Shown: positions 1 through 64,000 of the stretch, piece by piece
How the letters are laid out: every line of letters begins with the position of its first letter
Numbering within the stretch: the first letter of the stretch is position 1
Assembly: GCA_977017575.1 (NCBI GenBank)
Contig: CDRNVI010000042.1
Coordinates: 119,756-183,755, forward strand
Length of the DNA stretch: 64,000 nucleotides
DNA from: Paramoeba atlantica
Taxonomy: Eukaryota > Protista > Discosea
Direction of reading: 5' to 3'
Notes under the pieces: generated by a model
Database searches by the model: none
Told to the model about the DNA's origin: nothing
The model's input: the letters and a program-made list of their open reading frames with translations, nothing else
Position numbers and translations under genes: made by a program

Positions 1-86
1 GAAATAAAGTACTTTATTAAAGTTTCCGCGAACCCTGGATAAGATTACTGATACTTGTTTTTTGATGCTTTCTATACTTTGTATGT

Positions 87-2135
87 ATGATAACGTTGAA
101 AAATAGAATTAAAGAATATGGCGTTTTATTGAGTGGGTTTTCCGAAACCTCCTATTACACGGCCGGGTGCATCCTTCATTATCGATCCCGAGGATTTCGT
201 GTGAAGAGATGGAGTGAAATAGTCTTCACTGATATTCAGATTCGGAATCGACTCATGTTGCTCTTTCTTTTATCGGACCTTCCTCAACGGAAGTTGGATC
301 TTGCCGATTTAGTCAAGCATCCTGAACAGGAGCACCATCAGAATCTTCTACACAGTATTTCCCGAGGCTACGAGACTACGTTCCTTCCAATACAATTGAC
401 GAATAGGAACCTAAGTAAAATTGATAATTGGAACGAGTATTGCTTAGGTCGCTCTTATCTAAATTTCGCTACGCCGAATGAAAGACAACAGCAAAATGCT
501 TTGCAACGTAAAAAAAGTACACATTCTCAACTGCCTTTAAGTGTGAGAGTGGTTGCCCTCTTGGTTTTAACTCCCGACGCATGCCCTATCCTATCACATG
601 TATTTCTAGGGGATGCTGATTCGCAAGTTGGTATAGAAAGTTGTTTGCCTCTAAAAGCAATTCAATACAGAACACTTATTCCTGCATTGAAGCATTTAGA
701 AATGCAGTGGAAAGCTAATGAAATCGTCATACGAAAAATTGCCTTGAGAAACATAGAAAATTCTGTAATTCGAATAACACATTCGAATTCTCTACAATCT
801 GAGATACTGCAAATAGTACATAATGTCGCGAGCACGTGTACACGTACTTTCCAAGGCCAGACCAGGTTACCCACAATGGACGAGAGGACAGACATATATT
901 TTATGGTTCGCGCGATGTCAATGTTATCCCTTCATCGATTACTGTATCCGAATGAAACATCGCCATCATTAACATCAGACACTCTTGAGGAAGTACTATG
1001 TGCGTGCGCTACGCATTTGTATGAGTGCGAATCGCTGGGCTTGTATGACAAATCAATGTTCAGCCTGACAATTCACATTTTTGAGGCACTTATGATTCTT
1101 CGTCGTGCAATCATTGCCTTAAGCAAAACTGATTCGCTCACAGAGCGGGAAAGTTTTTTGATAAAACGAATTAGCGAAGTAATAACAAAGAAAATAACAG
1201 ATTTACAAAAAGAGTTTAATTCAGGAGATCCCACTCTGGAAGAGTGCGTTGAATACTCACAATATGTCAACATTTGCTTTTCGGAAGGTTCGCCAAAATT
1301 ATCAAAAATAGCACTCATAATTTTCGATAGACTGCGTTTGACATACAAATCTGCGCAGCTTCGAGTCAAAGAGAGAGAACTAAACACGGAGAAGAAAGAC
1401 CCCAATAAGGACAATTTTATCGAATTCGTGAAGTTGCATGGGCTCATACTCCACGTCTATTACCAACGAATCTTGCTGGATGCTTTCGAGGAGACCGGGT
1501 GCACCAAGTATCTGGATGAAGCCTTGACTCTAGGCAATGTAATCGACGATGTCTTTTTCTTCACAGCAGCCTCTGTGAAAAAATTTCTTCCCAACATCCG
1601 TGCTAAGGGATACTATTGCGATCTCGCAGTCCGTGAAAGAATGTTTTTTCCCGTAGTACAGCACTGCGATGATATAAATCAGCCGTGTGCAGTTGCCGTA
1701 TTACTTCAGAATTTGCACCGTTTGAATCACATGCGCCATCCACTAAAATCTGAATACCGTGCGAAATTAAACACCTCCTTATCACATATAGTACCCATAA
1801 TAAAAAAGAATCCTGAAAAATATTTGCAGCTCATTCACTGTGCGTTGCTTTGTTCGAAGAGTCCTTTCCTTGTAATTGTTGCAAATAAAGGCAATACCCA
1901 CGAAGGACTTCGGAATATTATTGATGCTATTCCCACAAACAGATTGTCCATCATAATACGTAATACGAATCCGTCACACCCTGATTTTCTTCACCCATTC
2001 GCAATGCATCCCGTTTTTCGAAATATCACCATGTCTTCTTCAAACTTTGTTGTGTGTATTGGCGATACCGCTGTAGCCCACTGCGATTCAATATCTGAAC
2101 TGGAGGATGCGTTGCGAAAAGAGCGCAACATGTAA
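87..2135 (+). CDS. Divergent SPATA20/YyaL-like protein (helical barrel with thioredoxin-like ends), tentative
   Basis: 682-aa ORF. YLDEALTLGNVIDDVFF and DDINQPCAVAVLLQNLHRL resemble SPATA20 C-terminal motifs (YLxxAxxL...F and DGAxPSGNSVxAxNLLRL). Product inferred from recalled motifs. Confidence 0.5.
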   Translation: MITLKNRIKEYGVLLSGFSETSYYTAGCILHYRSRGFRVKRWSEIVFTDIQIRNRLMLLFLLSDLPQRKLDLADLVKHPEQEHHQNLLHSISRGYETTFLPIQLTNRNLSKIDNWNEYCLGRSYLNFATPNERQQQNALQRKKSTHSQLPLSVRVVALLVLTPDACPILSHVFLGDADSQVGIESCLPLKAIQYRTLIPALKHLEMQWKANEIVIRKIALRNIENSVIRITHSNSLQSEILQIVHNVASTCTRTFQGQTRLPTMDERTDIYFMVRAMSMLSLHRLLYPNETSPSLTSDTLEEVLCACATHLYECESLGLYDKSMFSLTIHIFEALMILRRAIIALSKTDSLTERESFLIKRISEVITKKITDLQKEFNSGDPTLEECVEYSQYVNICFSEGSPKLSKIALIIFDRLRLTYKSAQLRVKERELNTEKKDPNKDNFIEFVKLHGLILHVYYQRILLDAFEETGCTKYLDEALTLGNVIDDVFFFTAASVKKFLPNIRAKGYYCDLAVRERMFFPVVQHCDDINQPCAVAVLLQNLHRLNHMRHPLKSEYRAKLNTSLSHIVPIIKKNPEKYLQLIHCALLCSKSPFLVIVANKGNTHEGLRNIIDAIPTNRLSIIIRNTNPSHPDFLHPFAMHPVFRNITMSSSNFVVCIGDTAVAHCDSISELEDALRKERNM

Positions 2136-2517
2136 TTTCCAATTTGACCTAACGTTTACATACCAGAAGGAGTAGCGTTATTTTTACACATGATTCTTCT
2201 CTACTAGAAAAATATCGTGAAACGGAGCTTTCCTGTGCCAACCAAAACATTCTAAACGTACTCCATTAAACGTACTCCATTCGGACGCCACATTAACTCC
2301 CTAATCCCCTCGACATTATCGTAAGAGATCCACGTATTGCGGACCGGACAAGAAATTCGAGAGTTCACTTGCCATCCTCTTTCCATACGACAACTGTTTA
2401 ATATGAATCTCCTTTCTACTTCTCTGTAGAAGTGGTATGGCTAGAATTCCATTATCAAACATTTGTAATCTCAAACATTAACTTTAGAAAGGTATACTAT
2501 ATCTTTAGCGGGTCTTA

Positions 2518-4023
2518 ATGGAGCCTGATGAGGCGCGTGCCATAGAGCATCTTCGTCGTCTGTTATGCAGTACCGAGCAACAGGATAATTTGATATTTTT
2601 AGACAACAGCGCTTTAGAAAATCAGAGGTTGATTGCCCAACAGTTAATTAGATACCCGTCCCTGTTAGAGTGGGAAAAAATATGTTCGCTGTACCAACTT
2701 ACTCAGAATAAAGATTCATGTTCTCCAGCGCTGGAGAAAGTCGCTCCATTTGATTCAATGATACGTGAGCGGACTGCAGGAGTAGAAAAAGATTGTAACT
2801 GGAAAGTGGGAATACATCTTGTTCAAGAAGGTCGTTCGGCTGTATGCATACTCGCTGGAGGTATGGGAACACGATTAGGATCCAACATGCCTAAGGGCAT
2901 GTTACCATTATCCGGACTTTTGTCACATGACTCAGTATTCGCTTTCATAATGAAGAAAATACGCCGTGTAAAACATCTTGCCGATGCTTCGACCACTCCA
3001 CTTCCCGTTCTTATAATGACAAGCGACGCGACTCACGACCTGACAAAACATTTTTTTGAAGTTCATAACTTTTTTGACCTCAATCCGGACCATATTCATT
3101 TTGTAGAGCAGTCTATGCTACCGTGCTTCACCATTAAAAATGGCACACCTCAGTACGTATTCGATACCTCATCGATAGCCATGTCACCCTGTGGTAATGG
3201 TGATCTCTACGCGACACTGGCTCGCTCTGGAATGCTGTGCAAGCTTAAGGAGGAGTACAACACGGAGTATCTCCATATTTTAAATGTAGACAACCCACTC
3301 GCTCGGGTAGCCGATCCCTATCTCTCCGGCTACATGAAGGCAAATAACTTAGACTTCGCGGCCAAGTATGTGGGCCGTGAAGACCCCAGTGAGTCCGTGG
3401 GTGTGTTTGTGGTAAGTCGAAGGCGAGATTGTGAAAAAGGGGTTTCTGCGGCTCCCGATGAATACTCAATATGGAAATGTCATGTTGCTGAATATACGGA
3501 GCTTGATAAGGCCAGTCAACAGAAACGGAAACCCAACGGAGAGTTTTATTATTTGTGCGCGAATATTGGCATGTATTGTGTAAGCATGAAACTGGTTCTT
3601 TCCCTTTGCGGTGATTCCTTAGGACGTCCTTCTGTAAATTTGCCCATGCATTTAGCTACGAAGAGACACCCTACTCAGCGGAGTGAAACAGGTTTTGTGA
3701 ACATCGTTAAATTAGAGTCGTATGTATTTGATATCATTTCTTATGCGAAGCACGTTGGACTTCTAAACGTCGAACGCTGTGAAGAATTTAGTCCAGTGAA
3801 GTGCGCGGATTCGACTAACACGATTGAATGTAACACACCCAGAAGGGCTGCAGAGGACATCATGTCCCTTCACGAAAGCTGGTTGAGAGCGGTCGGAGCC
3901 ATTATTATACCCAATAATGATGGTATTTATCGAGTTGAAATCTCACCTTTGATAAGCTACGACGGCGAGGGGCTAGAAAAATACAAAGGCAGACAAATTA
4001 GTTCTCCTTGTTATTTGAATTAA
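2518..4023 (+). CDS. UAP1: UDP-N-acetylglucosamine pyrophosphorylase
   Basis: LAGGMGTRLG..PKG, PCGNGDLY, NVDNPL..DP, KLESYVFD and EFSPVK motifs. Confidence 0.92.
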   Translation: MEPDEARAIEHLRRLLCSTEQQDNLIFLDNSALENQRLIAQQLIRYPSLLEWEKICSLYQLTQNKDSCSPALEKVAPFDSMIRERTAGVEKDCNWKVGIHLVQEGRSAVCILAGGMGTRLGSNMPKGMLPLSGLLSHDSVFAFIMKKIRRVKHLADASTTPLPVLIMTSDATHDLTKHFFEVHNFFDLNPDHIHFVEQSMLPCFTIKNGTPQYVFDTSSIAMSPCGNGDLYATLARSGMLCKLKEEYNTEYLHILNVDNPLARVADPYLSGYMKANNLDFAAKYVGREDPSESVGVFVVSRRRDCEKGVSAAPDEYSIWKCHVAEYTELDKASQQKRKPNGEFYYLCANIGMYCVSMKLVLSLCGDSLGRPSVNLPMHLATKRHPTQRSETGFVNIVKLESYVFDIISYAKHVGLLNVERCEEFSPVKCADSTNTIECNTPRRAAEDIMSLHESWLRAVGAIIIPNNDGIYRVEISPLISYDGEGLEKYKGRQISSPCYLN

Positions 4024-4483
4024 GAATTCCTTTATTCGCTGCTAGATGTTCGGGTACGTATCTACTTCGTTGACGGGTCAAGCAAATGGCATCCACTTCG
4101 TTGACAGTCGGATTTACTTTCAGTAATGCTCTTTTTTGGGGAAAAAGTCCCTTTTCACCCTTTTTATTCTACTGTAGCATTGAAATCACATCAACGAATC
4201 TTGAATTGTATTCCAATCTTCACTCTCCTTCAAAGTCATGTTATATGTCTTAGTAGTCTTCATCCCTCTCTACTTCATCTTTTTCCACTTCATCTCTTAC
4301 AGACATTAGCGCCAACATTTAGCGCCAAGTGGCAGGACTCGTGGTAGCCAAGTGGCATTCGTACTCCCTCCTTTGTAACAAACCTATATAAACCTATACC
4401 TTACTTATACCTTTCGTGCTATGATTCACGACTCGATGTTTTCATAGTTCGATTTGTTTTTATAGATTTGAGAAATTTTATCG

Positions 4484-7400
4484 TTGGAAAAGAGCATGCC
4501 TTCGAAAAGGAAAGTGTCAACGCCGAAGGCGAAAAGCATAGGTGCGAAGAAAGAAATGAGCCCCGAAAAACGATCAACGAAGGCACGAGCAAAGAAAACG
4601 ACACAGCCTAACAATGATGTGGAAGCAAAAAAGGAAACCCGAAAGCGGACAAGTCCGCAACCAGAGTCTAGTAACGTGGAACCAAGAGAAAAACCGACAA
4701 AAAAGAAAGAGCCCCATAAGAGCGGATCAAAATCACACACAGAGAAAGATGGGTGTTCCAACACAGACGAAGACGTACGATCTATTGTCGTGAGTGCGTT
4801 TCAAAAAGCTCAACGCACTTCGGGATCTCATAACGCTCAGCGGAAAGTGTGTATGAAACTTCGCGCCTCCCTCTCTCACTCCGGCCTACTTACGCACACC
4901 ATGTCTTCCTTCCTACTTCGGCTCTACACGGAGGTCTCCTCCTTACCCACAGACGCTATGAATCGACTGATGAGTTTCCTACGTGACTATGTGCTGGAAT
5001 GTCACCGTGAAGACAAAAACGACAACGAGGGGGTGGCTCTAATTGAGTTCTTCCTGCCCTATGAGAACGCGATGGAGAAACACACACGGCTACGTGTGCT
5101 TCACACGCTCCACACCCTTCTGGAGACCCTGGACTATCGCCAGTCCCGTCACGCGCTCTATGACACTCTCGTTGATATCCTGAGGCGTAGGATCCATGAT
5201 AAGGCCCCCGCAGTGGCTGAGCGGGCGGTAAAAACTTGTGCATGTTTTATTTCCCAGGAGGATGTGGTACAGCATCTATTGGGAGTGCTGTGCTCCCATG
5301 AGAGCTCGGCGGTACGCGCTGCAGCCGTCGCGGCGCTCACCCAACACCCTCCGAATGACACAGCGGTGGTACCGCACGTGCTGCGCTGTGTGCGGGACGT
5401 AAGCGCTGTGGTGCGTCGTGAGGCATGGGAGGGGCTGGGGCGGCTGAAATGGAACCGATTTGTGGCGTACTCCGGGGACCAGGTACTGTTTTATCTCCAC
5501 CATGGACTGCAAGAGACCTCCACGGCGCTGCGTACTGCGGTAGCGACCACCGTGCTCTCCTCCTGGACTACTCGGGATAACCACAATGATATTGATGCTA
5601 TGCTCGCCCCGATGGATCTGTCGAATTACACTCACGTGGACACGGTGGTGGGTCGGCTGCTGGCGCATGTCGCACGGATTGAGCCCAGCTGCGGACGTGT
5701 GCCTTTGCGGTTGACAAAACTCACCACACAAAACACGCTGTTGTGGCGATTGTCGGTGGATAGCTGGAATGAGGCCCCCAGGGTTAAGGAGACCGCGTCC
5801 GAGAGCACGACAAAGAGTACCGGCGAGGTGTACGACATGAAGATTGGTGATTACATTTCTCTTTTGCATGGTATTGCGATTCAAATCCATGATCCGAGCA
5901 AGGAGTGTGTGGCGGGGGACGTTCCCATCCATATACTGGACTTTGAAAACCAAAGCCTCTCCATTGTTCGAGAGTTACTTTTAACACTTCCATTATTTGA
6001 AAGCCGTGGGCTTTTACAAACTGCTACGGATAAGGATCGCTCGAAGTTACGCACAACGTTTGCTTTACTGTTCACAGCTGCCGTGGAAGACGACGCTCGA
6101 ATTCTAGTAAAGGAGTGCATGCATTCCGCTCCACTGGTGATGCAGCAGGATGACTTAGTGGCGCTGCTAACACATAGTTTAGAGCGATTGTACAGTCACC
6201 TGGGCGTCGTGTCCCGAAACCGAATCTGTCTGGACGACGTAGAAGCCTACATTCAAGCCGAATCGAAGAGAGGTTCGGTGAAGGCGTCTCGAATTTCTCC
6301 CGAAGTTGAACGTGAAATTGAGGTCGATACCGTATACCTGCTACGAATGGCATACATTGTACATTGCTGGCTCGGTATTCATCGAAAGAAGGGGGTCTCC
6401 ATTCCGAGCACATTTTTACAGATTTTGAAGCTTTGTCGAGAGAGCTCACTCTCGTCTGACGTTAAGGCACAGGCCATACGTGCGACGGCAATGGTGTGTT
6501 TTCTTCATGCCGACACCGTAAGTACCTTCTTTAATGTGATTCACAAGAACCTTCACGATTCTCACAGCACCATATCGAGCGCTTCAGCGGAGGCTATTAT
6601 CGATCTCATGTGCGAGTACGGAGTAAAAATATTTATGCCCACAACAACGAAAAGTGATAGCGCGGCTCTTGTAGCTGAAAGAGAAGCCACCTCCCAGGAA
6701 CTCTACGCCAAACTCCTCAATGAGCTCTTGCAGGGCGACAAAAACCAACTCCCCATCCACGTCGGGATCTGCAAACTCCTCTCCTGTGGCCGAATTAAAG
6801 TCGAGGACAGCACGGCAGTAATGACCCCCCTGCTCGAGCACCTTTTCCGCCAACAATTTCTCCAAGACAAAACCCACAAACACCACCCCGAGGACCTACG
6901 CTCGATCCAATGCCTGGACACGTTCTTCACCCTCTACGCCCACTCCCACCCCCGCCGCATGTACGCCGTCGCCCAATCCGCCATCGCGGTCCTCCAATCC
7001 CTCCTCCCCCACCCCGCACTCACCCGTCAAGACTTCCGCAAAATCTGGCAACGCATCCTCTACCTCACCGATGCCTGGCACCTCTCCTGTGTCCGCCAAC
7101 TCGACCCCGAGGCCTCCGTGAAATACTCCCTCTCCCGCGAGGGCGAACCCCCCCACAGTGAGGACGAACTCGACAACAACAACAACAACAACACGCTTCC
7201 CCCCCACACGAACCGTACCCGCGCCCACTCCCCCTACCCCTACCCCTCCCCCTACGGCCGCTCCCTCTCCCGCGAGCTCTCCCGGTGCAGCTGCCACGAG
7301 CGCCTCACGCTCGCGATGCTCATCGAGGCCCTGTGCCTTCCCCGGCCCGTGGCCGCGGCCCGGGTCCTCCCCGGGCTCACCGCGATCCGGGTCTATAAGC

Positions 7401-8302
7401 GGGACCCGGTGCTGCTGGCGCAGCTGCGGGTGGCCGCGCTGCGGTGCGTGGGGGGGGTGGCCGCGGGGAGTGCGGAGCTGCAGCGGCCGCTGCGGGCACT
7501 GCTGCGCGCGCTGGGGAGGGTGGAGGGGGGGGAGGGGGGGGTGGAGCCGGGGAGGCAACAGGGACAGGGGGAAGGGGGGGAGGGGGTAGAGGGGACACGG
7601 GAGGGGTCGGGGGTAAGGGGGAACGGGGGTAAGGGGGTAGAGGGGTACCCTGGGGGGACACGGGAGGGGTCGGGGGGGAGGGGGAACGGGGGTAAGGGGG
7701 TGGAGGGGTACCCTGGGGGGACACGGGAGGGGTCGGGGGTAAGGGGGGACGGGTGGGGGGTGGATTATGGTGTGGCTACGTATTTGTCCTCCCGTGCGGT
7801 GTCGGTGGCGACGACACGGAATATGGAGGATACGGTAACCGCGATGGTGGAGATGAGGATGGGGAGGGGGAGGGGGGTGTTGGGGGTTTCGCGAAAGGGG
7901 GTGAAGGAGGTGGGGGGAGAGAAGGAGGACAGGGTAAAAGATGAGGATGCGGAAGAGGAAACGGTGTTGAGTGGGAAGAGACGAGGGGTGGCGGCGGGGA
8001 AGGAGGATGGAGATTCTGTGGGGACGAAGAAGGTATCGGGCAAGAAAGCGGCAAGTGTGGCGAAGTCTCCGCGTTCGTCTCGCAGTTCTATACGGGAGAG
8101 TGCAAAGTCAGCCTCTCAGCGGAGTTCATTGCGGAAGGGATCACAGGAGATAAGTCCACGAAGAAAAGGAGAGCAAAGTTTTTCATCAGCTCCGTCTCCA
8201 ATGTCTACGCATTCCATGAGTACGAGGAGTAGTAGAAAAGGTGCGACGGCGTGTGAAGAAGTTTTCGTATCATCGCAGAGAAGTACAAGGAAAGGTAGAT
8301 GA
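4484..8302 (+). CDS. NCAPG: Condensin non-SMC subunit G (CAP-G/Ycg1) with long low-complexity tails
   Basis: HEAT-like repeats. N-terminal AFQKAQRTSGSH and Cnd3-like AEAIIDLMCEYG, GICKLL and QCLDTFFTLYAHSH. Confidence 0.78.
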   Translation: MEKSMPSKRKVSTPKAKSIGAKKEMSPEKRSTKARAKKTTQPNNDVEAKKETRKRTSPQPESSNVEPREKPTKKKEPHKSGSKSHTEKDGCSNTDEDVRSIVVSAFQKAQRTSGSHNAQRKVCMKLRASLSHSGLLTHTMSSFLLRLYTEVSSLPTDAMNRLMSFLRDYVLECHREDKNDNEGVALIEFFLPYENAMEKHTRLRVLHTLHTLLETLDYRQSRHALYDTLVDILRRRIHDKAPAVAERAVKTCACFISQEDVVQHLLGVLCSHESSAVRAAAVAALTQHPPNDTAVVPHVLRCVRDVSAVVRREAWEGLGRLKWNRFVAYSGDQVLFYLHHGLQETSTALRTAVATTVLSSWTTRDNHNDIDAMLAPMDLSNYTHVDTVVGRLLAHVARIEPSCGRVPLRLTKLTTQNTLLWRLSVDSWNEAPRVKETASESTTKSTGEVYDMKIGDYISLLHGIAIQIHDPSKECVAGDVPIHILDFENQSLSIVRELLLTLPLFESRGLLQTATDKDRSKLRTTFALLFTAAVEDDARILVKECMHSAPLVMQQDDLVALLTHSLERLYSHLGVVSRNRICLDDVEAYIQAESKRGSVKASRISPEVEREIEVDTVYLLRMAYIVHCWLGIHRKKGVSIPSTFLQILKLCRESSLSSDVKAQAIRATAMVCFLHADTVSTFFNVIHKNLHDSHSTISSASAEAIIDLMCEYGVKIFMPTTTKSDSAALVAEREATSQELYAKLLNELLQGDKNQLPIHVGICKLLSCGRIKVEDSTAVMTPLLEHLFRQQFLQDKTHKHHPEDLRSIQCLDTFFTLYAHSHPRRMYAVAQSAIAVLQSLLPHPALTRQDFRKIWQRILYLTDAWHLSCVRQLDPEASVKYSLSREGEPPHSEDELDNNNNNNTLPPHTNRTRAHSPYPYPSPYGRSLSRELSRCSCHERLTLAMLIEALCLPRPVAAARVLPGLTAIRVYKRDPVLLAQLRVAALRCVGGVAAGSAELQRPLRALLRALGRVEGGEGGVEPGRQQGQGEGGEGVEGTREGSGVRGNGGKGVEGYPGGTREGSGGRGNGGKGVEGYPGGTREGSGVRGDGWGVDYGVATYLSSRAVSVATTRNMEDTVTAMVEMRMGRGRGVLGVSRKGVKEVGGEKEDRVKDEDAEEETVLSGKRRGVAAGKEDGDSVGTKKVSGKKAASVAKSPRSSRSSIRESAKSASQRSSLRKGSQEISPRRKGEQSFSSAPSPMSTHSMSTRSSRKGATACEEVFVSSQRSTRKGR
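7580..7752 (+). repeat. G-rich 63-bp tandem repeat (~2.7 copies) inside the CAP-G ORF
   Basis: The ACACGGGAGGGGTCGGGGG anchor recurs at 7595, 7658 and 7721 and encodes GTREGSGxRGNGGKGVEGYPG. Confidence 0.9.
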
Positions 8303-8631
8303 ATTAATGTTTTTTGTTCATGTAGCATTAGCCACGTGTAGATCAATCACGTCACGGAGTGCGTATAGTGTGTTCACCATCTTGTACATATCACTAGTTG
8401 TATAAACAAAATTCCTGTACGTTTGTTTGTTTTTTACCATCGTACAGGAGTTCAGTACTCCTAGGGATTTATAGCTTCATAGATCAGAAGAGAAGGTAAC
8501 ATTTGATTGAGTCCGAATTTCGATCTCCTTATGCACCCATTTCTATGCCTTATGCACCCAATTTCTATTGAATTCTGCAGAATATGATTTGACTTTGATA
8601 GATCAAGCTTGCCGATTCATATTCTTGTCTG

Positions 8632-10269
8632 TTGCTTCAGAAACCAATAGTTCTGATGACAGTCTGCTACTTCTGCGAAGTATCTCGTTCTCCGGAGTGG
8701 AGAAAACTTGAGTACCTTAGTGTGATCCGGGATCGCCAGATTCCAAGCCAACGATTTCACAAACGCATGCAACACGAGGAGAGTTTCCGGATTGCGCTCC
8801 CGTCTTTTGAGAAGGAAGCGAATTTAATAAAAGTTCAATGCAGTACTACTATTGACGAGGAAATATTGAATGCTCTATTTGACTTGGCGCGTGCCAGGGG
8901 GATCTCTCACGAGCTTGACAGACTTTCAGCGGGCGAAAATATGAACACAACCGAAGATCGCGCAGTGTCTCATGTTGCACTTCGACGCATAATTCGAACT
9001 CGAAAAGAAAACTTAGGGAAAGCTCCACAAATTGCATGGTTTCCAGAGCTCCGCGATTTCTGCGAATCCATTCGCAATGGTTCTCGTCTCACCTACACCC
9101 GTGAGACGTTCTCCCATGTCGTTCATATCGGTATTGGCGGCAGCGAGTGGGGCCCACGACTGCTATGCGATGCGCTCCAACATGACATACATGGCCTCAC
9201 TCCGTATTTTGTTTCCAATACGGGAGGACAGTCTCTTGTGGATGTGTTAAATCAAGTCACTCTCTCCCGTACACTTTTTGTAGTATGCACCAAGACGTTT
9301 ACGACCGTCGAAGTCCTAGCCAATGCTTTAGATGCGCTAAGTGCCCTACAAAATACGAATCTTGGTTCCTCTTTTCCTGTTCCTTTGCGATCTCAATTGC
9401 TAGCGTCTCACTTTGTGGCGGTTACCTCAAATATGGAGAAGGCGTCTGCGTTTGGTATTCCCCAAAATTCAGTATTTCTGCTTGACGAAGGTATCGGGGG
9501 TCGGTACAGTGTGTGGAGCGCCATCAGCCTTACCGCTGCGTTATGTCTTGGATTCCACCGATTCGATCAATTTCTTCATGGAGGCTTCGCGATGGATGAA
9601 CATATTCGGCAAGCCCCTTTACGGGGGAACGTTCCGGTTCTTTTATCTCTTTTGGATGTGTGGTATCAAAACTTTCTCGGGGCTTCTACCCATGCTGTGC
9701 TTCCCTACCACACCCGACTACGATTTCTTGTGCCCTACTTGCAGCAGTTGGAAATGGAGTCCAACGGGAAGAGAGTATGTAAGTGTTCGCATGGCTCTGT
9801 TGTCCATACTGGACCTGTGCTTTGGGGTGGCGTGGGAACGAATGCCCAGCATACGTTTCTACAACACGTTCACCAAGGCACACGGCTGATTCCGTGCGAT
9901 TTTATAGCAGTGGTGAACCCCATCGAAAATTCGAGCGAAACTGTCAGAAAAAGGCACCAAAGTTTACTCAATCATTGTGCTGCGCAGGTGAAGGCGCTGC
10001 GAATCGGTACGACGGATGACCATCTCCCAATGTACAAACAAGTAGTTGGAGCCAAACCATCAAACGTGATCATACTTGGCTCGCTCACTCCGGCAGCACT
10101 AGGAGCACTTCTGGCGCTTTATGAGTACAAAACTTTTGTGTCGGGCGTTTTATGGGGCATTAACTCTTTTGACCAATGGGGTGTGAATGTCGGCAAGTCG
10201 CTTGCCACAGAAATTGAAGATGAAACGAACGCTAGAACGAAAAATCGGTGGGGGAAATCACATTTATAG
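8632..10269 (+). CDS. PGI: Glucose-6-phosphate isomerase with C-terminal PTS1 (-SHL); first ATG at 8656
   Basis: GIGGS..GP, GGRYSVWS, QQLEMESNGK, GTNAQH and INSFDQWGV..GK motifs; ends KSHL. Confidence 0.95.
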   Translation: MLQKPIVLMTVCYFCEVSRSPEWRKLEYLSVIRDRQIPSQRFHKRMQHEESFRIALPSFEKEANLIKVQCSTTIDEEILNALFDLARARGISHELDRLSAGENMNTTEDRAVSHVALRRIIRTRKENLGKAPQIAWFPELRDFCESIRNGSRLTYTRETFSHVVHIGIGGSEWGPRLLCDALQHDIHGLTPYFVSNTGGQSLVDVLNQVTLSRTLFVVCTKTFTTVEVLANALDALSALQNTNLGSSFPVPLRSQLLASHFVAVTSNMEKASAFGIPQNSVFLLDEGIGGRYSVWSAISLTAALCLGFHRFDQFLHGGFAMDEHIRQAPLRGNVPVLLSLLDVWYQNFLGASTHAVLPYHTRLRFLVPYLQQLEMESNGKRVCKCSHGSVVHTGPVLWGGVGTNAQHTFLQHVHQGTRLIPCDFIAVVNPIENSSETVRKRHQSLLNHCAAQVKALRIGTTDDHLPMYKQVVGAKPSNVIILGSLTPAALGALLALYEYKTFVSGVLWGINSFDQWGVNVGKSLATEIEDETNARTKNRWGKSHL

Positions 10270-10452
10270 AAAATACAATAAATTGGAAAGACTATGGAAG
10301 ACATGTACGTGTAGATTGTAGATGACGGCCTATTATTGGGAGAGACTCGAGATATCTGTATATTTTTGACTACACTACTTTCCCTTTTTCGGTTCTTTAG
10401 GTACTGTCATAATGTATGACGAATTGGTCAGAAGATAGCAGCCAACATTCTA

Positions 10453-13400
10453 ATGACCACTTCGTATTTATTCAACAGCCAGAAGTTGGATTATCGGACG
10501 ATTGCTACAGAAGGAAGATCTTACCGAATATGGAGAACCTTGCAGGACGTCACTAAAAAACTGGAGAGAACTTTTAAAGCCCATTTTGAGAATGATTTTT
10601 CACTCGACATCGAGCTGCTAAATAAATTATGGGACGCTTGGAACAGTTTTACCAACGAATGTGAATCATGCGTAAGAGATGGTGACATTCATGGATTTCG
10701 ATGCCTCAGTGGTATTGCGAAAGGCTCCCTTCTGAAGATTAGCAATTCTAGCTTGGCAGTACTCCGCAGGGTGAATCAGAAGATGGACGAGACATTGGTT
10801 ATGCGTGTTTTGTCTGCTATCATTCAATGCGCCTCTCTATTCAGTAATTTGGACCTGGTTGATCGAACCACCCAAGCTTTTCAACTTAATGCCACAGAAA
10901 ACAATGAAGAGACATCTTCTGCCGCTGATTTTAATTTTGAGCGTGGAAGCCTACCCACCGGTCAACTGGGACCTCCAGCTGAATTAGCAGTGTTTCTTTT
11001 ACAGTGTGGAGAGATTATGTTGAAATTACGTGATCAAATTGATGATTCCGTAAAACCGGCATTGACACGTATTTTTACTGCGCAGCTTGCGGGTGAACTT
11101 AGCCATGGGGGACAGTGGAGACGATGGTGTGAGGCAGTCTCCTCCCACCCGGATCTTCGCGAGGAGCACTGTAGTCCCTGTTTGTCACTTCTTGCGATGT
11201 ATGACTACCTTAGATCGGAAGACAAAAAAGAAAAGGAATGGGACGAAACAATCCAGCGTATTATAAGCAACACTCTAACCTGTGATCTAGAGCTTTTTAA
11301 CTCTGTGCTTCCGGAGCTTGATTTAATTCTGGGCGGGGAAGAAAGTGAAAATAAGGAGCGCAAGAAAAAGATTGACGAAAAGTCTGCGACTTCGTGCACT
11401 TTCCTGACTGAACTTTTTAGAAATGCAGAACAAAAAGAGAATCGTGGAATTTTTAAGAAGATTTCTTACCAACGAATCTACATGGCTATTTCGGCGTGCT
11501 TAATACTCCACTACAAGGAGGAGTCCGAATCAACTTCCTTTAATAATTCGGAATCCCGCCCGAAAAGACCTAGAGTGGATGTGGCGAAAACCGAAGAAAA
11601 GGGAGATAGAGTGCTTTCCTCAGTGAATGCTATCTGTCTTTGGCTCGAGGTTTCTTATCATTTTTCGATGGATCTTCTGGCCCATTCCTTGATGCTTTGT
11701 GTATCTGAAGACTCATTGTTGATCTTTCCTACCGCTTCCATTGAAGATTTATTCCATCGAAAAATTAATCATATCTTGGACCAGTGCGTGATTCAAGAAA
11801 TGAAGAAAACAGAATTAAGGGTGCTGGAAACTCTTGAACACACAGACCCTGTCGTCTTAAAGGCAGGGCTTTGTATAGGCCAGTTGCATGCTACCGCGTT
11901 TTTTAAAGATCGCACTGGAAGTCGTGAAAAATTAGGAAAAGATGCCCCCTTTACAATGCTCATGCAACATTCAATACTCTGCCCGATTAATCAATTTGAC
12001 GATTTTCGTGCCTTATGGGAGACATTTATTTCCCGCGTTTGTTATCTCCATTACGAGAAGCGGTTCTTTCGTTCGTTTTACAAGGCGTGTTGTGCGCAGC
12101 CCCATGAGAAACTTCTAAACGCTTTTCATATTCTTGAGCAGTTGCTGCTGATATTCTTTCGAAATGCTAACTCGTCTAGTCAGAGTCTGACTACCTTTCT
12201 TGAGGACGTATGGCCTCCTGATTCTAATTTAATTTATGACGCAGAAGCTTTGACACCTGTACTATCGGCAAGCGCCTCCACCGATTTGAAGTGCGATTCT
12301 AATTCCTCAGCTGCAGTGTTTTCATGCCTGGTTTGCAATGCTGTCAGCGACTTGGCGCTCGGCTTAGAATCCTATCAATGGTCGGACCCTCCTCTATGGC
12401 TGGCGTTAGTGAAGGACAAATTTGAAGACACTCTGATTTCTTGTTTGCAGCATACGACGGTGAATCTCGAATTCGAAAGTATCTTTTGCGATATCTGCAA
12501 GACCAATACTGAAAATGTCAATCATATTCAGAGCAGATTGAATTTTTGCTTTCGAACGCTATATGGAATGAATCGATTGCGCTGCCTAACTCTTCGATTT
12601 TCCCAAGAGCACTCGAATGTGGATACATCTGCTCCCTTTAATATCAGGGTTCACGAACGTTTCCTTCAATTGTTTGTTCCGGATATACGCGTAGCAGAAC
12701 AAGTGGGAGGTTTATCAGATTTTTCAAAATTATTGTTAAAGAAATGCGGCACTGCTATCTTTAAAAAATGGGGCACGTGTGCAGCCCCGTGGTGGTGGCT
12801 CTGTAGCTTGACGTTAGACTACAGGCTCTTGCGCGCCTACAATGTGGACCACACAGACGCACCTGTAGTGTGTCAATTCTTACAACAGCTCGTTCAGTTT
12901 CTTCGTGAAAAGGTGACAGTATGCAAAGAAGGACGCTGCAGAGCAATTCAAGAATTATGTGATCTACTTAAAAGTCTAGATGAAATAATTTTTGGTGCCG
13001 ATCCCAACACCGTAGTAGAATCTATTTTTTGCAGCAGCGAACTCGTGGAAGATGAAGAGCAGCACATGGAAAATCAAGTTATTTCAAGTCTTTCGCGCCT
13101 TCCCCACATGTCAGTAGAACATTATGTAAGATGCGTAAAATGGATTCTGAATGGTGGCACTGATACATATATTTCAAAACACGCTAACAATGTGACAAAC
13201 GAATGCACAAAAGGTGGACTAACCTCGCTTCGTGATACTACGTTAGGTTTGATCGGTGCACTTTGCTCCTGTTCACAAGACACTTGCAAATCCTTGCATG
13301 CTGCATCGACATCCACTCGAGATGCAGAATTCAATCATTTCGTCGCAACAGATTATCAAAAATTGCTTAAAAAAATTCTAAACGATTCACCGAATACCAA

Positions 13401-15153
13401 AGCATCCAAATATCGCATAAATGATCACACTCATCTGCGTACAGACTACATAGATATATTCTTGAAACTTATACAACTCTCAGATTTACAATCTATTTGT
13501 GTTGCTGGGCGTGCCTTGATAGATTATATCAAGGATACTCCTTTGAGCTTGTCATCCCTTCAAGAAGACAAGAGTCTTGCTCTTCAGTTAACATGCGCTT
13601 TCTTCGAAGAGGCGACCCAAAAGGCAATCCAATCACGCTTTTCGAACTTGGAAACGTCGCCGTCTGCATTCCAAGACGAGGCCTTCGATACGCTCAAAAA
13701 TCTGTGCTTTGTATATTTGAACTCCACAAAGACGCTGATGCGAGCGGCTGTGAACAGTGCAATAGGGAAAGATGAAGCAATGCATTTTCTTACGAACGGC
13801 ACGCATGTGCTGCGATTGCTCAATCTGTTGATTAGAAGTGAAGACATTGACAAATTCGGGGATACACTCCCACGAATGCTGCTTCGATTTTGGAAAATTC
13901 ATCGTCGATTCGTTAACAAAACACGGGGTGAACGAGCGTGTGAACCTGAAAATCTTACGTCCTTCGCTATGGAATTGATAGCTCTGACGGATTATTTCAC
14001 AGCCAGCATGAACTCGGATGAATGGTGTACGCTATTTCAAAGTCGTATCACGGGTAAAGAGGAGTTTGCCCCATCAAGTAAGTACCACGGTCTGAACTCT
14101 AACGTGGTGCAATTCGTCTTGGATGAAACTACTTCAGATATGAACCCGAACGCATTGCCTACAATTTTAAGGGAAACCAGAGTTCTTCGCACCGTTGGCT
14201 CTGTGCGTCATTACTTTTTACAAAAATTACAGGACAGAATTCGTCGAATCGAGGTCGAAACTTGTCTTGAGACAGATGAGAAACGCTTGCTACACTTTCA
14301 GTACATCTTAGATATTTTTCGATCATTTTTAGTAACTCTGTCAAAACCATCGGTTCAGCTATCACAAATCTTCACCTCACTTTTATCAAAGGTGAGCATA
14401 CTTCTAACAGTGGAAACACGTAGTCAATCTGAAATTCTCAATAAAACTCTGCCAATCGTTTGTGAGGCTTTGGTCCGATCGAAACTTATATCTCTTTCAT
14501 GTGTAACCACTAGTCTATTGCTACGTGTTGTGGCGCAAGCAACGAGATCTACGTGCAAAATTTCGCTTCCCACGAAAGTCTTGCATAATATCCTTGTAGC
14601 ACATGGACAAAGCATATCCACCGCTGCATTTCCATTTCTTTTGCTCACCTATCGTAATGTTCTGAGAATGAGCTTTTCGTGCTTCATGGCGAAAAATGAA
14701 AATGTGAATGCAACGAAGTGCTCTGTAGAGAAGTTTGACGAGACAAGAAAAGTCGACACATCTAATACCACCAACACAACAACATTTCTTAGATCTCTGC
14801 GCTTGGTGCGTGAGTTCATTAAAGTTGATCTTTCTTTGTCCCAATCTCGTTCTTTGCTGAACACTATTTTTGATACACTTGGCTCCTGTACAGTGCCTAT
14901 TAATTCACTGTGCCTGAAGGAAGCCTACTTGGTTCTTCGTCCTCTTTTAGAAAAGCACCACAAGTCAGATAGCGAGATTCGAAGAGCACAAATCACAAAA
15001 TCAGATGCACAATCTAGCAAGGATGCCCAGAGAACTTTCTGCAATGATAATTATTTCATAGTTCCAAAGTACGATATCACACTTTGCTCATATCAATCCG
15101 ATATCGTGAAATCTATCATGCAGTTCCATATGCAGAGCCTGGGGATTCGTTAA
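10453..15153 (+). CDS. Large hypothetical protein, probably alpha-helical
   Basis: 1566-codon uninterrupted ORF on the cluster strand; no motif recognised. Confidence 0.85.
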   Translation: MTTSYLFNSQKLDYRTIATEGRSYRIWRTLQDVTKKLERTFKAHFENDFSLDIELLNKLWDAWNSFTNECESCVRDGDIHGFRCLSGIAKGSLLKISNSSLAVLRRVNQKMDETLVMRVLSAIIQCASLFSNLDLVDRTTQAFQLNATENNEETSSAADFNFERGSLPTGQLGPPAELAVFLLQCGEIMLKLRDQIDDSVKPALTRIFTAQLAGELSHGGQWRRWCEAVSSHPDLREEHCSPCLSLLAMYDYLRSEDKKEKEWDETIQRIISNTLTCDLELFNSVLPELDLILGGEESENKERKKKIDEKSATSCTFLTELFRNAEQKENRGIFKKISYQRIYMAISACLILHYKEESESTSFNNSESRPKRPRVDVAKTEEKGDRVLSSVNAICLWLEVSYHFSMDLLAHSLMLCVSEDSLLIFPTASIEDLFHRKINHILDQCVIQEMKKTELRVLETLEHTDPVVLKAGLCIGQLHATAFFKDRTGSREKLGKDAPFTMLMQHSILCPINQFDDFRALWETFISRVCYLHYEKRFFRSFYKACCAQPHEKLLNAFHILEQLLLIFFRNANSSSQSLTTFLEDVWPPDSNLIYDAEALTPVLSASASTDLKCDSNSSAAVFSCLVCNAVSDLALGLESYQWSDPPLWLALVKDKFEDTLISCLQHTTVNLEFESIFCDICKTNTENVNHIQSRLNFCFRTLYGMNRLRCLTLRFSQEHSNVDTSAPFNIRVHERFLQLFVPDIRVAEQVGGLSDFSKLLLKKCGTAIFKKWGTCAAPWWWLCSLTLDYRLLRAYNVDHTDAPVVCQFLQQLVQFLREKVTVCKEGRCRAIQELCDLLKSLDEIIFGADPNTVVESIFCSSELVEDEEQHMENQVISSLSRLPHMSVEHYVRCVKWILNGGTDTYISKHANNVTNECTKGGLTSLRDTTLGLIGALCSCSQDTCKSLHAASTSTRDAEFNHFVATDYQKLLKKILNDSPNTKASKYRINDHTHLRTDYIDIFLKLIQLSDLQSICVAGRALIDYIKDTPLSLSSLQEDKSLALQLTCAFFEEATQKAIQSRFSNLETSPSAFQDEAFDTLKNLCFVYLNSTKTLMRAAVNSAIGKDEAMHFLTNGTHVLRLLNLLIRSEDIDKFGDTLPRMLLRFWKIHRRFVNKTRGERACEPENLTSFAMELIALTDYFTASMNSDEWCTLFQSRITGKEEFAPSSKYHGLNSNVVQFVLDETTSDMNPNALPTILRETRVLRTVGSVRHYFLQKLQDRIRRIEVETCLETDEKRLLHFQYILDIFRSFLVTLSKPSVQLSQIFTSLLSKVSILLTVETRSQSEILNKTLPIVCEALVRSKLISLSCVTTSLLLRVVAQATRSTCKISLPTKVLHNILVAHGQSISTAAFPFLLLTYRNVLRMSFSCFMAKNENVNATKCSVEKFDETRKVDTSNTTNTTTFLRSLRLVREFIKVDLSLSQSRSLLNTIFDTLGSCTVPINSLCLKEAYLVLRPLLEKHHKSDSEIRRAQITKSDAQSSKDAQRTFCNDNYFIVPKYDITLCSYQSDIVKSIMQFHMQSLGIR

Positions 15154-15433
15154 TCGCATGTTTTATGTTTTCAGCCATCCAGTAGTTTCAGTCATCTTCA
15201 AACGTTTAAGCTTCGCAAACACGAGATGCCATTCCAGATCATCCTATGGATCACATCTGAATTTTATTTGACGACTTTTATATGACTTTCATTTGACGAA
15301 GTTTTATTGGTTTTATTCATACGTGTATATGTATGTACATTTATATTCATGAAAGGTTTGAGTGTGTATGAAAACATGAAACTCTCCCAAAAGGAGATAA
15401 TCCAAAGTTTTCCACTTTATCTTTATCCTACCT

Positions 15434-16315
15434 TTGACCCCATGCTCCTCTTCGACCTCTCCCCTAACTAATCCCTCCATGCGGCGTTGTCTTTCCCACT
15501 TGATCTCTCAAGCCGCTCCAAACGGGAAACCCAACTTCTGTATTCACTCCTCCTTCCCGACGCTTAATATAGAAATCCTGACCCTTCAATCCACTCACGC
15601 TATTCACATACTGAACGAGCAGATCTCGAGTGAAATGATTTCCGTATTGCGTCGTGCCCAGGAGAGCACAACTACTGATGTTGTGATCCTTACCTCCGAG
15701 GGGAAGTCTTTTATGGTGGGAGCAGATGTAAAAATGATGGCCAGCTGGAGATCTTCTTCTTCTTCCTCATTTCAGGAAAGCACTCTGGAGCCCTTTCGAG
15801 ATCTACAAGAGACCTTTTTAAATTTTCCAAAACCGCTGATCGCCGCTGTAAATGGATTTGCTCTAGGATGTGGCTGTGCGTTGGCTACGTTGTGTGATAT
15901 TGTGATGGCTTCTGAAAAAGCAGTGTTTGGGTTTCCGGAGGTTCGTCTAGGGCTGATTCCGTTCCTCGGCACCACGCAGAGACTCCCCCAGTTAATTGGG
16001 AAGACCCGAGCCATGGAGTGGATTCTCTCTGGGAAGTATTACTCGGCGACCGAAGCGGAACATGCAGGGCTTGTGTCGAGTGTACACCCTGTGGGGGATT
16101 TAACGACCAAAGCCGTGGAGCTCGCGACAACGATAGCCTCTCGTCCGGCATCGGCCGTGCGTCTGGCTAAAGAGGCGATGAGTTATGGCCATCAAGAGAG
16201 AGCGCTTCACGGTTTGAAATTTGAGCAAAGATGTTTCACTACTGCATTGCAGTCTGCTGAATCAAAAAAGGAGATGGAACGTTTAATCCAAGGCCTAGAT
16301 TCGCGCAATTCGTAG
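15434..16315 (+). CDS. Enoyl-CoA hydratase/isomerase (crotonase) family protein with altered active site; likely ATG near 15479
   Basis: FMVGAD, PLIAAVNGFALGCGCALA..CDI, FGFPEVRLGLIP..GTTQRL. Confidence 0.88.
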   Translation: MTPCSSSTSPLTNPSMRRCLSHLISQAAPNGKPNFCIHSSFPTLNIEILTLQSTHAIHILNEQISSEMISVLRRAQESTTTDVVILTSEGKSFMVGADVKMMASWRSSSSSSFQESTLEPFRDLQETFLNFPKPLIAAVNGFALGCGCALATLCDIVMASEKAVFGFPEVRLGLIPFLGTTQRLPQLIGKTRAMEWILSGKYYSATEAEHAGLVSSVHPVGDLTTKAVELATTIASRPASAVRLAKEAMSYGHQERALHGLKFEQRCFTTALQSAESKKEMERLIQGLDSRNS

Positions 16316-16507
16316 CCGAGTTCTACAGCTACGCAGTATTTCAAGTTTGGCGAACGCTACTTTGTAAGGAATTGCGCTCCGGATACCTTTTAAAGGGCAT
16401 ACATATTGCGAATACGCCCCAAAAGAATTTAACAAGCCATTGAGTAAAGCATAAATACTTTGACCAAAATACTTTTTGCGATTGTGACAAAAAAATAGGT
16501 CTTCAGT

Positions 16508-17602
16508 TTGTTTCTCGAACAGCTTTTCTTTCCCCTTTTTCCCATGTCTCAAGGCTTCACATTCACCCGGGCTTGGATTAACGGGCGCAAACTACGCTAC
16601 CCGGTCTACGGTATGGAGTACTCCAGCTTCCTCCCCCACTACAACATTTGGGCATGGAAACAAAGTGAACTGTACCGCCAGCTCTATGAGGCCCAGATGG
16701 AGCACCTGCGTCGGGTCTACCGCAGACAGTGGTATGAGTCCTACCGCACGAACGCAGATGAGTACATCAGTGTGTATTCCGTAACCAAAGCCGCACAATA
16801 TAAAAAGTGGAAGGCGGAGGTCATCCTAGAAGACGAAAAACGACGGAACGCTATGTGGAAACGAGCCGCCGCAGATTCCTTAAAACAGAAGCAAAACGAA
16901 ATGTGGCGCGAGTTCAGCGAGAAGCAGTTCTTTTACTGGTACGAGAGAGCCTCGGAACGACTGCAGCACATGAGTCAAATCAAGTGGATTGCTCGACCGC
17001 AACTCTCTACGCACATCCAGCAGGAGCTGCAGCGTTACGTCGCGCGGGATAACATGGGGAAGGACTCCTCGGAACATCGCTACCCGTTAAACTTTGTGGG
17101 ACAAATGCCGTTGCTGGAGGATTCAGAGGGGAATATTGTCGGCGTCCCTCACCATCTCGCGCCGTGGCATCATCTCCGAGAAAGAGACCTGCAACGAAAG
17201 AGCGATGCTGCAGACGAAACAACCTCGGGGGCGAAAAAATCAGAAATGGCACCCTCCTCTAAAGTGTTTTTCTATGGTCCTGAGGGAGACCGTTCGGAGA
17301 GCATGGCAGCGAAAACGGACAAGGACGCTATGTTTTCCGTAGATCCTCACTCGATTAGCAGTGAGCCAATGCGCTTCACGACGCAAAAGAGTGCTCCAGG
17401 GGAGGAAACGCGCTTTAAAGCTGAAGTTGAGGCCCAGGAGTCCATTGACGCTACTTTTGAAAATACTTCCGAAAGCAAAGCCGTAGAAAGATCTGCTGCT
17501 CAAATGCAAGAGGACAAGGAACGGCTTCGATTGCGCGAACGTGAAGGACTCTCACACAAAACCGCCTCGAAAATGACAAAGAAGAAAACAAATCCTAATT
17601 GA
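16508..17602 (+). CDS. Hypothetical coiled-coil protein rich in aromatic and basic residues; likely ATG at MSQGF (~16544)
   Basis: 364-codon ORF on the cluster strand with coding-like GC rise; family not recognised. Confidence 0.75.
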   Translation: MFLEQLFFPLFPMSQGFTFTRAWINGRKLRYPVYGMEYSSFLPHYNIWAWKQSELYRQLYEAQMEHLRRVYRRQWYESYRTNADEYISVYSVTKAAQYKKWKAEVILEDEKRRNAMWKRAAADSLKQKQNEMWREFSEKQFFYWYERASERLQHMSQIKWIARPQLSTHIQQELQRYVARDNMGKDSSEHRYPLNFVGQMPLLEDSEGNIVGVPHHLAPWHHLRERDLQRKSDAADETTSGAKKSEMAPSSKVFFYGPEGDRSESMAAKTDKDAMFSVDPHSISSEPMRFTTQKSAPGEETRFKAEVEAQESIDATFENTSESKAVERSAAQMQEDKERLRLREREGLSHKTASKMTKKKTNPN

Positions 17603-18191
17603 TGTAGTCAGAAGCTCTGACACTGCTTTGCTAACATTCTACTAAGTTTTCTTGGAGCTTCCAAGAGAGTACCAAGAGAATGGTAGTCCTTCCTTAATGT
17701 TCGAATTACCGTATTCGCAGGATCGCCTTATCTAGTCCTCGCAATAGAGTACAGAGGATACAGAATTGTGAACATGTTACGGCTTCTAAATATCAATCTC
17801 ATGGTACACCACGATATTAAGAGGTTTCACGTATCAGTATTAGATGTGACCACTTTTCGCACCCCGAGACATTCCCTTAGATAGCATTTCCTCTCCATTA
17901 CCCACGTTTCGGCAGAATGCTGGACAACGCGAGAATGAAAGGCGCAACCTTTAGTACCCACCTTTAGTACCTTTCCGGGAAAGTCTAGAGCTACACAAAA
18001 GAGTTCGTCGGTCTTGTGACGTAGACTTTCTAAGTCAAAAGTGTAAGTCACGGCCATTTCAACGCGAAGCAAGTAGCTTTGTCTTTGCGGTTGACGACGA
18101 TCATGTTTAACAAAGCCTATAGTTTATTACGATATTATGATTCGTGAACAGCTGCGCAATACAGCGCGTTCAATTTTTATAGGTTCAGTTC

Positions 18192-19073
18192 TTGCTTATT
18201 GTATTAAAAATGTCCGAGAACGTGGATGAAGAAACGGCATCAAGCAGGTCATCGCTGCGAGATGGTGAAACGAAGCTTAACCCCAAGAAACTACTTTCCC
18301 GGGAAGAATTTTACACACTCTATCAGCAGCAGAAGAAACATTTACTAGCGACTTCTTCGGGGAATGAGAATGTACTTTCATGTTCTGATTCTCTCAAATC
18401 TGAATCCTCCAACACTTTGTCGAGACCCCATCGCAATCTCTCAGCTGTGGCCGCAGCGGCGATGGCACGTGCAGAACGTCAACGAAATCAGTCCGGTGCA
18501 CAACAAAATGCGGATCAAGCCACAGAATGCGACGAAGAATCATCCCGGGATCATTCCGAAACCGTTCCGAACTCATCTGAAGTGATTCGGGACCTAAAGA
18601 ACGATTCTCCAGCCATGCCACAGGAAATTTCAGAACTTATCGAAGAAAACAGCGAGGGACGAATGCACATGGAGGACAGCGCGGCGCCAGGGTTTCAATT
18701 TATTGCTGTTATCCGTCTTTCGCATGAATTTCGATTATTGCTTCTTAACGTTATTAAATGTGCTTTCCTTAGTGCGTTAGTCACTCGAGGACTTTCATCT
18801 CGTACGCTTCTCGTTTTTTTCTTATTGATTGCGTCCAGTGTATTGCGGTATTTTTCGAGTTTTATCGTTACGCGACAACCAGACAGGAACGCGCGAACAA
18901 CAAGCGCTGTCCGTTCTGGTGAGAATGCTCCACCTGTTCCCATATCCCGGGTAGCTTATGTATCACTCATCTGTTGTCGCACCCTTACTTTCTTATGGCA
19001 AATATTATTCACGTTTCTGTGTTCTCTTTACCCTGGTTGGAGAATAGAGACGTTAGAAAGCGTGGAATCATAA
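18192..19073 (+). CDS. Hypothetical membrane protein (disordered N-terminus, hydrophobic C-terminal segments; weak HERP-like C-terminus TFLCSLYPGW)
   Basis: 293-codon ORF with hydrophobic stretches in the C-terminal third; HERP resemblance is weak. Confidence 0.65.
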   Translation: MLIVLKMSENVDEETASSRSSLRDGETKLNPKKLLSREEFYTLYQQQKKHLLATSSGNENVLSCSDSLKSESSNTLSRPHRNLSAVAAAAMARAERQRNQSGAQQNADQATECDEESSRDHSETVPNSSEVIRDLKNDSPAMPQEISELIEENSEGRMHMEDSAAPGFQFIAVIRLSHEFRLLLLNVIKCAFLSALVTRGLSSRTLLVFFLLIASSVLRYFSSFIVTRQPDRNARTTSAVRSGENAPPVPISRVAYVSLICCRTLTFLWQILFTFLCSLYPGWRIETLESVES

Positions 19074-19430
19074 ATAGTAGGGTTACATTCATAAATTCAA
19101 AATTTAATTGCCGCTTAAATGAAAAACGCGAATTTTTGAATATCTTGCACATTTTTGCTATGTTTTTCTCCTACCCAAACTATTTTTTGGACGAGGAATT
19201 AGGGATCACGCGAACTGCATGATGAATGTCTGCATAAAGTAGGAGACCATATTCTTTACCCGCTTAATTTTATAATGCGGTTACTTAGAGGCGGCGTATC
19301 ACAATTTTCAAAGTTGAATCCTTTTTAAATGCCATGATAAACAGGTATTTCATTGTTTACGCCAATCCTTTTGCAAACTGCTTAAAAATTTCCTAATCAT
19401 AACCTAATCATAACCTACCCATAACATTCA

Positions 19431-19829
19431 ATGCCTCCTAAGCAAAAAGCAGACCATGTTGTGTTGCATAAGTACGAAGGAATGATCAGCGAACATCGCG
19501 CTCTCATGGCCAAAGTAGCCGAAGTCGATGCTGAGAAAAATCAAACCGAAATGACACTAGAAGCGCTACGTAACATGGAGGCAGAACGACGCTGTCACCG
19601 ACTGGTTGAAGGAATTTTGATCGAAGGAACGGCTCGGGATACGATACCAGAGTTGGAGGACGCGACTACCCAAATGGAGCGTCTTTTAAAAATTTTACAA
19701 GAACAGCTGGAAAGAAAATCACAAGCTTTGCGAGAATATGCTGCGGAGCACAACTTAGAAGAGCGTCTGGGATCAAATAATGTGCAGAAAGATGAGACCA
19801 GTACTTCAACTCCTGGAGTGCTTGCGTAG
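19431..19829 (+). CDS. PFDN2: Prefoldin subunit 2
   Basis: RRCHRLVEGILIEGTARDTIPEL matches the PFDN2 hairpin (RKCFRMVGGVLVERTVKEVLP), flanked by coiled coils. Confidence 0.85.
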   Translation: MPPKQKADHVVLHKYEGMISEHRALMAKVAEVDAEKNQTEMTLEALRNMEAERRCHRLVEGILIEGTARDTIPELEDATTQMERLLKILQEQLERKSQALREYAAEHNLEERLGSNNVQKDETSTSTPGVLA

Positions 19830-20225
19830 TGTTTTAGCGGCGTAAAGGGATGAAGGCGTGCCCATGCCCTAAGCAGACGCACTCATATTCCATGTTTTCC
19901 GTGTCATGCCTTCTGCCACGTGTTTGAGTCGACTACCTTGCACCATGTATTCATTGCAGAAACCCGCACTTCGAAAGTTCTTTTATTTAGAGAAAAAATA
20001 ATCTTAAGGAGTATACAAGAGAACCCACGAGCATACACGATATACTGGACTAACTAAAAACTCTAAAGGACGCGACAAATACATTAAGGAGAAAAGATTA
20101 CATTGGATGTAGTACTAGTCCACATCCATGTATCGTCAAAGAGTGTATTTTTCTGCATCGCATTGTCACTTCTCTTTCCCTTTTAATCCCTATTCCTCAA
20201 TGCTCACGCAAATCTTCGATATTAA

Positions 20226-22451
20226 GTGAATGGAGAGAACATCTTAACCATGCCCACCGAATCATCTCTACCCTCCGAACCCTCGCTCTCTGACATCCTC
20301 CATCCCTACTCCCACCTCGGGGACCCCACCACCTGTTACCTCTGCGAGAGAAAACTTCTACTCTCCGAAGACCCAACGAATCAAACCATTCATCCAACCC
20401 CAGCAGACGACTCGCCTCAGCAATGTAACCGCTGCGGGGGCACCGTGTGTTCCTCTCCGAGTTGTTTCCTGAATAGCGCTTCGAATTGTGCAGCCTGTGA
20501 GGGGCTGTGGCGTGTGGGGTCTCAGACGGCCGTGTCACACAGCCCGACACACATGGACCCCAACCTCGGGGAGACGTTGCAAAAGATTTCGAGTACGAAA
20601 AAAGGGACGAAAGGAGGTGTAGGAAAACACCAGCCTGGAACTCAAAACGAGTTCTCTTCTCAAAAAGAAGGACAAAGAAAAAGGGCGCATGGTGTGAGTA
20701 GAGCTATGGATCACGACTCGTTTCGCCCGTTTTATGGTGTGGACGCGCTGCGAGGATCCACTCTCGACGACGAGAGCGACCAGGAAGAAGATTTTGTATT
20801 GTGCGGGAAGTCCCGGTGGAGCAGCGGTCGACGTGATAGGTTTGATGAAACCAATCCGTATTTTGAAATGTTGCGAAATACTGCATATGGGGACCGTTTA
20901 CCGGAGTTATGTCCTTTCGTGACTCCAGACCCGCATAGTGTTCACAGCACGTTCTGTCCCTCAAGGAGTCTTTTGCTGCGTATTGGAGCATATGCTGCTG
21001 GCCTGTCCAACACAAACATGATGCCTGTACCTTCGTCCGGTGAACATGAAACCTTTGAGGGTGCGAAAGCTAAAGACCCCAACAATGAAGAGGATATTCT
21101 CACTGGATTTTGCAAAACTGTCCAAACCCAAGGTGTTGCGATGACTGAGGAGCGACCATCACCTCATCAAGATGGGAGGATTCTCTTGGCCAGTGATAGT
21201 GTAGGAGTAGGATCCAGTGCCAAGTTATTTACACTAATTGCCCGAGAATCCGTTTCTTCCTTCATACTAGCGGCGCATCCTTCTCGAAGACATTTTTATA
21301 TTTGTCCTGATCCGTACCTTCCTTGTGATATAGCACTTGACATTGATAAGGCTGTGCACATTCCCCGCACACTTGAGAAAATAAAAAAGAACGGAGTTTT
21401 ACTGCTGGATCGTATTATTAGAGCGATTGAAACACATTTGGATGAACAATGGAACGCACGGGTAAGCTCCATAGTAATTTTAACAGGTTGTCGTTCTGAA
21501 AAAATTAGTTTCCATCTTCACATTCGCTTGCAAGATCAAAAAGCGTTTCGTAATCTCGAGGCTGCGCAACACTTTATCTCTCATCTAAAGCTTCATCCGA
21601 GATCTATCGCCACTGAAGAAGATTTGAATTGCATTGACATTTCTCTGTTTCGCAAATGGCATGCGCTTCGATTGCCCTACTGCAGTAAGAAGGAAAACAG
21701 CCCGAAGGTATACATGCACGGTGAGGCAAGATCCGATGCCCTTCGTTTCATGGGGACATCTGAAATCAATTTATTGCTGCAGAATGAAACGAGTCAGACA
21801 CAACTTCCCTGGACCAAATTATTGGAAGGTGATTCCGAAGAGGCTTTCGAGCACACACTCATTACACGAGATCCATCGAAGGAGTATTCCTTCCTATCAA
21901 AACTTCCTGCTGAGCCCGACACCAATGAAATAGCACTCATTTCTAATCCTCCGGCCATCACCCCGGTCTACTGGGAATGGTTCGTAGATATTCCTCCCGG
22001 GTCTAGAACCTATCGATTGCTCTTGACGCACATCAGAGGTCTGCATGAGGCAATGCAAGCGATACGGACTCCTAGTATTCGATTCAACATAGGGAATCCC
22101 TATTGCTACCGCATAAAGCAGCGAAACACGAAATATTGCCTGTACCTCAACCGTACGCACAGAACAACATACGGAGAATTTCATATTTTTTACAACGACG
22201 TCTACTTCAAGTGTTGGAGTAACGATTGTGGTGATACAGCTATGAAATCGTTCGGAGCACTTCCCGAGGAGATGCGATCCGTTGTGTTTCCAGAAGTCCC
22301 TTTGGACGACGCGAGAAGACTAGCTTGGCCAGAAGAAGCACAAGGTGAATCAATGAAGGATAGCAAAGAAAGCAGCACAACCAAACAACACGCTATTACT
22401 TCTGAGGATCAAGTCGCCGAAGAACAATCTCACCGGGTTATCTCAGAATAG
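20226..22451 (+). CDS. PrimPol-like (AEP superfamily) primase-polymerase with an extra N-terminal Cys-rich finger; first ATG at 20250
   Basis: Motif I (ALDID), motif II (KISFHLH), DISLFRKWHALRLPYCSK, and C-terminal UL52-type C-H-C-C finger (YCLYLNRTH...FKCWSNDC). Confidence 0.82.
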   Translation: MNGENILTMPTESSLPSEPSLSDILHPYSHLGDPTTCYLCERKLLLSEDPTNQTIHPTPADDSPQQCNRCGGTVCSSPSCFLNSASNCAACEGLWRVGSQTAVSHSPTHMDPNLGETLQKISSTKKGTKGGVGKHQPGTQNEFSSQKEGQRKRAHGVSRAMDHDSFRPFYGVDALRGSTLDDESDQEEDFVLCGKSRWSSGRRDRFDETNPYFEMLRNTAYGDRLPELCPFVTPDPHSVHSTFCPSRSLLLRIGAYAAGLSNTNMMPVPSSGEHETFEGAKAKDPNNEEDILTGFCKTVQTQGVAMTEERPSPHQDGRILLASDSVGVGSSAKLFTLIARESVSSFILAAHPSRRHFYICPDPYLPCDIALDIDKAVHIPRTLEKIKKNGVLLLDRIIRAIETHLDEQWNARVSSIVILTGCRSEKISFHLHIRLQDQKAFRNLEAAQHFISHLKLHPRSIATEEDLNCIDISLFRKWHALRLPYCSKKENSPKVYMHGEARSDALRFMGTSEINLLLQNETSQTQLPWTKLLEGDSEEAFEHTLITRDPSKEYSFLSKLPAEPDTNEIALISNPPAITPVYWEWFVDIPPGSRTYRLLLTHIRGLHEAMQAIRTPSIRFNIGNPYCYRIKQRNTKYCLYLNRTHRTTYGEFHIFYNDVYFKCWSNDCGDTAMKSFGALPEEMRSVVFPEVPLDDARRLAWPEEAQGESMKDSKESSTTKQHAITSEDQVAEEQSHRVISE

Positions 22452-22658
22452 TATGAAATGATAAGTTTTGCAACGTGTAATTTGTAGTGTTTTAAGACTT
22501 TGTACGAACAAAGAAAGTGATACTGTCCGCGCCTTCAAGCTCATATTTAGTTTGTTGACTTCAGTCACCATTCTGTTATTCTACCTGTATTGCCCTGTAT
22601 AGATAAAATAAAATACTATGCCTATAAAGAGGGATATTGCTAACTTTAAGAAAAACTC

Positions 22659-22886
22659 ATGAACCCCTCACACACACCTAGCTCTTCTGCAGAAGTACTG
22701 CTGAGCTTACGAAAGATACGATCTGCTTTGCAGCAAGATTCAGATGCGGCGAATCAAGCTCAGCAGGAGTGCATTTCTCTGCGAAATGAGAACGAAGAGT
22801 TGCGTAGAAAGATGGGCAAATTGGAATATCGAATCAAACATTTGCTACGTGAACTCGAAACGCCTTGTGCAGTTAGTCAGAGTTAA
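22659..22886 (+). CDS. Small coiled-coil protein (ENEEL...KLEYRIKHL, like the AIMP1/ArgRS leucine zipper)
   Basis: 75-aa ATG ORF on the cluster strand with heptad pattern. Confidence 0.6.
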   Translation: MNPSHTPSSSAEVLLSLRKIRSALQQDSDAANQAQQECISLRNENEELRRKMGKLEYRIKHLLRELETPCAVSQS

Positions 22887-23187
22887 TAGTGACTTCGCGT
22901 TGCTCAGCCATTAGCTGAGTGTAAATTCCTCGAAATTTGGCAGAAGCCAGGCAGAGTCTTGCTTCTTCCGGAGGTTTTCTTAATGTCTTTGTGGAATTGC
23001 CCACTGCATTTCCTTTTCATTTTTCGAAATATGGTTATCTGACAGAAAATGTTCTCCATTTGTTCCAAATGTTCTCCATTTGTTGGACTATGTAGTGAGT
23101 AGACGCATTGTCATAAATATTATTCTTTCAAATCATAGCGATAATTTATACACCTTACAATACAGTTTCTTTTAAGCACTCGCTTGT

Positions 23188-24981
23188 ATGTCATACGATT
23201 ACCAGCCGGGGCCAGACCGAATGGCCGATTTAGGTTCCAATCTGACCGAAGTTGATTGGGACGAGGTTAAAACCGGATATACCCTCCCTAAGGACCCACT
23301 TACTTCCGCGACGTTGGAGCGTTCCCCCGCAGAGATACGTCAATGGCGTGAAGAAAAGAACATTACTATCGTAGAAGGTGCAAAAGACTGCGCTCCCCCC
23401 ATTCTGACCTACGACGAGTGCCAGAGCTATCTCCCTCCCTTCATTAAGAGCAGTTTTCGGCAGCAGAATTTCCAAGCCCCCACACCTATTCAGGCACAGT
23501 CTTGGTCTGTTGCGCTACGTAATCAGGATATGGTCGGGATTGCGAAAACAGGAAGTGGGAAAACTCTCGCGTTTGTTGTCCCTGGTATATTGCATGTCAT
23601 GGCACAAGCCCCAATCCAACGCTATGATGGCCCTATCATGCTTGTACTCGCTCCTACCCGAGAACTTGCGCGTCAAATTGAAGATGAGACATTGAAAGTA
23701 ATTCGCGGCTCCCAGATTCGCACCGTTTGTCTGTATGGGGGGACACCCAAGTTCCACAACCGTCAGCGTCTGATGGAAGGAGTGCACATTGCGATTGCGT
23801 GTCCCGGTCGCTTGATTGATCTTCTAGGGATGAAGGTCACAAATTTGTACCGCGTCAGTTACCTTGTCATGGATGAAGCCGATCGCATGCTTGATATGGG
23901 ATTTGAACCCCAAATTCGTATGATCTGCTCGCAACTTCCGGAAAAGCGTCAGACTCTTATGTTCAGCGCAACATGGCCTCAAGAAGTACAGGACTTGGCA
24001 CATTCCTTTCAGCGCAACTACATTCGTATTCATGTCGGATCCCTTGATCTTATGGCGAACGCCGACGTCAAGCAACACATCATGGTCGTCCAGGACTACG
24101 AAAAATCACAAAAACTCGGAGAGCTGGTGCAAAAGCCTGGACTAAGTAAAATCCTCGTGTTCGTCGCCACCAAGCGGGATGTGGATGTCGTGTGTGACCA
24201 GATACGTGGTATGAACATATGGGCACTCGCCATTCACGGGGACAAGACTCAGATGCAGCGAGACAGTGCAATCAACCAATTCCGACGTGCTCCAAAAGGT
24301 TGCCTGGTGGCGACTGATGTAGCCCAACGCGGCTTGGACATTCGCGATCTCGACGCTGTAATTAACTACGATTTTCCTATGGGTATCGAGGACTACGTCC
24401 ACCGCATTGGTCGCACCGGACGTGCTGGTGCCAAAGGACATGCCTTCTCCTTCATCAACACCGCCCACGCAAAGCTGGTCCCGGAGTTAATGAAACTGCT
24501 ACGCAAAGCGAACGAGGAGATCTCCGCGGACCTCCAAGAGTTGAACCAGCACTTTGCGGAAGGGCGCTCTTTACGTAGTCGGTACGGACGTAACGCCACG
24601 ACGTGGAAGCCACGCCCTCGAAACGCTCCCGCGTTTTCCATGGGATACAATAACAGTGCCTCTCGTCGTCCCCCACCCCCGAGTGGGCCCTCCGGGGGTT
24701 ATGACTCCCGCAGCTACGGATCTGCACCTCCTCCGCCTTCGTCTGGTTCCTATGGCAGTTCATCCCGCAGTGCGCCGTATCCCTCATATGGGGAAGAACC
24801 CCGTAAACGAGACCGCAGCCCTCGACGAGACTATGATCGGGATTATGGACGCGATTACAACCGGGACTATAACCGGGACTATGAGCGACGTTATGAACGA
24901 GATCCCCACGGTAACTCCTACCGTGAGGAACCCCGCTCCCGGGATTACGGAGACCGATCGCGTGAGTATTCTAGATACTAA
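23188..24981 (+). CDS. DBP2: DEAD-box RNA helicase, DBP2/p68 type
   Basis: Q motif PTPIQAQSW, AKTGSGKT, PTRELA, DEADRMLDMGFEPQIR, SAT and HRIGRTGRAG; R/D/Y-rich tail with 12-bp RDYx repeats at ~24826-24890. Confidence 0.92.
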   Translation: MSYDYQPGPDRMADLGSNLTEVDWDEVKTGYTLPKDPLTSATLERSPAEIRQWREEKNITIVEGAKDCAPPILTYDECQSYLPPFIKSSFRQQNFQAPTPIQAQSWSVALRNQDMVGIAKTGSGKTLAFVVPGILHVMAQAPIQRYDGPIMLVLAPTRELARQIEDETLKVIRGSQIRTVCLYGGTPKFHNRQRLMEGVHIAIACPGRLIDLLGMKVTNLYRVSYLVMDEADRMLDMGFEPQIRMICSQLPEKRQTLMFSATWPQEVQDLAHSFQRNYIRIHVGSLDLMANADVKQHIMVVQDYEKSQKLGELVQKPGLSKILVFVATKRDVDVVCDQIRGMNIWALAIHGDKTQMQRDSAINQFRRAPKGCLVATDVAQRGLDIRDLDAVINYDFPMGIEDYVHRIGRTGRAGAKGHAFSFINTAHAKLVPELMKLLRKANEEISADLQELNQHFAEGRSLRSRYGRNATTWKPRPRNAPAFSMGYNNSASRRPPPPSGPSGGYDSRSYGSAPPPPSSGSYGSSSRSAPYPSYGEEPRKRDRSPRRDYDRDYGRDYNRDYNRDYERRYERDPHGNSYREEPRSRDYGDRSREYSRY

Positions 24982-25754
24982 ATCGTCGGGGAGAATCACT
25001 GAAACGACCAGGAAGCAACACAAGTGCACAACGACTAATTAAGCGAAAATTCTATCCATAAAAAACTGGTCTTCAAATTTTGTCAGAATATATTCAGTCT
25101 GGGCGATCAAAAAGATCAAAAAATGCATGCATTCAGTCAAATTCACATTATGTTTTGAACATTTTATTGAACGGATACCAAGTTTCTATTTTTTATATGA
25201 TTAGCATATTATTTTTCTTAATTATTTCCATCATGCTTGATAGGAGCATGTACGGATGGCTCCAAATAGACAATCGGGCGCATAGCTCACGGTCGTTCTC
25301 TCCACTCTGCCACCCCGCTGAGAAATCGAACGTAGTCTTTCGAGAATCTACGATAATCAGCGGAATATGTGGTAGATCGAGAGACGAGTCTGTGGGCATT
25401 CCTATCATTGCGCGATTACCTGTTGTCCTATTTTATTAATACGAATCTTTACCTATGTACCTTCCGAATATTTCTATTATTATGACCACGATAACTTTAT
25501 TATTCGGACAACTTTAATACGCTGGCACTTTCTATTTTACTTACATTTTGCATTTGCTTATTGTCCCTAAATTTAGGATAAATTCTGCTGAAAGTATAAT
25601 AATTTTTGAACGTTGATTATTCGTAAGACTTTTGAGCACTTTAAAAATTGTCATGGTCCCGTATTCTGTTACAGAGTACTACTGTTACAGAGTGATTCAA
25701 ATAATTCCAGATTGATTAATTTTCCCAGTTTCTTAAGCTCTTATCAGCATATCT

Positions 25755-27626
25755 TTGAGAATGAACCATCAGGAACGAAACGTCTCCAAACAAAGAAGAA
25801 AGTCCATTAAGGAAGACATAAAATTCGGCAGTACACAGGGATGGGGACTTCATAATCTGCACCCTGCTATATTGCACGCACTTCAGACACAGAAGTGGTT
25901 AGAACCTACTTTGATACAGCAGGCTGCGCTACCTATTCTAATAAAAGGAGGGGATGCCATGATACACGCTCGAACAGGAAGTGGTAAGACGGCTGCGTTT
26001 ATAATTCCATTGCTTCAGAGGTGTATGGCACAACGAATGAATGCTCGTTCCTTGGCCTATTCCGAGTCTGAAGCCAGCTGCGCGTTTCAGTTTGTCATTG
26101 TGGTCCCCACAACAGAACTCGTACTTCAAACAATTCGAGTACTACAAAAGCTTTGCTGTCATCTGCCTCATTATCTGAATACCAGTCGAGACTTTGGCGC
26201 GTCATCTAATGACGTACGAACTAGTGCTCCGAATTTGACATCAGATGCGATACAAATATTAGAAATTAGTACCACCGGGGTTGCTTCTCTTTTTTCTCCG
26301 GGGAGACAGTACGACTTTGTCGTCTCCACTCCTGCGGTGCTGCACTCTTACCTTCGAAAAGAACCATCCTGTGTAAGAGCATTCCGCAAGGCCTCTTATG
26401 TTGTTCTCGATGAAGCGGACGCCATTACGTCGCTCGGAAGCATGAAAGCGTTACGGCAATACTATCCTGTGGCGTGTCACACAGTACTTGTCTGTGCAAG
26501 CATGTCCCCTGCGACAATTCGCATAAAAAAACTTTACTTACGAAAGCCTTTCTTAGTTTCTCTGGAAGAGGAGGATCCCACCGAGACATTGAGCACGCAG
26601 CCATCAAATAAAGAGGAGTCTGCGGCGAATCTCACCAACACCGATTCAACCGTGGTCGAGCAACACGGTCACGTGGAGGAGTACTACATACCCGCGACGA
26701 CCATGGAGGACCGTCTTGTGTGGCTGTACGCCATACTACGTAACCTCGCTTCGCACCGGCAGCCTCAAAAAGTGTTGATTTTCGTCCGGACCACTGCCGT
26801 CGCCTACCGCACCAAACTCTTTCTCGAGGGGTTTCGTATCCAGTCCTTTGTGCTCCACGGTACCGTCCCCGTGGAGTGCCGGGAGCACATTCTACAAATT
26901 TTCAACCACTCCCCATCGGGCCAGCTTATTGTCGTGGACCAGGACGTCCATGAGGAGAGAATGGGTGAGAGCCTCCCCGGGTCGCCCTCTCCAAGTCTCA
27001 CCCTTCACCGGGGGATTGATTTCGTGAACGTCTCGCATGTCGTGATGCTCGACACGACAATCTCAACAGAGCCTCGGGCACTGCTGGCTTACACGCACCG
27101 ACTCGGGCGTACGGGTCGGGCGGGGCGTCACGGCGTCTCGTTGCTGTTTCTCGCGGAGAATGAGGTAGAAAGCTGTTTGCCGCGATACAGTGAGGAAGCC
27201 CTACGTCGTGGGACATCCCCGCTGGTCCCGTACCTCTGCGTCGGGCCCGCGGATGTCACCCCACTACGTTACCGCTGCGAGGACGTGCTGGCACGGATTA
27301 CACGGAAACGAGTGCGTCAGGCACTGGTCCAGGACGTGGCTTTGGAGATCTTAAATTGCGACAAACTGCAAACCCACTTAAGGTCGAATACACAAGATGA
27401 GGAGACACTGCGTCATATTGCGGAGCCGATTGCGGAGGTTACGAGGGGGTCGCAGTCACTGGGGTGTGTCCCAACCTACCTGAATGCACGGGGCAAGTTC
27501 TCTGAGACTATACCGGTGCTTCCGGCGGTAGGGGACGCCACGTCCACAGGTTTTAAGGCCAAACGGAAGAAGCGATCATCTGTTGGTAAGGATCCGATTG
27601 AACTGGTCCGAAGGAAGTTCAAGTGA
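25755..27626 (+). CDS. DBP9: DEAD-box RNA helicase, DBP9/DDX56 type; first ATG at 25761
   Basis: ARTGSGKT, DEAD, RGIDF and HRLGRTGRAG; DBP9-specific tail LRYRCEDVL...EILNCDKL. Confidence 0.82.
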   Translation: MRMNHQERNVSKQRRKSIKEDIKFGSTQGWGLHNLHPAILHALQTQKWLEPTLIQQAALPILIKGGDAMIHARTGSGKTAAFIIPLLQRCMAQRMNARSLAYSESEASCAFQFVIVVPTTELVLQTIRVLQKLCCHLPHYLNTSRDFGASSNDVRTSAPNLTSDAIQILEISTTGVASLFSPGRQYDFVVSTPAVLHSYLRKEPSCVRAFRKASYVVLDEADAITSLGSMKALRQYYPVACHTVLVCASMSPATIRIKKLYLRKPFLVSLEEEDPTETLSTQPSNKEESAANLTNTDSTVVEQHGHVEEYYIPATTMEDRLVWLYAILRNLASHRQPQKVLIFVRTTAVAYRTKLFLEGFRIQSFVLHGTVPVECREHILQIFNHSPSGQLIVVDQDVHEERMGESLPGSPSPSLTLHRGIDFVNVSHVVMLDTTISTEPRALLAYTHRLGRTGRAGRHGVSLLFLAENEVESCLPRYSEEALRRGTSPLVPYLCVGPADVTPLRYRCEDVLARITRKRVRQALVQDVALEILNCDKLQTHLRSNTQDEETLRHIAEPIAEVTRGSQSLGCVPTYLNARGKFSETIPVLPAVGDATSTGFKAKRKKRSSVGKDPIELVRRKFK

Positions 27627-28016
27627 TGATTAAAAAGCAGTACACTTTTTGTGCTAAAAGTAGTACAGCTTTTTGACAGTTATTTCTTCGTTATAACGTT
27701 ACAGTAGTTATTGAATTTAGAGGATTTGTTATGCTACACCATTGAACAACTGTCCAGCATGTTTTTTTTGTAGTGTAGTACGACTAATCGAACAAATTGT
27801 TCCACATTATTGAACAAAGAAGAGACTAGTTTTCTGACGTACTTGTCAATCTGTGTATGAATAAAGCTATAGAATATGGTGCAGCATGGCATGCACTACG
27901 CTAGTAGTAGCATAGTCGACTTCTGTGGAGAGCAGATTAGATGTTCTCGAATATTCACAGAGTAGCTTAATTTCCCGATCATCCATTCCGCTAGTATCGT
28001 CCAGTCCACGTAGGAA

Positions 28017-29492
28017 ATGTCGAATTGGAGATTAGCCGTTGCGGAACATATTCGGAACACGTTGATGTCTCCAGAACGGTATATCCTGCTTACTCAGAGA
28101 CGTAGGCAATTTGCAAAACAGTTCCTCACGGACTGGACGCACAACAAAGTAAAGAATCCTCAACTGTATTTGTACGGCTCGACTCTGTCCTGCACGGCCT
28201 TGAGTAACGGTGACGTGGACTACGCGATTAGTCCCTGTGATGACTTGAAGCAGATTGATCGCGCCGAGCAAGCGGATTTGCTGACAAATTTGTACCACCA
28301 CTTAACGCCAAAGAGCGAAAACAGAGGGAACTTGGTTGTTGAGACACGTGTAGCGGAATCAAGCTGTCACATGAAGGGTTCAAGTGAATCATTAGGAAGT
28401 TCAAGTGTAAATAATTCGATCGAATCGGATCGAGGATGCGACACGGATACCCAGCACATTCAACTACAAGATACATTGGCAGGGACTGAGAATTGTCAAC
28501 GAGAATACCTACCGCTAGAATGCATGCATCGGATATTTTGTGCACGTGTCCCTGTCCTGCAGTACACCCCGAATCCACTAAAAGGTTTACCAGCGGACAG
28601 CTCGGCTGTTGACAAGCAGAGTAAGCTGCTCCCCTACGATTTCGATTTAACCCTTTCACTTTATGGGGTAAAGAACTCTCTGTTGTTGCGAGAGTACGTA
28701 CGACGCTTCCCTATTGTGCGCCCACTGCTTCTGCTCGTTAAACTTTGGGGGCACACACAAAATATTATTGACTCCAGAAATGGATGGTTCAGTAGTTATG
28801 CGCTCACGTTGATGATGATTGAGTTTCTGCAGCTTTCGAACCGAATTGCGGTGATCAATCCCAGGAACGTTCGAATCCAACCCGATCCTTCAAAATACGA
28901 CGACTGGATAGAATTTCAGGATAATCACGTGCCTAACGACATCCGGCTCATTCTACAAGAGTTCTTCCAATATTACGCCAATCAGTTTGACTTTGATGAA
29001 CACGTTGTGGATGTTAGCGGAGTGGACCTCGAGCAAAACCTTGAGGTTGGCCCCAGTGACCCTCAATGTGAAAATAGGGTCGGCAAGAAGAGCATAGAAA
29101 ACAGTAGCACGGATGTTATAGCGTGGAGAGTGACCCCAGAAGGGATCATACTTCACGACAGTGTCGATGGGAACATTTATGCTCCAAAACGAAAAGAACG
29201 AAGGGCAGGAGTCTTGGAGCCGTACTTTACAGCCGAAGAAGAAAAATCCTTAACGGACGAGGAAAAATGGCATCGAGTAGGTCACGCACGAATCCAAATT
29301 CGGGATCCTTATGAAGCCCACTCACTCGGCCGCTCCGTAGAATTTTTCAAGGCAGAGGCTTTTCGGGAACTCTTGGAACAGAGCATTGAATTGACCAGCG
29401 AACGCAAGGAATTTACAGATTTTGTTACTTCTCGATGTTTGATTCCGAAGACACTTCTAAGGAGCAATAGAAGGACGGGCATAATATTTTAA
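28017..29492 (+). CDS. Terminal uridylyltransferase (kinetoplastid TUT3/TUT4-like)
   Basis: LYGS...GDVDY, ARVPV, DFDLT...GVKNSLLLREY, SSYALTLM and IRDPYE motifs of the Cid1/TUTase fold. Confidence 0.85.
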   Translation: MSNWRLAVAEHIRNTLMSPERYILLTQRRRQFAKQFLTDWTHNKVKNPQLYLYGSTLSCTALSNGDVDYAISPCDDLKQIDRAEQADLLTNLYHHLTPKSENRGNLVVETRVAESSCHMKGSSESLGSSSVNNSIESDRGCDTDTQHIQLQDTLAGTENCQREYLPLECMHRIFCARVPVLQYTPNPLKGLPADSSAVDKQSKLLPYDFDLTLSLYGVKNSLLLREYVRRFPIVRPLLLLVKLWGHTQNIIDSRNGWFSSYALTLMMIEFLQLSNRIAVINPRNVRIQPDPSKYDDWIEFQDNHVPNDIRLILQEFFQYYANQFDFDEHVVDVSGVDLEQNLEVGPSDPQCENRVGKKSIENSSTDVIAWRVTPEGIILHDSVDGNIYAPKRKERRAGVLEPYFTAEEEKSLTDEEKWHRVGHARIQIRDPYEAHSLGRSVEFFKAEAFRELLEQSIELTSERKEFTDFVTSRCLIPKTLLRSNRRTGIIF

Positions 29493-29639
29493 CCTTTGGT
29501 TTGTTAAATACGGTTATAAAAAATGTACAGTATTAAAAAAATACGATTTTTTTAGTTTGCTCCATTATAAAAATTTTCTCCCTCATAATTGCTTACATCG
29601 TATCTGTTTGAGAAGTTCGCCTTAGATAAGTGACCAACA

Positions 29640-30539
29640 GTGATGAATATAACTCGTACCAACAATGCCATGTTCACGCCGCACAAGACCAATCGTATTG
29701 TATTTCCTCCGTTACTCCAAATGATGCAATTTACTTCGATGATTCGCGTGCGACATGAAAGCTGGAGTATGAAAACAACACCCTGTTCTTGGAAAGGCGT
29801 CCTTTGTGATTCAACCGAAAAAATCGCTCACATACAGTGGCGTGACTTCCAGTTGGTTGGTAATGTTTCTTGGAGCTTCATCCCTATGCATACAGTGTCT
29901 ATAATGATTATCGAAAATTCGAATTTATGCGGCTCCTTGACTACATGCGTCTTGCCACGAACATTACTCTCAATTAACCTTATTCGTAACAGTTTTTCGG
30001 GCGATATTGATTCCATAACTTATTCCCCCTCTCTCACTCTTCTAGATTTGCGTCACAACGCTTTTTCAGAAAGCTGTTCATTCGAAACATTGCCACCCTC
30101 CCTGAAGAAACTTCGTGTCGACCACAATGATTTGAGTGGCGAAATTTTCCTTGAAACATTGCCTCGTGAACTCATCACATTCACCGCTTCATCCTGCGGT
30201 TTTCAGCACCTAGGACCTATGCACAGACTTCCACAACATTTGCGTACGCTCGACATTTCTTCTAATGAGCTGAATGGTGTTGTCACCCTTACCGATCTTC
30301 CTGATAGTTTACGGTCGATTCGTCTTCATTCCAATCATCTGATTATCACCCTTCACACCTATGATATGCCAAGAAGACTTCGATTTTTGACTCTCAATGA
30401 TAACGCATTAGTCACCGTCAAGGGAAATTTTTCACAAATTCCTGAAAATTTGGAATGTTTCCATCTTGATTCGAATGCAACCGATGAGAATCCGTCTTGC
30501 CGTCTCCCAGCTCTAAAACCACGTCGCCAAAGTTGCTGA
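29640..30539 (+). CDS. Leucine-rich repeat protein (SWKGVLC cap + LRRs); first ATG at 29643
   Basis: Repeated LPxxLxxLxLxxNxFSG units. Confidence 0.88.
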   Translation: MMNITRTNNAMFTPHKTNRIVFPPLLQMMQFTSMIRVRHESWSMKTTPCSWKGVLCDSTEKIAHIQWRDFQLVGNVSWSFIPMHTVSIMIIENSNLCGSLTTCVLPRTLLSINLIRNSFSGDIDSITYSPSLTLLDLRHNAFSESCSFETLPPSLKKLRVDHNDLSGEIFLETLPRELITFTASSCGFQHLGPMHRLPQHLRTLDISSNELNGVVTLTDLPDSLRSIRLHSNHLIITLHTYDMPRRLRFLTLNDNALVTVKGNFSQIPENLECFHLDSNATDENPSCRLPALKPRRQSC

Positions 30540-31011
30540 GAGGCACTCCTTCCCAATCTTGTCTGGCTCGTACATACACTATGTTTTACTCGTTTTATCG
30601 TTGCCTTCTTTTTTCCCTTCGTTTCGTAGATTAGTTTCTTTCTATCCTATTTTCTTCTTTCCTCTTCCTTTCCTCTTTCCTTTTTGTTTTATATACAGGA
30701 TTTGGTCATTTAATTGTCTTCCTCGTAAATCACGTTGTTCAGTTTTAATGCTAGCCCTAGAACATCGTATAGAAGGCCCTGTAGACTTTCATCTGTAGAC
30801 TCAGAATTATACTTTATCATGTAGGGAGCCAATAGGGCATCTCTTTTTTCACATCGTTTGACTATTGCACGTTTGGAATAAATGAAGATAAGGATTTTGA
30901 GGCGTGCTTTGTAGTGCATACATGTATTATGATTTACAGCGAATTCTTCCAAAGAGGTCCCGATCGAAATTTTATCTACTTTTCCTTTAATCAGTTTGAT
31001 TTTGTAATTCC

Positions 31012-31548
31012 ATGTCCCTTGACACTAGCGTCGGCGAAGCTGGCAGTGCGACAAGTCGTTCTATGCGCGACATCACAGATCTTCATTGGGAAATTAATCA
31101 GGCTTTGAAATCCGTGAAGCCTACTCTTCCATGTCTTGTGCATTTGCGCATTTGCGTATCACAAGAATATTCGGAGGAAAGTGCACAAACAAAGAGAGGT
31201 GATTCCGTCTTTATTTTACCGCTGTACATAAAACCTGAGCATACGTTACAACAAATTGGCACGACAATATATCAAAGGGTTATGTTACGTCGAATCGTGG
31301 GGAATGATCAACAAAGAATCATACCAGTATCAAAAGAGCTTTCTTTTTGTGCAAACCAGATAGGCTTAGATCTAAGACTTTTGAAACCCATAAAGCAGGT
31401 AACGTTTTCCACGCCAGATATGTTCAAGCAATCTTCATGTAATAAAGATATTGCGACGATTTATCCTGGACAGACACAAGAAAATACTGCTACACTAGAC
31501 AGTCTGCACTGGCGTCCAGGAAGCTCGCTTCTTGCAAGTGTTCTATAA
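31012..31548 (+). CDS. SAP18: SAP18-like ubiquitin-fold protein
   Basis: PCLVHLRI, LYI...TLQQI, KELSF, KDIATI and TLDSLHWRPGSSL follow the SAP18 pattern; identification by recall. Confidence 0.55.
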   Translation: MSLDTSVGEAGSATSRSMRDITDLHWEINQALKSVKPTLPCLVHLRICVSQEYSEESAQTKRGDSVFILPLYIKPEHTLQQIGTTIYQRVMLRRIVGNDQQRIIPVSKELSFCANQIGLDLRLLKPIKQVTFSTPDMFKQSSCNKDIATIYPGQTQENTATLDSLHWRPGSSLLASVL

Positions 31549-31824
31549 TAAAACAACATACACGAAGTACATAAATTTTAGATGCTCTGGGGCTCACCCA
31601 CCTTCATAGAATGTGACGCTGTAGTTTTCTACGGCTGTAGCTCTAATTTTATGCCGATGCCGCAAATTTCGACGTTGGGAAGTTGGCATCAAATATTGTC
31701 TACATAACGAGAACGCTAGGAAATTCATATAGAAAAGTAGTAATTCAGATGTCTTAAATGACGTTTACAATTGTAATGTTTTGCTATGAAGTGACTATAG
31801 ATATTCGACGAATATATATGTATT

Positions 31825-33807
31825 ATGAGATTATATGCCACTGCTTGGAATTTCGGAGCTGGAAAACTGAGAGCTGAAATCTCCCAACCCCAAATACGTC
31901 CCCTGAAATGGATACTAGGCGAGAACGAAATGTCAGCTCAAATGATCGAAAAAGACGCCCAGTTGCAAGAATTGAGCATCGCAAGCCGAAATAAAGGTTT
32001 TACCTTAAGGCTTGGGAAAATATATCGATCGGAGAGTGAGCCACTTCTTGTGTTTCTATCACTTAGACATAACTTGTCAGATAAGGAAACATTTTATACC
32101 ACTGTTGATGTCTCTCCGCACATGCATGACTTCTTATGTACTTGCGATGACCTTGTCCTTAATTTCGCCTCTTGTGAAAATTATGAAATCAGTGAACACT
32201 GCAATCCGTTATTCATTAATCCTTGTTATCTATTCCGACCGCATCTAAGAGATAAGATAGATTATCCATATTGGATTTATCTTTCTGTAAATAATGCGGC
32301 CTCCGATGCTCAACTCACTGGAATGCTGGCAGCTATTCGTTTAGAATACAGATTACAATCCGGAGCGAATGGGACAAACGATATGTCTATGTTACTTGAA
32401 GACCTTGTTCACAATCAAGGTATCAGTTCAGCATCTTATACGACAATTCCCAAGATATCGGAAGTCATACATGAAGATCCAATAAAGAGCAGGTTACTAC
32501 GCCTAGAAGAATGTATACCTCTGGCCTCGGTTATTCTTCCCGGTAAGCTATATGTCGGCGGTGCAGAACCTGCAAAGGACCGAACACAGCTTCTTGCACT
32601 TGGCATTACACGAATCATCAACTTGAGCCCATCTAGTGTGCCGAACTACTATCCGGATTTGTTTTCATATGTAACGGTACCGGTCTATGATACCTCCTCA
32701 GAGGACATTGGAGCTCTGCTTCCATTTATTCTTCGCGCCATAGAGGGATCATCCAGTACGGAACGGCGTTTTCGTAGCTGTGTTCTAGAGGAAGATAAAT
32801 CGGACCTTTTCGAAGAGTCATTTGTAATCTATATGCATTGCCAACAAGGCGCTTCTCGGTCAGTTGCTTTTGCGGCGGCATATCTTATGTGGCGCTTCGG
32901 GATGTGCACCGATTCGGCGTTAGGACACATTAAAAACAAGCGGTCTATTGCAAGTCCGAACACCGGTTTTCTAGCACAATTGTTTGTTTATCAGGAAAAA
33001 TTGTCGAATCATGTCGCGCATGACTTCTATAGAGTCGGATACTACTTCGAACAAGACTGGGTATCGCGGTGCGAGGAATATGACATTTTCTTGGAAAACG
33101 TAAATGTTGTCAGTAATGCTCTACAGAATCCTCTAGTCTTGCACAAAGTGCACAGCGCAATACAGGATGAAGATATAACTAATGTTTCCTTCAATCAAAT
33201 ACAACTGGATTCCAGGTTTATTTACCTCCTGGAAACCTATAACTGCAGAGAAGATGTCGACGCATTGCACAACGGATTCTCTTCGCTTTGCCAATGGTGG
33301 ATTCCCCAGAACCTATTCTCCGAGCTCCAGGGGGGTGACACGAAAAATATTTCATCATGTGTTCTGTCCAGAAGTAGTCGACGATTTTTTTCTGACTTGC
33401 TGACTTGCACGTTTTCGCATATACGCTTTAGCCAATACACGAGGGACTTCTGTGAAGCCACTTCTAGCATTCTTTCGAGGCTTGTGGATCTTAATTTAGA
33501 TGTTTACGATATACAATGCAAGCAAGCTCAATCCAGCACTCGAAATGGAACTTCCATCATTTACCCTCTACGCTCTCTGCGTCTTACAGGAGGTGACGAA
33601 ACAGCTTTTACGTCACCTTTAGATGGATCAGTAAATGCGGACGACTGCGGAGACATTCATTATTCAAAATTTGAGTTGCCTATTCGTGTAACAAGTTATG
33701 GAACTGTAACACATAAAACAAGACCCAAAGAGCTAGTTCAAGCTGTACACCATCCCGGATTGAATGGTGCATTAAAGATGCTTAACGATACGTACTTAGC
33801 TCCGTAG
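31825..33807 (+). CDS. Dual-specificity protein phosphatase
   Basis: ILPGKLYVGG, LGITRIINLS, VYDTSSEDI, catalytic HCQQGASRS and PNTGF. Confidence 0.9.
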   Translation: MRLYATAWNFGAGKLRAEISQPQIRPLKWILGENEMSAQMIEKDAQLQELSIASRNKGFTLRLGKIYRSESEPLLVFLSLRHNLSDKETFYTTVDVSPHMHDFLCTCDDLVLNFASCENYEISEHCNPLFINPCYLFRPHLRDKIDYPYWIYLSVNNAASDAQLTGMLAAIRLEYRLQSGANGTNDMSMLLEDLVHNQGISSASYTTIPKISEVIHEDPIKSRLLRLEECIPLASVILPGKLYVGGAEPAKDRTQLLALGITRIINLSPSSVPNYYPDLFSYVTVPVYDTSSEDIGALLPFILRAIEGSSSTERRFRSCVLEEDKSDLFEESFVIYMHCQQGASRSVAFAAAYLMWRFGMCTDSALGHIKNKRSIASPNTGFLAQLFVYQEKLSNHVAHDFYRVGYYFEQDWVSRCEEYDIFLENVNVVSNALQNPLVLHKVHSAIQDEDITNVSFNQIQLDSRFIYLLETYNCREDVDALHNGFSSLCQWWIPQNLFSELQGGDTKNISSCVLSRSSRRFFSDLLTCTFSHIRFSQYTRDFCEATSSILSRLVDLNLDVYDIQCKQAQSSTRNGTSIIYPLRSLRLTGGDETAFTSPLDGSVNADDCGDIHYSKFELPIRVTSYGTVTHKTRPKELVQAVHHPGLNGALKMLNDTYLAP

Positions 33808-34024
33808 ATGATCCATGTGTTTTATTGTGATCTGCCTAGGCATGTGCAGGCATGCTCACCTTTGAATACATGCGTATTAAACAGTACTGAAGTATTAGCA
33901 GAATCCACTCGTTTTGTGCATTTCCAACGGTTGTTTATTTGTCGTTGATACTAAATTATTTATAATCATTTGTAGTTTCTTTGTATTCTGTAGGCTTGTA
34001 CTGATTTTTTATTTGTCTTGAGAA

Positions 34025-36535
34025 ATGCTTGATGAGACTTCTGAAGTAGATTATTACCAAACTCTAAACGTCGAGGCCGATTGCTCACAGGATGCAATAA
34101 AGAAAGCCTTTCGATCCGGAAGCGAACAATATCACACAGATAAGCATGCAGGTCAGAATGAGGAGCAGCAAAAACTCATGAATTCTCGGTTTCAGACTCT
34201 AAATGAGGCCTACCAAGTGCTGAGCGATCCGCGAAAACGTGTTGCATACGATAAATTTGGCAGAATAGGGGTGGACCGTTTTCTCCCGCTTGTCCCTGCC
34301 ACATTCGAGGGTGAACGACTGACTTATGGGTTGGATATTCTTGCCGCCCGGCAGGAACTAGCGCGCAGACAAAGCCATTCAACTGCTACAAGTGATTTAG
34401 AGATTGGTCTGGATGTACAACCGCTGAGCCAACGGTTGTTCGGGGAGGATGCGCCGTCTGCTACTCCAGAGACAGAAACCGAGATTGAGGATAGCACAGA
34501 GACTTTTCCAGAAGAGCGCGAAGCAGAACATGAGGGTAAACCCGTGGTCGATACCTCTATTATGGAGGACGCAGATGAAATGACGAAAGCAACCGAGACC
34601 AAGCTGAAATCTGTAGGAGCCAGCAATGTACCCTTCATCCCAGGGGTTGTAGAAGTCGATGGGAAAAAGAAAGTTGTGCTTATTCCTCAGTCCGAGGAAG
34701 TTCAAAAAAAGCTGGCCTCACGTCTTGGTATGCGCGTAGATGACACCAAGACTACTCCGCTAATTTCGATTTCCCGCCCACCCAAAACCCCCCTTCTCCG
34801 GGCTCTGCGCCTTTCACACAGTTTTCAGCAACCTATTGGCTCCAACACGATTAAGTTCTTTGCCTCTACACGGGCGCTGCAACCAGGCACTGGCATACTA
34901 GTAGGGGCAGACCTCTTTGCACCCCTTAGCGCGTGTGCCCAGGCGGGTGGGAAAGTCGTGCTTGGACCAGGGGGATTCAAATGCAGCTTGAGCTATGACC
35001 GCCAGCTCTCCCCATATTGGGGATGGAAGGAGAGGATTCACGTTGGGTGTGGAAATCGCGAGCTCGACGTCACGCCCATTAAGGCGGGCTGGTATACAGG
35101 GATGACCTTCAGTCTCCGTAGGAAATTGTCGCCATCGCTGAAGGGTGAGCTATCACTTACCGTGAATTCTCGACGTTATGGAACCTCTGTGCCACAGGAA
35201 ATAGAGGTTCCTTCCACGGCACTGCAACTGACAGTTCTGAACCATTCGGAAACGTCTGCGAGTGGCACTATGTGGCAGGGCATGCTCAATTTGGGGTACC
35301 AAACATTATCTTTTGCAATCGTGCGCCACTTAGAAAATTTTGACCCCAGACTTTCGAATTTACTTGATGCAAGAGCTACAGAAGAGAGAGTTACGACGAG
35401 TGGAACAAGACTATCTTGGACAACTATAGTTTGGCGAGCTTTAATTCCGATAATAGCCGTTACGCGCAGTGCCTTCTCCAAGGCATTAGAATTTTCTCCA
35501 CTCCCCACGGGTAGAAGGACATCTCGCAAGCATAAAAATCCTGTGAAGGAACGCGAACCCGATACATTGAAACCAGGTTATACCGAGTCCATCTCAAGCA
35601 GCACAGAGGAAGACGACTCCGACGATGAAAGTGAAGCAAGCGATGACGAAAATCCTGCAGTGATCCCAACAAGCACCACCGCTCCACTGAGTGCGCTTGC
35701 CACCGAGGCACCGAAAAAACCTCGACTGTCGGCCACGCAAAATGGCATGCTGGATATTTTCCACGCCCGCGTGGTATACAACACAGAGTGGTGGCTGCGA
35801 ATCACAAAATACCACCAGTTCGGGCTTCGGGTCTCCACCTCGTTTCCTCTTTTTGGCGTTCCCTGGTTCGCCGTGCTGGAACTCTCACCTGGATACCGTC
35901 ATATGCAGCACACAATTCGAATTCCTCTGCTGTGTTCCACTTCTACCCGAGTTACTGTCACAGCATTGTGGTCCCTGGTGCCCTGGACCGCATGTAGACT
36001 TCTTTCGCGATTTGTACTTTGTCCTCTATTGATGCTGTATCGGTTGCGAAAAGCAGCGCGCCATCGTACAGAAAACAAAGAGCATATGTGGGCTTCTTAT
36101 CACCATGCGTTACAGGAGCAGACTGCGTTGCTCGGTAGCACACCTGAACCACTGATTGTTGGAGATTTAGCTTGTGTAGGGCAACTTGAAATTATTAAAG
36201 CAGAGTATGGTGTGCTACAGCGCACTTCTTTTTTCAAAAAACAAGGGTTTAAGCCTGAAATTTTTAGGGATAGTAAGGAATCTGAATTACCTCCATCACC
36301 GCCCCTTAGTATTGATGTTTGCAGATCGCTACAGCAAAAGATTGAAAATAACTCAATTTTTCTTGCAAAGGGGTCAAAATCAGCACTCGCTGGATTTTAT
36401 GACCCAGAACCTACAGGTTACATACGAAAGCAGCTGCGCATCGAGTATAGATTTCGAAACAATTACCATTCCGTTACATACGACGACATGGACATTGTGG
36501 AGATTCCATTAGAAGAGCATGCAAAGCGTAGATGA
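34025..36535 (+). CDS. DNAJC11: DNAJC11-like J-domain protein (HPD replaced by HTD)
   Basis: N-terminal J domain (DYYQTLNV...AYQVLSDPRKRVAYD) and C-terminal DUF3395-like IIKAEYG...GFYDPEP...KQLRIEYRF. Confidence 0.78.
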   Translation: MLDETSEVDYYQTLNVEADCSQDAIKKAFRSGSEQYHTDKHAGQNEEQQKLMNSRFQTLNEAYQVLSDPRKRVAYDKFGRIGVDRFLPLVPATFEGERLTYGLDILAARQELARRQSHSTATSDLEIGLDVQPLSQRLFGEDAPSATPETETEIEDSTETFPEEREAEHEGKPVVDTSIMEDADEMTKATETKLKSVGASNVPFIPGVVEVDGKKKVVLIPQSEEVQKKLASRLGMRVDDTKTTPLISISRPPKTPLLRALRLSHSFQQPIGSNTIKFFASTRALQPGTGILVGADLFAPLSACAQAGGKVVLGPGGFKCSLSYDRQLSPYWGWKERIHVGCGNRELDVTPIKAGWYTGMTFSLRRKLSPSLKGELSLTVNSRRYGTSVPQEIEVPSTALQLTVLNHSETSASGTMWQGMLNLGYQTLSFAIVRHLENFDPRLSNLLDARATEERVTTSGTRLSWTTIVWRALIPIIAVTRSAFSKALEFSPLPTGRRTSRKHKNPVKEREPDTLKPGYTESISSSTEEDDSDDESEASDDENPAVIPTSTTAPLSALATEAPKKPRLSATQNGMLDIFHARVVYNTEWWLRITKYHQFGLRVSTSFPLFGVPWFAVLELSPGYRHMQHTIRIPLLCSTSTRVTVTALWSLVPWTACRLLSRFVLCPLLMLYRLRKAARHRTENKEHMWASYHHALQEQTALLGSTPEPLIVGDLACVGQLEIIKAEYGVLQRTSFFKKQGFKPEIFRDSKESELPPSPPLSIDVCRSLQQKIENNSIFLAKGSKSALAGFYDPEPTGYIRKQLRIEYRFRNNYHSVTYDDMDIVEIPLEEHAKRR

Positions 36536-36704
36536 GGGCTATTGTGGGCCTTGTAGAGTATGTAACAGGTGCGCATATTTATGAATGTTGAGCAAAAGCG
36601 TTGAATTGGAGAAGCAAAATTTTAACTCTCTTTTATCTGGATCTTCAAATAAAGTCTACCACGGATAGTCATAACACTTTCTCCATCTAATTTCATATTT
36701 ATTC

Positions 36705-37517
36705 ATGCTTCTTCCCAATACATACGCAGCAGATGATGCTTTACCTGCTCGCCCGGCCAAAGTTAGAGGCAACGCGCTGCCTGCTCAGTACGACCTTGCA
36801 CGTTTCCTACAAAACATCACAAACCTCCACCCTACTTGGACGACATACAATGACATAACTTCGTGGTATGGGGTAACGTGTGAGGAGGGAGAAGTCACTG
36901 AAATTCACTGGAATGGAATGTCACTACAGGGAACCATGAAATGGGCAGCGCTCCCCCCTACTGTCGTGCAGTTTGACGCAGGACAGAATGCAGTGGTCGG
37001 AACGCTTGAAACAGAAACGCTGCCACTGAACTTGCACCGTCTCAGAATGTACCAGAACAGGCTAGCGGGATTTCTAAATTTTTCTGCCTTACCCCCGGAG
37101 ATACAATACGTGAATTTAGCGAGCAATTTTTTTACTGGGGGCTTAACGCTTGAAGCTCTTCCGACCACATTATGCCGAATCTTGCTTCAAGGGAATGCGT
37201 TCAGCGGCGAGTTGGACCTTAGTGCACTACCCCCAAAATTAGACTCCATGGGGCTTCATGATAATAATTTGGAAGGTCCCGTGGAGCTTCGTTTTTTGCC
37301 GGAAAGCTTGGGCGTGTTGTACTTAAGCCTGAATCGCCTTTCAGGAGTGGCCTACCTGGACAAGCTCCCGAAAGAATTAACAGTGCTGCGGTTGTCCGAC
37401 AACTGCTTTGAAGGTTTTGTACCTACTCCTCCGCCGTTTCACGTGCAGTACGTGAGACAAGGAAATGTTGAGCGATGCGGCAAACGTTTGGCAATCCTTG
37501 CTCAAGGTAGGTCTTGA
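36705..37517 (+). CDS. Leucine-rich repeat protein (SWYGVTC cap + LRRs), paralog of 29640-30539
   Basis: Repeated LPxxLxxLxLxxNxxxG units. Confidence 0.9.
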   Translation: MLLPNTYAADDALPARPAKVRGNALPAQYDLARFLQNITNLHPTWTTYNDITSWYGVTCEEGEVTEIHWNGMSLQGTMKWAALPPTVVQFDAGQNAVVGTLETETLPLNLHRLRMYQNRLAGFLNFSALPPEIQYVNLASNFFTGGLTLEALPTTLCRILLQGNAFSGELDLSALPPKLDSMGLHDNNLEGPVELRFLPESLGVLYLSLNRLSGVAYLDKLPKELTVLRLSDNCFEGFVPTPPPFHVQYVRQGNVERCGKRLAILAQGRS

Positions 37518-37926
37518 ACCAGTGGTGCCAGTAAATCTCGTAATTTCTGATCTTTCTTTCACGTACACATGCTCGTTACGCCCAAAGGATATTTGCTCTG
37601 GTCCACTTCATATTTTAATCTTGAAAAGATGTAAAATATTCTTTTTGAAGATACCTTTCAGATGTTTATTTTTTATTTACTCTACGACGCCGTGCTTTCG
37701 CTCCTCAAAATTATCAGTGTTGAGTCTGGTACGCTTAGGCACGTTGCGTCGAAACCTAGGGGCATAGTATCTAATCAAACTTCACGCACTATGAATTACA
37801 ATAATATCACCTATTACGCAAGCAGAATAGTTTTTGAACAATTAAACAATTTCCCGAGGAATTGATTGAACGTATTTAGGATTTACTCTATATGTATCAT
37901 ACATGTTCTGCACTTAGACAGTATTC

Positions 37927-40900
37927 TTGGATTGCCCCAACAACTGCTACTTCATGCTGTTGAAATATTCCGATCAGAATGGCCAGCAGCTGTACAGAGA
38001 CGGCGAAGGGCCTGAGGCAAATCTCATTTGGTGTGATAATAAAATGTTGCGCTTGAACCTCCATATTCCTCATCTGGGTGAAGCGGGGATCGTGACGTCT
38101 GATTCTCAAGATAAACAAAGCATATCATCTTCGGCGTCGACGATTTTTTGCACACACAAATGTTCTTTTATAACGTTGGGCGAAGCGGAAAGACACGAGC
38201 TAACGATCTATGACACGGCGACCGAGGATATACAAGTCTTACCGCTCGATAATTTTCAACCACATCAATTAATTCCATTGAGCCATTACAGAGGTGTAGT
38301 TCTCATAGGTTCCACTGCAGTTACTAGATCCGATTTGAAAAGGTCAGAGCACAGCATTGCGTATTTTGTTAATCTAGAAGGTTCTCTGCACCCCATGCAG
38401 TTGTATCCGTTGGAACTATTGAGCTTTATTTCAGAGGAGCTGTACTCGTGTACTCCTAAAAAAAGCTTCCCGGCCTGTCAATTCGAGCCAGCGTCTATCC
38501 TAAAGGTGTTGGATATCACAAACGTGGATGCCTGTGCATTGCCTGCGTCGGTATTGACGACGAAAGACGATACAAAAGAGATTGGGTGCTATTTAGCGGT
38601 GATATGTGTGTTGGACATCGATTCCACACCTACGAAAAATAATGAGCATTCCCTTCAACATTACAGACTGCTACTCATTGCATTTGAGTTATCTCCTTGT
38701 GGATCCAAGCTTCGATGCTTTCCTTTGTCATACTTTGATCAGTGGAATTCATCGGGGTGTTCGTTAAGCGATGTCAGCGCTGCGCTTCAAATTCTTCATA
38801 CTGAAGATGACTTCATGGCGTGTATAGCCGTAAAGCATCCCGGTAAAGCTTTTCCTTTGGTAGATGACCCTTCTGGGGATGCCCACTCCTGGTGGATATC
38901 TTTGTACAATTACGACCTGCAAAAAAAGAACATTTTAAACTTACAGAAATGCCAATGGAATCTAGTACGCACGTTTCCTGTTGCATACCTCTCTCCCGGA
39001 TTCGTTATCAATTCACCCTCGGAATGGCCAGATATTTCTCTATCTCCAATGAGATGTCCTTCTGATGCGTACTTGTGGTCAAAAGTTGAACTTTTGAAAT
39101 GTCCCGAAACAAGGATGTTCATTTTTTTGTTGGAAATGACAGAGCAAATGTCTACTCGATCAACTTACGGGTATTATTATTTCCGTCCAAGAGACGGCAC
39201 GATAATTCCGGAAAATGACGTTCTGACGTTTACCGTTGAAAGGACACTGGATCTCTTGCATCAGAACAGGCACGATTCGGGACTACTAAGATCGCTCGAA
39301 CCATATGATACTCAAACAGGGGCATGTTTGAAGAATTTCCATCAAGTTTACCTAGAACATGCCCGCATCTCCTGTTCACTTCTAAGAGAGTTTCTTTATC
39401 TTGTACAAGAATCTGTCTGCGATACTACAGCCATGTATATTCGATCGTGGATAATTTGCAATAAAAATAAACCAAATGCCAACCAGACAGAATTTGCAGC
39501 TGCAGACCACGATTACGAAGACATCAAAAATGAATGGTTATATCTAAAGGAATATATTATTCGATTTGTTGGCACACAGAATTATGAGAGTGTTTCTGCG
39601 GAACGTGCTTTGAGTGCGACAGAGGATAAATCGCGGTTCCTCTCAAGCGCTATTGGGAACCACATACTTGCTAGTCTTCACTTACTGCGTGAATCAGTTT
39701 TGCTACAAGAGAAATATAGAAATGCATATTTAATGGTGCCTTCACTAATCGCTTTAGCAAAAGTAATAGGAGCCTGTAGTTATGAAAGGTACTATCAATC
39801 TTTTAACGATGCTAACGGACGCCTCCTTGAGGAATCTGTGTACGACCTGGAAGCGAAAACGGGAAAAGAAGATTTTCATTCACTTGTGATCTTGATTAAG
39901 CAGTCACACTTCAAAATAGCTCCATCGCATCTTTATAACGTAGTTTACCGAATATGTCAATACTTTGACGAGCAGTGCGTTCTGGATATTGAGACCTTAA
40001 TTAAATCTAGTCTTCGGAAAATAGTATCGTGCGCGGGCAGGCCACCAAGTAGAGCGTTTGAGCGTCATATTCCGAATTCTTTGTTTAAAAAGTACAATAA
40101 CATTATGTACTTATTCTCCATCATTTCATTTTTGCAGAGCACTGAGGAAAAGTACACAAATTTGACCGAAGCAATCGGTGTGCGTCATTCATGGTGGAAC
40201 AACTGGGAATCTATACGGAACGACGAACAGAAACACTTTTCTATTCAAGACGTAAATTACACTTACAGAAAAGGTGAAAAAAATCCCGCGGTTTTCCGAA
40301 TACTCAACGTAGCGGCGCAGCAACTCTGCGAATTAAACTCCTCTGTGGGCACGTCACTAAGAATTGAATTTAGAAAAAAAATTCTTCAAAATAGAGCTAC
40401 AGGCACAACGTCACAATTTTATGTTTTCATCGATAAAATAGAAATGATAAATGAGTCTTTGGAAGAGGGAAATCGTACTTTAGCATTGCAATTGAACGCT
40501 TCTCACACCTTAAAAATAGATAATTACGAGCAGGGCAACGACGTGCAGCCGATTCTGCGAAGACGGATGCTCAAAATATTGACACTACCCCTAGCACGTG
40601 GCCTACTTGGTCTGGCATCCCAAACTACGAATTCGATAAATCGGACTTCAGTGAAGAAATTGCCTCTTATCGCTTTGGAAGGAGTTGCGGAAAAGCTTAC
40701 TTTTGAAATCCAATGGAGTCAAGTAGAAGACATGTACCGAGATACGACGAGCACAGAAATAACTTTACATGGTTCTGTTCGTTCCACATTTATGTTTTGG
40801 GCTATTTTTCACAATGCTTGTTCGCACGGTTTAGCATTAATGCCTAATGCACGAGCCGACCCGAGTAAGATTTACTCAATAGAATACGCGAAGTCTCTAT

Positions 40901-43425
40901 TGAATTTTTTTCCCAGCGCAGTTGCACAAGCAGGTTGGCTCCTGGCTCTCGGATTACTTGGTCATTTGAGGGAAATACAACTGAGCGACATATACTCATT
41001 GACTACATCCCACGGTATGCGAGATGCGCTAATAGTCTCCATTTTGCTTGGTGTAGCCATCAGCTCCCCTCGAACAGGAAGAACTGATTTAGGCGAATAT
41101 ATCGCTATGCATATTCCCGGGTTAGAACAACGTATTCCCGTAACTGCATCTAATGATGATACAATCTTTCGCAGACCCTCAACCCCGTATCAAGAATCAC
41201 TGGCGCGATCGTGTTTGCCGAACATCGAGTATAGCTCAGCGATTCGCCAAGCAGCATTCGTTTCTCTTGGGGTGCTTCATATGGGATCTTGTCATGATAT
41301 CTACTCCGCGACGCTTTTAAAAGAAATGGGTAACACATATGAGTATCAAAGCGGCTCACCGGGATACTCTTTGTCCGCAGGAATCGGTATTGGATTTCTG
41401 TGGCTAGGAAAAGGAAGTTTGTTAACGAATTCCATGAAAAACCCTACGGTGCGAAGACTCTTAGAACTCATACCTCACTGTGAAGGAATGGGCTTCTATG
41501 ACGAGCAACAGGTGTTTGAACGAGTTATTGGGGAAAACAATGAATTCAACTATTTCGCTGCAGTTGCCAGGCTTTCGGATCTGAAGTCTAGGATCACTGC
41601 AAGGGCTTCGCTTAAAACTCTGAACGAAACGCGTACGGAGCGAAAACGAATGGCCATTGGCGCTTGTATGGGACTATGCGGTATGTTTATACATTCGAAC
41701 GACTCAGAACCATGTAGCGCACTTTTCTCAGCGCTTGATTCCCCGCTTTGTGAATACCTTACACCGGAACAAGCCCTTGTGTTCTCTCTATGCAGCCATC
41801 TCATACGCTGGGACGAAATCGGAGATGATCCGACGTGGTGCCGTTCACAAATATTGCCCGTGTTTCAAGGGGTATATTCTGAAAGCACCTATCGAGCAAC
41901 ACAGCTTCACACGCGTCCAGGTGGGGTGCAGCATTTGCAAAGGATTGAGACACATAAGCTCGCAGGAACATATCTTGCGCTGGCCTTTCGTCATGTGGGT
42001 AATAAGCGTTCCGACCTTCGAGATTTCCTTATCACTGAATTGATTTCGCTCTATGGGCACGCTGGAAACCGTGAGCGAGACGGCACTCATCCGTCTCTTG
42101 CTGAATTAGTTCTGAACTCACCTTTGGGTGCGATGTCCACTCCTTCTCTCCTCTCTCTAGTTCCTTGTATGGCAGCTGCAGTTCTTTCCCTGGGTCTTAT
42201 TATGGTTGGAACTGCAGACAAATCGACTATACAATCGTTTGAGAAAGTTGAGGCGGTTGCAGATAGCACATCCTGCTTCGGACTACATTATGCCCTTTCC
42301 CTTGCAAAAGGATTTTTAGGACTTGGAAAAGGACTGCTCACGTTTGAACACAATGCTGAGACTGTCTTTGCACTTCTCTGTTCCGTGCTACCAATACTTC
42401 CCGTAGGACCGTGGGATGAAGCCTCTTTTCTTCCGGCTCTCCGTCACCTTTGTGCATCTTATGCAACGAGTCGCGTCCTACATACCTTCGATTCGGGTAC
42501 TAAGAAATCCGTATCATGTCGAGTGCAAATCATGATGAACCGGAAAAGTAAACAAATGCGATCCTCAGTAGAAAATATTCAAGACTTTTCTCACGAGCCT
42601 GAATCATTTAACATTACATGCAAATCACCTTGCACAATACCAACTGTAGAGGATATTGCTATTGTTCGTATTGAATTTCGTGAGAATGAAAAATATTTAC
42701 CCATTGAACTCAATGGGTTCGATTTGAGCACGTATGCATCAAGAACTGGAAAGAAACTAGCTTATAATATCCCGCTTGTTCAAAGACCGATTCTCGCGCA
42801 CACTGAAATATCGTTGCTAGATAGCCTTCCACCCACCAGCAGCTCGACACGGAAAGATAGTGTCAGGTTGGTGGATCTTTCTATGAATGATGTTACGGAC
42901 GAGATTATAAATGAGTATGGTAATGTGCTCCACGATTCGCCAGGCAATGAAATAAGAATTCTAGAAAGCATATGTGAAAGAAGACGAAGCGAAACTCACC
43001 TTAAGAATTCTCAGACAGTTACGGAAACAGCTCCGAAAAAGAATGATTGGGAAGAACTACAAGATCAGTTGCATACGAGGTTTATTTTACCAGTCCAGCT
43101 TCTGAATAGGGATGCCAATGTGAATTCCTTGCAAACTGATTCAGAGAATGCAAGTAGCACTTTTTCTACATTGCCACGTAATAGTGAGACATGGGGATGG
43201 CACAGGCAGTTACTTCGGTGGTTTACCTCTAGAGGTTCCGATTCTTCTTCCGTTGGATGTTCCAACAAGAAATCGTTATCTACCTATGAAGACCTAGATG
43301 TTGGCGTATGCACAGTCTTGTCTAGATTCCGGAACAGCAATTGGGGCACCGAATCTACATCGAAATCTCTTTTAAATCTCGCAGTTAAATGTCAAAACAG
43401 GATAGCAACTTTCGATACAAGATGA
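37927..43425 (+). CDS. APC1: Anaphase-promoting complex subunit 1; first ATG at 37954
   Basis: WAIFHNACSHGL, AGWLLALGLLGHL, GYSLSAGIGIGFLWLGKG, ALRHL and PCTIP match APC1 PC-repeat motifs. Confidence 0.88.
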   Translation: MDCPNNCYFMLLKYSDQNGQQLYRDGEGPEANLIWCDNKMLRLNLHIPHLGEAGIVTSDSQDKQSISSSASTIFCTHKCSFITLGEAERHELTIYDTATEDIQVLPLDNFQPHQLIPLSHYRGVVLIGSTAVTRSDLKRSEHSIAYFVNLEGSLHPMQLYPLELLSFISEELYSCTPKKSFPACQFEPASILKVLDITNVDACALPASVLTTKDDTKEIGCYLAVICVLDIDSTPTKNNEHSLQHYRLLLIAFELSPCGSKLRCFPLSYFDQWNSSGCSLSDVSAALQILHTEDDFMACIAVKHPGKAFPLVDDPSGDAHSWWISLYNYDLQKKNILNLQKCQWNLVRTFPVAYLSPGFVINSPSEWPDISLSPMRCPSDAYLWSKVELLKCPETRMFIFLLEMTEQMSTRSTYGYYYFRPRDGTIIPENDVLTFTVERTLDLLHQNRHDSGLLRSLEPYDTQTGACLKNFHQVYLEHARISCSLLREFLYLVQESVCDTTAMYIRSWIICNKNKPNANQTEFAAADHDYEDIKNEWLYLKEYIIRFVGTQNYESVSAERALSATEDKSRFLSSAIGNHILASLHLLRESVLLQEKYRNAYLMVPSLIALAKVIGACSYERYYQSFNDANGRLLEESVYDLEAKTGKEDFHSLVILIKQSHFKIAPSHLYNVVYRICQYFDEQCVLDIETLIKSSLRKIVSCAGRPPSRAFERHIPNSLFKKYNNIMYLFSIISFLQSTEEKYTNLTEAIGVRHSWWNNWESIRNDEQKHFSIQDVNYTYRKGEKNPAVFRILNVAAQQLCELNSSVGTSLRIEFRKKILQNRATGTTSQFYVFIDKIEMINESLEEGNRTLALQLNASHTLKIDNYEQGNDVQPILRRRMLKILTLPLARGLLGLASQTTNSINRTSVKKLPLIALEGVAEKLTFEIQWSQVEDMYRDTTSTEITLHGSVRSTFMFWAIFHNACSHGLALMPNARADPSKIYSIEYAKSLLNFFPSAVAQAGWLLALGLLGHLREIQLSDIYSLTTSHGMRDALIVSILLGVAISSPRTGRTDLGEYIAMHIPGLEQRIPVTASNDDTIFRRPSTPYQESLARSCLPNIEYSSAIRQAAFVSLGVLHMGSCHDIYSATLLKEMGNTYEYQSGSPGYSLSAGIGIGFLWLGKGSLLTNSMKNPTVRRLLELIPHCEGMGFYDEQQVFERVIGENNEFNYFAAVARLSDLKSRITARASLKTLNETRTERKRMAIGACMGLCGMFIHSNDSEPCSALFSALDSPLCEYLTPEQALVFSLCSHLIRWDEIGDDPTWCRSQILPVFQGVYSESTYRATQLHTRPGGVQHLQRIETHKLAGTYLALAFRHVGNKRSDLRDFLITELISLYGHAGNRERDGTHPSLAELVLNSPLGAMSTPSLLSLVPCMAAAVLSLGLIMVGTADKSTIQSFEKVEAVADSTSCFGLHYALSLAKGFLGLGKGLLTFEHNAETVFALLCSVLPILPVGPWDEASFLPALRHLCASYATSRVLHTFDSGTKKSVSCRVQIMMNRKSKQMRSSVENIQDFSHEPESFNITCKSPCTIPTVEDIAIVRIEFRENEKYLPIELNGFDLSTYASRTGKKLAYNIPLVQRPILAHTEISLLDSLPPTSSSTRKDSVRLVDLSMNDVTDEIINEYGNVLHDSPGNEIRILESICERRRSETHLKNSQTVTETAPKKNDWEELQDQLHTRFILPVQLLNRDANVNSLQTDSENASSTFSTLPRNSETWGWHRQLLRWFTSRGSDSSSVGCSNKKSLSTYEDLDVGVCTVLSRFRNSNWGTESTSKSLLNLAVKCQNRIATFDTR

Positions 43426-43653
43426 ATTCCACTGTTAAAGTAATTGTATGGACTGTGTAGAATGCAAAATCCGATTGATCGAACAAATGAGTTCAAGGTC
43501 TGACTACACCTCTCCAATTACACTATTTGAACGCGCTTGGTCTGAATTTATGAGTTGCAGACGGAGAGGGAATTCTAGCTCCCGCTTAAGCACACTTTTC
43601 TACACAAAAAAAACTCTTTTAAACAAAGAAGACTACAAGTTTCTTGAAGTAGG

Positions 43654-44613
43654 GTGTTGTACGATGATGTTGCATTCTTTACTTTTATACACAGAAAAAA
43701 ACGGAATAGCTTGTTATACATCATTGCTATGAAATGGAGAATGTCGCGTGCGGTGGTCCGGTATGTTTCTCTTAGTCAGGCACATTGTACACGGCAATGC
43801 ACCTTCTTAGTTCGTTCTTATTCGACCCTTAATGATGCAAAAGATCAAAACACGACAACTGTCAACTGTGCTGCTGGACATCCGAACAAGAACAAACACA
43901 GCCATGCGCTCGATTCGATGATTCGAGTAGATCTAGCCGGGGAAACGGCAGCTGTTCGTATCTGCAATGCCCATCTCTATTTTTATCCCCACAACTCCGT
44001 GCTGCAAGAAATTCTACACGAGGAACAGCGTCACTTGGCCTTGATGAACGAGTGGGCACATAGAATACGCGCACGCCCAACTCTTCTAGATCCCATCTTT
44101 AAATTCGCCAGTGTGGGACTTGGGGTCGTAACCGCATTGTTGGGCCCCTCTTCGGTGATGTGTTGTCACGCTGCCATTGAGGATGTGATCGCAGCTCATT
44201 ACAATGATCAGCTGCGACAGTTGTGTTCTTTTTCTGAGGAGTCCACGGATGATGAAAAAGCTACGGAGGGCAGTAAATTGTCCGAAGCCCATGAACAGGT
44301 AAGCACGAATGGGGGTGGACATTCAAATAAAATCTCTGGTTCATCTGGATTATTTTCTTTCTGGCCTTTCAGTGAAAAAGAACCACATGAACCAGAAAGA
44401 TCTGCTTCTCCCCGTAACTTACCAAATCTCGGTAACAAGGAAAGCCATGTTGAGGAGCTGCGAAAAGTTGTCCGAAGACTTCGAGACGAGGAGATGCATC
44501 ACCACGAACTTGGCATTACGCACGGAGGCCGGGATTTCATAGGATCTTCAGTGTTGTACGAGTCTGTCCGTATTCTCTGTAAGACTGGAATATGGTTGGC
44601 AAAGAGATTTTAA
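43654..44613 (+). CDS. COQ7: Demethoxyubiquinone hydroxylase; likely ATG at 43729
   Basis: MIRVDLAGE, EEQRHL, RPTLL, HYNDQLR and RDEEMHH di-iron motifs; ends IWLAKRF. Confidence 0.92.
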   Translation: MLYDDVAFFTFIHRKKRNSLLYIIAMKWRMSRAVVRYVSLSQAHCTRQCTFLVRSYSTLNDAKDQNTTTVNCAAGHPNKNKHSHALDSMIRVDLAGETAAVRICNAHLYFYPHNSVLQEILHEEQRHLALMNEWAHRIRARPTLLDPIFKFASVGLGVVTALLGPSSVMCCHAAIEDVIAAHYNDQLRQLCSFSEESTDDEKATEGSKLSEAHEQVSTNGGGHSNKISGSSGLFSFWPFSEKEPHEPERSASPRNLPNLGNKESHVEELRKVVRRLRDEEMHHHELGITHGGRDFIGSSVLYESVRILCKTGIWLAKRF

Positions 44614-45298
44614 CTTTTTACTGAGACCAGAGATCCTCATAAAAGTTAGCCTAAGGTTCTTGTAGGTTGGCTCTCTAGTTTTTGGTTCACTCCTGTTTTT
44701 GGGTACCTTCTTTCATCCATCTGGGATCTAGAATGTACCCCGGTGGTATTTTAGGTTTCCTCGGAAGTATTTTATTATTTTCCAACTTTTAATGTGGTCG
44801 TTTCGGTTGGTTTTCAGTGCAAAAGGGTGAGTGTGAAGGCCGTAAAAAGTAAGGATGCGCCTACGAAAGCTTGAAAAATAACAAAAATGGTGTTCAAACA
44901 CGACACGATTTTTTTCATACTACATGAAAAAAAACGAAAGATTGAAATCTAATAAATACAAATCTTGAAAATTTGAATTCTTTACCGCATCCCCTTTCCA
45001 CTTTATTGCGAAGTGTGTCACGGAGACATTCAAAGCTCTCTTTTGCACTATAATAATTCGAAACCGACTGACTTGCGATATTATGAGATGTGAAGGTGTT
45101 AGTGATGTCAAGGTATGTGTGTGTGCGCGCGTGTGCGTGCGCATGTGTGAAAGGCATTACGTTTATCCGAACAAAAAAATGTATTACAGTTTCTGTAAAA
45201 TACACTTTCTGTACCCCGCTGTTAATCCTTTCTTTCCCCGGCAACGGGCGTACTCTTACTGTATTTTTATGCCCGTACTAAGGTCAGAACTGTCCTCT

Positions 45299-45969
45299 TG
45301 TCGCTGAAGCAGGGGACGCGCCTTCATCCCTTTACTCCTACCCGAATCGCTCCCCTGGAGTGAGTGTGTTTCCCTCTCTCGGCCTTCTTCGACTTGTTTT
45401 TCCCTCTCCGAGAGGGCGTGCGTCACGGTGGCCTCCCTTGAGGATCACTAGACGTGTCCTCCGCCGACGAAACTTTCGGCTCTCTGCACCTGGCGGTCGC
45501 CCAGCTCTCTGCACCCCGGCTCTGTCGCAGCTCTCTGCACCCGGATTGCCCCCGAAGCTGTAATGTGGGGATTCCGCATCGGGATCTCCGCACCTGGGAC
45601 CCCAGCTCTCCGCTGGGGTCACACCTCCGACGAGGACGAACCCTCACATGATCCACCCGTCGTATGCGGGTAAGGACATAGTGAGCAAATCTCTGCGCTA
45701 TAAGTGAATGACCAAACAAAACGCGGCTGCTCCGAATTGTGAGACACTCATAAGAGCTCCTCTCACAGTGAGAGGACGGTCAACGCGCTTTGATTCGTAT
45801 TATTCGATGCTGTACGAGGATCGTACTGGCTGTCGTGGAAGCAGGGGACGCTCTTCTACTTCATCACACCCCTCCCCGGCTCACTCTCCTGGAGTGAGCC
45901 GTCTTCCCTCCCCTGCTTTGTCCTGGAGCCCTTTCCCCCGGGGAGCCATGCGTCATGGTGGCCTCCCTT
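45299..45969. repeat. Two diverged ~140-bp GC-rich direct repeats (45299-45440 and 45831-45969) flanking a GCTCTCTGCACC minisatellite (45479, 45504, 45530)
   Basis: Shared blocks TGTCG..GAAGCAGGGGACGC, CCTGGAGTGAG and GCGTCAYGGTGGCCTCCCTTG. Confidence 0.8.
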
Positions 45970-46608
45970 GGGTACCCCCTTGGCTCTGTCTCATGTTATG
46001 TCGAGGCAGCGGTCGGTTGCAGTGCGCCCCACCGGCTACGCAAAGAGAGGCGAGTTGCCTCTCTACACCTCTACCGACAGAGTTCGTCGAAGTTAGTAGT
46101 CTATGTAGAATTCTATGTGTTCTATGCGTAGAATATTTTTTATGTCAGTGATTAAAATTGTAAGAATGTTGAAAATTGAAGGCGCGCGGGGCCCAAGCGG
46201 GTAGTAAGAGCAACGGAATGGAACTCACGTAGAACTCGTGTAATGTTGAGTTCGTTGGGAAGAATACTTAACACCGATGATTGACATACATGAGTCGCGT
46301 TTAGCAACCAAGGCAGGAACCCACAGATAAGCTTTTGCCGCCGTGTACACGACTGTAGATTTATAGTGCCCGACTGTCTCCCACCGCTTGAGCCCTGTGG
46401 CGTGACTAGTAGGGTTCCATTCGTAGTCACTGCGATTTAAGTAGGAGTACCATACATTGCCGCTGCGAAAAAAAGTCCCCATTATTATACGTTGTGCCCT
46501 TTCTGTTTATCTGTTAAAAATGAAAGCCGAGACGTCGCTATACGACAAGTATGAAATGGTAGAGTTCTAGCACTGTATGCTTATACAGGTGCTTATGGAT
46601 TGCTAGTA

Positions 46609-46791
46609 CTGCCCCCCCTTCCTTTAAGCGCACCCAGTCAGACTCCCCCGTTTAAGCGCACATATGTAGAGTCGAGATGCAGACTCCGGCGCCGCGAAGC
46701 GGCGGCTATTTCTTTTTAAGTACCGATTCAGACCCCCCGTTTAAATGCACTTTTCACGAAAAACGAGGTGCGTTTAAACAGGGGGGGATAG
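46609..46791. mobile_element. 183-bp MITE-like element with TA flanks
   Basis: Left CTGCCCCCCCTTCCTTTAAGCGCAC vs reverse complement of right end CTATCCCCCCCTGTTTAAACGCAC; TA on both sides; two internal direct copies of CCCCCGTTTAARYGCAC. Confidence 0.65.
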
Positions 46792-47269
46792 TATAATTTT
46801 TTTAATGGAGACTATTTTTTAAAGGTTTTGGCAGCGACTTGTTGCGAGTGATCTTTAACCCTATAAAGTCATTCGGGTGTGAAATACAAACGTATGTAAA
46901 ACGTGTGGCATACAAACAATGGAAAACAACGTTTAGTTTCTCCATGATGATCAACAATTATACATTAGAATAGCCATGATACCAAAATTTCGGATTCTTA
47001 GCCTCTGAATTTTCCTTGCAGTGCCTCGGAAACACGGGTGGGTACGTAAGTAGTTACAGTGTGGCACTAAAAAAAGTTACTTGATTATGAATTTGCGTCC
47101 CTCGTGACGTTGTACGATTTTCTATTTTTTCGACAATTTTTGATTTAAAAAGGCACTGGGGCATAAGAACTTTACATTACTCCCGTTTCTAGCTACTTAT
47201 GGGTAAACCCTCAATTTGGGCCGCAAGTTTTCCTCCTATTCATGATTCATAAATTACATTACACTTTAA

Positions 47270-48115
47270 TTGATCAAAATGACAAGGGTAACAACCCGTG
47301 GCGATCCATCTCCCAACACGAGAAATGAAATTATGGCTATTTTGGTACGCTATCTGCATCGTTGTGGCATAAAGCAAAATGTTCTTCAAGCGATTTGGGA
47401 TCACAAACATTCAAGAGCCCAGTCCCGCGTTTATCGCCACTTTGTAGATCAACTCAACGGGCTAATGTCTGTTGAACCTACCTGTTGTATCTCCGAGGAT
47501 CGTGGCCGTTCCTCCTCACCTCTTGCCGCTCCATTATCCGAGTCTTATACGATACATTCAGAAAGTTCCTGCGTTCGTGCGCGTAGTCATGGTTCACTTT
47601 CGGAGCTTTCTTGCTCAGAGTCTTCCTTTGTGGCCGAACCAACGTCATTTCGCCATGTTCATCATCGGTGTGGGCAAGTTCGATATGCAATCGACAGTAA
47701 TCTGGATCGTGTTACTCCACTGGATATTGAGGGCAACAAAGTAAAAGTGCCCCTGGAAGCAAGGCGCCTTGTGTGGAAGCCTAATCGAAAACCTCTTGAT
47801 AAGAAACACACATATGACCGGGGTCCTCATAAAAGGGACTACCAAAGCAATGGCGTTTCCATAAATTCGAATCGTAAGGGTAGAACAGCAAACAACAAGA
47901 TGTCCCGCGAAACTAAGGAACTTCATTCGTCGTTAAAGTCTCGAAACATTAAAAACAAAGAACTTCAAATTGCAAAGCGACAGCAGTCTCACAGTATACA
48001 AAGCGGAGCACTTAAACCGGAGTCTCTGAAAAGTGATTTGCAGAGTACAATTTCTGCGGATCACTTTGAATATGAACGGAATGGGCGTCATCGTCGAGGG
48101 GATGTGGATGCATAG
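47270..48115 (+). CDS. Hypothetical Ser/Lys/Arg-rich protein; first ATG at 47279
   Basis: 281-codon ORF; no family recognised. Confidence 0.5.
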   Translation: MIKMTRVTTRGDPSPNTRNEIMAILVRYLHRCGIKQNVLQAIWDHKHSRAQSRVYRHFVDQLNGLMSVEPTCCISEDRGRSSSPLAAPLSESYTIHSESSCVRARSHGSLSELSCSESSFVAEPTSFRHVHHRCGQVRYAIDSNLDRVTPLDIEGNKVKVPLEARRLVWKPNRKPLDKKHTYDRGPHKRDYQSNGVSINSNRKGRTANNKMSRETKELHSSLKSRNIKNKELQIAKRQQSHSIQSGALKPESLKSDLQSTISADHFEYERNGRHRRGDVDA

Positions 48116-48344
48116 CTTAGAAACTTTTGTCCTTGAAACAAAGCATCGATTTACGGATGGTCTTCGTTAAAATAGTTTGCGCCTTTCGGCGTTTTATTTT
48201 TATCGCTTTGCATCACTTTGAGCATCTTCATACAGATTCTGCACATACATGTATATTTAAATACGATGATATAAATTATAATTACGCGTTCTATTTTTTT
48301 TCTATTGGAATTTCAGTTTTTGCCTGCAGTGTAATTCGCACGAA

Positions 48345-49079
48345 ATGTCTTCGAATCTGCGCGATCGACTGCTGCGCATTGTTCCCACGGGAGCTGTAGG
48401 CGTACCAGATGGTAAAGATATCCTTGATTCTTCCCTTCCGGAAGAAACCATAAGCAATATCTCAGACAGATGGATGGACAACGAAGAGTACAACAAAAAT
48501 GGGCCTCAGGATGAATCCAGCTATTCTAATAGAATGGTTTTCAAAGAATACTTTTCTCCCGATGAAGAAAGCGATCGATTCGCGTTACCTGATCAAGAAA
48601 TTTCTCAGATACGAGGCACACGTAAACAAAATGTGGAAAACTCGTCAGATGCATGTGGTGATGTATCGATTCCTCCACAACAAAATCTTCAATATATTCC
48701 TGCATTCAAAAGAGCACGTGTTCGGGACGCGCGCTCCGCCGTAGTCCTGCCCAGCAAATCGCAACCCGAAATATTCGCTGAGAATCCGAGCCTCGATGGG
48801 AGGAAAGTCGAGGCACCTGGGAAGGCCAAACATGGGCATTTCTCTGAGGGTGATCGCAAAAAGCATGCGGACAGGCAAGCTCGTCGTTTGGCACACTACA
48901 ATGCATGTAGGGATTATGCAACCGAGCACGAAGCTGAATACCGACGTAGAGAAGCTCTCACGACTCGACAACGTCTTAAAGAGGACAGATCTCGCAAACT
49001 TGACTTGATACCGAACAGAGATGAACCGTGCCCCCCACTCTCGAAATACATGTTTGAATATGTATCGAAATATGTTTGA
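48345..49079 (+). CDS. Hypothetical protein with basic helical C-terminus
   Basis: 244-aa ATG ORF on the cluster strand, host-gene-like composition. Confidence 0.65.
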   Translation: MSSNLRDRLLRIVPTGAVGVPDGKDILDSSLPEETISNISDRWMDNEEYNKNGPQDESSYSNRMVFKEYFSPDEESDRFALPDQEISQIRGTRKQNVENSSDACGDVSIPPQQNLQYIPAFKRARVRDARSAVVLPSKSQPEIFAENPSLDGRKVEAPGKAKHGHFSEGDRKKHADRQARRLAHYNACRDYATEHEAEYRRREALTTRQRLKEDRSRKLDLIPNRDEPCPPLSKYMFEYVSKYV

Positions 49080-49265
49080 ATCTGTTTCTATATTGTTTGT
49101 ATTCGGCTGTGAATTGATAGATAGAGCGCGAATTCAATCCTTAGTAGGCTCATGGTTTCCAAAATATTTTGAAATATGAAGCGTGTATAAACATCCACCA
49201 TAGAACCCCTTTATTGCCCATGTTGCACAATGTGTAAGTTTCCTATCCTTGGGTTTCCCATCCTT

Positions 49266-49339
49266 GGCGGTGTGGGCGTAGTTGGTAGACGGTGGGCCTT
49301 ACAACCTGCAGGTTGTTGGTTCGATTCCCGCTATCGACA
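49266..49339 (+). pseudogene. tRNA-like sequence (Val-TAC-derived) with A and B boxes
   Basis: TGGGCGTAGTTGG (A box), GGTTCGATTCC (B box) and CTTACAA loop; acceptor stem 6/7 and T stem 4/5 paired, anticodon stem broken. Confidence 0.7.
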
Positions 49340-50081
49340 AAACTCGCAACCTGGCGGCCTCACTACAAGGGGAAAGCGATCAGGAGTGCCTTCAAGGCCC
49401 ACACCCAACCCCGCTCCCCTGGAGGACCGACCCGGAACCGCCGAGCTGAACCAGGCTCCAGCGCAGCCGCTAAATTGCGAGCTGCTTACGCAAAGGAGGC
49501 TTGAGACACAGCCTACACGATGCAACGGGGTGGACGCCCGTCCTGGTAGCTACGGTTGGGTAGCCGTGCTCGGGCCGCAAGGCGCCGAGTGCCGTCTGGG
49601 AAGGGGGTAGCAAGACGATGAAAGTCGGTGACCTGAGACTCCACCCTAACGGTTGGCACTGCAGAGCCCTCCGTGTCTTCTTCTTATCCTTGGGTAGGAA
49701 ACTACCCAAGGATTTCATTTCAAATACCCAATATTTCACGCACCAGCATACCAGACTGAGGTTTGTTGTGGTTTGGTTGGAAAGAGGTCAAAAAAAAGGC
49801 TGGGGAAACCTTGACCTCCTCCGGCGGGCATTACCGCCAGCAGGGCACCTGCAGTGAGCCTCACGGTAAGGACTCATAGTTCCGTACCATTGGTTTTTCA
49901 CTCGGTAATCCCGACTGCGTTGTCCCCGATATGTATTATTATATTATACTAGTATGTATCCGGCTCCGACTGTATCGGGAAACATGATAGCATAAAATTG
50001 GTTTCATGTAAAATTAAACAAGGAATCAAAACAATGGGCCGAGAGACATGAATGCGTTAATATTTCTCTGGTGTTCCACTG

Positions 50082-51683
50082 TTAAATTAACTTAATGCGG
50101 TGTTCCCTACTGAAAAGAGTGGTTCCACAATTTTTATATTTTTGCAGAGCTTGCTGCAGCACAGCAAAGGTCGCTTGCTGCCGAAACTCAAATTCTTTTG
50201 TTTGTACCGCTTTCGAACGACTTCCTGAATCGGCAACGTTTTCTTCAGAGAGAAGATCAGCAATAATAAGATGCACACCAGAAACTTTCAGTTTTTGCAA
50301 TATTAGATTTACAATCTTGTCCACATTCTTGGACACCGAAAACCCCTTTTCGATGGACCAACCCACACAAGTGTTGTCGACGGCTCCTATGATTGTGATT
50401 GGTAGGGCAAATGAGAAACTTTTTTCAAAAGCTATTGCCTCAGCATGTTCGATCTGCAGCTCCTCCTCAAAAGCATCTCCCAAGTGATGTTGTATTGTTC
50501 CATCGTCTTGATAAATGCACGCAGACCACCGAGTCGGCGTTGCATCTGATGCAAAAAGTACCGAATCTTTGTTAACATGGGTTGCAAAGCTCAATCTATG
50601 TGACTACACTACACGTATCGTGGAGATCATCTCCAAGATCATCGCTAAAGGTTCCTCCAAATTTACTTCTTTTTTGTCCCATTCAGTAATCTGACCAAGG
50701 TCACTTTGAATTTTTGTGACTCAACAAGAGGACGGCAAACCGCAGAAATCCAAGAAATCGGGAGTAGACACGGGAGATTGCTTCTATTGGCGCCTGGGCA
50801 CTCACTTGCCACGCTTTGAGCAGCGAATTGTCAATCGACCAAGTAAGACCCAAAGGAGTTTGGCGAAGCGAGATACCGCAAAACGTAAATTCAGCTTTAT
50901 GTTTTTCCGCAGTGATGTACTTCAAGCTTAGTCTTGCCCTAAGCTCAAAATTACGGATCAGAATATCTTTCCAGCGCATTTGCAGATGGGACGAAACATA
51001 AAAGCATAGAGAGTCATATACCACAATAATTAAACCGCCATCCTGCAGCCGGAGACAGCCTTGCGCTTCAGTCCACTTGACGTCTTCTTCAGGTACGTAA
51101 AGCTCCCTGCGTTCCTCAGCAGTAAGATTAAGGAGGGCACCCCACACTAGGGCTTGGCAAATACCGCATGCCTTTTTGTAGCCCATTGGAAGAACGCATG
51201 ATTGTAGTATAGTGTCTCCGAACCGAATGCAACACCGACGGCGCAATTTTTCACGGATCGGTATTTGGTAGTGAGCGTTACGTATATCCAGGTGTACTGC
51301 GCGAAGGCGATGGCGAGCAACATCTGTTTCACGTAGCAACTCAAGAATGCCTCCAACACTCAGAAGAGAAAAGGATACTTCCTTCCTTTGGGATGCATCG
51401 TTCAGAGTTCGTAGGTCAATTATAGCTCTTGCGGAGGAAGCGTCCTTAACGACGCTAAAATAGTTTCCCAATAACCCCTCTTGCCCTTTAGGAAAGTTCA
51501 TGTATTGTGTGAGAACACCCACTTTCCATAGATATCTAATTGGGGTAGCCCACTTTTCGTTGTTACATCTACTGTATATAGTTTAGTTTGTAGCTCTTCG
51601 GGGGGCCCATCAGAAGGATGGACATAACATGAATCTACAGGATCTTCATTCAGAAGGCGGATAGCAGTGCCTACAACTGGCAT
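50082..51683 (-). mobile_element. Degenerate DIRS/VIPER/TATE-like retrotransposon RT + RNase H
   Basis: RT (50701-51522): YFSVVKD..ARAIIDLRTLN, DIRNAHYQIPI, VLPMG, VVYDS. RNase H (50082-50594): FASDAT, IEHAEAIA, VDNT, NVADSGSR. Frames are disrupted. Confidence 0.8.
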
Positions 51684-53060
51684 ATCAAGGACTGTTCGCT
51701 TGTAGTCAATTGATGAGACAATAAATTTACCGCGTCCAACATTGGCTAATTCCGAAAGCGGGGCATCGATGGATGCGCAATACTTCCTTTCCAGAGCACA
51801 CTTGTATTTTTACAAACTTTTTTCTCTAAGCTTCCATCGCTAGCTTCATCTTTTTCTTCTTCTATGCCCAGCTCATCAGTGCTTTCCACACCCATGAGAT
51901 GAATGAAATATGGCATGCGGTACGTTCAGTATAAGGTGCCGTATGAGAAACTCCTGTGTAAATCCTAAATTCGACTGATGAAATAAGAGTCTTAATCTTC
52001 TTTTCTTTTTTCTCTGGATAATGTGCTTTACCACTAAATCCTAGAAAAACATAGACGTAGAACATGGTCTGTAGAAATGTATAAATTATGCATGATTTGT
52101 TTTTGGAGAAATAGTAATAAAATTTATATGTAATAATATACACGTATGTATGTCACGTGTATGTCACGCGGTCGGTGTCGGGGGCGTTTTTCCAATTGCG
52201 ACCACCACACGGGTCATGCTCCACTTCCAAAATCACACGCGCAAACATTCCCTCCACGGCAATGCGCGAACGCAGGAGAACCACGTGCCGCAGCCCACCC
52301 GTCAATTCGCCCGCCTCTGCAGGAAAACTCCGAAGCTGTCGAAGTCTTTCTACAAAGGATGCCGACACTTTCGGGCAATCAACTGTACCAATGTCTGTCC
52401 GCGCCTGCCGAAGCAGTCGTCGGCAGACCGCTCCAAGAGACCTCTCATGACGGTCTCGAGCCTTTTCAATAATTCGATCCTCCTCTTTTTGTTGAGATCC
52501 GTGAGATATACTTTAGATATTTAATGGCCCATGCTACGTTACATATTATATTCACTCAAAATAATAGTTTCGCGTGTTTTCCGTTCCTTTATTTATTCAC
52601 ATGTTACCAGAGTTTGCGCACACACCTATCGAAATGTCTCCTACGCACTCTATACGCACGAAAAATAAAGGTAACCTGATAAATGAAAAGGGGAAACGAT
52701 CAAGATCCAAGGAGAAGCGTGAAAATGCGAATACGCACAACAACCAAAAAACACGAAAAACTGATGGAAAAAGGAGTACGAATACATATTCACCAGGATT
52801 AGCAGAGGTAACTTTAGCAAGAAAGCATCCACAAAGAAAGCGAGCTAATTGTGAAGAGGAGTGCAAGAGAACTCGAAAGGGGGGGAGCTCTTCTTCTAAA
52901 ACGTGATTTTGGAAGCCCAAAAGTTGAATGGAGTATCATTTTATTTATTTTGTTTATTTATTTATTTTTACTTTTATTTTATATTCAATAATGCGATTAA
53001 TTGGTCTGTTTCAGCAGTTGAAGAGGGGGTTGTGAGACGAAGGGTTGTTCATATATTTAT

Positions 53061-53442
53061 AAACCCCCCACAGCGAAAAGTCACCCCCCTCTAACTTTTC
53101 AGCCAAGTGTCCGTTTGAGCTCATTTTTGTTGCATTTTGCTGTTCCCAACACAAAGACTATGCGCGTTATAGCATGAAACCAAGGCTCTCAAATGCGTGC
53201 ATCCGATAGATGGATTATCACTTTCTTCACATTTTTCAAGAGGCCAATTTCTCACACTTTAACAAATTATATCTTCTCCTCCCATGAGAATTCTAATTAT
53301 TTCTGTCCGTTTTTGCTGATTTTTGTTGCAAACGAGAGATCTCGTTCTCCTAGCAAAGATCTTTGCCGCTATTTTTTAATATTGACCCACTTGTGCCCCC
53401 TGGCCGCGGAGTGTTTGTTTTCCTAAATTATTGTGGTATGAC
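53061..53442. mobile_element. Left ~380 bp of the MITE at 59453-60389 (near-identical copy), truncated by fusion to Tc1
   Basis: Sequence matches 59453-59846 from AAACCCCCCACAGCG to GTGGTATGAC. Confidence 0.92.
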
Positions 53443-54494
53443 AGCTGCGCCGCGAGGGCGTTGCTGATGTTGTTCCTCAGTCTATCCGAGTTTCGATGCA
53501 CCGCTTCGGACACAAAGGTAGAAAGCGTGTCCGCAAGCCCTACCTGTCCAAGCGCCATCGCAAGCTTCGGATGGACTTTGCCACGGCCCATGAGCACTGG
53601 ACAGTGCACGACTGGGCTCCAGTTGTATGGTCGGACGAGACGAAGATCTCGCGCTTTGAAACGGGGGGAAGTCTTTGGACATGGGGGACCCCGGGGGAGG
53701 AACTGGGTGAAAAAGGGGTAATTCCCACGGTAAAGTACGGAGGGGGGCACATCATGATTTGGGCGTGCATGTCCCGAAGCGGTGTGGGGCATGTGCGTCT
53801 AGTTCAAGGGAACCTGAACGCCACACAGTACGTCGAGATTCTTGAAGAGAATCTTGCCCCCTCCATCGAAACTATGGGTCTAGACCCCCCAATGGTCATC
53901 TTCCAACAAGATAATGACCCCAAGCACACAAGCCATTGTGCGCAACGGCACCTCCGGGGTACCGGGTTTGAAGTCATGCGGTGGCCCACGCAGTCCCCTG
54001 ACTTAAATCCAATCGAAAACGTTTGGGGGGAACTCAAGCGGCGCCTTGCAGCGCACGATGATCCACCAAGCGGGGTCCGAGAGTTGTGGGAGAGGGTAAA
54101 AATGGAATGGGCGAACATACCACCCTCAGTATGTCGTGCCCAGGTGGACAGTATGCCTGCCCGTATGAAGGCAGTGCTGAAGGCTCGTGGGGGGAATACT
54201 AAATACTAATTTTAGGGGCATAATCTCTCTTGGGCGATTACGTTTCATCTATTTTTTGGGACAAGATTTTCTCTATAATAGGTAGCAAAAAAACCTTTCG
54301 AATGCTAAACTTTTTTATATTCATTCTTATTTCTTTGGTAGAACGAACTGAGGTGAACTATCTACGGGTACTATTAGGTGACACTCATGCCTACACTACT
54401 AGCACACATTACCAGCGCAACGGTGATATTTAATCAATAGCTCTATACAAAAGAAAAAAAAACCGAAACATTCGAACGGTTTTTTTGCTGACTG
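53442..54494 (+). mobile_element. Tc1-family (DD34E) transposon arm, 5'-truncated; transposase ORF to 54209
   Basis: WSDETK, FQQDNDPKH and SPDLNPIENVW with 34 residues between the second D and E; ends TTTTTTTGCTGACTG followed by TA. Confidence 0.95.
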
Positions 54495-55580
54495 TATGCC
54501 GATGATATTGTGTTCTTTTCACCTGAAAGAAAGACGCTCCAAGAAATGTTAGTAGCCTTAACGAGAGTTGCAGAACGAGCTGGGCTTAAACTTAACATAG
54601 GTCCGTCAAAAACAGCTTGGATGGTAATCGGAGGACGATTGAACGTATGGACAAATGATACGATTACTCTAGGAAATTACGGCATTGTACCTAGGGCTGA
54701 CTCATATCGATATCTAGGCCACATGAAACACTCGCATAAGAATCGAGCCACTTTACAAGACCGTATACAATTAGCTTGGAGAGCATTTCATCGCTTAAAG
54801 CCGCTCTGGAGGGAACATTTAAGTGTAACGCTCCGCCTGAGAATATTTAATGCTCTTGTAACATCAGTTTTGTCGTACGGTTTAGCCTCTTTGGTTCCGA
54901 CAGGTGTAGAATTAAAGATACTTGACACAGAAGTCAATAAGATGCGCAGAATAGCGACAGGGACGCCGTTGTGGGATGGTTATAGCAAATACCAACATGT
55001 GCGCTGTATAGGGGAGAACCGAAAGTTTCAACGCTCCTGAGAGTCAACCGCGCTAAACTAGTTGGACACCTTTTGCGGCATGATTCCCCTATTGCGAATG
55101 TTGCATTATGGAACATAAGGGAAGAGGCACGCATACGCTCATTGACTGAAGCTTGTGCCCAGGATCTAGCAATAGATCCAATAGAAATGCACGAACGGGC
55201 ACTTGATCGATGTTCTTGGCGTAATCTTATTCAGAATTTGTACCAACGACTAGAACCTATCGCCTATTATAATCCTTTTGATTCAACTAAAAGAATAGCA
55301 GAAGTTGCAAAGATTTTGCAATCGAATCAAAACTCTCTGGAAAAATGGCACGCATTGCAGTTTCAAGAGGAGGGTGAGACACTTTGGCCCCATAACAACT
55401 TGCTTCATATATATTGTGATGGTTCAGTGAGAAAGCTTTCGAACAATATATTCGCAGGGGCATGTGCTGTAGCCTTCGAAGGAAACGAGATTCTAGCGAC
55501 TAACGACAAAACATTGGACTCTATTAACGCAACACCAATACGGGCAGAGCTTTCAGCTTTCTTATTGGCATACGGTGACC
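54495..55580 (+). mobile_element. 3' half of an RTE-like non-LTR retrotransposon: RT from YADD onward plus truncated RNase H
   Basis: TAT GCC GAT GAT (YADD) at 54495, GLKLN..KT, YRYLG, RIQLAWRAF, VLSYG; after a frameshift KLVGHLLRH, DRCSWR, then IYCDGS and RAELSA. Confidence 0.88.
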
Positions 55581-56830
55581 GCCAGCCCTGCCGCCAGTCT
55601 TGTTGTAATTTATGCTGCTAACGAGCATGTTCCCCAACTGATCCGTTGGGTCCTCGATGCTTCAGAAGAAGCTGGATGAGTGGTGGTCGTGCTGGTGTTG
55701 GGGTCCTGATTGTCGCGTGAACTATTTTTTGGGAAATCTTTTGGAGGAATCTTTTTGGGGAGTGAAGAACACGGGTGCGAATTCGTCGTCGATGGTGCGT
55801 GTTCTGATGTGACTCGGTTCGCTTCTTTGGGATTCGGCGGTGATGATGCGTGTTCTGATCGAGATATGATTCGATTCGATTCGATTCTTGTATAGAAATC
55901 GGGGGCGGTGTCGTAGCGCTTTTGAAGCTAGAGAGTAGCTGGATCCCAGCGCGTGCGTCAGATTGCGTTGCATTATTTGCGAAGTAGATTTTCCTACGTC
56001 GAACGAGGTCTTTGGTCGATGCTACCAACGGATTTGTCTGTTGATGGGGCGGTGATGGGGCTTGAGCCGATTCTTGTGCGGGATTTGGCGGCAGTGATAC
56101 GCGTTCTGGCCGCGATGTTGTGACTTGATTGGATTCTTGCGTGGGATTTTGCGGCGGTGCGTGTTCTGGCCGCGGTGTTTTTTTTTTTTTTTTTGGTACA
56201 TGGAGAAAATCTTTGCCACAACCGCCTCGACCGCCACCCGGTGTCCAACCGGCAGGCCTTTCTTGGTCGAGTGAGCTGGCCACCTTCCAGTGGCAAGATG
56301 AATGGGTGTTTCCACCCACGCACCTCAGGGGAGACACCTCATTACAGGGTAGTGCGAGACTTGCATACCAGAGTTTTGTTGAATCTCGGATTGCGTCAGA
56401 GACTCTGGTAGCTCACTCGCTAAAAACTCCACTGCTCCGGATTGTTAGTCCAGGAGCGCTCCTAGCGTGGAGAAACGAAGGACCTAGCCTAGAAAAAAGG
56501 ATCTAGTCCCTTCGCCTCTCCGGGAGATGGGGAGGGATAAAACCTCAGCTAGCACCAATGCCGTTCCACCTCCACCGAGGGGGTAGGGTTAGCGCGCTCG
56601 CTAACAACACACATGCCTCGGCAACGGGATGCTACCCCGTCTACGCCCCGGAACGCGGTTAACGACGCCGCGAACAAGGGTTGAACAGGAATAGGAACGG
56701 ACACATTCCCTCCTGCCAGCTCGGAAACCCTTACGTCGGAAGGCTGGGGTCGCCACGCCCCATCACCGGCAACGTTCCAATGCCGGGCTCCTGACCTCAT
56801 CTTCCCCTTCTGACGCACCCAAAAGGATAT
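55580..56830 (-). other. GC-rich low-complexity segment, probably a retroelement leader/ORF1 remnant
   Basis: Recurrent GCGTGTTCTG motif, diverged ~60-bp duplication at 56069-56180, repeated peptides PxNPxQES and NTHHxRRI; origin inferred. Confidence 0.4.
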
Positions 56831-56869
56831 GCCGTGGCAATGACGATCCAGTTAGGATAAACAAAAAGG

Positions 56870-57187
56870 GGTGTATTGCCGCTTGCACGTGTTCTGGGCG
56901 TCCAGCAAAGCCCTGTTAGTGCTGTAGAAAGAAAACATCGGAAATACGTTGTAGAGAAAGGATTAGAACCAGAGTATTTTCGTTGCATCGCTTTAACGGA
57001 TTGTGGAATGTTACATGAAGATGCCAAGGTCTTGATCAAAGCCCTTGCAAAACGAGCGGATTCTGACCCAAAAGTTATACTTGAAGCTTTTCAATTGGAA
57101 AATGAAAAGTTTGCGGCTTACACTATCGTATCGCAATTGCGGAACCACATACAGGGAGAAAAATGGCTAGGTGGCATAAGCCTTTGA
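56870..57187 (+). mobile_element. 3' fragment of a CRE/SLACS-like (restriction-like endonuclease) non-LTR element
   Basis: AVERKHRKYV..FRCIALTDCGMLHEDAKVLIKALA..SQLRN aligns by eye with the ORF at 57858-58376. Confidence 0.65.
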
Positions 57188-57690
57188 AGCCAAATAATCT
57201 TCTAGTCTCCAAAGTCAAGTCTATCTCGTATTATTCAACATGGGCACAGATACAGGACCCAACAACAACATGGGCACAGATACAGGACACTAAACTCTGA
57301 GGGCTATTAAAAGGACAAAATTCCTTTTTGTTTAAGAAAGAAAGGTATTTTCTTTAGAAATAGATTTTTATATGAGGAAAATCCATATAAAAAGTGGGTA
57401 GGCTTCCGGTGGGCCTAGGAGGGTGCACACCAAAAAAAAATTATATCTACGTATAAATATACATCATCATCATACGATAATGAGAACTTGTGAAAGTAAT
57501 TGAAGCATTTATATGTAGAATAAGAAGTATGCATGCTGATCGAATTATTTATGATTAATTATGCAGTGTGATTTCAAAAGACCTTTCCATTCACGCTCTT
57601 CCTCAAAAACCCCCTTTTTGTTTAATACCCCCTTTATATACCCGTGTGGGATGCTAATCCCCACGTGGGACGTACGAAACCATGTAGTCC

Positions 57691-57810
57691 TTAAATAAAA
57701 AACCAAGCATCAAATAGCTCCTCATCAAACGATTCTTGCTTCTCTTTCTTTGCACCAGCCGTCGGGGAGTAAACATTAAATATACACGCCTTCATCTTTC
57801 CAATATGCAT
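57691..57810 (-). mobile_element. Fragment of a non-LTR AP endonuclease
   Basis: IFNVYSPTAGAKKEKQESFDEEL matches the APE motif NVYAPT...EK..FYEEL. Confidence 0.65.
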
Positions 57811-58376
57811 TGCTCCTTTCATAATGCGATCATTGATCTTTTCAACACCTTTCAAGCTTGAAAGCTGGCATTCCTTGTGAGAAGGAACCGCGCCTATATT
57901 CAACGTATCGGTGCACGCAATGCAATGAAGTAGTCGGGCCAGAATACAGGCAGACACATAGTAAAGTGTGCGGAGGGAAATCTTTTCGGCGCTCTGGACC
58001 AGATCTCGTAATTTACTGGAATGATGGAGAAATATATTACGATTTCACCGTGGTACATGAATTAGCGCCTTCAAATTTGGGAACGAAATGCAATAAGCTA
58101 TTCCGGGACGCCATCAAACGAAAACACGATACTTATGTCGCAACAAATAAAATCGCGAAAGAAAAATTCAGATGTATTCCCATCCTCTATGGTGGATCCC
58201 TCCATTTCAATACGAAGTCGCTGTTAATGGCCCTCGCAGATGCGGGCAGCGTACCTCGACAGCAGCTTCAGCTTGAGCTACAACTTTTGCTACAGGAGCA
58301 AAATGGTGCCATACTATATTCACAACTTCGGAATTACCTTGAGAAGGACAAGGGGGCACTCCAGTTCGCTATATAA
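57810..58376 (+). mobile_element. 3' fragment of a CRE/SLACS-like REL endonuclease non-LTR element
   Basis: HNAII, AGIPCEKEP, GPDLVI, YDFTVVH, KRKHDTY and FRCIP (PD..D..K type). Confidence 0.75.
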
Positions 58377-58500
58377 AGAGTTTCTAAAGAGGGGAAGAGC
58401 TTCTAAAGCCTGCAGTCAGGATAGATTTTTCAGAACTTGAGATAGTAATTGGCGCATTTACATAACATATATACATGTATATATATACATGTATATATAT

Positions 58501-59434
58501 AAACCCCCGCTCACGAAAAGTGACCCCCCTCTTTTTTTTTGTACAAATGTCCGTTTGAGCTGATTTTTGTTGCATTTTGCAGATCTCAACACAAGGACTT
58601 TGCGCGTGAAGAAATGAGACAAAAAGAAACGAATACGCACAATTTAGAGAAGAATTACCATTTTGTCACTTTTTCGCCCTTCAATCTTATACACTCCTTA
58701 AGTCCAGAATCAAAACTTAATACTGTTTTGTCGATCACTTTTTGAGTTAAAGAAGATCATGCTTTACGTACACATCGGATAAGTGAAGGTTTGTCCGATG
58801 GCGTTTGTTCGTCTACCGCCTCTTGGACCATAGACCAGACGTTTTCTATGGGGGAAAGGTCGGGCGAGTTGGGGGGCCAGTTTCTTAGAACATCACTCAT
58901 TCGATTCTCAATATACTCTTTGGAGGCACGGGCAGTATGTGCCGTTGCTCTATCCTGTTGAAATACACTATTAGGGGGAAATCTACCTGTTTTAATGTTT
59001 CTATGTACGTCTCACTTGTAATAGATGTGTCATTGTAGATGTCTCACTTGTAATAGATGGTCACAGGACTCAAAGTGTATTCCTCACTAGATTTTTTTTC
59101 GTTCTGATATTTTTTGATTATCCTTCTAGAGACGTTAAAATCACGGGATAATTGTTTAATCGGAACACCTTCTGCCTGTCTCATCTTCAAAAGAACCTTA
59201 CCACAATCCGTAAGCCCCCTTTTGGGAGCCGATATGGTGATTTTGTCATTTTTGGAAAAAAAAGTTGAAAAACCAATTATGTTTTTGTGACTAAATTTTA
59301 AAATTTTAAAATCAGCTAAAAACAGCGGGAACGTATAGATCTCGAAATTTTGAACGAAACAGTGGTATGATAACCCACCCACGCCCCTCTGTGCTAAAAA
59401 TAAGGGGGGGTCACTTATTCGTGAGCGGAGGTTT
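58501..59434 (-). mobile_element. Internally deleted Tc1-like element (DD35E) with ~30-bp TIRs in TA repeats
   Basis: TIRs AAACCCCCGCTCACGAAAAGTGACCCCCC / GGGGGGGTCACTTATTCGTGAGCGGAGGTTT. On the - strand: HTH GVPIKQLSRDFNVSRRIIKKY (~59200-59100) and FQQD...WPPNSPDLSPIENVW (58963-58835). Confidence 0.88.
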
Positions 59435-59452
59435 ATATATATATATATATAT

Positions 59453-60389
59453 AAACCCCCCACAGCGAAAAGTCACCCTCTAACTTTTCCCCCTCTAACT
59501 TTTCAGCCAAGTGTCCGTTTGAGCTCATTTTTGTTGCATTTTGCTGTTCCCAACACAAAGACTATGCGCGTTATAGCATGAAACCAAGGCTCTCAAATGC
59601 GTGCATCCGATAGATGGATTATCACTTTCTTCACATTTTTCAAGAGGCCAATTTCTCACACTTTAACAAATTATATCTTCTCCTCCCATGAGAATTCTAA
59701 TTATTTCTGTCCGTTTTTGCTGATTTTTGTTGCAAACGAGAGATCTCGTTCTCCTAGCAAAGATCTTTGCCGCTATTTTTTAATATTGACCCACTTGTGC
59801 CCCCTGGCCGCGGAGTGTTTGTTTTCCTAAATTATTGTGGTATGACGATGCAAAAAAATCAAACCTAAAAACAATTTTCTTCTTCAGTTTCTAAAATGAT
59901 CTAAAAATGGTGGGAACGTGTAGATCTCAGAATTTTGAACGAGAAAATGATATCTTGACCCCCTTAGGCCCCTTCAAGCAAAAAGTAAAGGGGACAGCTT
60001 AAAAAAGTTGATTTATCACCGTTTCAAGAAAGAACCAATCAAAGAGAAATATTCCACCACGTGACAAATTGAATGTTTGTTATCTGTTTTTGATCATTTT
60101 TGTTGCAATCGAGAGAACTCGTTCCCCTAGCGAAGATCTGTGACACCATTTTCATGTTGACCCCCTTCCCCCCCTGGTCGAGGAACATGGGATTTTTTGG
60201 GTAATATTGGCATGACTATGTAAAAACGTCATTAAAAAAATGAGTTTTAATTTGTTATCTGTGAAGAGGTCTAAAAACAGCGGGAACGTGCAGATCTCAA
60301 AATTTTGAACGAAAAAGTGGTGCCGCAACCCCCCTAAGCCTCGTTGTACAAAAAAAAGAAGGAGGTGACTTATTCGCTGCGGGGGGTTT
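59453..60389. mobile_element. 937-bp non-coding MITE related to the 58501-59434 element
   Basis: TIRs AAACCCCCCACAGCGAAAAGTCACC / GGTGACTTATTCGCTGCGGGGGGTTT; (TA)n on both sides; internal diverged duplications. Confidence 0.88.
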
Positions 60390-60645
60390 ATATATATATT
60401 TATAAATTGTATTTATACGTTATTATTTGTTTTAGTTGTGTTTCGCCAGCAGATAAGGTGGCCAAGTGTATGGGAGGTGAGTTGGAGGACATTTTCGCCC
60501 CTATAGGGCCATTCTCATAAGAAAGTAATGAGGATGCACGAGTTCTTGGCTGCAGATGGACTCTTTGCGCGTAAATTTTATGTGAGTTTACATGGAGAAG
60601 TGTTTATGTTTATGGTGTAAATTGTAAACCCCCCAGCTGATACAT

Positions 60646-61609
60646 ATGTATCAGTGTCTTTGTTGTTGTTGTGTTGTATGGTGGGTAGCGTATGAACGGG
60701 TACCCGAGAAGCTGTTTCCGTTCCCCCCCGAAGACGATAGGGTAGTGGTCTGCGGAGGACGTGTCAAAGTTCCAAGGAAGAAGCAGTCTGAGAGGAAGCG
60801 TCGGTATTTCTTTCGGAAAGATGCTGAGCGTGGCAACCTCAGCCAAGAGATTCAAAGCAATTCCAATGCCAGGAACAAGAGTTTGACGATTATGTCACTA
60901 AATGTAACAACACTTGACCTTAAAGGGGGTGACAATGACCGAAAACAGTGCTTCTTCAGCAGCAATTTTGCATCTCATTAATGAGGTGTACTCCTCTGGT
61001 CAAATTCCACTCTCTTAGCAGGAAATTCTACACATTTCGATTCCTAAAAAGGGCGACCTTTCAAGTCTTACGAACTGGCAAGCAATCTGTCTCACGAATC
61101 ACATCGTAAAAATAATGAATAACATGATACTGAATCGCATACAAGCGATTATTGAACCAAAACTGAGGAACAACCAATTTGGTTTCCGGCCACTGCGTTC
61201 CACGGTTGGTGCCCAGGCGATCCTAACTGAGATTATTCAAAAAGCATTAAGGGGACCACAAGGCATTTTTCTTGGGTTCGTAGACTTTAAAGGGGCCTTT
61301 CCATCCATATCTCACGGGGCTATTGCAGAATGCTTGACAGCATTTTCAATCCCGCCTATGTTAAATCGAATGATTTTGGCGACAAACGAATCTCCGACAG
61401 GGTATGTGAAAACACAATTTGGCAAAACAGAAAACTTTGAAATCGCATCTGGGGTTCTCCAAGGTGATGTTTTGGCACCTTTATTTTCGTAATGTGTCTC
61501 GACAAGATTTTAGAGTTGGCCATGCAAATCCAATTTTCGGGTTAACTCTTTTTCGTTCGGGAACAAAAAGCCGTGGAGTTCAACAGTTAAGAATAACGGA
61601 CGTGGATTA
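60646..61609 (+). mobile_element. 5' half of the RTE-like element: APE start, internal deletion, RT domains up to the Y of YADD
   Basis: SLTIMSLNVTTL (60880), IPKKGDLSSLTNWQAICL, NQFGFRPLRST, FVDFKGAFPSISH, GVLQGDVLAP and ITDVD-TA; one in-frame stop plus frameshifts. Confidence 0.9.
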
Positions 61610-62902
61610 CAGTCAGCAAAAAAACCGTTCGAATGTTTCGGTTTTTTTTTCTTTTGTATAGAGCTATTGATTAAATATCACCGTTGCGCTGGTAATGTGT
61701 GCTAGTAGTGTAGGCATGAGTGTCACCTAATAGTACCCGTAGATAGTTCATCTCAGTTCGTTCTACCAAAGAAATAAGAATGAATATAAAAAAGTTTAGC
61801 ATTCGAAAGGTTTTTTTGCTACCTATTATAGAGAAAATCTTGTCCCAAAAAATAGATGAAACGTAATCGCCCAAGAGAGATTATGCCCTAAATTAGTATT
61901 TAGTATTCCCCCCACGAGCCTTCAGCACTGCCTTCATACGGGCAGGCATACTGTCCACCTGGGCACGACATACTGAGGGTGGTATGTTCGCCCATTCCAT
62001 TTTTACCCTCTCCCACAACTCTCGGACCCCGCTTGGTGGATCATCGTGCGCTGCAAGGCGCCGCTTGAGTTCCCCCCCAAACGTTTTCGATTGGATTTAA
62101 GTCAGGGGACTGCGTGGGCCACCGCATGACTTCAAACCGGTACCCCGGAGGTGCCGTTGCGCACAATGGCTTGTGTGCTTGGGGTCATTATCTTGTTGGA
62201 AGATGACCATTGGGGGGTCTAGACCCATAGTTTCGATGGAGGGGGCAAGATTCTCTTCAAGAATCTCGACGTACTGTGTGGCGTTCAGGTTCCCTTGAAC
62301 TAGACGCACATGCCCCACACCGCTTCGGGACATGCACGCCCAAATCATGATGTGCCCCCCTCCGTACTTTACCGTGGGAATTACCCCTTTTTCACCCAGT
62401 TCCTCCCCCGGGGTCCCCCATGTCCAAAGACTTCCCCCCGTTTCAAAGCGCGAGATCTTCGTCTCGTCCGACCATACAACTGGAGCCCAGTCGTGCACTG
62501 TCCAGTGCTCATGGGCCGTGGCAAAGTCATCCGAAGCTTGCGATGGCGCTTGGACAGGTAGGGCTTGCGGACACGCTTTCTACCTTTGTGTCCGAAGCGG
62601 TGCATCGAAACTCGGATAGACTGAGGAACAACATCAGCAACGCCCTCGCGGCGCAGCTGAGATGATACCTCTCGCGCAGAATTTCCGGAGAACACAAGTC
62701 GTCGCACACGGCGTGTGCACGGCTCGGAAAGCTTTCGAGGGCGTCCACCCTGCATCCTGAGAGTATCAGGCCTTTCTTTTTTAATATCATAGAAATTGTT
62801 GAGATACTTAAATTTACAGTATCAGAGATGGACCTCATAGACACACCGCTGTCGTAGAGCTCTGCAATTTGTTTCTTTACGTAACGTGGTGTGGGCCTCA
62901 TA
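61610..62902 (-). mobile_element. Tc1 (DD34E) inverted arm; transposase (start at 62901) broken by three single-base deletions
   Basis: Reverse complement of the + copies; 1-nt losses in the A7 run, in ATGGAC and in AACCCG; begins TA-CAGTCAGCAAAAAAA. Confidence 0.95.
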
Positions 62903-62997
62903 GAAAATAAGAATTTTAGGTAAGAAGAATTTTAGGTTATAGAGTTTATCTTACACTATTACATTGTTTATCTTACACTGTTACATTTGCACTCTAT

Positions 62998-64000
62998 ATG
63001 AGGCCCACACCACGTTACGTAAAGAAACAAATTGCAGAGCTCTACGACAGCGGTGTGTCTATGAGGTCCATCTCTGATACTGTAAATTTAAGTATCTCAA
63101 CAATTTCTATGATATTAAAAAAAGAAAGGCCTGATACTCTCAGGATGCAGGGTGGACGCCCTCGAAAGCTTTCCGAGCCGTGCACACGCCGTGTGCGACG
63201 ACTTGTGTTCTCCGGAAATTCTGCGCGAGAGGTATCATCTCAGCTGCGCCGCAAGGGCGTTGCTGATGTTGTTCCTCAGTCTATCCGAGTTTCGATGCAC
63301 CGCTTCGGACACAAAGGTAGAAAGCGTGTCCGCAAGCCCTACCTGTCCAAGCGCCATCGCAAGCTTCGGATGGACTTTGCCACGGCCCATGAGCACTGGA
63401 CAGTGCACGACTGGGCTCCAGTTGTATGGTCGGACGAGACGAAGATCTCGCGCTTTGAAACGGGGGGAATTCTTTGGACATGGGGGACCCCGGGGGAGGA
63501 ACTGGGTGAAAAAGGGGTAATTCCCACGGTAAAGTACGGAGGGGGGCACATCATGATTTGGGCGTGCATGTCCCGAAGCGGTGTGGGGCATGTGCGTCTA
63601 GTTCAAGGGAACCTGAACGCCACACAGTACGTCGAGATTCTTGAAGAGAATCTTGCCCCCTCCATCGAAACTATGGGTCTAGACCCCCCAATGGTCATCT
63701 TCCAACAAGATAATGACCCCAAGCACACAAGCCATTGTGCGCAACGGCACCTCCGGGGTACCGGGTTTGAAGTCATGCGGTGGCCCCCGCAGTCCCCTGA
63801 CTTAAATCCAATCGAAAACGTTTGGGGGGAACTCAAGCGGCGCCTTGCAGCGCACGATGATCCACCAAGCGGGGTCCGAGAGTTGTGGGAGAGGGTAAAA
63901 ATGGAATGGGCGAACATACCACCCTCAGTATGTCGTGCCCAGGTGGACAGTATGCCTGCCCGTATGAAGGCAGTGCTGAAGGCTCGTGGGGGGAATACTA
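62998..64000 (+). CDS. Apparently intact Tc1 DD34E transposase running off the window (missed by the ORF track because no stop is included)
   Basis: ATG at 62998 (MRPTPRYVKKQIAELYDSGVSMRSISD...), HTH, GRPRKLS linker, WSDE, QQDND and SPDLNPIE; in frame through GGNT at 64000. Confidence 0.9.
   Translation, partial: MRPTPRYVKKQIAELYDSGVSMRSISDTVNLSISTISMILKKERPDTLRMQGGRPRKLSEPCTRRVRRLVFSGNSAREVSSQLRRKGVADVVPQSIRVSMHRFGHKGRKRVRKPYLSKRHRKLRMDFATAHEHWTVHDWAPVVWSDETKISRFETGGILWTWGTPGEELGEKGVIPTVKYGGGHIMIWACMSRSGVGHVRLVQGNLNATQYVEILEENLAPSIETMGLDPPMVIFQQDNDPKHTSHCAQRHLRGTGFEVMRWPPQSPDLNPIENVWGELKRRLAAHDDPPSGVRELWERVKMEWANIPPSVCRAQVDSMPARMKAVLKARGGNT

Follow-up and report, generated by a model that had tools for sequence, protein, structure and literature searches.

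A palindromic Tc1 element with two divergent transposase genes in a kinetoplastid genome

The element at the contig end

The window, meaning the whole stretch of 64,000 nucleotides that was analysed, is C42:119756-183755, and its right edge coincides with the end of contig C42. At this right end lies a Tc1 (DD34E) element of ~2.69 kb, formed by two inverted arms around a short spacer. Each arm holds an entire transposase gene together with one and the same end. The element interrupts the RT gene of a non-LTR retrotransposon. The 5' part of this gene, the target DNA (60900-61607, plus strand, start approximate; PF00078 match at 61115-61489), is followed by the left copy of the TA target-site duplication (61608-61609), located in the DYADD codons. 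The left arm (61610-62902, minus strand) comprises the inverted ORF, the 3' UTR and the end, with a length of 1,293 nt here and 1,297 nt in intact copies. Its end region of ~215 nt (61610-61823) corresponds to the ancestral right TIR, with a terminal site starting at 61610 and an inverted inner copy at ~61799-61823 (repeat I14), both presumably bound by the transposase.

The inverted arms, described as near-identical in the initial annotation, were recovered by repeat search at 61610-62902 and 62997-64000 (pairs I2/I4/I6/I8/I10), and their BLAST alignment of 1,005 nt, which contains 4 gaps, shows 99.3% identity. Arm alignment also bore out that the mirror symmetry begins at the T of TATG (positions 62902 and 62997), that the spacer (62903-62996) holds no copy of the terminus, and that a left TIR is missing. 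The spacer is AT-rich and asymmetric, pyrimidine-rich directly upstream of each ATG on the own strand of that ATG, and without significant fold. It measures 94 nt, compared with 95 nt in other copies, the difference being one T fewer in a T run.

The right arm (62997-64000, plus strand) is cut by the contig end, and its ORF (62998-64000, plus strand) is open over 334 of the 336 codons, including the DD34E triad (D146, D238, E273). The left ORF (61893-62901, minus strand) has four 1-nt indels in this assembly, each in a homopolymer run. In the copies on contigs C6, C11 and C12 both ORFs are intact (336 aa), whereas the left ORF of the window copy is frameshifted. Two similar one-base losses were found in the flanking RT gene. 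Since these are missing from the homologous contig C26, the frameshifts probably stem from low accuracy near the contig end.

Because the window stops at the contig end, the right end of the element was not directly readable in C42. Contig C59 starts with arm positions 762-1297 (536 nt), after which come TA and the remainder of the RT gene. It overlaps the last ~244 nt of C42, with 0 differences from the C6 arm, and therefore places the expected end of the element at about 64293. The annotation had predicted an end at ~64290 followed by TA and the flank, and C59 has exactly this RT flank after the arm end.

A 5'-truncated right arm with its TA was found at 53442-54496 (plus strand; arm positions 245-1297). 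After this arm comes the 3' half of the interrupted RT gene, an arrangement that makes the piece a local duplicate of the element's right junction. The order over 53052-61607 is a partial MITE joined to the truncated arm, the RT 3' half, 3.9 kb, MITEs, the RT 5' half and then the element. At 55572 in the window, one base replaces a 2.3-2.6-kb stretch of C26 and C59. This duplication, close to the contig end as it is, may be either a genuine rearrangement or a misassembly. A variant at arm position 791 (62113 and 53988 regions) is common to the left arm and the 53-kb copy, and missing from the right arm and C59. It is also present in one C12 arm, consistent with exchange between arms or copies. 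TA-flanked, MITE-like repeats of ~950 bp are abundant (window 53052-53441, 58480-59440 and 59443-60400), with ~40 scored copies at 92-99% and many further candidates.

The transposase contains PF01498 and PF13358 above the cut-off and a weak PF13412 (N-terminal HTH, DDE_3). Its best PDB match was 5cr4 (Sleeping Beauty, E 1.3e-56), and it aligns with SB100X. The triad, with its spacing of 34, is present both in the window element's family (family A) and in a second family, B. The element ends are inverted and begin with CAG. An inner site matches the terminal site at 21/26 positions, 212 nt from the end, in the window family, and at 20/26 positions, 213 nt from the end, in family B. In the IR/DR subgroup (Sleeping Beauty, Minos), TIRs of 200-250 nt carry the inner site in direct orientation; here, it is inverted relative to the terminal site, which is reminiscent of Tc3.

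Sleeping Beauty and Tc1 share with the element the DD34E triad, the N-terminal HTH domains, the CAG-start ends, the TA duplication and a transposase of ~340 aa. They differ in that left and right TIRs frame a single ORF, whereas here there are two ORFs, no left TIR, and a repeat that is the whole gene. Because of this unusual layout, the element was filed as a structural variant of Tc1, based on enzyme, ends and TSD.

Copies, sister families and outside relatives

Complete copies were found in contigs C6, C11 and C12, as the initial annotation had anticipated for a mobile palindrome. Each consists of a 1,297-nt arm, a 95-nt spacer and a 1,297-nt arm, with TA on both sides, unrelated flanks and an intact ORF in each arm. 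The two arms differ at 0, 1 and 3 positions, respectively, and the C6 copy is located between two host genes on the same strand. These copies, together with C59, confirmed a mobile unit of ~2.7 kb whose arms are whole transposase genes and in which the same end is used twice. The identical spacer recurs at at least 10 loci. TA was read at 27/27 distinct end junctions in the loci examined, and the assembly, which carries both haplotypes, contains 37 exact matches to the 17-nt end; copy counts are lower bounds.

On the homologous contig C26 the same site is unfilled, with a single TA and an RT frame continuous through DYADD, and the short-read contig X1 carries the same empty allele. The whole palindrome was therefore inserted at one TA, as one unit and recently enough to differ between haplotypes. 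Cut-and-paste activity is predicted for the transposase, and the polymorphic insertion is an indirect sign of it.

Most copies are damaged, many by deletion in one arm or across the centre. Copies with a one-arm deletion, both ends and one whole ORF (L067 and L068, with C71 as a decayed case) are in effect ordinary elements, and each form was seen only at a single site. In L046/L047 (C60, C51), a whole arm and the spacer are followed by 45 nt of the second arm, an 11-nt end stub and the closing TA; the C60 ORF is intact. An old one-arm remnant (L028:801-1500, C39/C40) has an upstream region unlike the spacer. It was considered as an ordinary left end and rejected, as the upstream DNA is unique in the genome and has no terminus.

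Both arms within each family carry identical family-specific changes, a pattern that requires the arms to exchange sequence. The spacer of one locus is inverted between the allelic contigs C21 and C166, the mark expected of crossover or template switching between arms.

The best non-self protein match (52% identity) belongs to family B, which is likewise double and is present in this genome. Its arms measure 1,306 nt and its spacer 55 nt, the mirror symmetry once more begins at the T of TATG, and two intact ORFs are found at C30. In subfamily A' (78-86%), two A'-type ORF starts flank a distinct spacer of 67-69 nt, with centres at C71 and C30/C3. Divergent pairs were also found in subfamily B' (~80%), e.g. 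C12:421747-424349; B', the B and C copies of this genome and some allelic sites are known from search coordinates only. In each of the four groups (A, A', B, B'), the symmetry boundary coincides with the start codon. A and A' differ by 122 third-position changes, compared with 34 first- and 27 second-position changes, and this predominance indicates that the ORF was under purifying selection. Further Tc1 ORFs, with 46-50% identity to family B, were found on C8, C52, C15, C53, C29:601419, C49:31072 and C90.

In all three spacers scored (A, A', B), 17-19 of the 25 nt before each ATG are pyrimidines on the own strand, compared with a host mean of ~14/25 (shuffle p 0.001-0.004, for a measure chosen post hoc). 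A reading of the spacer as a degenerate hairpin was dropped, as its folding was no better than that of shuffles.

Families A and B are sisters, with a support of 0.976 (FastTree, 51 proteins, rooted on the distant family C). Their nearest relatives, at 37-47% identity, are single-ORF, long-TIR Tc1 elements from soil metagenomes and fungal-looking contigs (L071, L072, L075-L154). They resemble A and B in end sequence and have TIRs of ~210 nt in which the inner site is inverted, a feature kept in A and B at 212-213 nt from the end. Unlike A and B, they have a left TIR, and a TATA-like 5' region precedes their single ORF. Among the 70 outside relatives with at least 200 nt upstream, none had an inverted ORF there and 64 had an ordinary left-right TIR pair, a count biased against palindromes, since short-read assemblies collapse them and such contigs fail the 200-nt filter. 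Viral contigs yielded no relative. The twin layout is an inherited family trait, and its simplest history would be one left-end replacement in an ancestor of A and B.

Host background

The DNA comes from a kinetoplastid, most likely a Perkinsela-like amoeba symbiont, as judged from gene content. The window genes are intronless and lie on one strand. Apart from longer fused proteins, the named matches of the window helicase were mostly from kinetoplastids, and its best match (59%) was from a EukProt transcriptome labelled PhM_4, which we take to be a prokinetoplastid. Only one dynein heavy chain, as an allelic pair, was found in the genome, and a search run without positive control found no paraflagellar rod protein in it. 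Both observations favour a Perkinsela-like host because Perkinsela has lost its flagellum, while keeping polycistronic transcription and trans-splicing (PMC5601477). UTRs in Perkinsela are very short, and splice acceptors are non-canonical (PMC5601477). Polycistronic transcription would apply here because the host is a kinetoplastid. A trypanosomatid spliced-leader pattern had no match at 3 mismatches, which is uninformative.

The genome also contains Argonaute genes, with a Piwi domain and ~975 codons, and an antisense arm should therefore be costly. Argonaute-like genes are present in three and two nearby copies on C29 and C49, and a weaker Piwi-domain gene lies just outside the window (C42:115027).

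A distant Tc1-like family, C (23% identity, 373 aa, ~1.57 kb, ~110-nt TIRs), has a single ORF. It was probably active recently, as this genome has at least 10 full copies that are near-identical (98-100%), e.g. L069:8321-9442 (C12:574217-575867). As this single-ORF family has multiplied, the palindrome is not needed for spread in this host.

Origin and maintenance of the twin-gene layout

The element is very probably an autonomous Tc1 cut-and-paste transposon in which an inverted copy of everything that begins with the start codon and extends through the right end took the place of the left end. Transposase from either arm would bind the ~215-nt end on both sides and excise the whole palindrome. 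Arms may be homogenised, and the spacer flipped, by recombination or template switching between them, and strand slippage on the palindrome could produce the one-arm deletion copies. In a host whose transcripts are long polycistrons, the ancestral 5' promoter region would be useless, and a short spacer working both ways could offer a trans-splicing signal to whichever ORF is in the sense direction. That the layout persists through such two-way use of read-through transcription has, in our judgement, a little under an even chance of being right. We put forward only tentatively the broader idea that the twin-gene palindrome is an adaptation to a promoter-free, trans-spliced genome, with a two-way splice-acceptor spacer, mutually repairing arms, and an antisense arm that would feed Argonaute and limit the element. 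Hairpin or antisense RNA would be expected from the palindrome.

An assembly artefact or fold-back read chimera was suggested by the surroundings of the window copy, which is at a contig end with homopolymer errors and duplicated, partly deleted DNA around it. For the family this is refuted: complete copies lie within three contigs, with unique flanks on both sides and a unique asymmetric spacer, the site has an empty allele, and a second family has its own spacer. In addition, a second assembly (ENA ERZ24900291), apparently of the same organism, contains the C12 copy, and all three of its arm-specific differences recur there, an agreement that tests the assembly and not the biology, as both may be built from the same reads. 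Four runs of a single study, none of them recorded as RNA, gave Logan contigs of which none spans the element. That two ordinary Tc1 copies were inserted head to head by chance, or that two full elements form a composite, is highly improbable. Composites with inverted IS630 modules do exist (PMC11544213), but no inner ends, central TA duplication or cargo were found here, one spacer recurs across the loci, and no ordinary A- or B-type single-ORF element with a distinct left TIR turned up. Tn630-NC1 and Tn5 resemble the element in having two inverted transposase modules moved by the outer ends. In those elements, however, each module retains its inner end, kilobases of cargo lie between the modules, and Tn630-NC1 is a single inactive locus in a bacterium (PMC11544213); the spacers of 55-95 nt here contain no inner end and no cargo.

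Two further readings accept the same mobile unit. The layout could be a frozen accident, a head-to-head dimer that lost its inner ends once and was kept by well-transposing identical ends and arm repair, with no link to host transcription. Arm homogenisation is evident, single-ORF family C thrives in this host, and mariner lineages in ordinary genomes have had their 5' part replaced by the 3' part, as in Rpmar17 and Rpmar49 of Rhodnius prolixus, where the inverted 3' part yields long TIRs with transposase sequence and central deletions recur (PMC4678618). Those elements are non-autonomous, mostly <1 kb and have no whole ORF in the arms (PMC4678618), whereas two intact ORFs are present here in C6, C11 and C12, and in family B at C30. 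Recurrent one-arm deletions should also restore a shorter ordinary element, yet the A and B masters stayed double across ~48% protein divergence, and the shared start-codon boundary fits selection on both ORFs. We consider such an accident rather unlikely. Less likely again is a spacer that acts as a two-way promoter, a miniature divergent strand-switch as raised in the initial annotation, with both ORFs expressed without read-through. The divergent ORFs agree with it, as do AT-rich spacers whose core length and polarity are similar across A, A' and B, and outward-facing genes would make transposase expression independent of flanking transcription, as argued for Tn630-NC1 (PMC11544213). But the spacer sequence is poorly conserved, and 55-95 nt is far below the 671 bp that on average separate divergent blocks of Perkinsela genes (PMC5601477 supplement).

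Galileo, a foldback-like element, is similar in having TIRs of up to ~1.25 kb that were reshaped by recombination. It differs in belonging to the P superfamily, in its internally repetitive arms and in having the longest TIRs in copies without ORF (PMC3573991), whereas the long arms here are made up of the ORF with its 3' region, which sets them apart from foldback elements (FB, Galileo).

A recently mobile Tc1 in a basal kinetoplastid would alter the picture of kinetoplastids as poor in DNA transposons. Trypanosomatid genomes are reported without any (PMC12278014), and the only report of a kinetoplastid DNA transposon that we found is Merlin of Bodo saltans and Perkinsela, which belongs to another superfamily, has no TIRs or TSDs and was judged inactive (PMC8101967). 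Neither a twin-ORF Tc1 nor a kinetoplastid Tc1 was found in the literature within a search that had most subscription journals and Repbase outside its reach. A heritable, near-perfect coding palindrome of 2.7 kb is unexpected, being deletion-prone DNA and a source of antisense RNA in an Argonaute host. The element lends itself to a direct test of the way in which a transposon that depends on promoters adapts to polycistronic transcription; single-ORF family C and the natural one-arm deletions are built-in controls. Similar elements elsewhere may be missed, since short-read assemblies collapse them.

Two further loci adjoin or contain family sequences. At L056:976-7651 (C63), ~6.7 kb with rearranged arm pieces, spacer and unrelated ORFs lie between two family-A ends, possibly a cargo-carrying derivative. 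At L068:4871-5494, an ORF with a hAT dimerisation domain adjoins a copy of family B, which hints that the host has yet another superfamily of DNA transposons.
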